NCBI GenBank assembly: GCA_031257995.1
Contig: JAIRNN010000028.1
Coordinates: forward strand, 1-32,910
Direction of reading: 5' to 3'
DNA: 32,910 nucleotides
Source of the DNA: Spirochaetaceae bacterium
GTDB taxonomy: Bacteria > Spirochaetota > Spirochaetia > Treponematales > Breznakiellaceae
Shown one piece after another: positions 1-32,910 of this stretch. Each line of letters begins with the position of its first letter. The stretch's first letter is position 1. The position numbers and the translations under genes are program-made. Under the pieces are notes generated by a model. It was not told the DNA's origin. It worked only from the letters and a program-made list of their open reading frames with translations, and did no database searches.

Positions 1-107
1 CTGGATATGTTTGAAAACATTCATCGAATCGCTGCTCTTTGTGCCAATTCTAAAAGAAAACGGCTCCCGGCACTTTACAGGCTCCTTGTCCCTAAGTAAA
101 CGCATAT

Positions 108-187
108 GGGGAAGCCTCCCCCTCGCTCCAGCCCTACGGGCTTACGCTACCCCCTCTGCGGGGCGCTGCCACCCCCGCAACGCCCCC
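108..187 (-). repeat. GC-rich composite hairpin element, family R, copy a (reverse orientation)
   Basis: Reverse complement reads GGGGGCGTTGCGGGGG...CTGGAGCGAGGGGGAGGCTTCCCC. The same 5' and 3' modules occur at 1973-2080, 21762-21889, 24973-25095 and 26124-26198. Confidence 0.8.
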
Positions 188-189
188 GG

Positions 190-372
190 CATAAATCACG
201 GACCTTAATCACAAGGAACCGCAGATGAGACGGATGCACGCAGATTTTCATCCCATGCACCGCCAATCTGTGAAATCTGTAACGCCATCTATGGCGCAAT
301 CTGTGGACCAATTTATCTGTGTCCATCTGCATAATCAGCGTTCATCTGTGGTTTTTTGTGGGCCGTGATTAA
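190..372. repeat. Family D cluster A: degenerate ~10-nt CRCRGAT(TAA) motifs, forward copies then inverted copies
   Basis: AATCACGG, CCGCAGATGA, ACGGATGC, CGCAGATTT are followed by AATCTGTGA, AATCTGTAA, AATCTGTGG, TTATCTGTG, CCATCTGC, TCATCTGTGG, CCGTGATTAA. Confidence 0.7.
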
Positions 373-375
373 TGC

Positions 376-405
376 GGGGCGTTGCGGGGACCTCCCAGAG
401 CCCCA
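376..405 (+). repeat. Partial family R 5' module
   Basis: GGGGCGTTGCGGGGACCTCCCAGAGCCCC resembles GGGGGCGTTGCGGGGGTGTCCCCCGCAGAGGGGG. It is inverted relative to copy a, so the two bracket cluster A. Confidence 0.6.
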
Positions 406-543
406 TTGCATTTATTTATGGTGAAACATTCATTGAGGCCCGCACCGTGTTGCGGAAATGCCAAAACGCGCTCAACGTTTCTCGCGAGGCATTGGGTGTC
501 CCCCACCTGATCATTATCCATTCGCGCAACGCGCGCCTCCCGC

Positions 544-573
544 TTGACACTTTTTTTTCTTTTGGGGTATAAT
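544..573 (+). promoter_or_regulatory. Sigma70-like promoter for the 601-918 ORF
   Basis: TTGACA 544-549, 18-nt spacer, TATAAT 568-573. GGAGG 592-596 precedes the ATG at 601. Confidence 0.6.
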
Positions 574-600
574 ATGTCTTTATATGCCAATGGAGGATGT

Positions 601-918
601 ATGACGTTTAGTGAGCGGATGAAGAGCGTTTTTGAGCAGGGGGTTGAGGCGTCGAAGGATATTGCCGCGAAGGCGGGGGCCAAGGCGCAGGATCTGGGCG
701 AGAAGGGTGTGCTTAAACTTGAGATTCACCAGCTTGAGGGGCAGGCGAAGAAGTGGGTGGAACGTTTGGGCGCGGAAGTGTGCCGGCTGTTTGTTGAACA
801 GGGCCAGGAGTCGGTGTCTGCGGACGATCCGGTGATCAAGGGGATGCTGGGCGAGATTGCCGCCGCGCGGGACGCTATCGAGCGGAAAGAAGCGGCGCTT
901 GCCGGAAAAACCGGGTGA
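601..918 (+). CDS. Hypothetical small coiled-coil protein (105 aa)
   Basis: ATG 601 lies 4 nt after GGAGG. Translation MTFSERMKSVFEQGVEASKDIAAKAG... is K/E/A-rich with helical heptad character. No family recognised. The longer ORF-track start at 544 lies inside the promoter. Confidence 0.65.
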   Translation: MTFSERMKSVFEQGVEASKDIAAKAGAKAQDLGEKGVLKLEIHQLEGQAKKWVERLGAEVCRLFVEQGQESVSADDPVIKGMLGEIAAARDAIERKEAALAGKTG

Positions 919-942
919 AAAAGCCTCTTTTCGCGTACCCGC

Positions 943-971
943 TTGACAAAATTTTTAACTGGTTGTAAAAT
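943..971 (+). promoter_or_regulatory. Sigma70-like promoter upstream of rpsL
   Basis: TTGACA 943-948, 17-nt spacer, TAAAAT 966-971. Confidence 0.55.
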
Positions 972-1042
972 AGTTCACCTTGTTAATCGCTTGTTGTTTT
1001 GGGGCGGTTGACACGGCAGGTTTTAAGGAGTATTGTTGTTAT

Positions 1043-1417
1043 ATGCCAACTATTAACCAATTGGTTCGTTTTGGGCGGAAGCAGGTGGCTGATAAGACGA
1101 AGTCGCCGGCGCTTCAGTCCTGTCCGCAGAAGCGCGGTGTTTGCACTCGTGTGATGACGCAGACACCTAAGAAGCCGAACTCGGCGTTGCGGAAGATTGC
1201 CCGTGTGCGGCTTTCTCACGGCACCGAGGTTACCGCGTATATACCCGGTATCGGTCATAACTTGCAGGAACACTCGGTGGTGCTCGTGCGGGGCGGCCGG
1301 GTGAAGGATCTGCCCGGTGTGCGGTATCATATCATCCGGGGGGCGAAGGATACGCTGGGCGTTGAGGACAGGAAGCGGAGCCGTTCCAAGTACGGCGCGA
1401 AGCGGCCTAAGGCATAG
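1043..1417 (+). CDS. rpsL: 30S ribosomal protein S12
   Basis: [13 protein letters not shown]...[10 protein letters not shown]...[25 protein letters not shown] lies upstream of the ATG at 1043. Confidence 0.97.
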
Positions 1418-1429
1418 GCGGGAAAGAGA

Positions 1430-1903
1430 ATGGGCAGAAAGAAAAAAACGATTAATCGGCCGATTGCGCCGGATCCCAAATACAACAGCGTGGTTGTGTC
1501 AAAGTTTGTCAACCGGATGATGTGGGAGGGTAAGCGTTCGGTGAGTATGGGTATCATCTACGAGGCTTTTGACGGTATTAAAAAGAAGGATGCCGAGAAG
1601 GAACCGCTTGAAGTGTTTTTGAAGGCGCTGGACAATGTGAAACCCGTGATCGAGGTTAAGTCCCGGCGTGTCGGCGGCGCGACTTATCAGGTGCCGATCG
1701 AGATTCGGGAGTCGCGGCGGGAGGCGCTTTCGATGCGCTGGCTTATCAACGCGGCGCGTTCCCGGTCGGGTAAGAGTATGGGCGAACGGCTCGCCTCGGA
1801 GTTGCTTGAAGCGTACAATAATACGGGCAGCGCTTACAAGAAGAAGGAAGATACCCACCGGATGGCGGAGGCGAACAAGGCGTTTGCCCATTACCGGTGG
1901 TAG
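1430..1903 (+). CDS. rpsG: 30S ribosomal protein S7
   Basis: MGRKKK...PDPKYNS...[20 protein letters not shown]...NKAFAHYRW. Confidence 0.97.
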
Positions 1904-1972
1904 GTTTCGGGCGGCCGCCTGACCTTGCGTTTGTGCGGGGCGCCGGCGGGATGTCCTTGACGCTTTCGAGGA

Positions 1973-2080
1973 GGGGGCGTTGCGGGGGTGTCCCCCGCTG
2001 AGAGCGCTGGAAGACGCGCTTGCAAAGCAAGCATAGGCTGGAGGCGGGGGTTCGGCAACGAAGCAGCCGCGGCTTCCCCC
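1973..2080 (+). repeat. Family R element, copy b, in the rpsG-tuf spacer
   Basis: GGGGGCGTTGCGGGGGTGTCCCCCGC...GCTTGCAAAGCAAGCAT...CTGGAGGCGGGGGTTCGGCAA...GGCTTCCCCC. Flanked by inverted AGGAGGGGG / CCCCCTCCT. Confidence 0.8.
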
Positions 2081-2110
2081 TCCTAAGGAAGCGCTGATTT
2101 ATTCAATGCG

Positions 2111-2256
2111 GTATTTGCGCGGTGAAACGAGCAAATACATAGGGCAGCGCGATTGCCAACGCAAGCTGACGTTAGCCAGCGGCTGATAGTAATCAGCTAG
2201 TGGCACGGTGTCAAGTTAATCAGCTGCCCTAAAGGGACGGCGAAAAAAAAACCGTG
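2111..2256 (+). other. Hairpin-rich non-coding segment between family R copy b and the tuf promoter
   Basis: GTATTTGC-N12-GCAAATAC (2111-2138). AGGGCAGC ... GCTGCCCT encloses GCTGAT-AGTA-ATCAGC. Ends CCGTGTTTT. Confidence 0.4.
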
Positions 2257-2270
2257 TTTTGAGCCCCTAC

Positions 2271-2299
2271 TTGGCAAAATTTGTGGAGTGTGCTATAAT
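2271..2299 (+). promoter_or_regulatory. Sigma70-like promoter for tuf and the S10 cluster
   Basis: TTGGCA 2271-2276, 17-nt spacer, TGcTATAAT with TATAAT at 2294-2299. Confidence 0.6.
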
Positions 2300-2340
2300 T
2301 AGCACTCCCTAAAAGGATATTGAAGGATAAGGAGAATTAT

Positions 2341-3531
2341 ATGGCAAAGGATAAGTTTAATCGGACCAAGACCCACATGAACGTTGGGACAATTGGTCAC
2401 GTTGACCACGGGAAGACGACGCTTTCTGCGGCCATCACTATGTACTGCGCGGCGAAGTTCGGCGACAAGGTGATGAAGTATGAGGATATTGATAACGCGC
2501 CGGAGGAAAAGGCTCGCGGTATCACGATCAATACCCGGCACCTCGAGTATCAGTCGGATAAGCGCCACTACGCGCATATCGACTGCCCGGGGCATGCGGA
2601 CTATATTAAGAATATGATCACCGGGGCGGCTCAGATGGACGGAGCGGTCCTTGTCGTGTCGGCGCCGGATTCCGTCATGCCTCAGACACGCGAGCATATC
2701 ATTCTCGCCCGGCAGGTCGGTGTTCCAAGCATGATTGTCTTCCTTAATAAGGTTGACCTTGTGGACGATCCTGAATTGCTTGAGATCGTTGAGGAAGAGG
2801 TGAAGGACGTGCTCACCGCCAACGGGTTCCCCGGCGATGAGATTCCGATCATCAAGGGTTCCGCTTTTGACGCGATGTCCGATCCGACCAATCCCGAGGC
2901 GACGGCTTGTGTCGAGGAGCTGTTGCAGGCGATGGACAGTTATTTCCCTGATCCTGTTCGCGATGACGACAAGCCTTTCTCCATGCCGATTGAGGATGTG
3001 TTTACGATTCCTGGGCGCGGCACCGTCGTTACCGGCAAGGTTGAGCGCGGCAAGCTCAAGCTCGGCGAGGAAATCGAGATCGTCGGTATTCGGCCGACGC
3101 AAAAGACGGTCGTTACCGGTATCGAAATGTTCAATAAACTGCTTGACGACGCGCAGGCCGGTGATAACATCGGGGCGTTGTTGCGCGGTATTGAGAAGAA
3201 GGGTGTCGAGCGCGGGCAGGTTCTTGCCAAGCCCGGTTCGATCAAGCCGCATACCAAGTTCAAGGGGCAGATTTACTGCCTTTCGAAGGAAGAGGGCGGA
3301 CGCCACAGTCCGTTCTTCGCGGGGTATCGTCCGCAGTTCTATTTCAGAACGACGGACATCACCGGAACGGTCAGTCTGCCCGAGGGCAGGGAAATGGTTA
3401 TGCCCGGCGATAACACCGAGATTTTGGGCGAGCTGATTCACCCGATCGCTATGGAGAAGGGTTTGCGTTTCGCTATCCGTGAGGGCGGCAGGACGGTCGC
3501 GTCTGGACAGGTGACGGAAATTATCGAATAG
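2341..3531 (+). CDS. tuf: Elongation factor Tu
   Basis: [28 protein letters not shown]...DCPGHADY...NKVDLV. AAGGAG precedes the ATG at 2341. Confidence 0.98.
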
Positions 3532-3543
3532 CATAGGCGGTGG

Positions 3544-3855
3544 ATGATGGCTAAGGAAAGGATTCGCGTTCGGTTGCGCGGTTTTGACATTGAGTTGATT
3601 GACCAGAGCGCGAAGTCTATTGTCGGCGCGGTGACGAAAGCCGGGGCGAAAGTAACCGGGCCCATCCCGTTGCCGACACGGATCAATAAGGTGACGGTGC
3701 TTCGCTCGCCGCACGTGAACAAGAAGTCGCGTGAGCAGTTTGAGATGCGGACGCATAAGCGGCTCATTGATATTCTGGATCCGACGCCGGACGTGATGGA
3801 CAGCTTGATGAAGCTTGAGTTGCCCGCCGGTGTTGACGTGGAGATTAAGCAGTAG
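3544..3855 (+). CDS. rpsJ: 30S ribosomal protein S10
   Basis: [11 protein letters not shown]...GPIPLPT...[26 protein letters not shown]. Confidence 0.97.
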
Positions 3856-3909
3856 GAGCGGGTGAACGCGGTTCGTGTTTTGACAATCACGCTGTATGTG
3901 GAGTTTATG

Positions 3910-4545
3910 ATGTTGGGGCTGATGGCCAGAAAAGTGGGGATGACGCAGGTTTTTACCGAAGAAGGTAATTTGGTGGCGGTTACCGTGTTGAGCGTGGAAC
4001 CAAACCTCGTCGTTTCGAAGAGAGTTGAAGAGAAAAACGGGTACTCAGCCCTTGTCATGGGGATTGGCGATTTCCGGAAGGATCGCGCGGGAAAAGTGCG
4101 GGTATCCAAGCTGTATGCTGGGCAGTTTGCCGAGGGGATTACTCCCAAGCGTAAAATCCGCGAATTTCGTGATTTTGAGAAGGACGTGAATGTCGGCGAT
4201 TCGGTCGGGGTTGAGATTTTTGAAGATGTCCGTTATGTTGACGTGACGGCGGTTTCAAAAGGCAAGGGTTTTCAGGGCGTTATGAAGCGCTGGGGGTTCG
4301 GAGGCGGACGGGGAACGCATGGTTCAAAGTTTCACCGCGAGCCCGGCTCAACAGGGCAGTCAACGTACCCGCACAAGACGTTCAAGAATGTCAAGTTGCC
4401 GGGGCGTATGGGGCGTGAGCGGGTAACGACCCTTTCGCAGCGGTTGCTGAAAATTGATGCGGAGCATAAACAGCTCCTCATTCAGGGAAGTGTGCCCGGT
4501 GTGAAGGAGGGCCTTGTGCTGGTACGCAAGGCCGTTAAACGGTAG
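3910..4545 (+). CDS. rplC: 50S ribosomal protein L3
   Basis: MLGLMARKVGMTQVF...GKGFQGVMKRWGF.GG. GGAG at 3900-3903. Start could be 3907 or 3910. Confidence 0.95.
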   Translation: MLGLMARKVGMTQVFTEEGNLVAVTVLSVEPNLVVSKRVEEKNGYSALVMGIGDFRKDRAGKVRVSKLYAGQFAEGITPKRKIREFRDFEKDVNVGDSVGVEIFEDVRYVDVTAVSKGKGFQGVMKRWGFGGGRGTHGSKFHREPGSTGQSTYPHKTFKNVKLPGRMGRERVTTLSQRLLKIDAEHKQLLIQGSVPGVKEGLVLVRKAVKR

Positions 4546-4562
4546 CCGGGGTTGGTTTGATT

Positions 4563-5192
4563 ATGAAGACGAAAGTGTATACAAAAGAAGGCGCCGAAAA
4601 AGGCGACATAGAACTCGCCGACTGTGTGTTCGGCTTGCCGTACAACGAAGCGCTTGTATGGCAGGCCGTCAACAACGAGTTGGCCAACCGGCGCCTTGGT
4701 ACGGCGAATGCGCTTGACCGGGGCGAGGTTCACGGATCAAACGCGAAGCCTTACCGTCAGAAAGGTACGGGCCGCGCCCGTCGCGGCGATAAAAAATCCC
4801 CCATTCTGGTTGGCGGGGGTGTTGTTTTTGGACCGAAACCGCGTGATTTTTCGTATTCGTTGCCCAAAAAACTGAAACAACGGGCATTAAAAACGATTCT
4901 GAGTCTGAAAGTAAGCAGCGAGACCTTAAAGGTCATCGAAGATTTTACGGTTGAATCGGGAAAGACCAAGGATTTGGCAAAAATTTTGGAAAAGTTCGCG
5001 GGCCGTGAGCGGACGACGATCATTTTGAAAGACGGGGACGCGCTGATTAAGCGGGCAGGGGCCAATATTCCCTATGTGCATTTTCTTTCGTATAACAGAC
5101 TGCGCGCGCACGATCTTTTTTACAGCCGAAACGTGTTGCTCCTTGAAGGCGCGGCGCAAGAACTCAACAACTTTTACGGGGGAGCGCAATGA
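4563..5192 (+). CDS. rplD: 50S ribosomal protein L4
   Basis: ...YRQKGTGRARRGD.KSPI.VGGGVVFGPKPRDF. ATG at 4563 (the ORF track uses TTG 4557). Confidence 0.95.
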   Translation: MKTKVYTKEGAEKGDIELADCVFGLPYNEALVWQAVNNELANRRLGTANALDRGEVHGSNAKPYRQKGTGRARRGDKKSPILVGGGVVFGPKPRDFSYSLPKKLKQRALKTILSLKVSSETLKVIEDFTVESGKTKDLAKILEKFAGRERTTIILKDGDALIKRAGANIPYVHFLSYNRLRAHDLFYSRNVLLLEGAAQELNNFYGGAQ

Positions 5193-5476
5193 TCAGTATC
5201 GACAAGGTTTTTATCGCTCCCGTACTCTCGGAAAAGACGAACCGTCTGCGCGAGAAGGGGAAGTACGTTTTCCGCGTGGATCCGAGGGCGACAAAACGTG
5301 ACATCAAAGAGGCGTGCAGGCGGCTTTGGAATGTGCATCCTGAGTCCTGCGCGGTGTGCAACGTTGCGCCGAAACCGAAGAAGCAACGTTATAAGAAAGG
5401 GTATACAAGCGCGTGGAAGAAGGCAATTGTTAAACTGCCCGAAGGCGAAAAAATTGCCGTCTTCGAGGGCGTGTAA
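5189..5476 (+). CDS. rplW: 50S ribosomal protein L23
   Basis: VLSEKT...KYVFRVDPRATKRDIKEA...WKKAIVKL. Overlaps the rplD stop. Confidence 0.95.
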   Translation: MISIDKVFIAPVLSEKTNRLREKGKYVFRVDPRATKRDIKEACRRLWNVHPESCAVCNVAPKPKKQRYKKGYTSAWKKAIVKLPEGEKIAVFEGV

Positions 5477-5486
5477 GGATAGATGA

Positions 5487-6308
5487 ATGGGTATTAAGAC
5501 GTATAAACCGACATCAAACGGCATGAGGCAGCTCATTCGTCTCGATAACACCGGGTTGTCGGACGTAAAACCTGAAAAGTCGCTGACCTCCGGCAAGAAA
5601 CGGGGGTCGGGCCGCGATTCAAACGGCCGCATTTCCGTGTGGCACAAGGGCGGCGGACACAAACGGCGGTATCGCGATATTGATTTCAGGCGGGACAAGA
5701 CGGATATTCCCGGTACGGTCAAGTCGATTGAATATGACCCGAACCGGAGCGCCAACATCGCGCTGGTGGCTTATGCCGACGGCGAAAAGCGGTACATCGT
5801 TGCGCCGCGTGAGCTCAAGGTCGGGCAGAAAGTCGTTTCCGGTTCAAAATCGCCGATTGAGACGGGGAATTGTCTGCCACTTGAGGATGTTCCGCTGGGC
5901 TTCACCGTTCACAACATCGAGTTGTCGAAAGGAAAAGGGGCGCAGCTTGCCCGGTCGGCGGGAACAAGCGCCCTGCTCGTGGCGAAAGACGGCGATTATG
6001 TTACCGTGAAGCTCCCTTCGGGCGAGACGCGTATGGTGTTCAAGAAGTGTACGGCGGTCATCGGCCTTGTCGGGAACGAGGATCACATGAACACGACGCT
6101 CGGCAAAGCGGGGAGAAAACGGTGGCTCGGTATCCGTCCGACGGTGCGCGGTATGGTTATGAATCCGGTCGATCACCCGCACGGCGGCGGCGAGGGTAAG
6201 AACAAGGGTATTCATCCGGTTACCCCGTGGGGGCAGCCGACGAAGGGTTACAAGACCCGCAACAAACGAAAAACATCGTCCCGCTTTATCGTAAGCAGGA
6301 AGAAATAG
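5487..6308 (+). CDS. rplB: 50S ribosomal protein L2
   Basis: [12 protein letters not shown]...[13 protein letters not shown]...[14 protein letters not shown]. Confidence 0.97.
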
Positions 6309-6319
6309 GCAGGTAGGAA

Positions 6320-6598
6320 GTGTCGAGGTCGGTAAAGAAAGGGCCTTTCATCGAAAAGTCCCTCTATAAGAAGGTTCTCAAACTGGGAAAAACGAATGAG
6401 CGAAAGATGTTGAAGACATACTCCCGTTGTTCGACGATTATTCCGGAGATGGTTGGCATCACAATTTCCGTTTATAATGGAAAGATATGGGTTCCCGTAT
6501 ACATAACCGAGAACCTCGTCGGCCACAAGCTGGGCGAGTTTGCCCCAACGCGGTTTTTCCGCTCTCACGGCGGGTCGGATAAGAAGGCGGGTAAGTGA
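6320..6598 (+). CDS. rpsS: 30S ribosomal protein S19
   Basis: GTG start. [11 protein letters not shown]...[28 protein letters not shown]. Confidence 0.96.
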
Positions 6599-6945
6599 TG
6601 GCAGGTTACATAGCAAAGAGTAAGTTTATCCTCGTGTCGCCGCACAAGATTCGTCCGGTCGCGGATTTGATTCGGGGTAAATTGTACACGGATGCGGTAA
6701 CGCTGTTGAGCAATATGCCGCACAAGGGGGCGAAGCTCATCGGCAAGACGCTGAAATCGGCGGGGGCAAACGCGCTGACCCGCAACAAGCAGCTTGACGA
6801 GAGTATGCTGTTCGTGAAAACGATCATGGTTGATGACGGCCCGCGTATGAAGCGGATATGGTATCGTGCCCGGGGTCGGGCGGATATGCTTTTGAAACGT
6901 ATGAGTCACATCACGGTTATTGTTGATGAAATAGGTAGGAGTTAA
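6595..6945 (+). CDS. rplV: 50S ribosomal protein L22
   Basis: [16 protein letters not shown]...VDDGP.MKRI..RARGRA....R.SHITV. Confidence 0.95.
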
Positions 6946-6950
6946 GAATA

Positions 6951-7676
6951 GTGGGACAGAAGGTAAACCCGAACGGCTTTCGGTTAGGCATCAATAGAAC
7001 ATGGGGTTCGCGCTGGTATGTTGACCCGCGTGAATACGCCAACACGTTGCATGAGGATCTCAAGTTGCGGAGGCTCGTGATGGGTATGTCCGAAACGAAG
7101 GGCGCGGACATCGCCGAGTTGGAGATTATCCGTCATCCGCAGCGGATCACGATTGTGATTCATACGGCCCGCCCTGGCGTTATCATTGGTGTCAAGGGTG
7201 CGACGATTGAGAAGATCGGTCTTGAGTTACAGAAGCAGGTAACCAAGAAGGTGCAGCTCAAGATTAAGGAAGTGCGTAACGCCGATAACAACGCGTCGAT
7301 TGTCGCGCAGAATGTTGCCCGGCAGCTTCTTGCCCGCGGGTCGTTCCGCAGGACGATGAAGCAGACGATCGGGAATGTTATCAAGAAGGGGAACGCCCAG
7401 GGCGTGAAGGTGAGGCTCTCCGGGCGTCTGGGCGGCGCGGAAATGTCCCGTACCGAGGAAGCAAAAGAGGGGCGTGTGCCGCTTCACACTTTGCGCGCGG
7501 ATATTGACTATGGGTTTGCTGAGGCGCATACGACGTTTGGGTCAATCGGTGTCAAGGTTTGGATATATAACGGAATGAAATACGGCAAGGAGCGGAAGGA
7601 AGACGCGGGCGCGGTTGTAAAGAAACGCCGCGAGAAGCCTTCGCCCAAAGCTGTGGAAGAGGAGCAAAATGCTTAG
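6951..7676 (+). CDS. rpsC: 30S ribosomal protein S3 (with a basic C-terminal tail)
   Basis: GTG start. [14 protein letters not shown]...[10 protein letters not shown]...[11 protein letters not shown]...[15 protein letters not shown]. Confidence 0.96.
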
Positions 7677-8094
7677 CCCCAAGAGAGTTAAACACAGAAA
7701 AATACAGCGCGGGAATATGCCCGGCAACGCGACACGGTGTAATACGATCGCGTTTGGTGACTACGGGTTGGTTGCTCTTGACCGGATGTGGATAACGAAC
7801 CGCCAGTTGGAAGCGGCTCGTGTCGCGCTGAACAGAAAGTTGAAACGGGGCGGCAAGGTGTGGATCCGTGTTTTTCCGGACAAACCCTACACCAAGAAGC
7901 CGGCGGATACCCGCATGGGCAAGGGTAAGGGCGCGCCTGAATACTGGGTCGCCGTCGTGAAGCCGGGGACGGTTATGTTTGAGATTGGGGGCGTTGACGC
8001 GAAACTCGCTCAGGCGGCGGTAACGCTTGCCGGCGCGAAACTTCCGATCAAGGTTAAATTTGTCGCGCGGGCGGACTTTGAGCTTGGCGATTAG
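7669..8094 (+). CDS. rplP: 50S ribosomal protein L16
   Basis: [14 protein letters not shown]...[32 protein letters not shown]. Confidence 0.96.
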
Positions 8095-8159
8095 CGCGAA
8101 GCGTTTCTGTTTGAGAAATGGCTTGGGGCCAATAAATTATGTTTTAAGGGGTTTTGGTT

Positions 8160-8351
8160 ATGCCGGGTACAGAGAATTTACAAGAAAAAATGGAAAGCCT
8201 TGGAATCGTTGCCATGGAAACCAATGGGCGGCTTACTGAGAATATCGCGTGGGCGGCGATTAGGGCGATTGAGGAAATGGATGCCGAAGTGGACGCAGGG
8301 GGGATGCCCGGATTATCGAGGAAACGCGGAGCAAGAAAAAACGTGATTTAG
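8160..8351 (+). CDS. Hypothetical 63-aa acidic protein inserted between rplP and rpmC
   Basis: ATG 8160 lies 9 nt after AAGGGG. MPGTENLQEKMESLGIVAMETNGRLTENIAWAAIRAIEEMDAEVD... No family recognised, and coding status is uncertain. Confidence 0.35.
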   Translation: MPGTENLQEKMESLGIVAMETNGRLTENIAWAAIRAIEEMDAEVDAGGMPGLSRKRGARKNVI

Positions 8352-8521
8352 AGGCGGTTATTGATGAACGGTAGTTCTCTTGGATACCGTTCCAGCGTTG
8401 ACCGGGCGGTGAGTGTTTTTCGGCCTGTTTTGCGCGCGTTGCATATACGGGAACGGGAGAGGCATGGCACAGTGGTTGGGCGTTTATGTGCGTGAACCCT
8501 GAATGAGGATAGGATTGAGTG

Positions 8522-8716
8522 ATGAAAGACAGTTTTAAGAGTTTGAGCGCGGTGGAACTCAAGGTGAAAAAGGAAGAGCTCTCCAAGAAGTATATGGAGC
8601 ATCGCTTCCAGAGGGTTATCGGTCATGTGGAAAATCCGCTTGAATCGAGGATTTTGCGCCGGAAAATTGCCCGGCTGAATACGCTGATCGCGGCGAATGC
8701 GAGAAAAGCGAAGTAG
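8522..8716 (+). CDS. rpmC: 50S ribosomal protein L29
   Basis: MKDSFKSLSAVELKVKKEELSKKYMEHRFQ...ILRRKIARLNT. A GTG at 8519 is an alternative start. Confidence 0.93.
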   Translation: MKDSFKSLSAVELKVKKEELSKKYMEHRFQRVIGHVENPLESRILRRKIARLNTLIAANARKAK

Positions 8717-8725
8717 GGGTGTAGT

Positions 8726-9022
8726 GTGGCTGAAGAAATGACGGAAAAAAAGGCCGAGGCGCGGTCCGGAGCGCGGAAGACAAAGAAAGAGTTTGTCGGT
8801 ACGGTGAAGAGCGACAAGATGGACAGGACCGTTGTCGTTGCTATCGGGATTACGGCTCTCCACCCGCTGTATAAGAAGTATGTGCGCCGCGTGAAGACGG
8901 TCAAGGCGCATAATGCGGGGAACAAGGCGAAGGCCGGCGACAAGGTGCGTATCTTGGAGTGCCGTCCCGTAAGCAAAGAGAAGCACTGGAACGTGGTCGA
9001 AATTTTGGAAAGAGCGAAGTAG
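8726..9022 (+). CDS. rpsQ: 30S ribosomal protein S17 (N-terminally extended)
   Basis: ...KEFVGTVKSDKMDRTVVV...HPLYKKYVRR.K...AHN....A..GD.V.I.ECRP.SK.K.W. GTG start at 8726, or ATG at 8738. Confidence 0.93.
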   Translation: MAEEMTEKKAEARSGARKTKKEFVGTVKSDKMDRTVVVAIGITALHPLYKKYVRRVKTVKAHNAGNKAKAGDKVRILECRPVSKEKHWNVVEILERAK

Positions 9023-9039
9023 CGGGATAGGGTAGAAAG

Positions 9040-9408
9040 ATGGTTCAGGTTGAAACCTTTTTGAATGTCGCGGATAATTCAGGGGCCAAGCGGGTGCAGT
9101 GTATTCGGGTGCTTGGCGGTACGCGGCGGCGGTATGCCGGTATTGGCGATATTATTGTGGTTGCGGTGAAAAACGCGCTTCCGGCATCGGCGATTAAAAA
9201 GGGCACTGTGGAGAAAGCGGTTGTCGTGCGGCTTCACAAGGAATACCGGCGTCCTGACGGGACGTATATCCGGTTCGATGATAACGCCTGTGTGATTATC
9301 GACGCAAACAAGAATCCCAAGGGGAAGCGCATTTTCGGGCCGGTTGCCCGTGAATTGCGCGAAAAGGAATATATGAAGATCGTGTCCCTCGCCCCGGAAG
9401 TGTTGTAG
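9040..9408 (+). CDS. rplN: 50S ribosomal protein L14
   Basis: [26 protein letters not shown]...IRFDDNA.V.I......[14 protein letters not shown]. Confidence 0.97.
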
Positions 9409-9425
9409 GTGGAAACGCTTTTGCC

Positions 9426-9454
9426 TTTACACGGGGCGGTTTTCATTCTATAAT
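9426..9454 (+). promoter_or_regulatory. Sigma70-like internal promoter immediately after rplN
   Basis: TTTACA 9426-9431, 17-nt spacer, TATAAT 9449-9454. Confidence 0.55.
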
Positions 9455-9575
9455 AGTGATAACAGTGACGGTGGACGCGGTTGTCGGTTCGTTGTACTGC
9501 GTGCTTTTATGGTGAGTCGGGCGTAGGTTCTTAAATGACCGGATGCCCCAAATATTTATGGAAGAGGAGTTGTAA

Positions 9576-9827
9576 ATGAAAACGGATTTTACTTTTACGC
9601 TGGGTAATCTTCTCTCTATGATAGCGATGGCAGGCGCGATCGTTGTTTTTGTGGTTTCGATGACTTTTATGTCGAATTCGAGCCGGGATGATATACGGGA
9701 GCTTAAGGACTCTATCAAAGAAGTACAGATGTCCATTAAGGATATGCAGACGGTGATACATTCGATAGACCGGAGAACGGCTGTTCTTGAGGAAAGGACG
9801 GGACGGAATACGGCTGTTGGTTTTTAA
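9576..9827 (+). CDS. Hypothetical 83-aa single-pass membrane / coiled-coil protein inserted between rplN and rplX
   Basis: GGAG 9566-9569 lies 6 nt before ATG 9576. Hydrophobic stretch LGNLLSMIAMAGAIVVFVVSMTF is followed by a charged helical tail RDDIRELKDSIKEVQMSIKDMQ. Visibly AT-richer than its neighbours. Confidence 0.6.
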   Translation: MKTDFTFTLGNLLSMIAMAGAIVVFVVSMTFMSNSSRDDIRELKDSIKEVQMSIKDMQTVIHSIDRRTAVLEERTGRNTAVGF

Positions 9828-9848
9828 CAAGGATAGAAGGAAGAATAC

Positions 9849-10193
9849 ATGGCGTTGGCAACGGGACAACCAAAGATGAAACTCAGGAAGGACGACACGG
9901 TTCGTGTGATCGCCGGGAAGGACAAGGGGAAGAGCGGGCGAATTCTCAGGCTGGTGCGTAACAAGGCGCGGCCGGGCAGCACCCGTGTGCTTGTTGAGGG
10001 GTTAAATATTGTCAAGAAGACAAAAAAAGCCCGCAGTCAGCAGGATCGGGGCGGAATTATTGAGATTGAAGCGCCGCTTGATGTGTCGAACGTGATGATT
10101 TTGTGCAAAAAATGCGGCCCGACCCGGATCGGCTATAAAGGCGAAGGGAAGGATAAAAAACGGGTCTGCAAGAAATGTGGTGAGGCGCTGTGA
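9849..10193 (+). CDS. rplX: 50S ribosomal protein L24 with a C-terminal CxxC...CxxC
   Basis: [21 protein letters not shown]......[12 protein letters not shown]......GGIIE.EAPL.VSNVM. An ATG at 9876 is a possible alternative start. Confidence 0.93.
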
Positions 10194-10870
10194 TGGCTGA
10201 AGAAAAGAAGAAGAATCCGGCTAAGACGGCAAAGGCGGCGAGTACTCCGAAAGCGTCCGGCAAGAAGAATGCGGGAAGCAAGTCCGCCGTGCCTGAGGCG
10301 AAGGCGGTCAAGGGAAAACCTTTTACCGGGGTTCCCCGTTTGAAGAAGCAATATAAGGAAGAAATTGCGCCGGCCTTGAAAGAGGATTTCAATTACAAGT
10401 CGGCGATGCAGATTCCCCGGCTGGTGAAAATCGTGGTGAGTATGGGGGTCGGCGAGGCGTTGACCAACAAGAAGCTGCTTGATGTGGCGATTTCCGAGTT
10501 GTCTCTCATTACCGGGCAGAAGGCGGTGAAGACGAAGGCGAAGAAGAGTATTGCCAACTTCAAGATCCGTCAGGGGCAGGAAATCGGCGCGATGGTAACG
10601 TTGCGGGGGAAGATCATGTATGAGTTTCTTGACCGGCTGGTCAATGTCGCTCTGCCGCGTGTGAAAGATTTCCGGGGGATCAACGGGAACGCCTTTGACG
10701 GGCATGGAAACTACGCGCTAGGGATTACCGAGCAGATCATTTTCCCGGAGATTGACTTCGACAAGATCGAGCGGGTCGCCGGGTTGAATATTGTGATTGT
10801 GACGACGGCGGGAACCGACCGGGAGGCAAAAGCTTTCCTGGAAAAGTTCGGGATGCCGTTTAGAAAGTAG
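10193..10870 (+). CDS. rplE: 50S ribosomal protein L5 with a ~45-aa Lys/Ala-rich N-terminal extension
   Basis: TGATG overlap with the rplX stop. Core [13 protein letters not shown]...F.Y.S.MQIPRL.KIV..MGVGEA...ITGQK...T.AKKSIA.FK.R.G...[14 protein letters not shown]. Confidence 0.95.
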
Positions 10871-10884
10871 GACAGGTAGGTTGT

Positions 10885-11070
10885 ATGGCTAGAAAGGCGA
10901 TGATTATCAAGGCTTTGCGGACTCCGAAATACAAGACGCGCAAGGTGAACCGTTGCCGTGTCTGCGGACGCGCGCGGGGATATCTCCGTAAGTACGAGAT
11001 GTGCCGTCTGTGTTTCCGCAAACTTGCCAGCGAAGGGCTTATTCCCGGCGTGACCAAGGCGTCGTGGTAG
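10885..11070 (+). CDS. rpsN: 30S ribosomal protein S14, zinc-binding type Z (61 aa)
   Basis: MARKAMIIK......[37 protein letters not shown]. Confidence 0.96.
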
Positions 11071-11082
11071 GGAGGAGGAGCG

Positions 11083-11481
11083 ATGAGTGTTTCTGATCCG
11101 ATTGCGGATATGCTGACCAAAATACGGAACGGCGCGGCTGCCGGGAAGGAAGTCGTGAAAGTTCCCGCGTCCAATCTTAAACTTGAGATTGTGCGGATTT
11201 TGAAAAGTGAAGGTTATATCAGGAGTTATGTGAAGATCGGGCAGCCCGGTCTTGAAACGCTGGAGATAACGCTGAAATACGATGAGGCGGAGCGTTCCGT
11301 GATACACGGTCTCGAACGGAGATCCAAGTCGGGCCGCCGGCAGTATTCGGGGTACCAGTCGATGCCCCGAGTGTTTAACGGGTTTGGTACGTTGATCGTG
11401 TCCACTTCCAAGGGCGTTACGACGGGAAAACAGGCTGCGGACAACAAGGTCGGCGGCGAGATTATCTGCAGCGTGTGGTGA
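11083..11481 (+). CDS. rpsH: 30S ribosomal protein S8
   Basis: [16 protein letters not shown]........V.VP.S..K..I..IL..EGYI...GGEIIC.VW. Confidence 0.96.
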
Positions 11482-11488
11482 GGATGGT

Positions 11489-12028
11489 ATGTCACGAGTA
11501 GGAAAGTTGCCGGTGGTTTTGCCCGCCGGGGTAAAGGCGCATTTCTCAGGCGAGGTGATGACGGTTGAGGGCCCGAAAGGGAAACTCACTCAGAAATATC
11601 AGAGCCTTATTTCCTTTGAGAACAAGGGCTCGGAGATCATCGTGAGCCGCGCGAATGAGGAAAAGCAGACGAGGGCCTATCACGGCCTCTACCGGAATCT
11701 GCTTCGCAACATGGTGGCCGGGGTGTCGGCGGGTTTTTCGCGGACGCTCCAGATCACGGGTGTTGGATACCGGGCCGAGGTGCGGGGGGACATTCTCCTT
11801 ATGAACTTGGGTTATTCGCAGGAAATCTATGTCGGTATTCCGTCCGATCTCAAGGTTACGGCGGATCCCAACGGCAAGGTGGAGATTTCCGGCATCGACA
11901 AACAGCGGGTCGGCGAGTTTGCCGCCCAGATACGAAAACTGCGCGGGCCCGAACCTTACAAAGGCAAGGGAATCCGTTATGATGATGAACGTATCCGGCG
12001 CAAAGTCGGGAAGTCGGGAGTGAAGTGA
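11489..12028 (+). CDS. rplF: 50S ribosomal protein L6
   Basis: MSRVGK.PV..P.GV.......V.V.GPKG.L...GVGYRAE...L.L.LGYS......P......[14 protein letters not shown]. Confidence 0.96.
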
Positions 12029-12390
12029 TGCTGAAAAAGATGCTTGATAAGGAAAGACGGCGGTACGCGCGGAAGGTTCACATCCGTAAACGGATTTCCG
12101 GAACATCTGAATGTCCGCGTTTGTCTGTGTTTCGGAGCAACAAGGCGCTTTCGGTACAGGCGATTGATGATACGCGGGGGGTGACGCTCGTGTCGGCCTC
12201 TATGCTGGAGAAAGAGTTGCGCGGTCTTAAAAATACCGCCGAGGGCGGGGCGCAGCTCGGCGAGATTGCCGGGCAGCGGCTCGTTGAGAAGGGGATCAAG
12301 ACGGCGGTGTTTGACCGGAACGGGTACCTTTACCACGGCAGGGTGAAGGCGATTGCCGAGGGTGCGCGAAAAGCCGGGATAGTATTTTAG
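12028..12390 (+). CDS. rplR: 50S ribosomal protein L18
   Basis: TGATG overlap with the rplF stop. ...RLSVFRSNK....QAIDD..G.TL.SAS......FDR.GYLYHGRVKA.AEGAR.AG..F. Confidence 0.95.
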   Translation: MLKKMLDKERRRYARKVHIRKRISGTSECPRLSVFRSNKALSVQAIDDTRGVTLVSASMLEKELRGLKNTAEGGAQLGEIAGQRLVEKGIKTAVFDRNGYLYHGRVKAIAEGARKAGIVF

Positions 12391-12400
12391 GAGCTCATAA

Positions 12401-12925
12401 GTGGAAAGACAGGCAAGAGAAGGCCGCGACCGGGATCGCGGTGGAGAGAAAGAGTATATCGAGAAACTCGTAAAACTGAACCGCACGGCGAAGGTTGTGA
12501 AGGGCGGCAGGCGTTTTTCGTTTTCCGCGCTTTCTGTTGTCGGCGACCGGAAGGGCAATGTGGGATACGGCTTCGGCAAGGCGAACGATGTTGCCGAGGC
12601 GATCCGCAAGAGCGTCGAAAAGGCGAAACGCAATATGATTCCGCTTCCTACGAAGAACGGCACGATTCCGCACCTCATTCAGGCGAATTTTAAGGCATCC
12701 TATGTCCTTTTGAAGCCCGCCTGTTCGGGAACCGGTATCATCGCGGGCGGTCCGGTACGCGCCATCATGGAAGCGGGCGGCGTTACCGATGTGCTGTCCA
12801 AGTCTATCGGCGCGCGCAGTCAGTACAACGTGGTGAAGGCGACGTTTGCCTGTATCGAGCAGATGATGAATCCGCTTAAAATCGCGCATGACCGGGGTAA
12901 GCCGGTGAAGGAAATTTGGGGTTAA
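12401..12925 (+). CDS. rpsE: 30S ribosomal protein S5
   Basis: GTG start. ...V.LNRTAKVVKGGRRFSF.AL.VVGD..G.VG.G.GKA..V..AIRK......GTG.IAGG.VRA..E.AG..D.L.KS.G. Confidence 0.96.
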   Translation: MERQAREGRDRDRGGEKEYIEKLVKLNRTAKVVKGGRRFSFSALSVVGDRKGNVGYGFGKANDVAEAIRKSVEKAKRNMIPLPTKNGTIPHLIQANFKASYVLLKPACSGTGIIAGGPVRAIMEAGGVTDVLSKSIGARSQYNVVKATFACIEQMMNPLKIAHDRGKPVKEIWG

Positions 12926-12926
12926 T

Positions 12927-13112
12927 ATGGCCGGCAAGATCAAAGTAACGTTAAAACGCAGCATAATCGGTACGCTTCCCGCTCAGAGGGCAACGGTGCG
13001 GTCGCTCGGCCTCCGCAAAATCGGTTCGTCGAAAGTACACGAAGCGTCGGAAGCGTTGCTCGGTATGGTGAAGAAAGTCGCGCACCTCGTGGCGGCGGAA
13101 GAGGTAAAGTGA
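12927..13112 (+). CDS. rpmD: 50S ribosomal protein L30
   Basis: KIKVTLKRS.IG....QRATVRSLGLRKI.SS. Confidence 0.93.
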   Translation: MAGKIKVTLKRSIIGTLPAQRATVRSLGLRKIGSSKVHEASEALLGMVKKVAHLVAAEEVK

Positions 13113-13615
13113 TGCATAGTTTTGATATTCACGCGCCCAAGGGCGCCAATAAGAAGAAGCGTATCCTCGGACGCGGCCAAGGTTCGGGCAGGGGAACGAC
13201 GGCGGGGAAGGGCAACAAGGGCCAGCAGTCCCGTTCCGGCGGCAAGACCTATCTCGGTTTTGAAGGCGGCCAGATGCCGCTCTACCGGCGGCTCGCCCAC
13301 CGGGGATTTTCGAATTATCCGTTTAAGGTAACCGCCGAACCGGTGAATCTCTGCGACATTGAGCGGAAATATGCCGATGGCGAGACTGTTGACCCGGCAA
13401 GCCTTGTCGCGAAAGGTATCGTTGATAAGGGCGATGCGGTAAAAATCCTCGCAAACGGGGAGATCAGCAAGAAGGTTACGGTGAAAGACCTCAAGATTTC
13501 GGCGGCGGCGAAGGAAAAAGTGATAGAAGCCGGCGGGACGGTCGTGGATTTTGTCAAAAAAGAGCGCCCGCCCAAGGCAAACAAGAAAAAAGGTGAGAAA
13601 AAAGCAGATGGCTAA
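13112..13615 (+). CDS. rplO: 50S ribosomal protein L15 (basic C-terminal tail)
   Basis: TGATG overlap. ...GRG.GSG.G.T.GKG.KGQ..RSGG......FEGGQMPLYRRL..RGF. Confidence 0.95.
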   Translation: MHSFDIHAPKGANKKKRILGRGQGSGRGTTAGKGNKGQQSRSGGKTYLGFEGGQMPLYRRLAHRGFSNYPFKVTAEPVNLCDIERKYADGETVDPASLVAKGIVDKGDAVKILANGEISKKVTVKDLKISAAAKEKVIEAGGTVVDFVKKERPPKANKKKGEKKADG

Positions 13616-14936
13616 TCCTTTAGTAAGTATATTCAGAGTCCACGAACTCCGTGAGCGCATCTTTTTCACGGTGGTGATACTTGTTGTCTTTCGTTTGGGG
13701 ACGGTTTTGCCTGTTCCCGGTATCAATGTGAGTGTGCTCAACGAATACTTCAAAGATCAAATTCAGACCGGCAACGCGATCATCGACTATCTTGATTTCT
13801 TTGCGGGCGGCGCGTTCTCCAACTTCTCGGTGTTTATGCTCGGCATCATGCCCTATATCTCGATGTCGATCATCATGCAGCTGTTGCTCATCGTGTTTCC
13901 CAGCCTGAAAAAGGTTTCGCAGGAAGAGGGCGGCAGGAAAAAGATACAGACTTGGCAGCGTTACGGCACGGTCGCGGTCTGTATCATCCAGTCTTTCGCC
14001 GTTGCCCAGTATGCCCAGGCCATTTCCCGGACTGCGGAAAACCTGCTCAATATGGGTATTGTCCCCTTTACGTTGCTGGCGATACTGACTGTTACGACGG
14101 GTACGATGTTCCTCATGTGGCTGGGGGAACAGATCACCAAGCGCGGCATCGGGAACGGCATCTCGCTGCTCATCTTTGCCGGTATTGTGGCGCGGCTTCC
14201 TGCCGCTGTGGTGGAACTCGGCCAGCAGGTTCGCTCAGGAAATCTCAACATTGTCTTTGTTATCGTGGTATTGGTCATTTTTATCGCGGTTGTCGCGCTT
14301 GTGGTGATCGAACAGCAGGGGCAGCGGAAGATTCCGGTGAATTACGCCAAGCGGGTGGTCGGCCGGCGTATGTACGGGGCGCAAAACACGTATATTCCGT
14401 TTAAGATCAACCCTTCGGGCGTTATTCCGGTCATTTTTGCCTCGTCCATTTTGATGTTCCCGCTCCAGATCGCCTCGACGATTGGCGGCAATGTGCCTTG
14501 GCTGAACGCCGTGTCTCAGGCGCTTACGCCGCGCGGGGTGCTTTACAACGTGCTGTATGTGCTGTTAATTATTTTCTTTGCCTATTTTTATACGCAAGTT
14601 TCGTTGAACCCGCTTGAGATAGCGAAAAATATCCGCGAAAACGGCGGGTCGATTCCCGGTATCCGCAGTGAAAAACTGGAGCAATACCTGACCAAGATTT
14701 TGAACCGCATCGTGCTGCCGGGGTCGCTCTATCTTGCGTTGATTGCGATTATTCCGACGATTGTGCAATGGTTATTCAAATTTCCATCGTCGATTTCGTA
14801 TTTGATGGGCGGTACTTCGCTGCTCATCATCGTTGGGGTGGATCTTGACACGATGAGCCAAATTGAGTCACTCTTAAAGATGCACCATCATGAAGGCTTG
14901 ACCAAGAAAGGGCATATTAAAGGAAGGAACTTGTAA
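13608..14936 (+). CDS. secY: Preprotein translocase subunit SecY
   Basis: AGGTGAG precedes ATG 13608. MANPL...ELR.RI.FT......R.G...P.PGI....GGA....S.F.LGI.PYI..SI..QLL. Multiple TM segments. Confidence 0.96.
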
Positions 14937-15049
14937 TGAAAGTGAGAACGAGCGTGAAACCGATTTGCGACAAGTGCAAGGTTATCAAGCGGCGCGGCAT
15001 TGTCCGCATCATCTGCGAGAATCCTAAGCATAAGCAGAAGCAGGGTTAG
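14936..15049 (+). CDS. rpmJ: 50S ribosomal protein L36 (37 aa, zinc type). Too short to appear in the ORF track.
   Basis: TAATG overlap with the secY stop. My translation: [40 protein letters not shown] at 15047-15049. Confidence 0.93.
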
Positions 15050-15070
15050 GGTTAGGTATAAGGAAGGAGT

Positions 15071-15439
15071 ATGGCAAGAATCGCGGGGGTGGATGTCCCC
15101 AACAAACACGTTGATATCGCGCTTACCTATATTTTCGGTATCGGCCGGTCGACGGCAAGCGAAATTTGCGGGAAGCTGAGGCTTGATAAGAATACGTTGA
15201 TTAACGATCTGCCGCCGGAGGTGTTAAACGACCTGCGGAAGCTCATCGATACCGATTACAAGGTGGAGGGCCGTCTTCGTACCGAGATCGCGCTGAATAT
15301 CAAGCGGCTCATGGATATTGGCTGTTATCGGGGGCTCCGGCATCGGAAAGGGCTTCCGCTTCGCGGCCAGCGCACGAGGACGAATGCTCGTACCCGTAAG
15401 GGCAAGAAGAAGACGGTTGCCGGAAAGAAGAAAGCGTAG
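15071..15439 (+). CDS. rpsM: 30S ribosomal protein S13
   Basis: [20 protein letters not shown]...A..I.........L.......R.....I.RL..I.CYRG.RHR.GLP.RGQRT.TNART.KG. Confidence 0.97.
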
Positions 15440-15458
15440 CCGCCTATTGTGGACTGTG

Positions 15459-15638
15459 CCCCTTATGTGGGGTCTGGGGGACGAGTCCCCCAGCGGGGGG
15501 TCTATGACACCTTCGGGGGCAAGGCCCCGTAGAGGGGGTAGCATAAGACCCTAAGCCGTGCTTGCAGAGCAAGCATTTGCGGGCGGCGGTCTGGAGCGAG
15601 GGGTCGGCAAAATTTGCTGCGGCTTCCCCCCTTATGTG
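15459..15638 (+). repeat. Family R-related element, copy c, inserted between rpsM and rpsK, bounded by an 11-bp direct repeat
   Basis: Its 3' half, GCTTGCAGAGCAAGCAT...CTGGAGCGAGGGGTCGGCAA...GCGGCTTCCCCC, matches copy b. CCCCTTATGTG occurs at 15459-15469 and again at 15628-15638. Confidence 0.75.
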
Positions 15639-15715
15639 TTTTTGAATTTTTTTAAGTGCCTGGTGAGCCGGGTGAGATTTTATTTTGGTAGGAGGAACGA
15701 TGATCGGAGGACGAT

Positions 15716-16111
15716 GTGGCTGGTAACGCGAAAGGCAAGGTAAAAAAGAAGAAGGAGAAGATTAGCGTATACGAAGGGAACGTCTATATTCAGGCGACCT
15801 TTAACAATACAATTGTGACCATGACCGATCTCAAGGGCAACACGATTTCGTGGGCTTCGTCGGGGGGGCTTGGTTTCAGGGGGGCGAAGAAGTCTACGCC
15901 CTTTGCGGCGCAGACGGTTACCGAAACGGCGGCGCAGAAGGCTTTGCAGGCCGGGCTTCGGGTGGTTCATGTGTATGTGAAAGGGCCGGGTATGGGACGG
16001 GAGTCTGCGGTTCGCGCTCTGGGGGGTTTGGGTATGATGGTTAAGTCGATTAACGATACGACGCCGATCCCGCATAACGGGTGCAGACCGCGCAAAACGC
16101 GGCGCATCTAG
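15716..16111 (+). CDS. rpsK: 30S ribosomal protein S11
   Basis: GTG start 4 nt after GGAGGA. ...[34 protein letters not shown]...........G.....V.VKGPG.GRESA.RAL. Confidence 0.96.
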
Positions 16112-16125
16112 GGCGGAGGAAAAAT

Positions 16126-16761
16126 ATGGCAAGATATACGGGTCCGGTTTGCCGGTTGTGCAGGGCAGAACAGAAGAAACTCATGCTCAAGGGGGAGCGT
16201 TGCAAGTCGGATAAGTGCCCGGTGAGTAAGAAGCGTCCTGCGCCGGGGAAGGATCCCAGGGCGAGGGCGGGAAAGGCCAGCGATTACCGGATTCAGCTCC
16301 GTGAAAAGCAGAAACTGCGCCGGATCTATGGGATGCAGGAGAAGCAGTTCCACCTGTTTTTCGAGCGGGCGTTACGTATGAGCGGTATCACGGGCGAAAA
16401 TCTTCTGGTGTTGCTTGAGCGCCGTCTTGACAACGTGGTGTACCGTCTTCGTTTCGCGGCCAGCCGGAGTCAGGCGCGGCAGTTGGCGTTGCACGGCCAT
16501 GTGCGGGTGAACGGGAAGCGGGTGAATGTGCCCAGTTTCTTGGTGAAGCCGGGTGACGAGATCGCGATTAGAGAGTCCAGCAAATCTTTAGCGCTCATCA
16601 AAGACGCGCTCAAGGAATTTGGCAGGTCGGGTGTTATGCCGTGGCTCACCCTTGATCCTGATGGCATGAAGGGGACGTTTGTTGCCCTGCCGCGGCGAAA
16701 CGACGTGACCGATCTGGCTGATATAAAAGAGCAGATGATCGTCGAATTCTATTCGAAGTAA
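16126..16761 (+). CDS. rpsD: 30S ribosomal protein S4
   Basis: GGAGGA precedes ATG 16126. MARYTGPVCRLCR.E..KL.LKGERC...LERRLDNVVYRL.FA.SR.QARQL..HGH..VNGK.VN.PS. Confidence 0.96.
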   Translation: MARYTGPVCRLCRAEQKKLMLKGERCKSDKCPVSKKRPAPGKDPRARAGKASDYRIQLREKQKLRRIYGMQEKQFHLFFERALRMSGITGENLLVLLERRLDNVVYRLRFAASRSQARQLALHGHVRVNGKRVNVPSFLVKPGDEIAIRESSKSLALIKDALKEFGRSGVMPWLTLDPDGMKGTFVALPRRNDVTDLADIKEQMIVEFYSK

Positions 16762-16770
16762 GGAGATCCA

Positions 16771-17778
16771 ATGGCCCGGAAGAACCTACTCAAAGGTTTT
16801 AAGCGACCCAAGGGTGTGCTGTCGTTTGTACAGGAACAGTCTGAGTCGAATTATGGTAAGTTTACCGCTTCTCCGTTTGAACCCGGTTTCGGTACGACGA
16901 TCGGTAATACTCTGCGCCGTGTGCTTCTCTCGTCTATTCAGGGTTACGCGATTTCCGCGGTAAAGATGACCTCGTATGACGCGGAGGGGAAGGCGCACAA
17001 CATCTCAAGCGAGTTTGAGCCGATCCCGAACATTGTTGAAGACACGCTCGAAGTGATCAACAATATGAAGAAGATTCGTCTGCGCCTCGCCGATCAGGAT
17101 CTTGACACCGAGACGGTTCTCTATGAATGGTCGGGCAAGAAGGCGGTTACGTCCGCCGATTTTGCGATTCCGGGAAAGGTCGAGGTGTTTGGGCGGCCTC
17201 AGCATATCATGACGCTTTCCGCCGACGCGAAGGTCGAGTTTGAGGTACAGATCGACTTTGGCCGCGGGTATGTTCCCGCCGAGACGAACGCGAAATTCAT
17301 CGAGATTATCGGGACGATTCCGATTGACGCGATTTACGCGCCGATTCAGAAGGTGAAGTTTGCGATTCAGCCCTGCCGGATCGGCCAGCGCAACGACTAC
17401 GATAAGCTGGTGATGGAAATCTGGACGGATGGTACGGTGCGGCCCGATGACGCGCTTGCGGAGGCGGCAAAAATAATCAAAGAACATATGCAGACGTTCA
17501 TCAACTTTGACGAGGCGGGCGATGCCCTTCCGGATGACGATATTGAGGGCGATGAAAGGATGCGGAAACTGCTCGCGACGCCTATCGAAGAGCTTGATCT
17601 TACCGTTCGTTCGAGGAACGGTCTTGAACGGGAAAATGTCAGGAACTTGGGCGAACTGATGAATATGAGCGAGGCCGACTTGATCCGTATTCCGAATTTC
17701 GGCAAGCGTTCCTTGCAGGAGATCAAGGACAAGTTGAAAGAGTGGAATCTTGAACTCGTCGGCGGTTCGAGTCAATAA
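16771..17778 (+). CDS. rpoA: DNA-directed RNA polymerase subunit alpha
   Basis: ...YGKF...P.E.GFG.T.GN.LRR.LLSS..G.A......CTD motif LDL.VRS.N.L....I..LGEL........L..I.NFG.KSL.EIK..L. Confidence 0.96.
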
Positions 17779-17789
17779 AGGATAGAACG

Positions 17790-18233
17790 ATGAAACATTT
17801 ACGAGGATTTAACCCGCTTGAAAGACGGAGCGCCCATCGCAAGGCGCTTATCCGTAACATGATGACGAGTCTTTTCAGGTTTGAACGTATCAGGACCACG
17901 AAGACGAAGGCGCTTGCCGTGAGGCGGGCGGCGGAGCGGCTCATTACCCGCGCAAAAGAGGATTCCGTCCACAACCGCCGTCTTGTGTCCGCCCGTCTTT
18001 TTGACGAGGGTATTGTTGCCAAGCTATTCAATGACATTGGCCCGCGCATGAAAGACCGTCCGGGCGGTTATACCCGCATCCTGAAGCTGGGCGAACGGTA
18101 TGGAGACGCGGCGGAGATGGTTATTCTTGAACTCGCCGATTATAAGCTCAAGATTGAGGATGTCGAGGACAAGAAGGCGAAGAAGGAAAAGGCGAAAACG
18201 GAAAAAGCCGCAAAAAGGGCGGCGGGGGCATAA
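17790..18233 (+). CDS. rplQ: 50S ribosomal protein L17 (Lys-rich C-terminal tail)
   Basis: [26 protein letters not shown]...ERI.TT..KA...R..AE.LITRAK......GGYTRI.KLG.R.GD.AEM. Confidence 0.95.
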
Positions 18234-18416
18234 ATGTCAAAAGCGCATAGAGGAAAAGGCATACGCGAGCTTGTTTCGGCCGGCCGCGGTGAATGTCCGG
18301 TTTGCAAGAGATCGGGCGTGAAAATTCTTTACGAAATGGAGTCAGGCGGGCAGAAGATTCAAATCTGTAAAACCTGCAAGGCCGCGATAAAACACGGCAA
18401 GAAATCGCTCGCCTAG
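18234..18416 (+). CDS. Hypothetical 60-aa Cys4 zinc-ribbon-like protein abutting rplQ
   Basis: The ATG follows the rplQ TAA with no gap (TAAATG). MSKAHRGKGIRELVSAGRGECPVCKRSG...ICKTCKAAIKHGKK. Basic, with CxxC-x21-CxxC. Confidence 0.55.
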   Translation: MSKAHRGKGIRELVSAGRGECPVCKRSGVKILYEMESGGQKIQICKTCKAAIKHGKKSLA

Positions 18417-18453
18417 CATAAAGCGAAGCGCATAACGCGCAACGGATCGCCGT

Positions 18454-19113
18454 ATGACCGATTGGCCTAAAATATTCGCCGCGCTCAACAAGTGGCGGGA
18501 GGATTTGTCTCTCTCCGAGCCGTCGGTTACGCTGGTGGCGGAGCGTTACGCCCGTGATCCGTGGGCGGTTCTCGTATCCACATTGATAAGCCTTCGTACC
18601 AAAGACGAGGTAACGATCAAGGCATCCGCCGTGTTGCTTGCCCGGTGTAAGGGTCCGTCCGATGTGCTGGGCGCGTCCCAGCCGGAAATCGAAAAACTCA
18701 TCTATCCGGCGGGATTCTACAAAACCAAAGCCCTGCGTCTCCGCGAAATCGCCGCGATCCTCGTGGAAAAATACGGCGGCGCCGTCCCCGACTCCCTCGA
18801 AGAACTCCTTGCCCTCCCCGGCGTGGGCCGCAAAACCGCGAACCTCGTCCTCATCGAAGCCTTCGACAAAGACGGTATCTGTGTCGATACCCATGTCCAC
18901 CGCATCAACAACCGCGCGGGCTGGCTCGTCTCCCGCACCCCCGATGCCACCGAACTTATCCTCCGTGACATCCTTCCCCGCGAATACTGGAAGCCCATCA
19001 ACGCCCTCCTCGTCCTCTACGGACAGCGCGTCTGCAAACCCATAAGCCCCATCTGTTCAAAATGTGTGATCAGAGGCCACTGCGCGCGAAAAGGCGTAGA
19101 CAAAAGCCGGTAA
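18454..19113 (+). CDS. nth: Endonuclease III (HhH-GPD DNA glycosylase with a 4Fe-4S cluster)
   Basis: HhH motif LLALPGVGRKTANLVL, catalytic-region VDTHVHRI.NR, C-terminal C-x6-C-x2-C-x5-C (CKPISPICSKCVIRGHC). Confidence 0.9.
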   Translation: MTDWPKIFAALNKWREDLSLSEPSVTLVAERYARDPWAVLVSTLISLRTKDEVTIKASAVLLARCKGPSDVLGASQPEIEKLIYPAGFYKTKALRLREIAAILVEKYGGAVPDSLEELLALPGVGRKTANLVLIEAFDKDGICVDTHVHRINNRAGWLVSRTPDATELILRDILPREYWKPINALLVLYGQRVCKPISPICSKCVIRGHCARKGVDKSR

Positions 19114-19120
19114 CTATTTA

Positions 19121-19237
19121 CACGGGAAACCTTGATCGCGAGGAACCGCAAACGGCGCCATAAAGGGTTGCGCGGATTTTTCAGTCCTTGTCTCTCTTAA
19201 TCCGTGCCGTCTGTGGTTTTGTGTTTCCGTCTGTCGG
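19121..19237. repeat. Family D motif cluster C
   Basis: CACGGGAAAC, CCGCAAACGG, CGCGGATTTT, then inverted TTAATCCGTG, CGTCTGTGG, CCGTCTGTCGG. Confidence 0.6.
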
Positions 19238-19238
19238 A

Positions 19239-19267
19239 TTGACAAGACGGGGACGATCTTTAATAAT
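19239..19267 (+). promoter_or_regulatory. Candidate promoter for the two-component operon
   Basis: TTGACA 19239-19244, about 16-17-nt spacer, TAATAAT 19261-19267. It lies very close to ATG 19274, so the transcript would be leaderless or the true start is downstream. Confidence 0.4.
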
Positions 19268-19273
19268 AAAAAA

Positions 19274-20974
19274 ATGAAGGGAATGAACAAAAAAAGAACA
19301 CTGCCTTTTTTCCGGTTCACGGACACGCAGCAGTTTTATTATAAAAAGATGGCGGGTATTCTCCTGGGTACTTTTTTAATTCCGCTTCTGGCCACCGGAA
19401 TTATCGCCATTCTGTGTATCGGCATCGCCGAATCGGTATACGAAAGAAAAGAAGGCTTGACGGCGCTGGAGGCGTCTTCCCGTGAAATGGAACAAGTTTT
19501 CCAATATGCGGAAGATTTTTCCGGCATACTCATCACCAAGGGGCTCATGGGAAAGTTTGCCGGTTTCCGTGAAACGAGCCGGGACTATATAAGCCTTGCC
19601 GAGTTTTCCGATGACTATATCCATAATGTGCCGCTTATTAAGACGATTTTGCTGATACGGGACGGGTATATTGTTTTTGAACGGGGGCCCGCGCTCGACT
19701 CGGAGATTCCGGCGTTTCCCTATGACCTTGAAAAAGCGGAAGCCGAGTTGAAAAAGAGATACTGGGCCGAGCCCCGGAGAATGAACTATTTCTTTGCCGA
19801 CGAGTATACCGACCGCGAGGTGATTCCCTTTTATAAAAAGATAAGTTACAGCACAAGCCCTTCCGTGTTGTTTGTCTTTATCGGTATTGATGAAAAAGAA
19901 CTCGTCAAAAGCTATATGTCATATAATAAAGGCACATTCTTTTTTATGCGGCAGGAAGATTTTGCCGTTGTGTCGTCCACGGATACGGAAGCCCGGGGGA
20001 AAGCGTACCCTGCGGGGTTGAGCGGCCATATAAAAGGCGAAAGCGGGTATTTTCGCGTCAAGAACAAAGAAACGGCGGTGTACACGAATGTTTTCGACGA
20101 ATGGTATCTGGTAAACCATCTCCCGCCCAAAAAATTGAGTATCAACATTGCCGGCTATGCCATCATTATTCCGGTCGCGGTTATCTTGGCGATTTGTTTC
20201 ACATTCAGGCGGATTCACGGCGTTATACATGAATTATATGCGGCAAAGATATACAGTCAGGAGGCGGCGTTCAAAACGCTTACATCGCAGATCAACCCGC
20301 ATTTTTTGTATAATACGCTGGATTCCATACGCTGGAAGGCGATACAAAACAGAGATTTTGAAGTGAGCGGGCAAATTGAAACGCTTGCCGATATGTTCAA
20401 GTCTACGTTAAGCAAGGGTAATGATATGGTGACGGTTGAACAGGAGATTAAACAGCTTGAAAGGTATCTTGTTATTATGCGTTTCAGGTATGGAGACCGT
20501 ATCAAATGTACGATTGATGTTTCCGAGAAAGCGCTGCCCGTCAAAGTGCCGAAACTGATTTTGCAGCCCCTTGTGGAAAACGCGATTCTGCACGGTATTG
20601 AGCCGCAGGTACCCAAGGGAGAAATCACAGTACTTGTCAAAATACGGGAAAATCTTTTATATATCATTGTCAGGGATAACGGGCGGGGAGTCGACGCAAA
20701 AGAGATAAACGCGAAACTGCAAGACGAACACGGGGTTTTTTTTCGGCATCCGGATTCGGAACCATGGCCGCGGAAAAGACGGCGGGCTTTTCTCTGGGAA
20801 ACCGCGCGGGAGGACGGCGAAACGGCCGGGATTGGAACCGTCCCGGACGATACGGTATTCGCGCTGAAAAACATCGACCGGCGGATCAAACTGCGTTACG
20901 GCGGCGAATACGGAATGACGTTTGCAAGTACCCTTGGCGAGGGAACGGTTGTTACGCTTGTCATGCCGGGATAA
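19274..20974 (+). CDS. Sensor histidine kinase, YesM-like (two TM segments, His_kinase/HATPase core)
   Basis: TM segments near residues 27-55 and about 290-312. H-region LTSQINPHFLYNTLDSIRW, N-box LILQPLVENAILHGI, G1 VRDNGRGVD. Confidence 0.88.
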   Translation: MKGMNKKRTLPFFRFTDTQQFYYKKMAGILLGTFLIPLLATGIIAILCIGIAESVYERKEGLTALEASSREMEQVFQYAEDFSGILITKGLMGKFAGFRETSRDYISLAEFSDDYIHNVPLIKTILLIRDGYIVFERGPALDSEIPAFPYDLEKAEAELKKRYWAEPRRMNYFFADEYTDREVIPFYKKISYSTSPSVLFVFIGIDEKELVKSYMSYNKGTFFFMRQEDFAVVSSTDTEARGKAYPAGLSGHIKGESGYFRVKNKETAVYTNVFDEWYLVNHLPPKKLSINIAGYAIIIPVAVILAICFTFRRIHGVIHELYAAKIYSQEAAFKTLTSQINPHFLYNTLDSIRWKAIQNRDFEVSGQIETLADMFKSTLSKGNDMVTVEQEIKQLERYLVIMRFRYGDRIKCTIDVSEKALPVKVPKLILQPLVENAILHGIEPQVPKGEITVLVKIRENLLYIIVRDNGRGVDAKEINAKLQDEHGVFFRHPDSEPWPRKRRRAFLWETAREDGETAGIGTVPDDTVFALKNIDRRIKLRYGGEYGMTFASTLGEGTVVTLVMPG

Positions 20975-20975
20975 A

Positions 20976-21719
20976 ATGATGAAACTATTGATTCTTGATG
21001 ACGACATACAGATACGCGAAGGTGTGGAAAAAAGCATCGACTGGCGATGCGCCGGCATTGACGAGGTGAAAAGCGCTGGGGACGGCGTGTCAGGTCTGAA
21101 AATGGCGTTGTCTTTCAGGCCGGATATTATTCTTTCCGATGTGCGGATGCCGGGCATAAACGGCCTCGATTTTCTCCGGGAAATAAAAGAAGTACTTCCC
21201 CGTTCAAAAGTAATTCTCATAAGCGGCTATGACGATTTTGAATATTTGCAAAAGGCGGTCAAATATAAAGCGGACGCCTATGAATTAAAACCCGTCAAGG
21301 TGCAGCATCTCATCAATCTTGTCGCGGAAATGAAAGAAGAAATACTCAGGGAAAACGCCGCGCCCGCACAATCAAGCGAACCGCCCCGATACACGCCTAA
21401 GATAATGAAAGCCGTCGATTATATCAACGCTCATTTTGACAAGCCGATAACCACGGCGGCCCTGTCAAAAACGCTCGGTCTTACGCCGAATTATTTCAGC
21501 GCCGTTTTCAAGCGGGAGACGGGCATATCTTTCAACGCCTATCTAAACAATGTCCGGCTGAAAAGCGCCGCGTATCTGCTCGAACATACCAGCCTTCTCA
21601 TCTACGAGATCGCGGATCAATGCGGTTTCCATGATTATATCTACTTTTCGCAGGTTTTCAAAAAAGCCTACAACTGTTCTCCCCGCGCATACCGGACAAA
21701 CAAAAAACAACCGGGATAA
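20976..21719 (+). CDS. Response regulator, CheY receiver plus AraC-type HTH (YesN-like)
   Basis: MMKLLILDDD...PDIILSDVRMPGINGLDF...ELKPV. C-terminal AraC HTH ...LSKTLGLTPNYFSAVFKRETG.SFN.YLN.VRL..AA.LL. Start lies 2 nt after the kinase stop. Confidence 0.9.
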   Translation: MMKLLILDDDIQIREGVEKSIDWRCAGIDEVKSAGDGVSGLKMALSFRPDIILSDVRMPGINGLDFLREIKEVLPRSKVILISGYDDFEYLQKAVKYKADAYELKPVKVQHLINLVAEMKEEILRENAAPAQSSEPPRYTPKIMKAVDYINAHFDKPITTAALSKTLGLTPNYFSAVFKRETGISFNAYLNNVRLKSAAYLLEHTSLLIYEIADQCGFHDYIYFSQVFKKAYNCSPRAYRTNKKQPG

Positions 21720-21761
21720 GCGCGGGGTCTCTATAGTGCCTTTGTCAAGAAAATATAAGGC

Positions 21762-21889
21762 GGGGGAAGTCTCCCCCTCGCTCCAGACACGCACTCTGGC
21801 CGAAAGGCCTGAGCCTAAAGGCTCGTCCGCACCTTCCTCCGTTTGGCCTTCCGCTACCCCTCTGCGGGGGACACCCCCGCAACGCCCCC
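21762..21889 (-). repeat. Family R element, copy d (most complete, reverse orientation)
   Basis: Reverse complement: GGGGGCGTTGCGGGGGTGTCCCCCGCAGAGGGGTAGCGGAAGG...CTGGAGCGAGGGGGAGACTTCCCCC. Confidence 0.8.
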
Positions 21890-21951
21890 GATACAGTGTT
21901 TGCGCCGACTTCTATGTGTGGAGTTTTGCCAAAAAATTGTAAAAAAAATAC

Positions 21952-21980
21952 TTGACAAAGTCTGGTGTTTCCTGTACGGT
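21952..21980 (+). promoter_or_regulatory. Candidate promoter for the decayed lipoprotein gene
   Basis: TTGACA 21952-21957, 17-nt spacer, TACGGT 21975-21980. Confidence 0.35.
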
Positions 21981-22055
21981 GCAATTATGCGAAATTGAGT
22001 TTCAAATTTAATCATACCAGACCCATTATGAGGAAAGTTTTAGAAGGAGCATATT

Positions 22056-22902
22056 ATGAAAAAGAAAATGGGATTTGTTGTTTTGGGGGTGGCTTTATTA
22101 CTCGGCGCTTGTGCCTCAACCTCAGTATGGAGTGATGGCATGGATAATGGAGAAAAACCGGCGTTCATAGAAAAGCAACTGGTTTCGCTTGAGCAAATAG
22201 TCGAATTGCACAAAGAAATAAAGGACATTGACATATCACTGGAGAAATTACGTCCGGTAGCGTTGTTAAACAATGTTTTTTCATTTTTTGATCTGGCTCA
22301 ATCCGGTTAAAAGTATGAATTTAAGAAGGAATATCCTTCGGAAAGGGAAATTCCCGATGGTGTTCTCGCGTCCTATCCGTTGGAATTTTACGAAATGAAG
22401 GCGGCGGTGATAATTTCCGAAAGCGCATTTGAAACCGTTGAAGGACAGAGCGCCATATTCCACGAATTTGTCCATTGTTTTCAATGGGATGAGGGTGAAC
22501 GGGAACTTAAGCAAACATTGACTATAGCGCGGGAAGGCATGGGAGAAACGGGATTATATGTGGGGACTCAATCATCCTTTTCCCTATGGGAGTGATGTTT
22601 TCATAAAAAGAACAATGGAACTGGACAATGGTTATGATATAGGGGAATATCATAACGAGATTAAGTCTGAACTAAACGAAAAAGATTTTGAATATATGAT
22701 TTGGCAGGAATGGAAGGAAGGTTACGTTCGTTATATAGAAAATCTGGTCGGAGAAAGATTAGGAGCAAATAAAAACAGCAGTGTATTGACCACGCCTTTT
22801 GAAAGGCCCGTTTTTTATAGAATCGGCAACAGATATATAGAGACCTTGATAAGAGACGACCCTAAACTAAAAGGCGACATAGAGGCGCTGTTTCAAAAAT
22901 GA
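22056..22902 (+). pseudogene. Decayed lipoprotein gene with an HExxH (zinc-metallopeptidase-like) motif: one in-frame stop and one frameshift
   Basis: AGAAGGAG precedes ATG 22056. Lipobox LLLGAC. TAA at 22308-22310, but the same frame stays open 22311-22595 (KYEFKKEYPSEREIPDGV...FHEFVHCFQW). Reading continues in the +1 frame from about 22558 to 22902. Confidence 0.6.
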
Positions 22903-22958
22903 TAAATTGTGAGATATAAACATAATGGAATAAAACGAAGCGCGGGCAGACTTCGCGT

Positions 22959-23108
22959 CCACAGATTAACCACAGCACCGAATCACCTTTAACCGCAGAT
23001 GAACGCGGATGAACACAGAAGAAGAGGAGCCACGGATTTTCACGGATTAAGAGAGGCGCAGGGTGAAAAATCCGTGTACATCCGTGTCATCTGCGGTTTC
23101 CCGTGATG
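22959..23108. repeat. Family D motif cluster B (between convergent gene ends)
   Basis: CCACAGATTAA, CCGCAGATGAA, CGCGGATGAA, CACAGAAGAA, CCACGGATTTT, CACGGATTAA, then inverted AAATCCGTG, ACATCCGTG, TCATCTGCGG. CACGGATTTTCAC 23031-23043 pairs with GTGAAAAATCCGTG 23063-23076. Confidence 0.7.
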
Positions 23109-23115
23109 AAGCCCG

Positions 23116-23430
23116 TTAATCCATGTGGAACATCTCTACAAGGCCGTCGCTCACAGGCGATTCGTCCGGGTTGGTGTCCATCACGTCTTTCATCATGTGC
23201 CACCACTTCCGCACGATCTCTTTGCCGGGAAGCCCGCCGTCCGTGGCATCGTCCGCCCGGCGCTGAAACGCGAAAAGCGTGTTGGTCTTCCGGTCCAGAT
23301 AGATCGAATAGTCGGAAATCCCCGCCTTGCGGAGTTCCGCCTTGAGGTCTGGCCATATCTCGTCGTGGCGCTTCTTATACTCCGCTTCACAGCCGGCCTT
23401 GAGCCGCATCGCAAACGCATGTCTTGTCAT
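23116..23430 (-). CDS. rhaM: L-rhamnose mutarotase (104 aa)
   Basis: AAGGAG precedes the ATG at 23430. MTRHAFAMRLK...EYKKRHDEIWPDLKAELRKAGISDYSIYLD...LFA......WW..M.DVM..NPD.SPVS. Close to my recollection of E. coli RhaM in sequence and length. Confidence 0.88.
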   Translation of the reverse strand: MTRHAFAMRLKAGCEAEYKKRHDEIWPDLKAELRKAGISDYSIYLDRKTNTLFAFQRRADDATDGGLPGKEIVRKWWHMMKDVMDTNPDESPVSDGLVEMFHMD

Positions 23431-23473
23431 AATCACTCCTTCCGTTCTGTTAGGGAAACCCATAGCAATGAGT

Positions 23474-23733
23474 TCAGCATATCTTCCGGCATTCTATCCC
23501 CAGAAGCCGCGCCAGCTTTTCTATTTTTCCGGCGATATGTCCGGTGCCGATGGCGCAGTGATGGGCCGGCCCGGCTTTTGACCATTGGTTGACAAAATCG
23601 CGGGCGGGCAAGGCAAAACGATAACGGCTGTTCGTATTGCCGATTTTCAGAACCGGGCCGGGAACCGATTCGCCTTCGGCGCAGAGCAGGAACGTTGACC
23701 CGCCGGGCCCCCGCACGACCCACTTACCCTCAC
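23474..23733 (-). pseudogene. 3' remnant (~85 codons) of a sugar isomerase gene, L-fucose/L-arabinose-isomerase-like C-terminal domain
   Basis: ...STFLLCAEGESVPGPVLKIGNTNSRYRF..PARDFVNQWSKAGPAHHCAIGTGHIAGKIEKLARLLGIE resembles the C-terminal end of that family, from memory. The ORF's N-terminal 40 codons are just a translation of the H1 hairpin. Confidence 0.4.
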
Positions 23734-23734
23734 G

Positions 23735-23892
23735 ACCCGCGCAGCGATAACGTGTCTGGTAGTGTGTTCTTGGGGACGTGAAACACCCCCTGCGGGCGGC
23801 ATTGCGCCGCGTAGCAAGCACAGCCGCCCGCAGGGGGTGTTTCACGTCCCCCCGCGAGACGGCCTAACTAACTACCCAACACTTAATGAGCC
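23735..23892. repeat. H element copy 1: ~158-nt unit with a perfect 29-bp-stem hairpin, directly downstream of the binding-protein gene
   Basis: Arms 23772-23800 GGGGACGTGAAACACCCCCTGCGGGCGGC and 23823-23851 are exact reverse complements, with a 22-nt loop. Flanks CGACCCGCGCAGCGATAACGTGTCTG and CTTAATGAGCC are shared with copy 2. Confidence 0.85.
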
Positions 23893-24911
23893 TAATACAC
23901 GCTCTTCCACTCGTTAATGTTGGACGGTTCAAACTTGAAGGGCGGACCCAAGACGACCTCGGTGCCGCCGTCGGCTGCGTTGACAACGGTGTAGCTGCCG
24001 AGCTTGCCGCCGCCGAACTTGTCGCCGATTTTACCGGTGATCGCGCCGTCCGCGAGAGCCTTCGCCGCATAAGAGGCAAGGTAGCCCAGATCAATCGGGT
24101 TCCACAAGAACATATACGGACACGAACCGTTGGTGATGTAGTCCGCCATTTCCGAGGGAAGGCCGAGACCGGTGATTTTGACCTTGCCGATGAGCCCCCG
24201 GTCGGTTATGACTTTGGCCGCCGCCGCGATACCGACCGTAGTCGGCGCGACAATCACCTTGAGGTTCGGATAACTCGCGAGAAGCCCCTCGGTCTCCGAT
24301 ACGGACTTGTCGCGGAGATCGTCGCCGTAGGCAATCTTCACCAGTTTCAAATTGGCGTACTTCGCCTGCTTCAGAGTTTCCTCCATCACCGCAATCCAAG
24401 CGTTCTGGTTGGATGCCTGACTGGTCGCCGAAAGAATCGCGATCTCGCCGGAACCGCCCGCCTGATCAAAAGCCGCTTCCACCAGCGTTTCCCCAATCAG
24501 CTTGGTGTCCGCCTGATTGATATGCAGGGAACGGCTGGCCGCATTCACCGCCGAGTCGGCAGTAACGATGTTGATGCCCGCGTTCTTCGCCTTTGTGAGT
24601 ACCGGCTGAAGCGCGTCGAAATCGTTTGCCGAAATGGTGATTGAGGCGACCTTCTGCGCGATAAGCTGATCAATTATCTGGATCTGAGCTTCCGCAGTCG
24701 GAAGGTCGGGAGCCCGACGGATCACCGTTCCACCCTGCTCTTTGACACCGGTTTCAAAACCGTCCATCAGTTTTTCCCCAAAGGGATTCCCGGTGCTCTT
24801 GAATACAACAGCATGCACATTGCCCCCGCCCGCCTGCTGTCCGCCGCCCGCAAACAATGCCGCGCTCAAAGCGGCCGTCAGCGTCAACGCAATCACTAAA
24901 ACTCTTTTCAT
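23892..24911 (-). CDS. Sugar ABC transporter periplasmic substrate-binding protein (RbsB/RhaS-type fold), probably for rhamnose
   Basis: GGAGG precedes the ATG at 24911. Signal peptide MKRVLVIALTLTAALSAALFA. PBP type I features. Context: sugar ABC genes and rhaM. The ORF-track start at 25013 lies in repeat sequence. Confidence 0.85.
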   Translation of the reverse strand: MKRVLVIALTLTAALSAALFAGGGQQAGGGNVHAVVFKSTGNPFGEKLMDGFETGVKEQGGTVIRRAPDLPTAEAQIQIIDQLIAQKVASITISANDFDALQPVLTKAKNAGINIVTADSAVNAASRSLHINQADTKLIGETLVEAAFDQAGGSGEIAILSATSQASNQNAWIAVMEETLKQAKYANLKLVKIAYGDDLRDKSVSETEGLLASYPNLKVIVAPTTVGIAAAAKVITDRGLIGKVKITGLGLPSEMADYITNGSCPYMFLWNPIDLGYLASYAAKALADGAITGKIGDKFGGGKLGSYTVVNAADGGTEVVLGPPFKFEPSNINEWKSVY

Positions 24912-24972
24912 ACCAAAATCCTCCATAAAAATATATTTACCGCCCAATGCGGCATTTCTCCCCATCCCATGA

Positions 24973-25095
24973 GGGGGGAAGTCTCCCCCCTGCCTCCAGC
25001 CAGCGCAAACCATCGAAGGCTACGCCGGCGATAGTTTGCGCCGTCTTCCGGCACCCCCCTCTACGGGGCGCTGCCCCGTAACGCCCCGCCCCCGC
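24973..25095 (-). repeat. Family R element, copy e
   Basis: GGGGGGAAGTCTCCCCCC...CCCCGTAACGCCCCGCCCCC. Reverse complement gives GGGGCGTTACGGGGCAGCGCCCCGTAGAGGGGGG...CTGGAGGCAGGGGGGAGACTTCCCCCC. Confidence 0.75.
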
Positions 25096-25250
25096 GACCC
25101 GCCCAGCGATAACGTATCTGTATCCTTGGGGACGGGAATACACCCCCTTCGGGCGACATTGCGCCGCAAAGCAAGCACCAGCCGCCCGAAGGGGGTGTAT
25201 TCCCGTCCCTCCGCACTAATCCCTCTTACTGACTGACCCTTAATGAGCCC
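25093..25250. repeat. H element copy 2, same orientation as copy 1
   Basis: Arms 25128-25157 and 25181-25209 (GGGGACGGGAATACACCCCCTTCGGGCGAC / GCCGCCCGAAGGGGGTGTATTCCCGTCCC), with one mismatch. Flanks CGACCCGCCCAGCGATAACGTATCTG and CTTAATGAGCC. Confidence 0.85.
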
Positions 25251-25671
25251 CGCGCACTAAGCGGAGTGTGTCCGCACACTTAGCAGAGTGTGCCCGCGCA
25301 CTTAGCAGAGTGTGTCCGCGCACTTAGCAGAGTGTGTCCGCACACTTAGCAGAGTGTGCCCGTGCACTTAGCAGAGTGTGCCCGCGCACTAAGCGGAGTG
25401 TGCCCGCGCACTAAGCGGAGTGTGCCCGCACACTTAGCAGAGTGTGTCCGCGCACTAAGCGGAGTGTGCCTGCGCACTTAGCAGAGTGTGTCCGCACACT
25501 TAGCAGAGTGTGTCCGCGCACTTAGCAGAGTGTGTCCGCGCACTTAGCAGAGTGTGCCCGCGCACTTAGCAGAGTGTGCCCGCGCACTTAGCAGAGTGTG
25601 CCCGCGCACTCGGCAGAGTGTGCCGGCGCACTTAGCAGAGTGTGTCCGCACACTCGGCAGAGTGTGCCCGC
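25250..25671. repeat. Tandem array: 19 head-to-tail copies of a 22-bp unit, consensus CCGCGCACTTAGCAGAGTGTGY, plus a partial CCGC
   Basis: Counted unit by unit: unit 1 at 25250-25271, unit 19 at 25646-25667. Each unit holds the inverted repeat GCRCACT-N6-AGTGTGC. There are no spacers. Confidence 0.95.
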
Positions 25672-25762
25672 TGAAACTGCTTCCGCGAATGTTTCCTTCG
25701 CAAGCGCAACCATCTCCCATTATCCATTTTCCATTTTCAATTCGCGTAGTGTGGCTGTCCCT

Positions 25763-26119
25763 CCCCCGTAGGGGGAGCCGCCGCTCTTTCCCATCACGCC
25801 GCCCCCAAGGAAGGCCCCTGTGGGGCGCCCCGCGAGTGGGGGTTGGCTCTCCCCAGAATGGGGGGCCGCCGCTCTTTCCCTTCAAACCGCGCCCAAGGGA
25901 AGCCCCTGCGGGGCCTCTCGCACCGGACGGTGCAGACCTCCTGCGCCGGACGGTGCGAACCTCTTGCGCCGGGCGGTGCAGACCCCCTGCACCGGGCGAT
26001 CCGAACCTTTCGCACCGGGCGATCCTTCCCCCGTAGGGGGAACCGCCGCTATCTCCCCTCACGCCGCCCCCAAGGGAAGCCCCTGTGGGGCCCGCCTCCA
26101 AGGAAAGCCCCTTCGGGGC
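25763..26119. repeat. Repeat mosaic: three ~64-nt modules (25763-25826, 25851-25914, 26028-26091), a 23-bp tandem x4.6 (25920-26025), and a partial module (26097-26119)
   Basis: Module: CCCCC-GTA-GGGGG + RRCCGCCGCTMTYTCCC.TCA..CCGC.CCCAAGGRAAG + GCCCC-TGY-GGGGC. 23-mer units: GCACCGGACGGTGCAGACCTCCT / GCGCCGGACGGTGCGAACCTCTT / GCGCCGGGCGGTGCAGACCCCCT / GCACCGGGCGATCCGAACCTTTC. Confidence 0.85.
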
Positions 26120-26123
26120 GGGC

Positions 26124-26198
26124 GGGGGCGTTGCGGGGGTGTCCCCCGCAGAGGGGGTAGGACGCAACGAAGTGCGGCCGGAGGGGGAGGCTTCCCCC
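26124..26198 (+). repeat. Family R element, copy f (short form)
   Basis: GGGGGCGTTGCGGGGGTGTCCCCCGCAGAGGGGGTAGGACGCAACGAAGTGCGGCCGGAGGGGGAGGCTTCCCCC. Confidence 0.8.
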
Positions 26199-26269
26199 TT
26201 TTTGCTTGCTACCCGCATTTTTCCTTCCTTGACGCGCTCTCCCGTAAGGGGGCGCCGCCCGTTGCCCCA

Positions 26270-27271
26270 TTATCCATGCCTCCTCAAGGGTCTGCGGGGC
26301 AGGTTCATTATCAGTACGGACAAGACCAGCAGCAACCCCAGGATGATGAGTATGAGCTGGGCGGACACGTTGATGAGGCCGAGGCCGTAGTTGAGGAAGC
26401 CGATGATGAAGATGGCGAGGAGGGGGCCGGCGATTCTGCCTGTGCCGCCTGAGGTGCTGACCCCGCCGAGGACGACCATCGCGATAACATCGAGTTCGTA
26501 GTTCATCGCGACGTTGGGGCGCGTGCTGCCCATGCGCGAGGTGAGGAAGATCGAGCAGACCGCCGACATGAAGCCGACCAAAAGGCCCACGATGAGGAGG
26601 ACGCGGTCGGTACGGATGCCGGAATAGCGGCAGGCGAGCAGGTTGCTGCCCATGCCGTAGACGGCGCGGCCAAACGAGGTGCGGTGCAAGAGGAGGCCGA
26701 AGATGATGGCGGCGGCGGCGAATACGATGAATATGAACGGTACCGGGCCGACATAGCCCCACGCGAGGAACGAAAACCATGCGGGAAAGCCGCCTGACGC
26801 GCGGTTTTCGAGGATGACGTAGGCCGCGCCGCGATAGATGGTCATCGTCGAGAGCGTAACGATCATCGCGGGGAGTTCGCGGAACTTGATGAGGAGGAGG
26901 CTGTTCACGCCGCCCAGAGCCGTGCCAATGACGAGGGCGAAGACGAGCGCCGCCTGCATCGGGATGCCCGCGTTGTAGATGACGGCCATGAGTACCGAGG
27001 TGAGCGCGACGATGGAGCCGACGGAGATGTCGATGTTGCCCAGAATGATGACGAGCATCATCGGGAGGACGATGAAGGCTTTGTCAAGGAAGTTCATCGG
27101 CGCGGAAAGAAAGGTGTTGGCCGAGAGATACCACGGGGAGAGGAGCGAGTTCATCACGTTGACGAGCAGGAATATGATGACGAGAAGCCACTCCCACTGG
27201 AAGAAGAAGCGTTTCCAGCTCCACGGTTTTTCGAGGGTGAGGATTCTTTTTGACAAAGCGCTTTCGCTCAT
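26270..27271 (-). CDS. Sugar ABC transporter permease (RbsC/RhaQ-like)
   Basis: 333 aa, about 9-10 hydrophobic segments, typical BPD_transp_2 pattern ...GNIDISVGS...GG.S..GG.G. ATGA overlap with the upstream permease stop. Confidence 0.9.
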   Translation of the reverse strand: MSESALSKRILTLEKPWSWKRFFFQWEWLLVIIFLLVNVMNSLLSPWYLSANTFLSAPMNFLDKAFIVLPMMLVIILGNIDISVGSIVALTSVLMAVIYNAGIPMQAALVFALVIGTALGGVNSLLLIKFRELPAMIVTLSTMTIYRGAAYVILENRASGGFPAWFSFLAWGYVGPVPFIFIVFAAAAIIFGLLLHRTSFGRAVYGMGSNLLACRYSGIRTDRVLLIVGLLVGFMSAVCSIFLTSRMGSTRPNVAMNYELDVIAMVVLGGVSTSGGTGRIAGPLLAIFIIGFLNYGLGLINVSAQLILIILGLLLVLSVLIMNLPRRPLRRHG

Positions 27272-28359
27272 GACGCGCCTCCTGTTTTGCTTGTTTTACC
27301 CGCTATCGCGGCGGCCCGCGCGCGGAGCACCGCCTTGTCGTTGTTCCGTTTGATGAGTACGTTGGTGATGATGGCGGCGAGGATGACCACGCCCTGTATC
27401 GCCTGCTGCCAAAACGGGGACACGTTGATGAGGGGGAGGGCGTTGGCGAGTATCCCAAAGAGGATCACGCCGAGGATAAGGCCGGAGACCTTGCCCCGCC
27501 CGCCCGACACGCTCACGCCGCCGAGAACGCAGGAGGCGATGACGTTCATCTCGTAGCCGGCCGCGGTGTCTCCCTGGGCCGAGGCGAACTTCGCCACCCA
27601 CAAAACGCCGGCGAGCCCGGAGAGCGCGCCCATGAGGAGGTAGACCAGCGTAACGATGCGCCGCCGGGGGAGGCCGATGATTCCGGCGGCTTCGGCGTTT
27701 GAGCCGACCGCGTAGATCCGCCTGCCCGTCCGCGTGTAGGTGATAAAATAGAAGAAAACAATGTAGAGCGCTACGGCGATCACGATGAGGTTGTTCACGC
27801 CGAGGAAGCGGCCCGTTGCCATGCCCTTGAAAGCGTCGCTCATCTGGTAGGCGCTCACCCACGAGCCTTTGCTCACCACATAGGTGAGGCCCCGGATCAC
27901 GTTCATGAGTCCGAGGCTGGCGATGATGGGGAGTATCGAGAACCGCGCGACAAGGAGGCCGATGAGGAGGCCGAAACCCGCCCCGATGAGGGCGCCTTCC
28001 AGCACGAGAACCACGGGCGGGATGGAAGGACGGGCGAAACAGGTCAACGCCGTTACCATGCCGGAGAAGGCCATCGTCGCGCCGATGGAGAGGTCGATGC
28101 CGCCTGTGAGCAGCACCATCATCATGCCGATGGCGAGGATGCCGAGGATGGCCGTGTTGACGAGCAACTGGTTGATGTTGATCGCGGTCAAAAACTCTTT
28201 GTTCCGCGCCTGAACGACGGCGCTCACCACGACAATAAAAATGACGAGGCCCGCTTCCCGAAAGCGTTCCGCGCCGCGGGCCTTCCTGCCGTCCTTTTTG
28301 AAAAATCCGCCCGCCAGCCCGCCTTGAAAAAGCGCCTTACCGGTCAGTCCCATAGCCAT
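27268..28359 (-). CDS. Sugar ABC transporter permease (RbsC/RhaP-like)
   Basis: 363 aa, polytopic. ...TGGIDLSIGA...GGVS.SGG.G. Start overlaps the ATPase 3' end. Confidence 0.9.
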   Translation of the reverse strand: MAMGLTGKALFQGGLAGGFFKKDGRKARGAERFREAGLVIFIVVVSAVVQARNKEFLTAININQLLVNTAILGILAIGMMMVLLTGGIDLSIGATMAFSGMVTALTCFARPSIPPVVLVLEGALIGAGFGLLIGLLVARFSILPIIASLGLMNVIRGLTYVVSKGSWVSAYQMSDAFKGMATGRFLGVNNLIVIAVALYIVFFYFITYTRTGRRIYAVGSNAEAAGIIGLPRRRIVTLVYLLMGALSGLAGVLWVAKFASAQGDTAAGYEMNVIASCVLGGVSVSGGRGKVSGLILGVILFGILANALPLINVSPFWQQAIQGVVILAAIITNVLIKRNNDKAVLRARAAAIAGKTSKTGGAS

Positions 28360-29858
28360 TCCTCCATTGCCGCCTTGAGAATGTCTTCGGAGGTGGCGTT
28401 TCTGGTGTCCATTGTCGCGGTAACGGTTCCTTCCCGCATCACGACGATACGGTCGCTCATGCCCAGCACTTCGGGCATCTCGGACGAGATCATAATCACG
28501 CCGTATCCCTCCGCCGCGAGGTCGTTCATAATCGCGTAGATCGCCGTCTTCGCGCCGACATCGACGCCTTTGGTCGGTTCGTCAAGGATAATCACCTTCA
28601 TATCGGAGGTGAGGAGTTTTCCCACGATGACCTTCTGCTGGTTGCCGCCTGAGAGAGTCGAAACGAGGTCGTGTACGCTCACCGCCTTCACGCTGAGTTT
28701 CTCGGAGAGTTCTTTTGCCATCCCGTTCTCTTTTCGCGTGTCAAGCCAGCCGAAGCGGGAACAGTCCTCCAGCACGGGGAGGCTGATGTTCTTGGCGATT
28801 TCCCAGCGGAGGACGAGCCCCTGTTTCAGGCGGTCTTCGGGCAGATAGCCGATTCCCGCCTCAATCGCCTGGTCCGGTGTCGGGTGGTCAAGCGGCTTTC
28901 CGTTCAGCGTAATCGTGCCCGAATCGTAGCCGGTGATGCCGTAGACCGCCTCGCAGACCTCGGTGCGCCGCGCCCCGACAAGTCCGGTAAGCGCGAGCAC
29001 TTCCCCTTTGCGGACGGCGAAACTCACGTCGGCAAAGAAGCCTAAGCGGGTAAGGCCCTCCACGCGCAAGACCTCCTCGCCGATCCGCGCCTCGCGTTTG
29101 GGGAAGAACTGGACGATCTCGCGCCCCACCATCGCGGTAACGAGGTTCTTGTTGTCAACATCGGCGATGTCCCACGTGTTGATATACTTTCCGTCACGGA
29201 GGACGGTTACGCGGTCGGCGAGCCGGTATATATCCTCGAAACGGTGCGATATGAAGATGATCGACACGCCCTCTTCCCGCAGTTTTCCCGTGATCTTGTA
29301 GAGGTCTTCGCTCTCGCGGTTCGAGAGCGGGGCGGTCGGTTCGTCCATGATGATGATGCGGGCGTTCGTGGACAGCGCCTTCGCGATCTCGACAATCTGC
29401 TGCTGGGCAACGGAGAGCGCCCCCATCGTGGCCCGCGCGTCAAAGTTCGCCCCCAGCCGCGAAAGCAACTCGTCCGCTTCCCGGTTCATCGTCTTCCAGT
29501 CGATACGGTGAAACGGCGCGGCGGTCTTTTCGTGGCCCATGAAGATGTTTTCCATCACGCTGATGTCGGGGAAACAGGTAACGTGCTGGTAGATGGCCGC
29601 GATCCCCAGCGCCTGCGCGTCCAGCGGACCCCGGATATGCGCGTCCTTCCCGTCCACGAGAAATTCCCCGCCGTCCGGCTGGTGCACCCCCGTGATGATC
29701 TTAATAAACGTCGATTTCCCCGCCCCGTTCTCGCCCATCAGCGCGTGAATCTCCCCCTTTCGGAGCGAGAAATGCACGTCATCAAGCGCCTTCACGCCCG
29801 GAAACGTCTTTGAGATATGGCGCAGGTCAAGAATACACTCACCGTTTGACATAATCAT
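28344..29858 (-). CDS. Sugar ABC transporter ATP-binding protein, duplicated ABC domains (RbsA/RhaT-like)
   Basis: Walker A GENGAGKST, signature LSVAQQQ, Walker B IIIMDEPT. Second domain LSGGNQQK, VIILDEPT. GGGGTGA precedes the ATG. Start is at 29858 or 29852. Confidence 0.93.
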   Translation of the reverse strand: MIMSNGECILDLRHISKTFPGVKALDDVHFSLRKGEIHALMGENGAGKSTFIKIITGVHQPDGGEFLVDGKDAHIRGPLDAQALGIAAIYQHVTCFPDISVMENIFMGHEKTAAPFHRIDWKTMNREADELLSRLGANFDARATMGALSVAQQQIVEIAKALSTNARIIIMDEPTAPLSNRESEDLYKITGKLREEGVSIIFISHRFEDIYRLADRVTVLRDGKYINTWDIADVDNKNLVTAMVGREIVQFFPKREARIGEEVLRVEGLTRLGFFADVSFAVRKGEVLALTGLVGARRTEVCEAVYGITGYDSGTITLNGKPLDHPTPDQAIEAGIGYLPEDRLKQGLVLRWEIAKNISLPVLEDCSRFGWLDTRKENGMAKELSEKLSVKAVSVHDLVSTLSGGNQQKVIVGKLLTSDMKVIILDEPTKGVDVGAKTAIYAIMNDLAAEGYGVIMISSEMPEVLGMSDRIVVMREGTVTATMDTRNATSEDILKAAMEEWLWD

Positions 29859-29888
29859 TCATTATCACCCCGCTTTTTCGCGCCGTAA

Positions 29889-29921
29889 ATGGATAAAACA
29901 CTTGCAAGCATGGACAAAACA
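29889..29921. promoter_or_regulatory. Candidate operator: direct repeat ATGGAYAAAACA x2, 21 bp apart, flanking the palindrome CTTGCAAG, 31-63 nt upstream of the ABC operon start
   Basis: ATGGATAAAACA 29889-29900, CTTGCAAG 29901-29908, ATGGACAAAACA 29910-29921. Confidence 0.35.
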
Positions 29922-29994
29922 GTGAAATTGAGGCGATGGACGAAGCGCATTGACTTATATGTTAGGGTGGGGAAGGGGGAGATGCGGCCCGCAA

Positions 29995-30345
29995 AGGCAC
30001 CGATTTTCATCACAGGGAATCGCAGGTGAGCACAGATTAAAATCAGCGTAATCTGTGAACAATGAAGCCCTTTCGCATTTTCCGTGATAAAAGAATAAAA
30101 CCACAGAAGGCGCGGATTAACGTGGAATAGGGCCTACAGATTCGAATAAAAGTCCGCAGATTAACGCGGATTGTCACGGATTAAAAGGAGCCAGGTATGA
30201 AAATCCGCATTGCCATATATTCGTCTCATCCGTGTCCGGGGTTATACGAAAAAAAAACGGCATTGCCGAAAGCCAAAGCGCCGCGATAGAAGTCCCGCGA
30301 GACCGGATTTGTGTCCGGCCTCTGTAACGTGTCCGGATTTTGGAA
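29995..30345. repeat. Family D motif cluster D (largest)
   Basis: CACCGATTTT, TCACAGGGAAT, CACAGATTAA, TAATCTGTGA, TTTTCCGTGAT, CCACAGAAGG, CGCGGATTAA, CTACAGATTC, CCGCAGATTAA, CGCGGATTG, TCACGGATTAA, AAATCCGCAT, TCATCCGTGT, and further CCGGATTT copies to about 30345. Confidence 0.7.
30249..30268 (-). terminator. Weak candidate intrinsic terminator downstream of the large ORF
   Basis: The minus strand reads CGGCAATGCCG followed by T9 (A-run 30249-30257 on +). The stem is only 4-5 bp. Confidence 0.3.
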
Positions 30346-30375
30346 CCGGCGTTGGTTATTCCCGCGTAACCCGCA

Positions 30376-32910
30376 TCACTCAATCCAAACCGCTATCCAT
30401 TTACCGGCAAGATCCTCTTTCACCGTTACCCTAATCGTATCCGATTCCCGCAAGACCTGAACGGGCAGATCCGGGGTGTAGAAGTCCACCGAACACGCGC
30501 CGGAACGGACCGCGCCGGTTCCGAGGCAATCCGGCAGGGTAAGTTCGCAAGGCGCATCGGCTTTCACGATCATAAGCCCGTGGATCAGGGGATTCCTCAG
30601 AGGCTCCTCTACCAGGGTCCAGGTCAGGGTAACGGGCTTATCCGCAAAGGTATATTCCTTGCCGTCAATGGCGAGACCCCGGCAGCCTGAGCCGCTGAAA
30701 CCTGCCAGGTTCCCGTCTTTGCCGAGCCGGTAGCTCAGGGTGTCCGTTCCCCGGTAGCTTATGCGGCGCCCCCGGATTTCTTCTCCCGAAAGGAGGATAT
30801 CGATCGGAGGCAGGGTACGGCCTGCCAGGAGCGCGCGGTCTTTTTCCTCATCCCGAAAAAAGGTACCGTACCAGTCCTCGGTGAACCGGCGGTAGTGGTT
30901 GGTGAGCGATACCGCTCCGTTAGGGAAAACATTCATAACATACCGCGCGTCTTTCGGCCTGGATCGGGCTTCAAGGCTGCCGGGGCCGTAAGCGCCCAGA
31001 GTATGCAGCACATCGAAAAGGGCGGATACATCATCGCCTGTGGAACCGGACTGATCGTCCCGGAGACGGAATCCAAAATAAGCCGCCACGCCTCCTTCTC
31101 CCGGTCCGGGGTACTTTTTAAGGACCCCGACCGTTAACCCCTCCGCCGCAGCCACCGGTTCCGCGTCCCCGGGGGTGGGGGCATACACATAGTCGGGCAG
31201 CAGGTCCGTAAGGATCCGCATGGGCGGGATTGCCGCCAAGGGGCCGGAAAAAACAACATCCTTACCGGCCATCAATCCCGGCCGGCTCATGGGCTCTACC
31301 GCCTTTAGGCCGAAAAGATCCAGGAAGGTCCGGTGAACATCCGTATTCGCCGTTTCTTCGTTCATAACCCCCGGGGCCGCCATCCATACCAGTTTACCGC
31401 CTCCGCGGACAAAACGGGCCAGCAGATCCAGGGTTTGTTTTTTGACAAAGGGTTCAAAGAGCGCCACGATTCCCCGATACTTCCTCCCCAAGATTTCAAG
31501 CCGGTTGTCTTCCGTCAAACGCCCGTACTGGAGCAGTTTTTCTGCGGTAATATAATTTCCATAACCGTACTGTACCATCCAGGAACCAAAACGCTCCTCC
31601 ACATAGTTGAGCTCCAGGGGGTAAAGAAGGAGTACATCGGTATCCCGGTGCTCCATGCCCTGTACCAGCGCGTGGGACAGAGGCGCGCCGTGGGCCGCCA
31701 CGCCGTAGGCTTCTCCCACATTCCGGAGCCGCCTGAGGACTTCATTCGGGCTGCCCCAGCTTGCGCAATAGGCATAGGGAAAGCGGTTAAGAACACCGAA
31801 GGAACAGGCCAGGGCTTCGGCATAGTAATCCCGGTCGGTATTTCCGCCTTCAGGATGATCGTTTCCGGAACCGGTAAGGAATTCGTTCCACCGGAAATAG
31901 TCGTAACAGGCGGCGGTATTCTCCCGGATGGAGCTGGACCAGACATAGGCCGGTGTATAATCATACACCTTCCCCCGCGCCGCCGAACCGGGAGCCATGG
32001 CGGAAAACACATCCCCTTCAAAGTAACGATCGCAGGTCGGGGATTCCTGCCATGTCGCGTGAGCCCGGGTCATGATCGGAGCGCCGAAGAGTTTTTCCGA
32101 ATACTCAAGGGCATCCACGCTGAGATCCACCACCCGGCGGGAAAGCAGCTCGAAATAGCGCTTGCGGAAAAGCCAGGTCTCGTAGACAGCCCGAGGGTCT
32201 TTTCCGAAGACATGCTGGGAAGCCTCGTCCCCTCCGTGCTGGTGATAGGGAAAATACACCATATACTTGAGGAAATTCCGGTACTTATCCCCGTAGCGCC
32301 GGGCAAACTCGTTGATAAGCGCCGGGGTAACATACCGGGTCGTGATTTCCGTCAGGCCGAAATGATTGATCAGGTCCCAGTCGAACTGGATGTGCATCTC
32401 GTCGGAATAATACCCCTGGTAACGGACCCCCGCGTCTTTATGAGCGCGGATAACTCCGTGCATATAATCCGCGGCGGAAGCGTCAAAATAATCCAGCTCC
32501 GGCGTCCGGTACACCGCCACGATCAGGGCCCGCTGCTTCCCGCTTGCCGCGCGGCCGCTGACCCGCATCTTCCCGTAGCCCCAGCCGGAGCCGGTAACGG
32601 TAAAGGAGCTTTCGTCAATTTCAACCTTAACGCTTTCCGAAATATCGTCGATGGCGTTTTCATCTACATAGTAGTACGGCGAATTACCGATCCGCTCTTC
32701 GTCAAAAGCCAGCGCATGGACCCGTTCCAGTTTGAGCTTGACAGGACCCTTGTTGTTGTACCATTGCCGCTGGAGCGTCATGGCTGCATCAAAGGCGCCG
32801 CCCTCCAGGGCACATTCCTGAAACTGCCAGGAAAACCCGGTGTTGTCATGCCTTTGGGCAAAACCGCCGCCTATATCAAGGGGCGAAATCAGGGAGGCCC
32901 CGAAGGTCAT
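30376..32910 (-). CDS. Large uncharacterised protein (at least 844 aa, no signal peptide). May continue beyond the window edge.
   Basis: Uninterrupted 2.5-kb ORF with codon usage like its neighbours. The ATG sits exactly at the window end, so the true start is unknown. I recognise no catalytic motif. A central VALFEPF...GGGKLVWMAAPGV segment resembles flavodoxin-like/GATase-like modules found in some glycosidases (weak). Confidence 0.8.
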   Translation of the reverse strand: MTFGASLISPLDIGGGFAQRHDNTGFSWQFQECALEGGAFDAAMTLQRQWYNNKGPVKLKLERVHALAFDEERIGNSPYYYVDENAIDDISESVKVEIDESSFTVTGSGWGYGKMRVSGRAASGKQRALIVAVYRTPELDYFDASAADYMHGVIRAHKDAGVRYQGYYSDEMHIQFDWDLINHFGLTEITTRYVTPALINEFARRYGDKYRNFLKYMVYFPYHQHGGDEASQHVFGKDPRAVYETWLFRKRYFELLSRRVVDLSVDALEYSEKLFGAPIMTRAHATWQESPTCDRYFEGDVFSAMAPGSAARGKVYDYTPAYVWSSSIRENTAACYDYFRWNEFLTGSGNDHPEGGNTDRDYYAEALACSFGVLNRFPYAYCASWGSPNEVLRRLRNVGEAYGVAAHGAPLSHALVQGMEHRDTDVLLLYPLELNYVEERFGSWMVQYGYGNYITAEKLLQYGRLTEDNRLEILGRKYRGIVALFEPFVKKQTLDLLARFVRGGGKLVWMAAPGVMNEETANTDVHRTFLDLFGLKAVEPMSRPGLMAGKDVVFSGPLAAIPPMRILTDLLPDYVYAPTPGDAEPVAAAEGLTVGVLKKYPGPGEGGVAAYFGFRLRDDQSGSTGDDVSALFDVLHTLGAYGPGSLEARSRPKDARYVMNVFPNGAVSLTNHYRRFTEDWYGTFFRDEEKDRALLAGRTLPPIDILLSGEEIRGRRISYRGTDTLSYRLGKDGNLAGFSGSGCRGLAIDGKEYTFADKPVTLTWTLVEEPLRNPLIHGLMIVKADAPCELTLPDCLGTGAVRSGACSVDFYTPDLPVQVLRESDTIRVTVKEDLAGKWIAVWIE

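Follow-up and report, generated by a model that had tools for sequence, protein, structure and literature searches.

The substrate-binding-protein gene of a rhamnose transporter operon in a termite-gut Treponema has a long hairpin element on either side, and the question raised by this locus is what such a pair does there. The original prediction left three readings side by side: a transposed or recombined binding-protein cassette, a substrate for excision or amplification of the gene by homologous recombination, and RNA elements that affect the stability of the binding-protein mRNA.

Anatomy of the repeat pair

Judged from its sequence, the element (H) is a hitherto undescribed hairpin repeat of ~165 bases, whose two copies (H1 and H2; Table 1) bracket the sugar-binding-protein gene. 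Self-BLAST of the window (the whole stretch of DNA analysed, a contig of 32,910 nt) aligns 23727-23892 with 25089-25249 at E=1.5e-29, and two exact matches are found there for the left-flank motif (0.07 expected by chance) and two for the loop motif (0.00 expected). Alignment, self-BLAST and motif counts agree on the predicted presence of two copies in direct orientation around the gene, while the predicted ends (23735-23892 and 25093-25250, ~158 nt) are refined to those of Table 1. The two copies are identical in 77% of alignment columns (82.5% without gaps); identity is higher in the arms and loop (87%) than in the flanks (65-73%). On both sides of H1 and of H2 the neighbouring sequence is unrelated, and the ends are discrete. 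H1 starts with the first base 3' of the binding-protein stop codon, and H2 is bordered by an R-family repeat on one side and a 22-nt tandem array on the other. What lies between the two copies was correctly described as R-family copy e and the binding-protein gene, to which a 45-nt native leader must be added. Three-frame stop codons in the right flank were considered as a conserved feature and rejected on inspection, as all frames are closed in H2 only.

Table 1. Features of the H1-H2 region, in window coordinates
Feature	Position	Strand	Comment
rhaM (L-rhamnose mutarotase)	23116..23430	-	directly after the binding-protein gene in relatives L004, L008 and L030
Arabinose/fucose-isomerase-like gene fragment	23477..23722	-	last ~80 codons of a 482-aa gene
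H1 unit	23727..23891	-	165 nt, mRNA sense; from alignment with H2, covariance model (206.7 bits) and neighbour comparison
H1 hairpin core	23772..23851	-	predicted minus-strand RNA: 7-bp apical extension, giving 37 bp, -78 kcal/mol
Rhamnose-type ABC substrate-binding protein gene	23892..24911	-	339 aa, Peripla_BP_4, intact
Native leader, 45-nt	24912..24957	-	relic of the ancestral permease-to-binding-protein spacer; homologous to L006 and other relatives
R-family repeat ('copy e')	24958..25088	.	sets left boundary of H2; ends approximate
H2 unit	25089..25248	-	160 nt, oriented as H1; covariance model 197.2 bits
H2 hairpin core	25128..25210	-	27 perfect bp plus G-U pairs; predicted minus-strand RNA 36 bp, -74 kcal/mol
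22-nt tandem array, ~19 units (CCCGCGCACTTAGCAGAGTGTG)	25249..25671	.	abuts right end of H2
Remaining lineage-specific repeat pile	25672..26269	.	with H2 fills the enlarged spacer; not in relatives
Second permease gene	26270..27271	-	37-110 nt from the downstream binding-protein gene in relatives

The direct orientation of the copies and their spacing of 1,357-1,362 nt are what a substrate for homologous recombination, excising or amplifying the binding-protein gene, would look like. Efficient RecA recombination needs roughly 20-30 bp of identity; at 77-82% identity, the longest identical run between H1 and H2 is 12 nt, so RecA-dependent exchange is improbable. An independent contig (see below) also has the same arrangement with no deletion junction, and this part of the prediction is thus very unlikely.

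Independent contig and searches for further copies

The short-read Logan contig SRR14710907 runs from the R repeat through the leader and the binding-protein gene and breaks inside H1 after its first 59 nt; it differs by one SNP. It bears on the possibility of an assembly artefact, which the extreme repeat content of the region might favour. The same order from R repeat through leader and gene to the start of H1 in an independent contig argues against this, and the two copies differ by ~20% and therefore would not collapse into one during assembly; we regard an artefact as extremely improbable.

A covariance model of H (R1), run over the window and 30 loci, recovers the two H copies and the end of the independent contig, and nothing more. 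The loop motif CATTGCGCCGCNNAGCAAGCAC has no match in GTDB genomes or in viral contigs and one chance coding match in JGI metagenomes, and the left-flank motif has one chance match in an acidobacterial MAG and 18 viral matches, all rejected by the covariance model. BLAST of H1 against plasmids and phages gave no match. Six-frame peptides of H matched nothing at E<=10 among 5.8 billion proteins, and against 1.84 billion representatives gave three weak multi-stretch matches to long proteins (1,105-1,425 aa). The genome collections searched do not include the genome of this organism, of which the 32.9-kb contig alone was examined. A literature search for repeats in termite Treponema returned nothing. 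As a putative "repeat family", H has two known members, to which the break of the independent contig inside H1 adds weak indirect evidence.

Stem pairing

The GC-rich stems span 30 paired alignment columns. The H1 stem is a perfect helix of 29 bp, and that of H2 has 30 pairs, namely 28 Watson-Crick pairs, one G-T and one A-C. Pairing is maintained between the copies at three positions where both arms differ (T-A to G-C, G-C to T-A, and an extra T-A pair), which amount to two double transversions and one 1-bp insertion; by our own combinatorial estimate, this mirrored pattern would have a chance of ~5e-5 under independent change. Two further differences, both transitions, are unmirrored. The first is a G to A change near the top of the stem, which gives A-C on the plus strand and G-U on the minus strand, and the second is a C to T change at the stem base. 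The claim that every stem difference is mirrored therefore stands for the three differences and fails for the two transitions.

RNA fold and strand asymmetry

Both H copies are in the mRNA sense, and their folds are very stable (z-scores from -7.5 to -9.0). The minus-strand RNAs have 36-37 pairs (-78 and -74 kcal/mol for H1 and H2), versus 34 pairs on the plus strand (-74.4 and -66.1 kcal/mol). The better fold of the mRNA-sense strand comes from G-U pairs that are impossible on the opposite strand, and the apical helix that depends on them forms on the mRNA-sense strand only. All of the "loop" differences between the copies fall at unpaired positions of the minus-strand fold, in which both copies have 29 continuous pairs. 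The evidence from strand asymmetry is modest, since the plus strand is favoured by one of the two transitions that lack a mirror change. The H1 stem begins 41 nt after the stop codon. No U-tract or T-run follows the H stem on either strand, and H is not among the sites of a terminator-like scan.

Such stability might also be expected of independent small-RNA genes or of a known class of structured RNA. However, no Rfam family was found at gathering thresholds (permissive settings gave sub-threshold miRNA-precursor hairpin noise only), no tRNA or tmRNA was found, neither a promoter-like site nor a terminator belonging to H was detected, and H is absent from close relatives. We give this explanation very little credence.

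Synteny in relatives

Nine relatives have flanking sequence for comparison, with binding proteins 84-91% identical to that of the window. In all nine, what comes directly after the permease gene or genes is either the binding-protein gene itself or its short native leader, the spacers are 37-110 nt long, and the full order ATPase-permease-permease-binding-protein is seen in three. The gene was correctly predicted to lie downstream of the permease genes; the rhaSTPQ order, with the binding protein first, does not apply to this lineage, whose members place it after the permeases. BLAST and the covariance model find no H in any of the nine. H has been inserted into this conserved synteny: in the window, the last permease gene and the native leader are ~1.3 kb apart, a distance taken up by lineage-specific repeats of which H2 is one, and where H1 follows the binding-protein stop, the relatives all have a short GC hairpin of unrelated sequence. 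The stretch beyond the tandem array (Table 1) contains decaying 22-nt units, three members of a 79-88-nt family, a 23/46-nt tandem repeat and an R-family copy. Other intergenic repeat families are abundant in this genome.

The binding-protein C-terminus, the stop codon (23892-23894) and the 45-nt leader upstream of the true start (24911) are intact and homologous to those of relatives. Besides an AT-rich run and a GGAGG ribosome-binding site, the leader has a small hairpin at 24938-24954 that resembles a terminator. With this hairpin and its T-run between H2 and the start of the binding-protein gene, H2 may be off that gene's mRNA.

By this comparison, both H copies are later insertions into a normal operon and do not mark a transposed cassette. 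The relatives share the gene order and lack H elements, the very outcome that the original prediction named as counting against a role of H in rearrangement. Direct hairpin repeats around a gene are thus no proof of a mobile cassette.

The left boundary of H1

The left end of H1 lies 3-4 nt (TTA) from the isomerase-like gene fragment, which has 85% amino acid identity to residues 402-481 of the gene at L003:4932-6380 (tblastn). In relatives, the full-length isomerase-like gene is upstream of the ATPase gene. H1 thus abuts a truncated foreign gene, and a DNA rearrangement therefore took place at this H boundary; H boundaries are linked to rearrangement, but the binding-protein gene had no part in it. 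An ORF that crosses the junction of H1 and the fragment has no independent record that we found elsewhere. Database matches annotated as a "93-aa L-arabinose isomerase" were considered as a conserved small gene and rejected, as both entries checked go back to the full-length gene that lies upstream of the ATPase gene, one through contig truncation and the other through a frameshift; the remaining entries are probably likewise artefacts.

This scar, together with a single gene bracketed by direct repeats, might suggest that H1 and H2 delimit a mobile or recombined cassette with the binding-protein gene, as in integrons, where attC sites are likewise hairpin-forming direct copies around a single gene. 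H differs from attC in having neither conserved R''/R' core sites nor extrahelical bases, and the bracketed gene is native to the operon: its order, leader and C-terminus are common to all nine relatives, which have no H. Strings resembling RYYYAAC (attC R''; R' is GTTRRRY) occur in the right flank of H1 only, with none in H2. The window contains no integrase, transposase or reverse-transcriptase gene, and for the last reason a retron reading was also rejected. The predicted transposed or recombined cassette is most unlikely.

We consider it possible, if doubtful, that H is a selfish or neutral DNA palindrome (a non-autonomous mobile-element relic or break-repair filler) with no role as RNA, residing at an insertion hot spot and having its stems kept by intrastrand template switching or hairpin-templated repair and not by selection. 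H is a discrete unit with unrelated neighbours, H2 sits among a pile of other repeats, H1 adjoins the rearrangement scar, and a homologue was found nowhere searched. Template switching can keep perfect stems without selection (PMC8794818), and the long perfect stems of H, with mirrored substitutions and a mirrored indel, resemble its products; double transversions and an indel of this kind arise easily by one-step switching and slowly by stepwise compensation (PMC8794818). Template switching is, however, a mutational mechanism and not a class of element, and it leaves the conserved loop, the flanks and the two-copy distribution unexplained. Against a selfish or neutral palindrome are also the mRNA sense of both copies, the apical helix confined to that strand, the position of H1 exactly in the slot of the relatives' post-stop hairpin, the lack of terminal inverted repeats and of a consistent target duplication, and the absence of a transposase gene from the window.

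Comparison with known hairpin elements

REPs are imperfect palindromes of ~35-40 nt, usually in inverted pairs, with hundreds of copies and a conserved GTAG head. In E. coli, a REP between malE and malF acts as an intercistronic mRNA stabiliser of malE. More generally, structures at its flanks give the binding-protein cistron of an ABC operon selective stability, irrespective of where in the operon it lies (PMC5927463). H1 is similar to REP/BIME elements in that it is an intergenic palindrome just 3' of a binding-protein cistron, in the mRNA sense and with no U-tract, and would by the same principle block 3' exonucleases (PMC5927463). As a stable hairpin in the mRNA sense that lies beyond the footprint of the terminating ribosome, it has the placement and predicted fold of a 3' mRNA-stabilising hairpin. 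H differs from REPs in its size (a 165-nt unit with an 80-nt hairpin and 29-30 perfect bp), in its two known copies, and in having neither sequence similarity to REPs nor the conserved head; GTAG occurs near H1 only, with none near H2. Genomes with REP/BIME elements carry tens to hundreds of scattered copies along with a RAYT transposase; the 32.9-kb contig, with its two H copies, has no Y1 transposase.

The Correia/NEMIS hairpins of Neisseria (CREE) are co-transcribed in mRNAs and are bound or cleaved by RNase III, which alters the expression of adjacent genes (PMC2649163). At ~105-157 bp they are near H in size, and H would likewise be a long hairpin in an mRNA if co-transcribed. Their hairpin, though, is formed by terminal inverted repeats and they duplicate a TA target, whereas the hairpin of H is internal. 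H has no terminal inverted repeats (its flanks are non-complementary in H2 and partly pair in H1) and no consistent target-site duplication; TA/TA is possible at H1 depending on the placement of the ends, with nothing comparable at H2. A PATE derived from IS200/IS605 needs separate subterminal hairpins at both ends, and H has one central hairpin; a TTAC-like string beside H1 has no repeat at H2. The identities attC, MITE, PATE and intrinsic terminator were all ruled out by anatomy.

RNase III hairpins of the phage T7 and rRNA type are similar in that a polycistronic transcript has a duplex of at least 20 bp between its cistrons. Two such hairpins, one on each side of a cistron, would free that cistron as an mRNA of its own with structured ends. 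The predicted folds of both H copies have the continuous dsRNA (~20 bp or more) of an RNase III substrate. T7 sites contain internal loops that steer single-strand cuts, whereas the stems of H are perfect, and cleavage of H is hypothetical.

A candidate role in the mRNA

Among the three readings of the original prediction, RNA stability elements are the best supported, because H1 occupies the slot of the relatives' post-stop hairpin, H is in the mRNA sense, the mRNA strand folds better, and there is no U-tract. We put at about even chances that H is a lineage-specific, REP/Correia-like intergenic hairpin repeat that is co-transcribed and acts by holding back exonucleases or as a site for RNase III. 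In this account, the copies entered the ATPase-permease-permease-binding-protein-rhaM operon after the split from the sequenced relatives, H2 within the 1.3-kb repeat pile between the last permease gene and the native leader, and H1 in replacement of the short post-stop hairpin. Once transcribed, H would form an RNA hairpin of 36-37 bp (-74 to -78 kcal/mol) with no U-tract. H1 would then stop 3'-to-5' exonucleases where the binding-protein cistron ends, and its duplex of at least 29 bp could also be a substrate of RNase III; by either route, the binding-protein mRNA would be uncoupled from the neighbouring cistrons.

A more elaborate reading, which seems to us rather improbable, is that H represents a new kind of hairpin element of termite-gut spirochetes that inserts exactly at stop codons or replaces post-gene hairpins and carries or traps pieces of flanking genes, such as the isomerase fragment, with the pair marking out, by an RNase III site at either end, an "mRNA cassette" through which the binding-protein message is cut out of the operon transcript.

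With two H copies known, the wider significance is limited for now. If H does act as an RNA stability element, a selfish-looking repeat has taken over the job of a native post-cistron hairpin, and would adjust the proportion of binding protein to membrane components where the binding-protein gene comes last in the operon. The principle of REP/malE and of Correia/RNase III would then extend to uncultured termite-gut spirochetes. With its mirrored transversions and mirrored indel, the pair is also a compact case in which to weigh selection against template switching as the cause that keeps stems perfect.

Identity and structure of the H repeat

H, the ~165-nt hairpin repeat on either side of the binding-protein gene, is most economically read as a REP/Correia-like hairpin repeat that is specific to this lineage and whose transcript would form a very long RNA hairpin. 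Two copies are present, as originally described: a self-BLAST of the window aligned 23727-23892 to 25089-25249 (E=1.5e-29), and the left-flank and loop motifs each have two exact matches in the 32.9-kb window (chance expectations of 0.07 and 0.00, respectively). The central inverted repeat of each copy comprises 30 paired alignment columns, which give a perfect 29-bp stem in H1; the H2 stem has 28 Watson-Crick pairs, a G-T and an A-C. Fold energies are well under those of shuffled sequence (z-scores of -7.5 to -9.0). Because the copies are 87% identical in both arms and the loop, and 65-73% identical in the flanks, we consider the hairpin, rather than its flanks, to be the conserved core. The left end of H2 was placed by comparison with other copies of the dispersed R repeat, and the right end of H, in mRNA sense, is GCTCATTAAG. 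At this right end, H2 meets a 22-nt tandem array and H1 meets the TAG stop codon, with zero spacer in each case.

The two stems differ at five positions. Three differences are mirrored in the opposite arm (T-A to G-C, G-C to T-A, and one extra T-A pair), while a G to A change close to the stem top and a C to T change at the stem base are not, so the original statement that every difference is mirrored was slightly overstated. In three of the four changed columns, the partner has changed as well and the pair is restored (chance ~5e-5, by a simple combinatorial estimate). A serious rival explanation is that H is a neutral, purely DNA-level palindrome. Template switching can keep such stems perfect (PMC8794818), and the mirrored changes, being double transversions and an indel, suit a one-step mechanism of this type.

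Coordinates of features in the window
Feature	Position	Strand
H1	23727-23891	-
H2	25089-25248 (left end ~25089)	-
Isomerase-like gene fragment	23477-23722	-
Binding-protein gene	23892-24911	-
Native leader	24912-24957	-
Terminator-like hairpin and T-run	24938-24954	-
22-nt tandem array	25249-25671 (decaying to ~25737)	
79-88-nt family and 23/46-nt tandem repeat	25753-26096, 25914-26021	
R copies	108-188, 1970-2011, 15515-15553, 21845-21890, 24985-25088, 26123-26197	
ATCAC..GGAACCGCAGATGA family	180-260, 19105-19215, 22955-23115, 29980-30215	
ATPase promoter region	29870-29960	-

Gene order in relatives

The window is chromosomal, with the S12-to-L17 ribosomal protein cluster, SecY and RpoA, then a histidine kinase and an AraC-type response regulator. 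Its minus strand encodes an ABC ATPase, two permeases and a Peripla_BP_4 binding protein, whose homologues (best matches 84-91% identical) are annotated as rhamnose ABC transporter substrate-binding proteins; named records come from Treponema and Spirochaetaceae MAGs, and from the termite-gut species Treponema primitia. There are no transposase, integrase or reverse transcriptase genes in the window.

Nine relative loci with flanking sequence were compared (L003, L004, L005, L006, L007, L008, L028, L030 and L031). Wherever upstream sequence is present, the permease gene leads directly to the binding-protein gene, with spacers of 37-110 nt; the order ATPase-permease-permease-binding protein is complete in L003-L005 and partial in L028 and L031, and L030, with only 60 nt available upstream, has the same short native leader. 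Searches with BLAST and with a covariance model based on H1 and H2 gave no match to H or the adjoining repeats in any relative. Since the relatives share the order without H, the final position of the binding-protein gene is native to the lineage, which argues against the earlier idea that this gene is a transposed or recombined cassette. Homologous recombination between the H copies, also suggested earlier, is unlikely because their longest identical run is 12 nt.

In the window, the ~45 nt preceding the start codon show homology to the spacers of the relatives, and contain a small hairpin, an AT-rich run and a GGAGG. The additional ~1.3 kb was therefore inserted after the permease stop codon and before this leader, and is made up of an R-family repeat, H2, the 22-nt array (19 units) and further repeat families. 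At the other end of the gene, the C-terminus (…NINEWKSVY) is intact. Every relative has a short GC hairpin immediately 3' of the binding-protein stop codon, these hairpins being unrelated to one another, and H1 fills the same functional slot.

Between H1 and rhaM lies a fragment with the C-terminal ~80 codons of an arabinose/fucose-isomerase-like gene of 482 aa (85% amino-acid identity to L003), 3-4 nt from the left end of H1 and 44 nt from rhaM; in L004, L008 and L030, rhaM directly follows the binding-protein gene. The full isomerase-like gene of relatives is immediately upstream of the ATPase gene. The promoter region of the window is of the other operon type, common to L004 and L005, which has no isomerase-like gene, and so the fragment is foreign to this operon. 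One H boundary is a rearrangement scar, with the binding-protein gene itself unmoved. The many database entries for 80-137-aa 'L-arabinose isomerases' (P0122-P0240) were considered as a conserved small gene, and both context-checked cases are artefacts: a truncated contig (L029 103-384) and a frameshifted gene (L028 6856-8282).

The promoter region shares TCCATC.CCTCAA...TGTCCATTTAC with L004 (4020-4090) and L005 (6322-6390). Relatives with this sequence have a divergent AraC regulator gene, which is absent from the window; its place is occupied by repeats and an 844-aa ORF without a Pfam match.

Strand and transcription

Both H copies lie in mRNA sense. In the minus-strand RNA, the loop is predicted to make an additional 7-bp helix (GUGCUUGC-NNN-GCGGCGC) that requires two G-U pairs, for totals of 36-37 pairs (-78 and -74 kcal/mol), compared with 34 pairs for the plus strand (-74.4 and -66.1 kcal/mol). 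All loop differences between H1 and H2 fall in the triloop or internal loop of the minus-strand fold. The unmirrored G to A change leaves a G-U pair in the minus-strand RNA, and the other unmirrored change, in the terminal pair, favors the plus strand; the strand evidence is thus suggestive, without being decisive.

Neither strand has a T-run after the stem, and a scan for terminator-like sites did not pick up H. The native leader, between H2 and the start codon, does contain a terminator-like hairpin followed by a T-run, so H2 may lie on the 3' portion of the upstream message and not on the binding-protein mRNA. This small leader hairpin and its AT/T-rich run lie just 5' of the ribosome-binding site, with similar small hairpins in the inspected relatives (L003-L008 and L030), and this raises the question of an own promoter or attenuation for the binding-protein gene.

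As a transcribed hairpin repeat, H would have entered intergenic spacers of an otherwise normal operon and would be copied into a very long RNA hairpin. An effect on mRNA is likely, because flanking structures selectively stabilize the binding-protein cistrons in ABC operons, wherever in the operon these lie (PMC5927463), and RNase III binds or cuts Correia hairpins within mRNAs (PMC2649163); an RNA-stability role is plausible. H lacks defining features of attC sites, MITEs, PATEs, retrons, terminators and sRNA genes. It is a new family, with two members so far, of an already known kind of element.

Further copies and other repeats

Searching GTDB genomes, JGI metagenomes and viral contigs for the loop and flank motifs turned up no further copy of H, and neither did BLAST against plasmids and phages, the covariance model across 30 loci, or translated H in two protein databases; an Rfam search gave no relative. 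The sole, indirect hint of more copies is an independent short-read contig carrying the same gene (L001, SRR14710907), which breaks off within the arm of H1 and within the R repeat, a pattern that suggests graph branching at repeated sequence. Positions 1105-1166 of this contig differ from window positions 23833-23894 by one SNP in the H1 right flank (G vs T at 23861); together with the end in the H1 arm, this fits either variation between strains or the presence of more H-like copies in the sample.

The 22-nt array (~19 units of CCCGCGCACTTAGCAGAGTGTG, 89% matches) is absent from relatives. R, with the terminal part ...CCCCTCTRCGGGG-N4-CCCCGYAACGCCCCCG, is scattered in either orientation through many intergenic regions, once right behind the S7 ribosomal protein gene. 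The 79-88-nt family (three copies) and the 23/46-nt tandem repeat occupy the remainder of the enlarged permease-to-binding-protein spacer. Another family is characterized by the motifs ATCAC..GGAACCGCAGATGA and CACGGATTAA / AATCCGTG. The entire rhamnose operon lies between two copies of this family, one downstream of rhaM and one upstream of the ATPase promoter, and a third copy precedes the histidine kinase gene.

Follow-up and report, generated by a model that had tools for sequence, protein, structure and literature searches.

A probable lineage-private minisatellite of REP-like hairpins in the repeat-filled rhaQ–rhaS spacer of an uncultured spirochaete

The DNA considered here, a single stretch of 32,910 nucleotides (the window), belongs to an uncultured Treponema-like spirochaete and is chromosomal, with ribosomal-protein operons, SecY and RpoA filling 1–18 kb. 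Some 7 kb from this cluster lies an array of 22-bp repeats, set within a rhamnose ABC-transporter operon that is read from the minus strand. Upstream in the sense direction is the last permease gene of the operon, a rhaQ-like permease (26270–27271, minus strand), and downstream is rhaS, which encodes the substrate-binding protein (23892–24911, minus strand; TIGR02637, 362 bits against a cut-off of 342) and has its true start at 24911. The intercistronic gap between the two genes (24912–26269, minus strand) measures 1358 bp and is a mosaic of repeats; GC content over 25001–27000 is 64%.

The array itself is delimited by Tandem Repeats Finder (TRF) at 25249–25671 (period 22, 19.2 copies, 89% matches, 0 indels, score 650), and consists of 19 full head-to-tail units followed by a partial CCCGC. 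The unit can be written YCC-GCRCACT-(TAGCAG/AAGCGG/CGGCAG)-AGTGTG. All 19 units fit GCRCACTNRGCRGAGTGTGY with at most one mismatch (0 expected from shuffles), and the dyad GCRCACT-N6-AGTGTGY is present in every one of them, giving a 22-bp hairpin with a stem of 7–8 bp and a loop of 4–6 nt. The loop is TAGCAG in 13 units, AAGCGG in units 1, 7, 8 and 10, and CGGCAG in units 17 and 19, and the polymorphic columns of the unit are 1 (C in 11, T in 8), 3, 5, 6 (G in 14, A in 5), 11, 12 and 15. These differences make up a patterned set of 11 unit variants. Since neighbouring units are identical at 7–8, 13–14 and 15–16, and linked double substitutions are common to subsets of units, the variants point towards descent by duplication. 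No higher-order periodicity is evident within the array, and the divergence between units, at ~11%, means that it is not brand new, yet persists. Stops occur about every 22 codons in each of the six frames, and the array is not spanned by any open reading frame of 80 amino acids or longer. With a period of 22 and neither indels nor spacers, its units adjoin one another directly, unlike those of a CRISPR array. The array has the form of a minisatellite, with a unit in the 10–100 bp range repeated head to tail at a single locus and variants consistent with duplication, while the unit has that of a REP/BIME palindrome, being short (20–40 bp), G+C-rich, imperfectly palindromic, able to form a stem-loop and extragenic. 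An earlier sequence-only reading had described 19 uninterrupted units between the last permease gene and the binding-protein gene of a sugar operon, each with an inverted repeat, in three loop versions assigned unit by unit, and had called the array non-coding and not a CRISPR; all of this holds, the loop assignments exactly.

That reading passed over the surroundings of the array, which is one module among the palindromic repeats, some dispersed and some tandem, that make up a 1.36-kb mosaic. Adjoining the array is element X (25089–25249, minus strand; ~161 bp, or about 165), which holds a perfect hairpin with 27-bp arms (25129–25209) and ends in CTTAATGAGCC. A second copy, X' (23727–23890, minus strand), follows directly after the rhaS stop codon, has the same CTTAATGAGCC end and is 83% identical to X over 132 aligned nt (blastn). 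Its other end lies at most ~7 bp from the point at which an isomerase gene is truncated, leaving a remnant of 80 amino acids, and the rhaS–rhaM gap is ~459 bp as against 65–105 bp in relatives. Because X' adjoins this remnant and the rhaS–rhaM gap is enlarged, the region is one that is rearranging. A derivation of the array unit from the end of X was considered and dropped, as AACACTTAATGAG (X') and ACACTTAGCAGAG (unit) agree at 12 of 19 positions with one gap, which is too weak.

Two inverted copies of a further element, E, also lie in the gap: E_A (24967–25090), canonical on the minus (sense) strand and 55 nt upstream of the rhaS start, and E_B (26123–26197), canonical on the plus strand. 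E folds as three hairpins with compensatory changes and is a dispersed element, with six copies in the 33 kb, some of them within ribosomal-protein operon spacers, and occurrences in at least 120 metagenome stretches from many samples; E_B and the copy at 21854–21890 are 97% identical over 38 nt, 34 nt of them exact. It is absent from Rfam 15. Between the array and E_B are a GC-rich element of ~79 nt with two hairpins, present three times (25753–25831, 25841–25919 and 26018–26096; 78–86% identical) and a second tandem hairpin array of ~4 x 23 bp (25914–26021; unit CCTCYYGCRCCGGRCGGTGCRRA), which sits between copies 2 and 3 of the 79-nt element and overlaps their ends by a few bases. The outer stem of the 23-bp unit, GCRC...GTGC, and its R polymorphism are those of the 22-bp unit. 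The only A+T-rich stretch of the gap is a microsatellite, CCATTTT x 3.7 (25717–25742). Near rhaS, a small hairpin (24938–24954, minus strand) is followed by a T-rich run and a GGAGGA ribosome-binding site. Two other accounts of these repeats were rejected. A decayed gene in the gap was dropped, since tblastn with all ORFs of three relatives gave no remnant there, and so was the idea that tandem hairpin arrays are a general companion of E, as TRF found no comparable array in 778 kb of related and E-bearing loci (E-bearing nearly throughout).

For comparison, seven related loci were used whose rhaS is 79–91% identical to that of the window. All seven keep the order ATPase–permease–permease–rhaS, and their rhaQ–rhaS gaps are 36–111 bp long with one small hairpin; neither the 22-bp unit nor element E occurs in any of them. 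As the counterpart of this single intercistronic hairpin, the region of 24938–24954 is probably the ancestral spacer. Given the short gap of the relatives and the hairpin kept in the window, ~1.3 kb has been added in the window, and the addition is made of repeats throughout: the two inverted E copies, X, the three 79-nt elements, the 4 x 23-bp array, the 7-bp microsatellite and the 22-bp array.

The sequence-only reading had proposed a search for the 22-mer beyond the locus, and no further array was found in the window, genomes, related loci, metagenomes, plasmids or phages. A degenerate 19-mer run against 185,579 species genomes (one per species) gave only 48 single hits, where by our own estimate ~140 would be expected by chance. 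A tandem-junction pattern had 0 matches in JGI metagenomes and IMG/VR viral contigs, and the translation of the array, compared with 5.8 billion protein clusters (which would catch arrays miscalled as genes), recovered the window's own ORF alone; translations of X and X' found nothing among the protein clusters. The centre of the gap had no blastn match in 72,556 plasmids (PLSDB) and 50,697 phages. Outside the array there are no copies of the unit in the 33-kb window or the other loci fetched.

With modest confidence, we therefore read the array as a minisatellite private to this lineage, built from a REP-like hairpin, enlarged by slippage and passive in the operon transcript, because it is part of a 1.3-kb pile-up of selfish-looking repeats that is missing in close relatives. 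A BIME/NIME-like mosaic of extragenic palindromic repeats would have colonised the rhaQ–rhaS spacer of this uncultured Treponema, enlarging it to 1358 bp from an original length of a few tens of bp (~110 at most), and a 22-bp REP-like module within it would then have been amplified head to tail, presumably by slipped-strand mispairing or unequal recombination. The array would be carried along in a putative rhaTPQ-rhaS-rhaM transcript, probably with no specific function and no dedicated protein partner. At most, the array and the rest of the structured spacer may act generically, as a barrier or a region of processing by which the upstream cistrons and the downstream ones are uncoupled in stability.

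A stronger version of that last point is possible, though on the unlikely side: the array and X could be a selected cis-acting RNA, a processing or stabilisation module setting the rhaS:rhaTPQ ratio, much as REP/BIME elements work in the operons malEFG and hisJQMP, or stem-loops in operons under selective RNA processing and stabilisation (SRPS). The site is intercistronic and beside the gene for the binding protein, and the relatives too carry a hairpin there. At -0.53 kcal/mol per nt the whole gap is much more structured than the flanking genes (-0.35 to -0.40), and read-through is plausible because a search of the gap for sigma-70-like promoters was negative on both strands. A mechanism is on offer in the literature on REP/BIME and mRNA stability (PMC3184786) and on SRPS operons (PMC10311766, PMC8219983). 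However, the hairpins of the array are weak on the sense strand. The unit stems are fully paired only on the plus strand, that is, antisense to the operon, with a mean hairpin energy of -10.3 kcal/mol as against -6.3 on the minus strand; in sense RNA, 14 of the 19 stems contain an A.C mismatch, and the z-score of the folded array is only -3.0, compared with -14.5 for the antisense strand. The earlier claim that the G variant of the stem would still pair as G:U in RNA is accordingly right for plus-strand RNA and wrong for sense RNA. Moreover, one hairpin suffices in the relatives, all seven of which do without the array, and 19 copies go far beyond what a barrier requires.

It is unlikely that the array is an artefact of assembly, and we regard as improbable both forms that this could take, a wrong copy number or a gap interior mis-joined through the repeated E. 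What prompts the suspicion is that the gap interior is flanked by inverted E copies with 31-mers common to other loci, and that the k=31 Logan contigs break within both. Exact-protein look-ups with rhaQ, rhaS, the ATPase and L17 recovered only short contigs of this kind from one sample (SRR14710907; the same strain, with contigs independent of the window's assembly), so that the lineage is sampled by two assemblies, that of the window and that of Logan; the Logan contigs stop short of the array, at ~24998 in one E copy and ~26153 in the other. These breaks are accounted for by the E elements rather than by the array. Within the array exact repeats reach at most 53 nt and all 55-mers are unique, so that ordinary short reads and standard assemblers could resolve its copy number, while a false expansion would yield identical units and not 11 patterned variants. 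Both unique flanks, furthermore, run into the 3' module of an E copy, and at least two inverted E copies are therefore truly in the gap.

The sequence-only reading likened the array to plasmid iterons, parC-type centromeres or a multimerised operator. We find it decidedly improbable that the array serves, in any of these ways, as a set of protein-binding sites in DNA: as iterons belonging to an integrated replicon, as a centromere for partition, or as an operator, multimerised or titrating, of a dimeric regulator recognising AGTGTG-N4-CRCACT or GCRCACT-N6-AGTGYGC. In favour are a period of 22 bp, close to two turns of the helix, and the dyad symmetry of every unit; iterons of 22 bp occur in R6K and pPS10. 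The A+T-rich 7-mer repeat lies 45 bp from the array, together with a single DnaA-box-like TTATCCAT (7/9 match; 25705–25745), and a histidine kinase and an AraC-type response regulator are encoded 3.5 kb away. Nevertheless, the context is core chromosome; no rep, par, parA/parM, centromere-binding-protein or integrase gene is found among the window's proteins, much as the earlier reading had noted for rep and par; plasmids and phages gave no match; and no solitary dyad stands at the promoter region of the operon, at any other promoter region or anywhere else in the window. The array is also embedded in other non-coding repeats that are plainly not operators. Comparison among close relatives had been put forward earlier as a check on such a role, and the absence of the array from all seven related operons counts against a conserved protein-binding role.

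The strand on which the hairpins are complete raises a further question, namely whether the plus strand is under selection. Folded as plus-strand RNA, the array reaches -260 kcal/mol (the z of -14.5 given above), and all 19 hairpins form. The three variable stem positions show transitions only, giving G.T or G.U pairs on that strand, and loop and junction positions are freer; by a hand estimate, a stem-preserving pattern of this kind would arise by chance under neutrality in ~4–8% of cases. This hints weakly at constraint, or at an amplification bias driven by the hairpins themselves. That the array is a multi-hairpin element selected on the plus strand, as an antisense or independent RNA that either sequesters an RNA-binding protein or is cut into single units of 22 nt, or as a single-stranded DNA or cruciform sink for supercoils or gyrase, is in our judgement very improbable; if true, spirochaetes would have a spacer-less hairpin array of a new class.

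Least credible is the narrower proposal of an independent plus-strand non-coding RNA, acting as a protein sponge (CsrB-like) or cut into unit RNAs (ToxI-like), to which the chances we allow are very slim. The complete folding of that strand would suit it, and functional spacer-less tandem RNA arrays do exist, ToxI being an example (a ToxIN reference is given in PMC8040213). Against it, there is no promoter-like site on either strand, the loops of the array lack a GGA-type motif, Rfam yields no match at gathering thresholds (in E-value mode the only hits were miRNA-like noise, on the long hairpins of X), and the array is a singleton across the databases searched. Nor is there a partner: no toxN/abiQ-like gene or other candidate adjoins the array, whose sense downstream neighbour is rhaS and whose other strand runs into rhaQ in antisense. 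A type III antitoxin is rejected outright, as no toxN/abiQ-family gene lies directly downstream.

Read as a lineage-private minisatellite, the array matters little for mechanism as it stands. It does, however, illustrate cleanly how an intercistronic spacer can be colonised by palindromic repeat modules that go on to multiply inside it: in this uncultured Treponema the spacer has grown more than ten-fold within an operon that looks functional. The array would be a candidate marker for strain typing, and it also points to a genome lineage in which small repeats are unusually active. Element E, a by-product of the analysis of the array, is the more general lead. Should the conservation of the plus-strand hairpins prove to be selected, the array would lend itself to study as a model of a new kind of structured element, in RNA or DNA.

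Several known systems resemble the locus in part. Plasmid iterons (R6K gamma, pPS10) share its 22-bp, head-to-tail, helix-phased units, but iterons and parC centromeres have 3–10 copies that are usually non-palindromic, as against 19 palindromic units, and stand on a replicon beside a rep or par gene with an A+T-rich unwinding element and DnaA boxes, an ensemble that was not found at the array. ToxI (5.5 x 36 nt) is likewise a spacer-less tandem of short direct repeats and is functional as RNA, but its 2–6 pseudoknot units lie directly upstream of a toxN-family endoribonuclease gene, with a promoter and a terminator, and the array has no such gene. Supply et al. in 1997 (cited in PMC3184786) are said to have described MIRU-VNTR tandem repeats in the intercistronic spacers of operons, with copy numbers varying between strains. 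They share this kind of location with the array, but MIRU units are 46–101 bp long, non-palindromic and spread over ~40 loci, and often carry small ORFs that couple the translation of flanking genes. The NIMEs (Neisserial intergenic mosaic elements), made of dRS3 repeats and RS elements, are like the gap as a whole in being long, lineage-specific and rearrangement-linked intergenic mosaics of several short inverted-repeat families; in NIMEs, however, the dRS3 units are split by RS segments of 50–150 bp, which gives a CRISPR-like look, whereas the units of the array are contiguous.

There is also a likeness to tandem REP clusters. In REPs a GTAG or CGTC tag is conserved at one end of the palindrome (PMC3733652), and reading the unit CCGCGCACTTAGCAGAGTGTGY and its reverse complement directly reveals no GTAG/CTAC or CGTC/GACG. 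The array further differs in having no detectable dispersed copies and no RAYT (IS200/IS605-like Y1 transposase) gene in view among the window proteins scanned; because the unit lacks both the tag and dispersed copies in the available DNA, its status as a REP is only putative. Its units have a single orientation and a 2-nt linker, whereas in BIME-2 the Y and Z2 units alternate with longer linkers. Small REP hairpins are nonetheless known to be reiterated in tandem, including in arrays that flank Thauera gene clusters (PMC3733652). With the tandem clusters of E. coli BIME-2, Thauera sp. MZ1T GTAG-1 and Pseudomonas (PMC3733652, PMC3184786) the array shares a small (20–40 bp), G+C-rich, palindromic unit, an extragenic position that is often intercistronic in ABC-transporter operons, head-to-tail reiteration, mosaics with other motifs, and variation between lineages.

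The 22-bp array (25249–25671) lies between rhaQ, a permease gene, and rhaS, the gene for the substrate-binding protein. Tandem Repeats Finder returns it as one strong array (period 22, 19.2 copies, 89% matches, 0 indels, score 650). A degenerate pattern for the unit picks out the 19 units, each in exact 22-bp register, with no other match in the 32.9-kb window and none in shuffled sequence. Listed unit by unit, the array bears out what an earlier sequence-only reading had described, namely the dyad GCRCACT-N6-AGTGTG(Y), three loop versions (TAGCAG in 13 units, AAGCGG in units 1, 7, 8 and 10, CGGCAG in units 17 and 19) and a partial unit after unit 19, which we read as CCCGC. The array was also rightly taken to be non-coding, because stops recur about every 22 codons in every frame of both strands. 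On balance, it is probably a private REP-like minisatellite that the operon transcript carries along and whose structural effect, if any, would be generic.

The gap between rhaQ and rhaS (24912–26269, 1358 bp) is a repeat mosaic of which the array is one module, and no coding remnant was detectable in it. From the rhaQ side, in operon-sense order, come an inverted copy of the dispersed repeat E (26123–26197, canonical on the plus strand), a 28-bp duplication, a 79-nt two-hairpin element (26018–26096), a tandem array of four 23-bp hairpin units (25914–26021, unit GCRCCGG-RC-GGTGC), two further 79-nt elements (25841–25919 and 25753–25831), a CCATTTT microsatellite, the 22-bp array, the 161-bp element X (25089–25249, with a perfect hairpin of 27-bp arms at 25129–25209), a second E copy in opposite orientation (24967–25090) and a small hairpin, T-rich run and ribosome-binding site (24938–24911). 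The 23-bp and 22-bp units have the outer stem GCRC...GTGC and the G/A (R) polymorphism in common, and the 23-bp array may be a sister amplification.

Seven related loci, with rhaS 79–91% identical to that of the window, all keep the gene order ATPase-permease-permease-rhaS, but their permease-rhaS spacers measure 77, 111, 44, 62, 36, 39 and 39 bp against 1358 bp here. Each of these spacers contains a single small hairpin together with a T-rich run and a ribosome-binding site, and the window retains the counterpart of that hairpin beside its own ribosome-binding site; E, the 22-bp unit and any comparable tandem array were found in none of the seven. The rhaS-rhaM spacer is likewise 65–105 bp in five of the seven loci and about 459 bp in the window. 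Here X' (23727–23890), the other of the two copies of the ~165-bp element X in the window (hairpin arms 27–34 bp), directly follows the rhaS stop codon; both copies end in CTTAATGAGCC, and it is this end that adjoins the stop codon in X' and the 22-bp array in X. No copy of X was found elsewhere, and its translation matched nothing among 5.8 billion protein clusters. Within ~7 bp of X' lies what is left of an L-arabinose/fucose-isomerase-like gene (23480–23720, minus strand), its C-terminal 80 residues, which are 85% identical to residues 402–481 of the intact 482-aa protein in one relative (L051). As the remnant ends so close to the X' boundary, the gene was destroyed beside the repeat element. 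Judging from these sequence comparisons, the extra DNA is thus made up of repeats that have accumulated specifically in this lineage, at a place where rearrangement is also under way.

Wherever it was searched for, the unit proved to be a singleton. In one genome per species (185,579 species), the degenerate unit gave 48 isolated single matches, with ~140 expected by chance on our own estimate, and 0 arrays. The tandem-junction pattern had no match in JGI metagenomes or IMG/VR, and the translated array (one frame per strand, the remaining frames giving the same peptide) matched only the window's own spurious ORF among 5.8 billion protein clusters. The gap centre had no match in plasmids or phages, or in 778 kb of related and E-bearing contigs, of which nearly all bear E.

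Element E is a more general lead than the array. It is a dispersed, G+C-rich repeat of ~80–130 nt with the consensus CGGGGGCGTTGCGGGGGTGTCCCCCGC-AGAGGGGGTAGCG-[variable hairpin]-GCGAGGGGGAGACTTCCCCCTCC, present in six copies in the window (108–188, 1973–2090, 15516–15635, 21762–21890, 24967–25090 and 26123–26197), some of them inside ribosomal-protein operon spacers, and outside it in loci L054–L173. Its 19-mer core is present in many different metagenome samples, in a total of at least 120 stretches. E folds into three hairpins, of which the second and third show compensatory changes and the first tolerates insertions in its loop; it has no match in Rfam 15, is missing from the nearest rhaS relatives, and on sequence resembles a REP/MITE-like element or structured-RNA family not yet described. 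In metagenome loci, runs of GGGGACC/GGGGATC heptamers lie directly upstream of E copies (L150, L167, L168, L128) and other modular hairpins flank it (L070, L079, L154, L163), so in other organisms, too, E commonly belongs to a mosaic. Another repeat family, richer in A+T, consists of ATCYGYG heptamers (e.g. CACGGATTAA, CGCAGATTAA), often 10 bp apart. The window has 42 copies (~22 in total expected by chance), 23 of them in four short intergenic regions, with clusters at 220–350, 19171–19206, 22960–23095 and 30031–30234. One of these clusters is found upstream of the ATPase gene of the rhamnose transporter and another upstream of the histidine kinase gene, so the heptamers may be regulator binding sites.

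Each unit of the 22-bp array forms a 7–8 bp hairpin, and the whole array is self-complementary because the arms alternate. Folded as RNA, the plus strand (antisense to the operon) reaches -260 kcal/mol (z = -14.5) and the minus, operon-sense strand -205 kcal/mol (z = -3.0), with mean energies per unit of -10.3 versus -6.3 kcal/mol. Stems are fully paired in 19/19 units on the plus strand but in 5/19 on the minus, where the other 14 have an A.C mismatch; the G:U pairing earlier proposed for the R variant thus holds on the antisense strand and fails in the sense RNA. The three variable stem positions show transitions only, all leaving G.U/G.T on the plus strand, and the loop and the junctions are less restricted in their variation; by a hand estimate the stem pattern would arise ~4–8% of the time by chance under neutrality, which is a hint and not evidence. 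The asymmetry could reflect selection on plus-strand RNA or single-stranded DNA, and could equally reflect amplification bias, with good hairpins slipping more readily. From GC skew and general knowledge, the plus strand is presumably the lagging-strand template, if replication is co-directional with the ribosomal-protein operons. The gap as a whole folds at -0.53 kcal/mol per nt on either strand, against -0.35 to -0.40 for neighbouring genes, and no Rfam family matches. An element under selection for RNA stability or processing would agree with the array's position and with the literature, but its poor sense-strand hairpins and its absence from relatives make this unlikely.

That the array is a product of misassembly is a good deal less probable, as its k-mer structure gives no sign of such a problem: all 55-mers are unique, exact internal repeats reach 53 nt at most, and a normal short-read assembler could resolve the array. 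Its 11 different unit sequences are patterned, which is unlike a collapsed or expanded artefact. Exact-protein look-ups found the lineage in one other assembly only (Logan SRR14710907), whose k=31 contigs break inside E copies.

The sequence-only reading had likened the array to iterons, parC centromeres or a multimerised operator. Such a protein-binding array has only the 22-bp period, the dyad and the nearby A+T-rich 7-mer repeat in its favour, and its setting argues otherwise. Flanking the array, all on the minus strand, are genes for an ABC ATPase (28344–29858), two BPD_transp_2 permeases (27268–28359 and rhaQ, 26270–27271), rhaS (real start ATG at 24911, with a GGAGGA ribosome-binding site ahead) and rhaM (23119–23430). 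The binding protein passes the TIGR02637 (RhaS equivalog) cut-off, and its best homologues are all annotated rhamnose ABC binding proteins from Treponema or Spirochaetaceae, including T. primitia. Genes for S12, S7, EF-Tu, the S10/spc/alpha ribosomal proteins, SecY and RpoA occupy 1–18 kb; the window is core spirochaete chromosome, neither plasmid nor phage, which by itself takes away the surroundings in which iterons or a parC centromere would naturally occur. There are no partner genes and no solitary sites in the window, and the relatives do without the array, so protein binding is very doubtful. Least credible is a plus-strand hairpin RNA, the sole reading to use the strand asymmetry, but one for which the gap showed no sigma-70-like promoter and no partner is seen.

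Other features of the window deserve mention. In the str operon (1430–3531), S7 and EF-Tu are separated only by a 416-bp spacer that carries an E copy, and there is no fusA between rpsG and tuf. Between a response-regulator gene and rhaM, a low-GC island (~21900–22950; 40% versus 55% for the window), possibly acquired DNA, encodes an 84-aa lipoprotein-like ORF (MKKKMGFVVLGVALLLGAC...) and a 114-aa ORF, neither with a Pfam or NCBIfam match. An 844-aa ORF (30376–32910, minus strand) runs to the window edge and has no Pfam or NCBIfam match at E <= 0.01.

For the favoured REP-like minisatellite, the palindromic modules E, X and the 79-nt element would have colonised the rhaQ-rhaS spacer, after which slipped-strand mispairing or unequal exchange would have multiplied two small hairpin modules locally, giving the 23-bp and 22-bp arrays. 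Unit variants copied along in the process would explain the identical neighbours (units 7–8, 13–14, 15–16) and the linked double substitutions. Local amplification of small hairpin modules has been described for REP families, and in Thauera gene clusters are flanked by arrays of 5-bp-stem REPs (PMC3733652). The classical location of REP clusters (BIMEs) is inside ABC-transporter operons, where they can influence how stable the mRNA is and can serve as binding sites for IHF, gyrase and Pol I (PMC3184786). We do not file the array as a REP, because no dispersed copies of its unit were found in the window or the related and E-bearing loci, the unit lacks the GTAG/CGTC tag of that family and no RAYT gene is in view in the window; by analogy only, it would work like a REP cluster. 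Tandem arrays of small extragenic palindromes are already known, and this one is a new, private member whose regularity is pleasing to the specialist rather than surprising.
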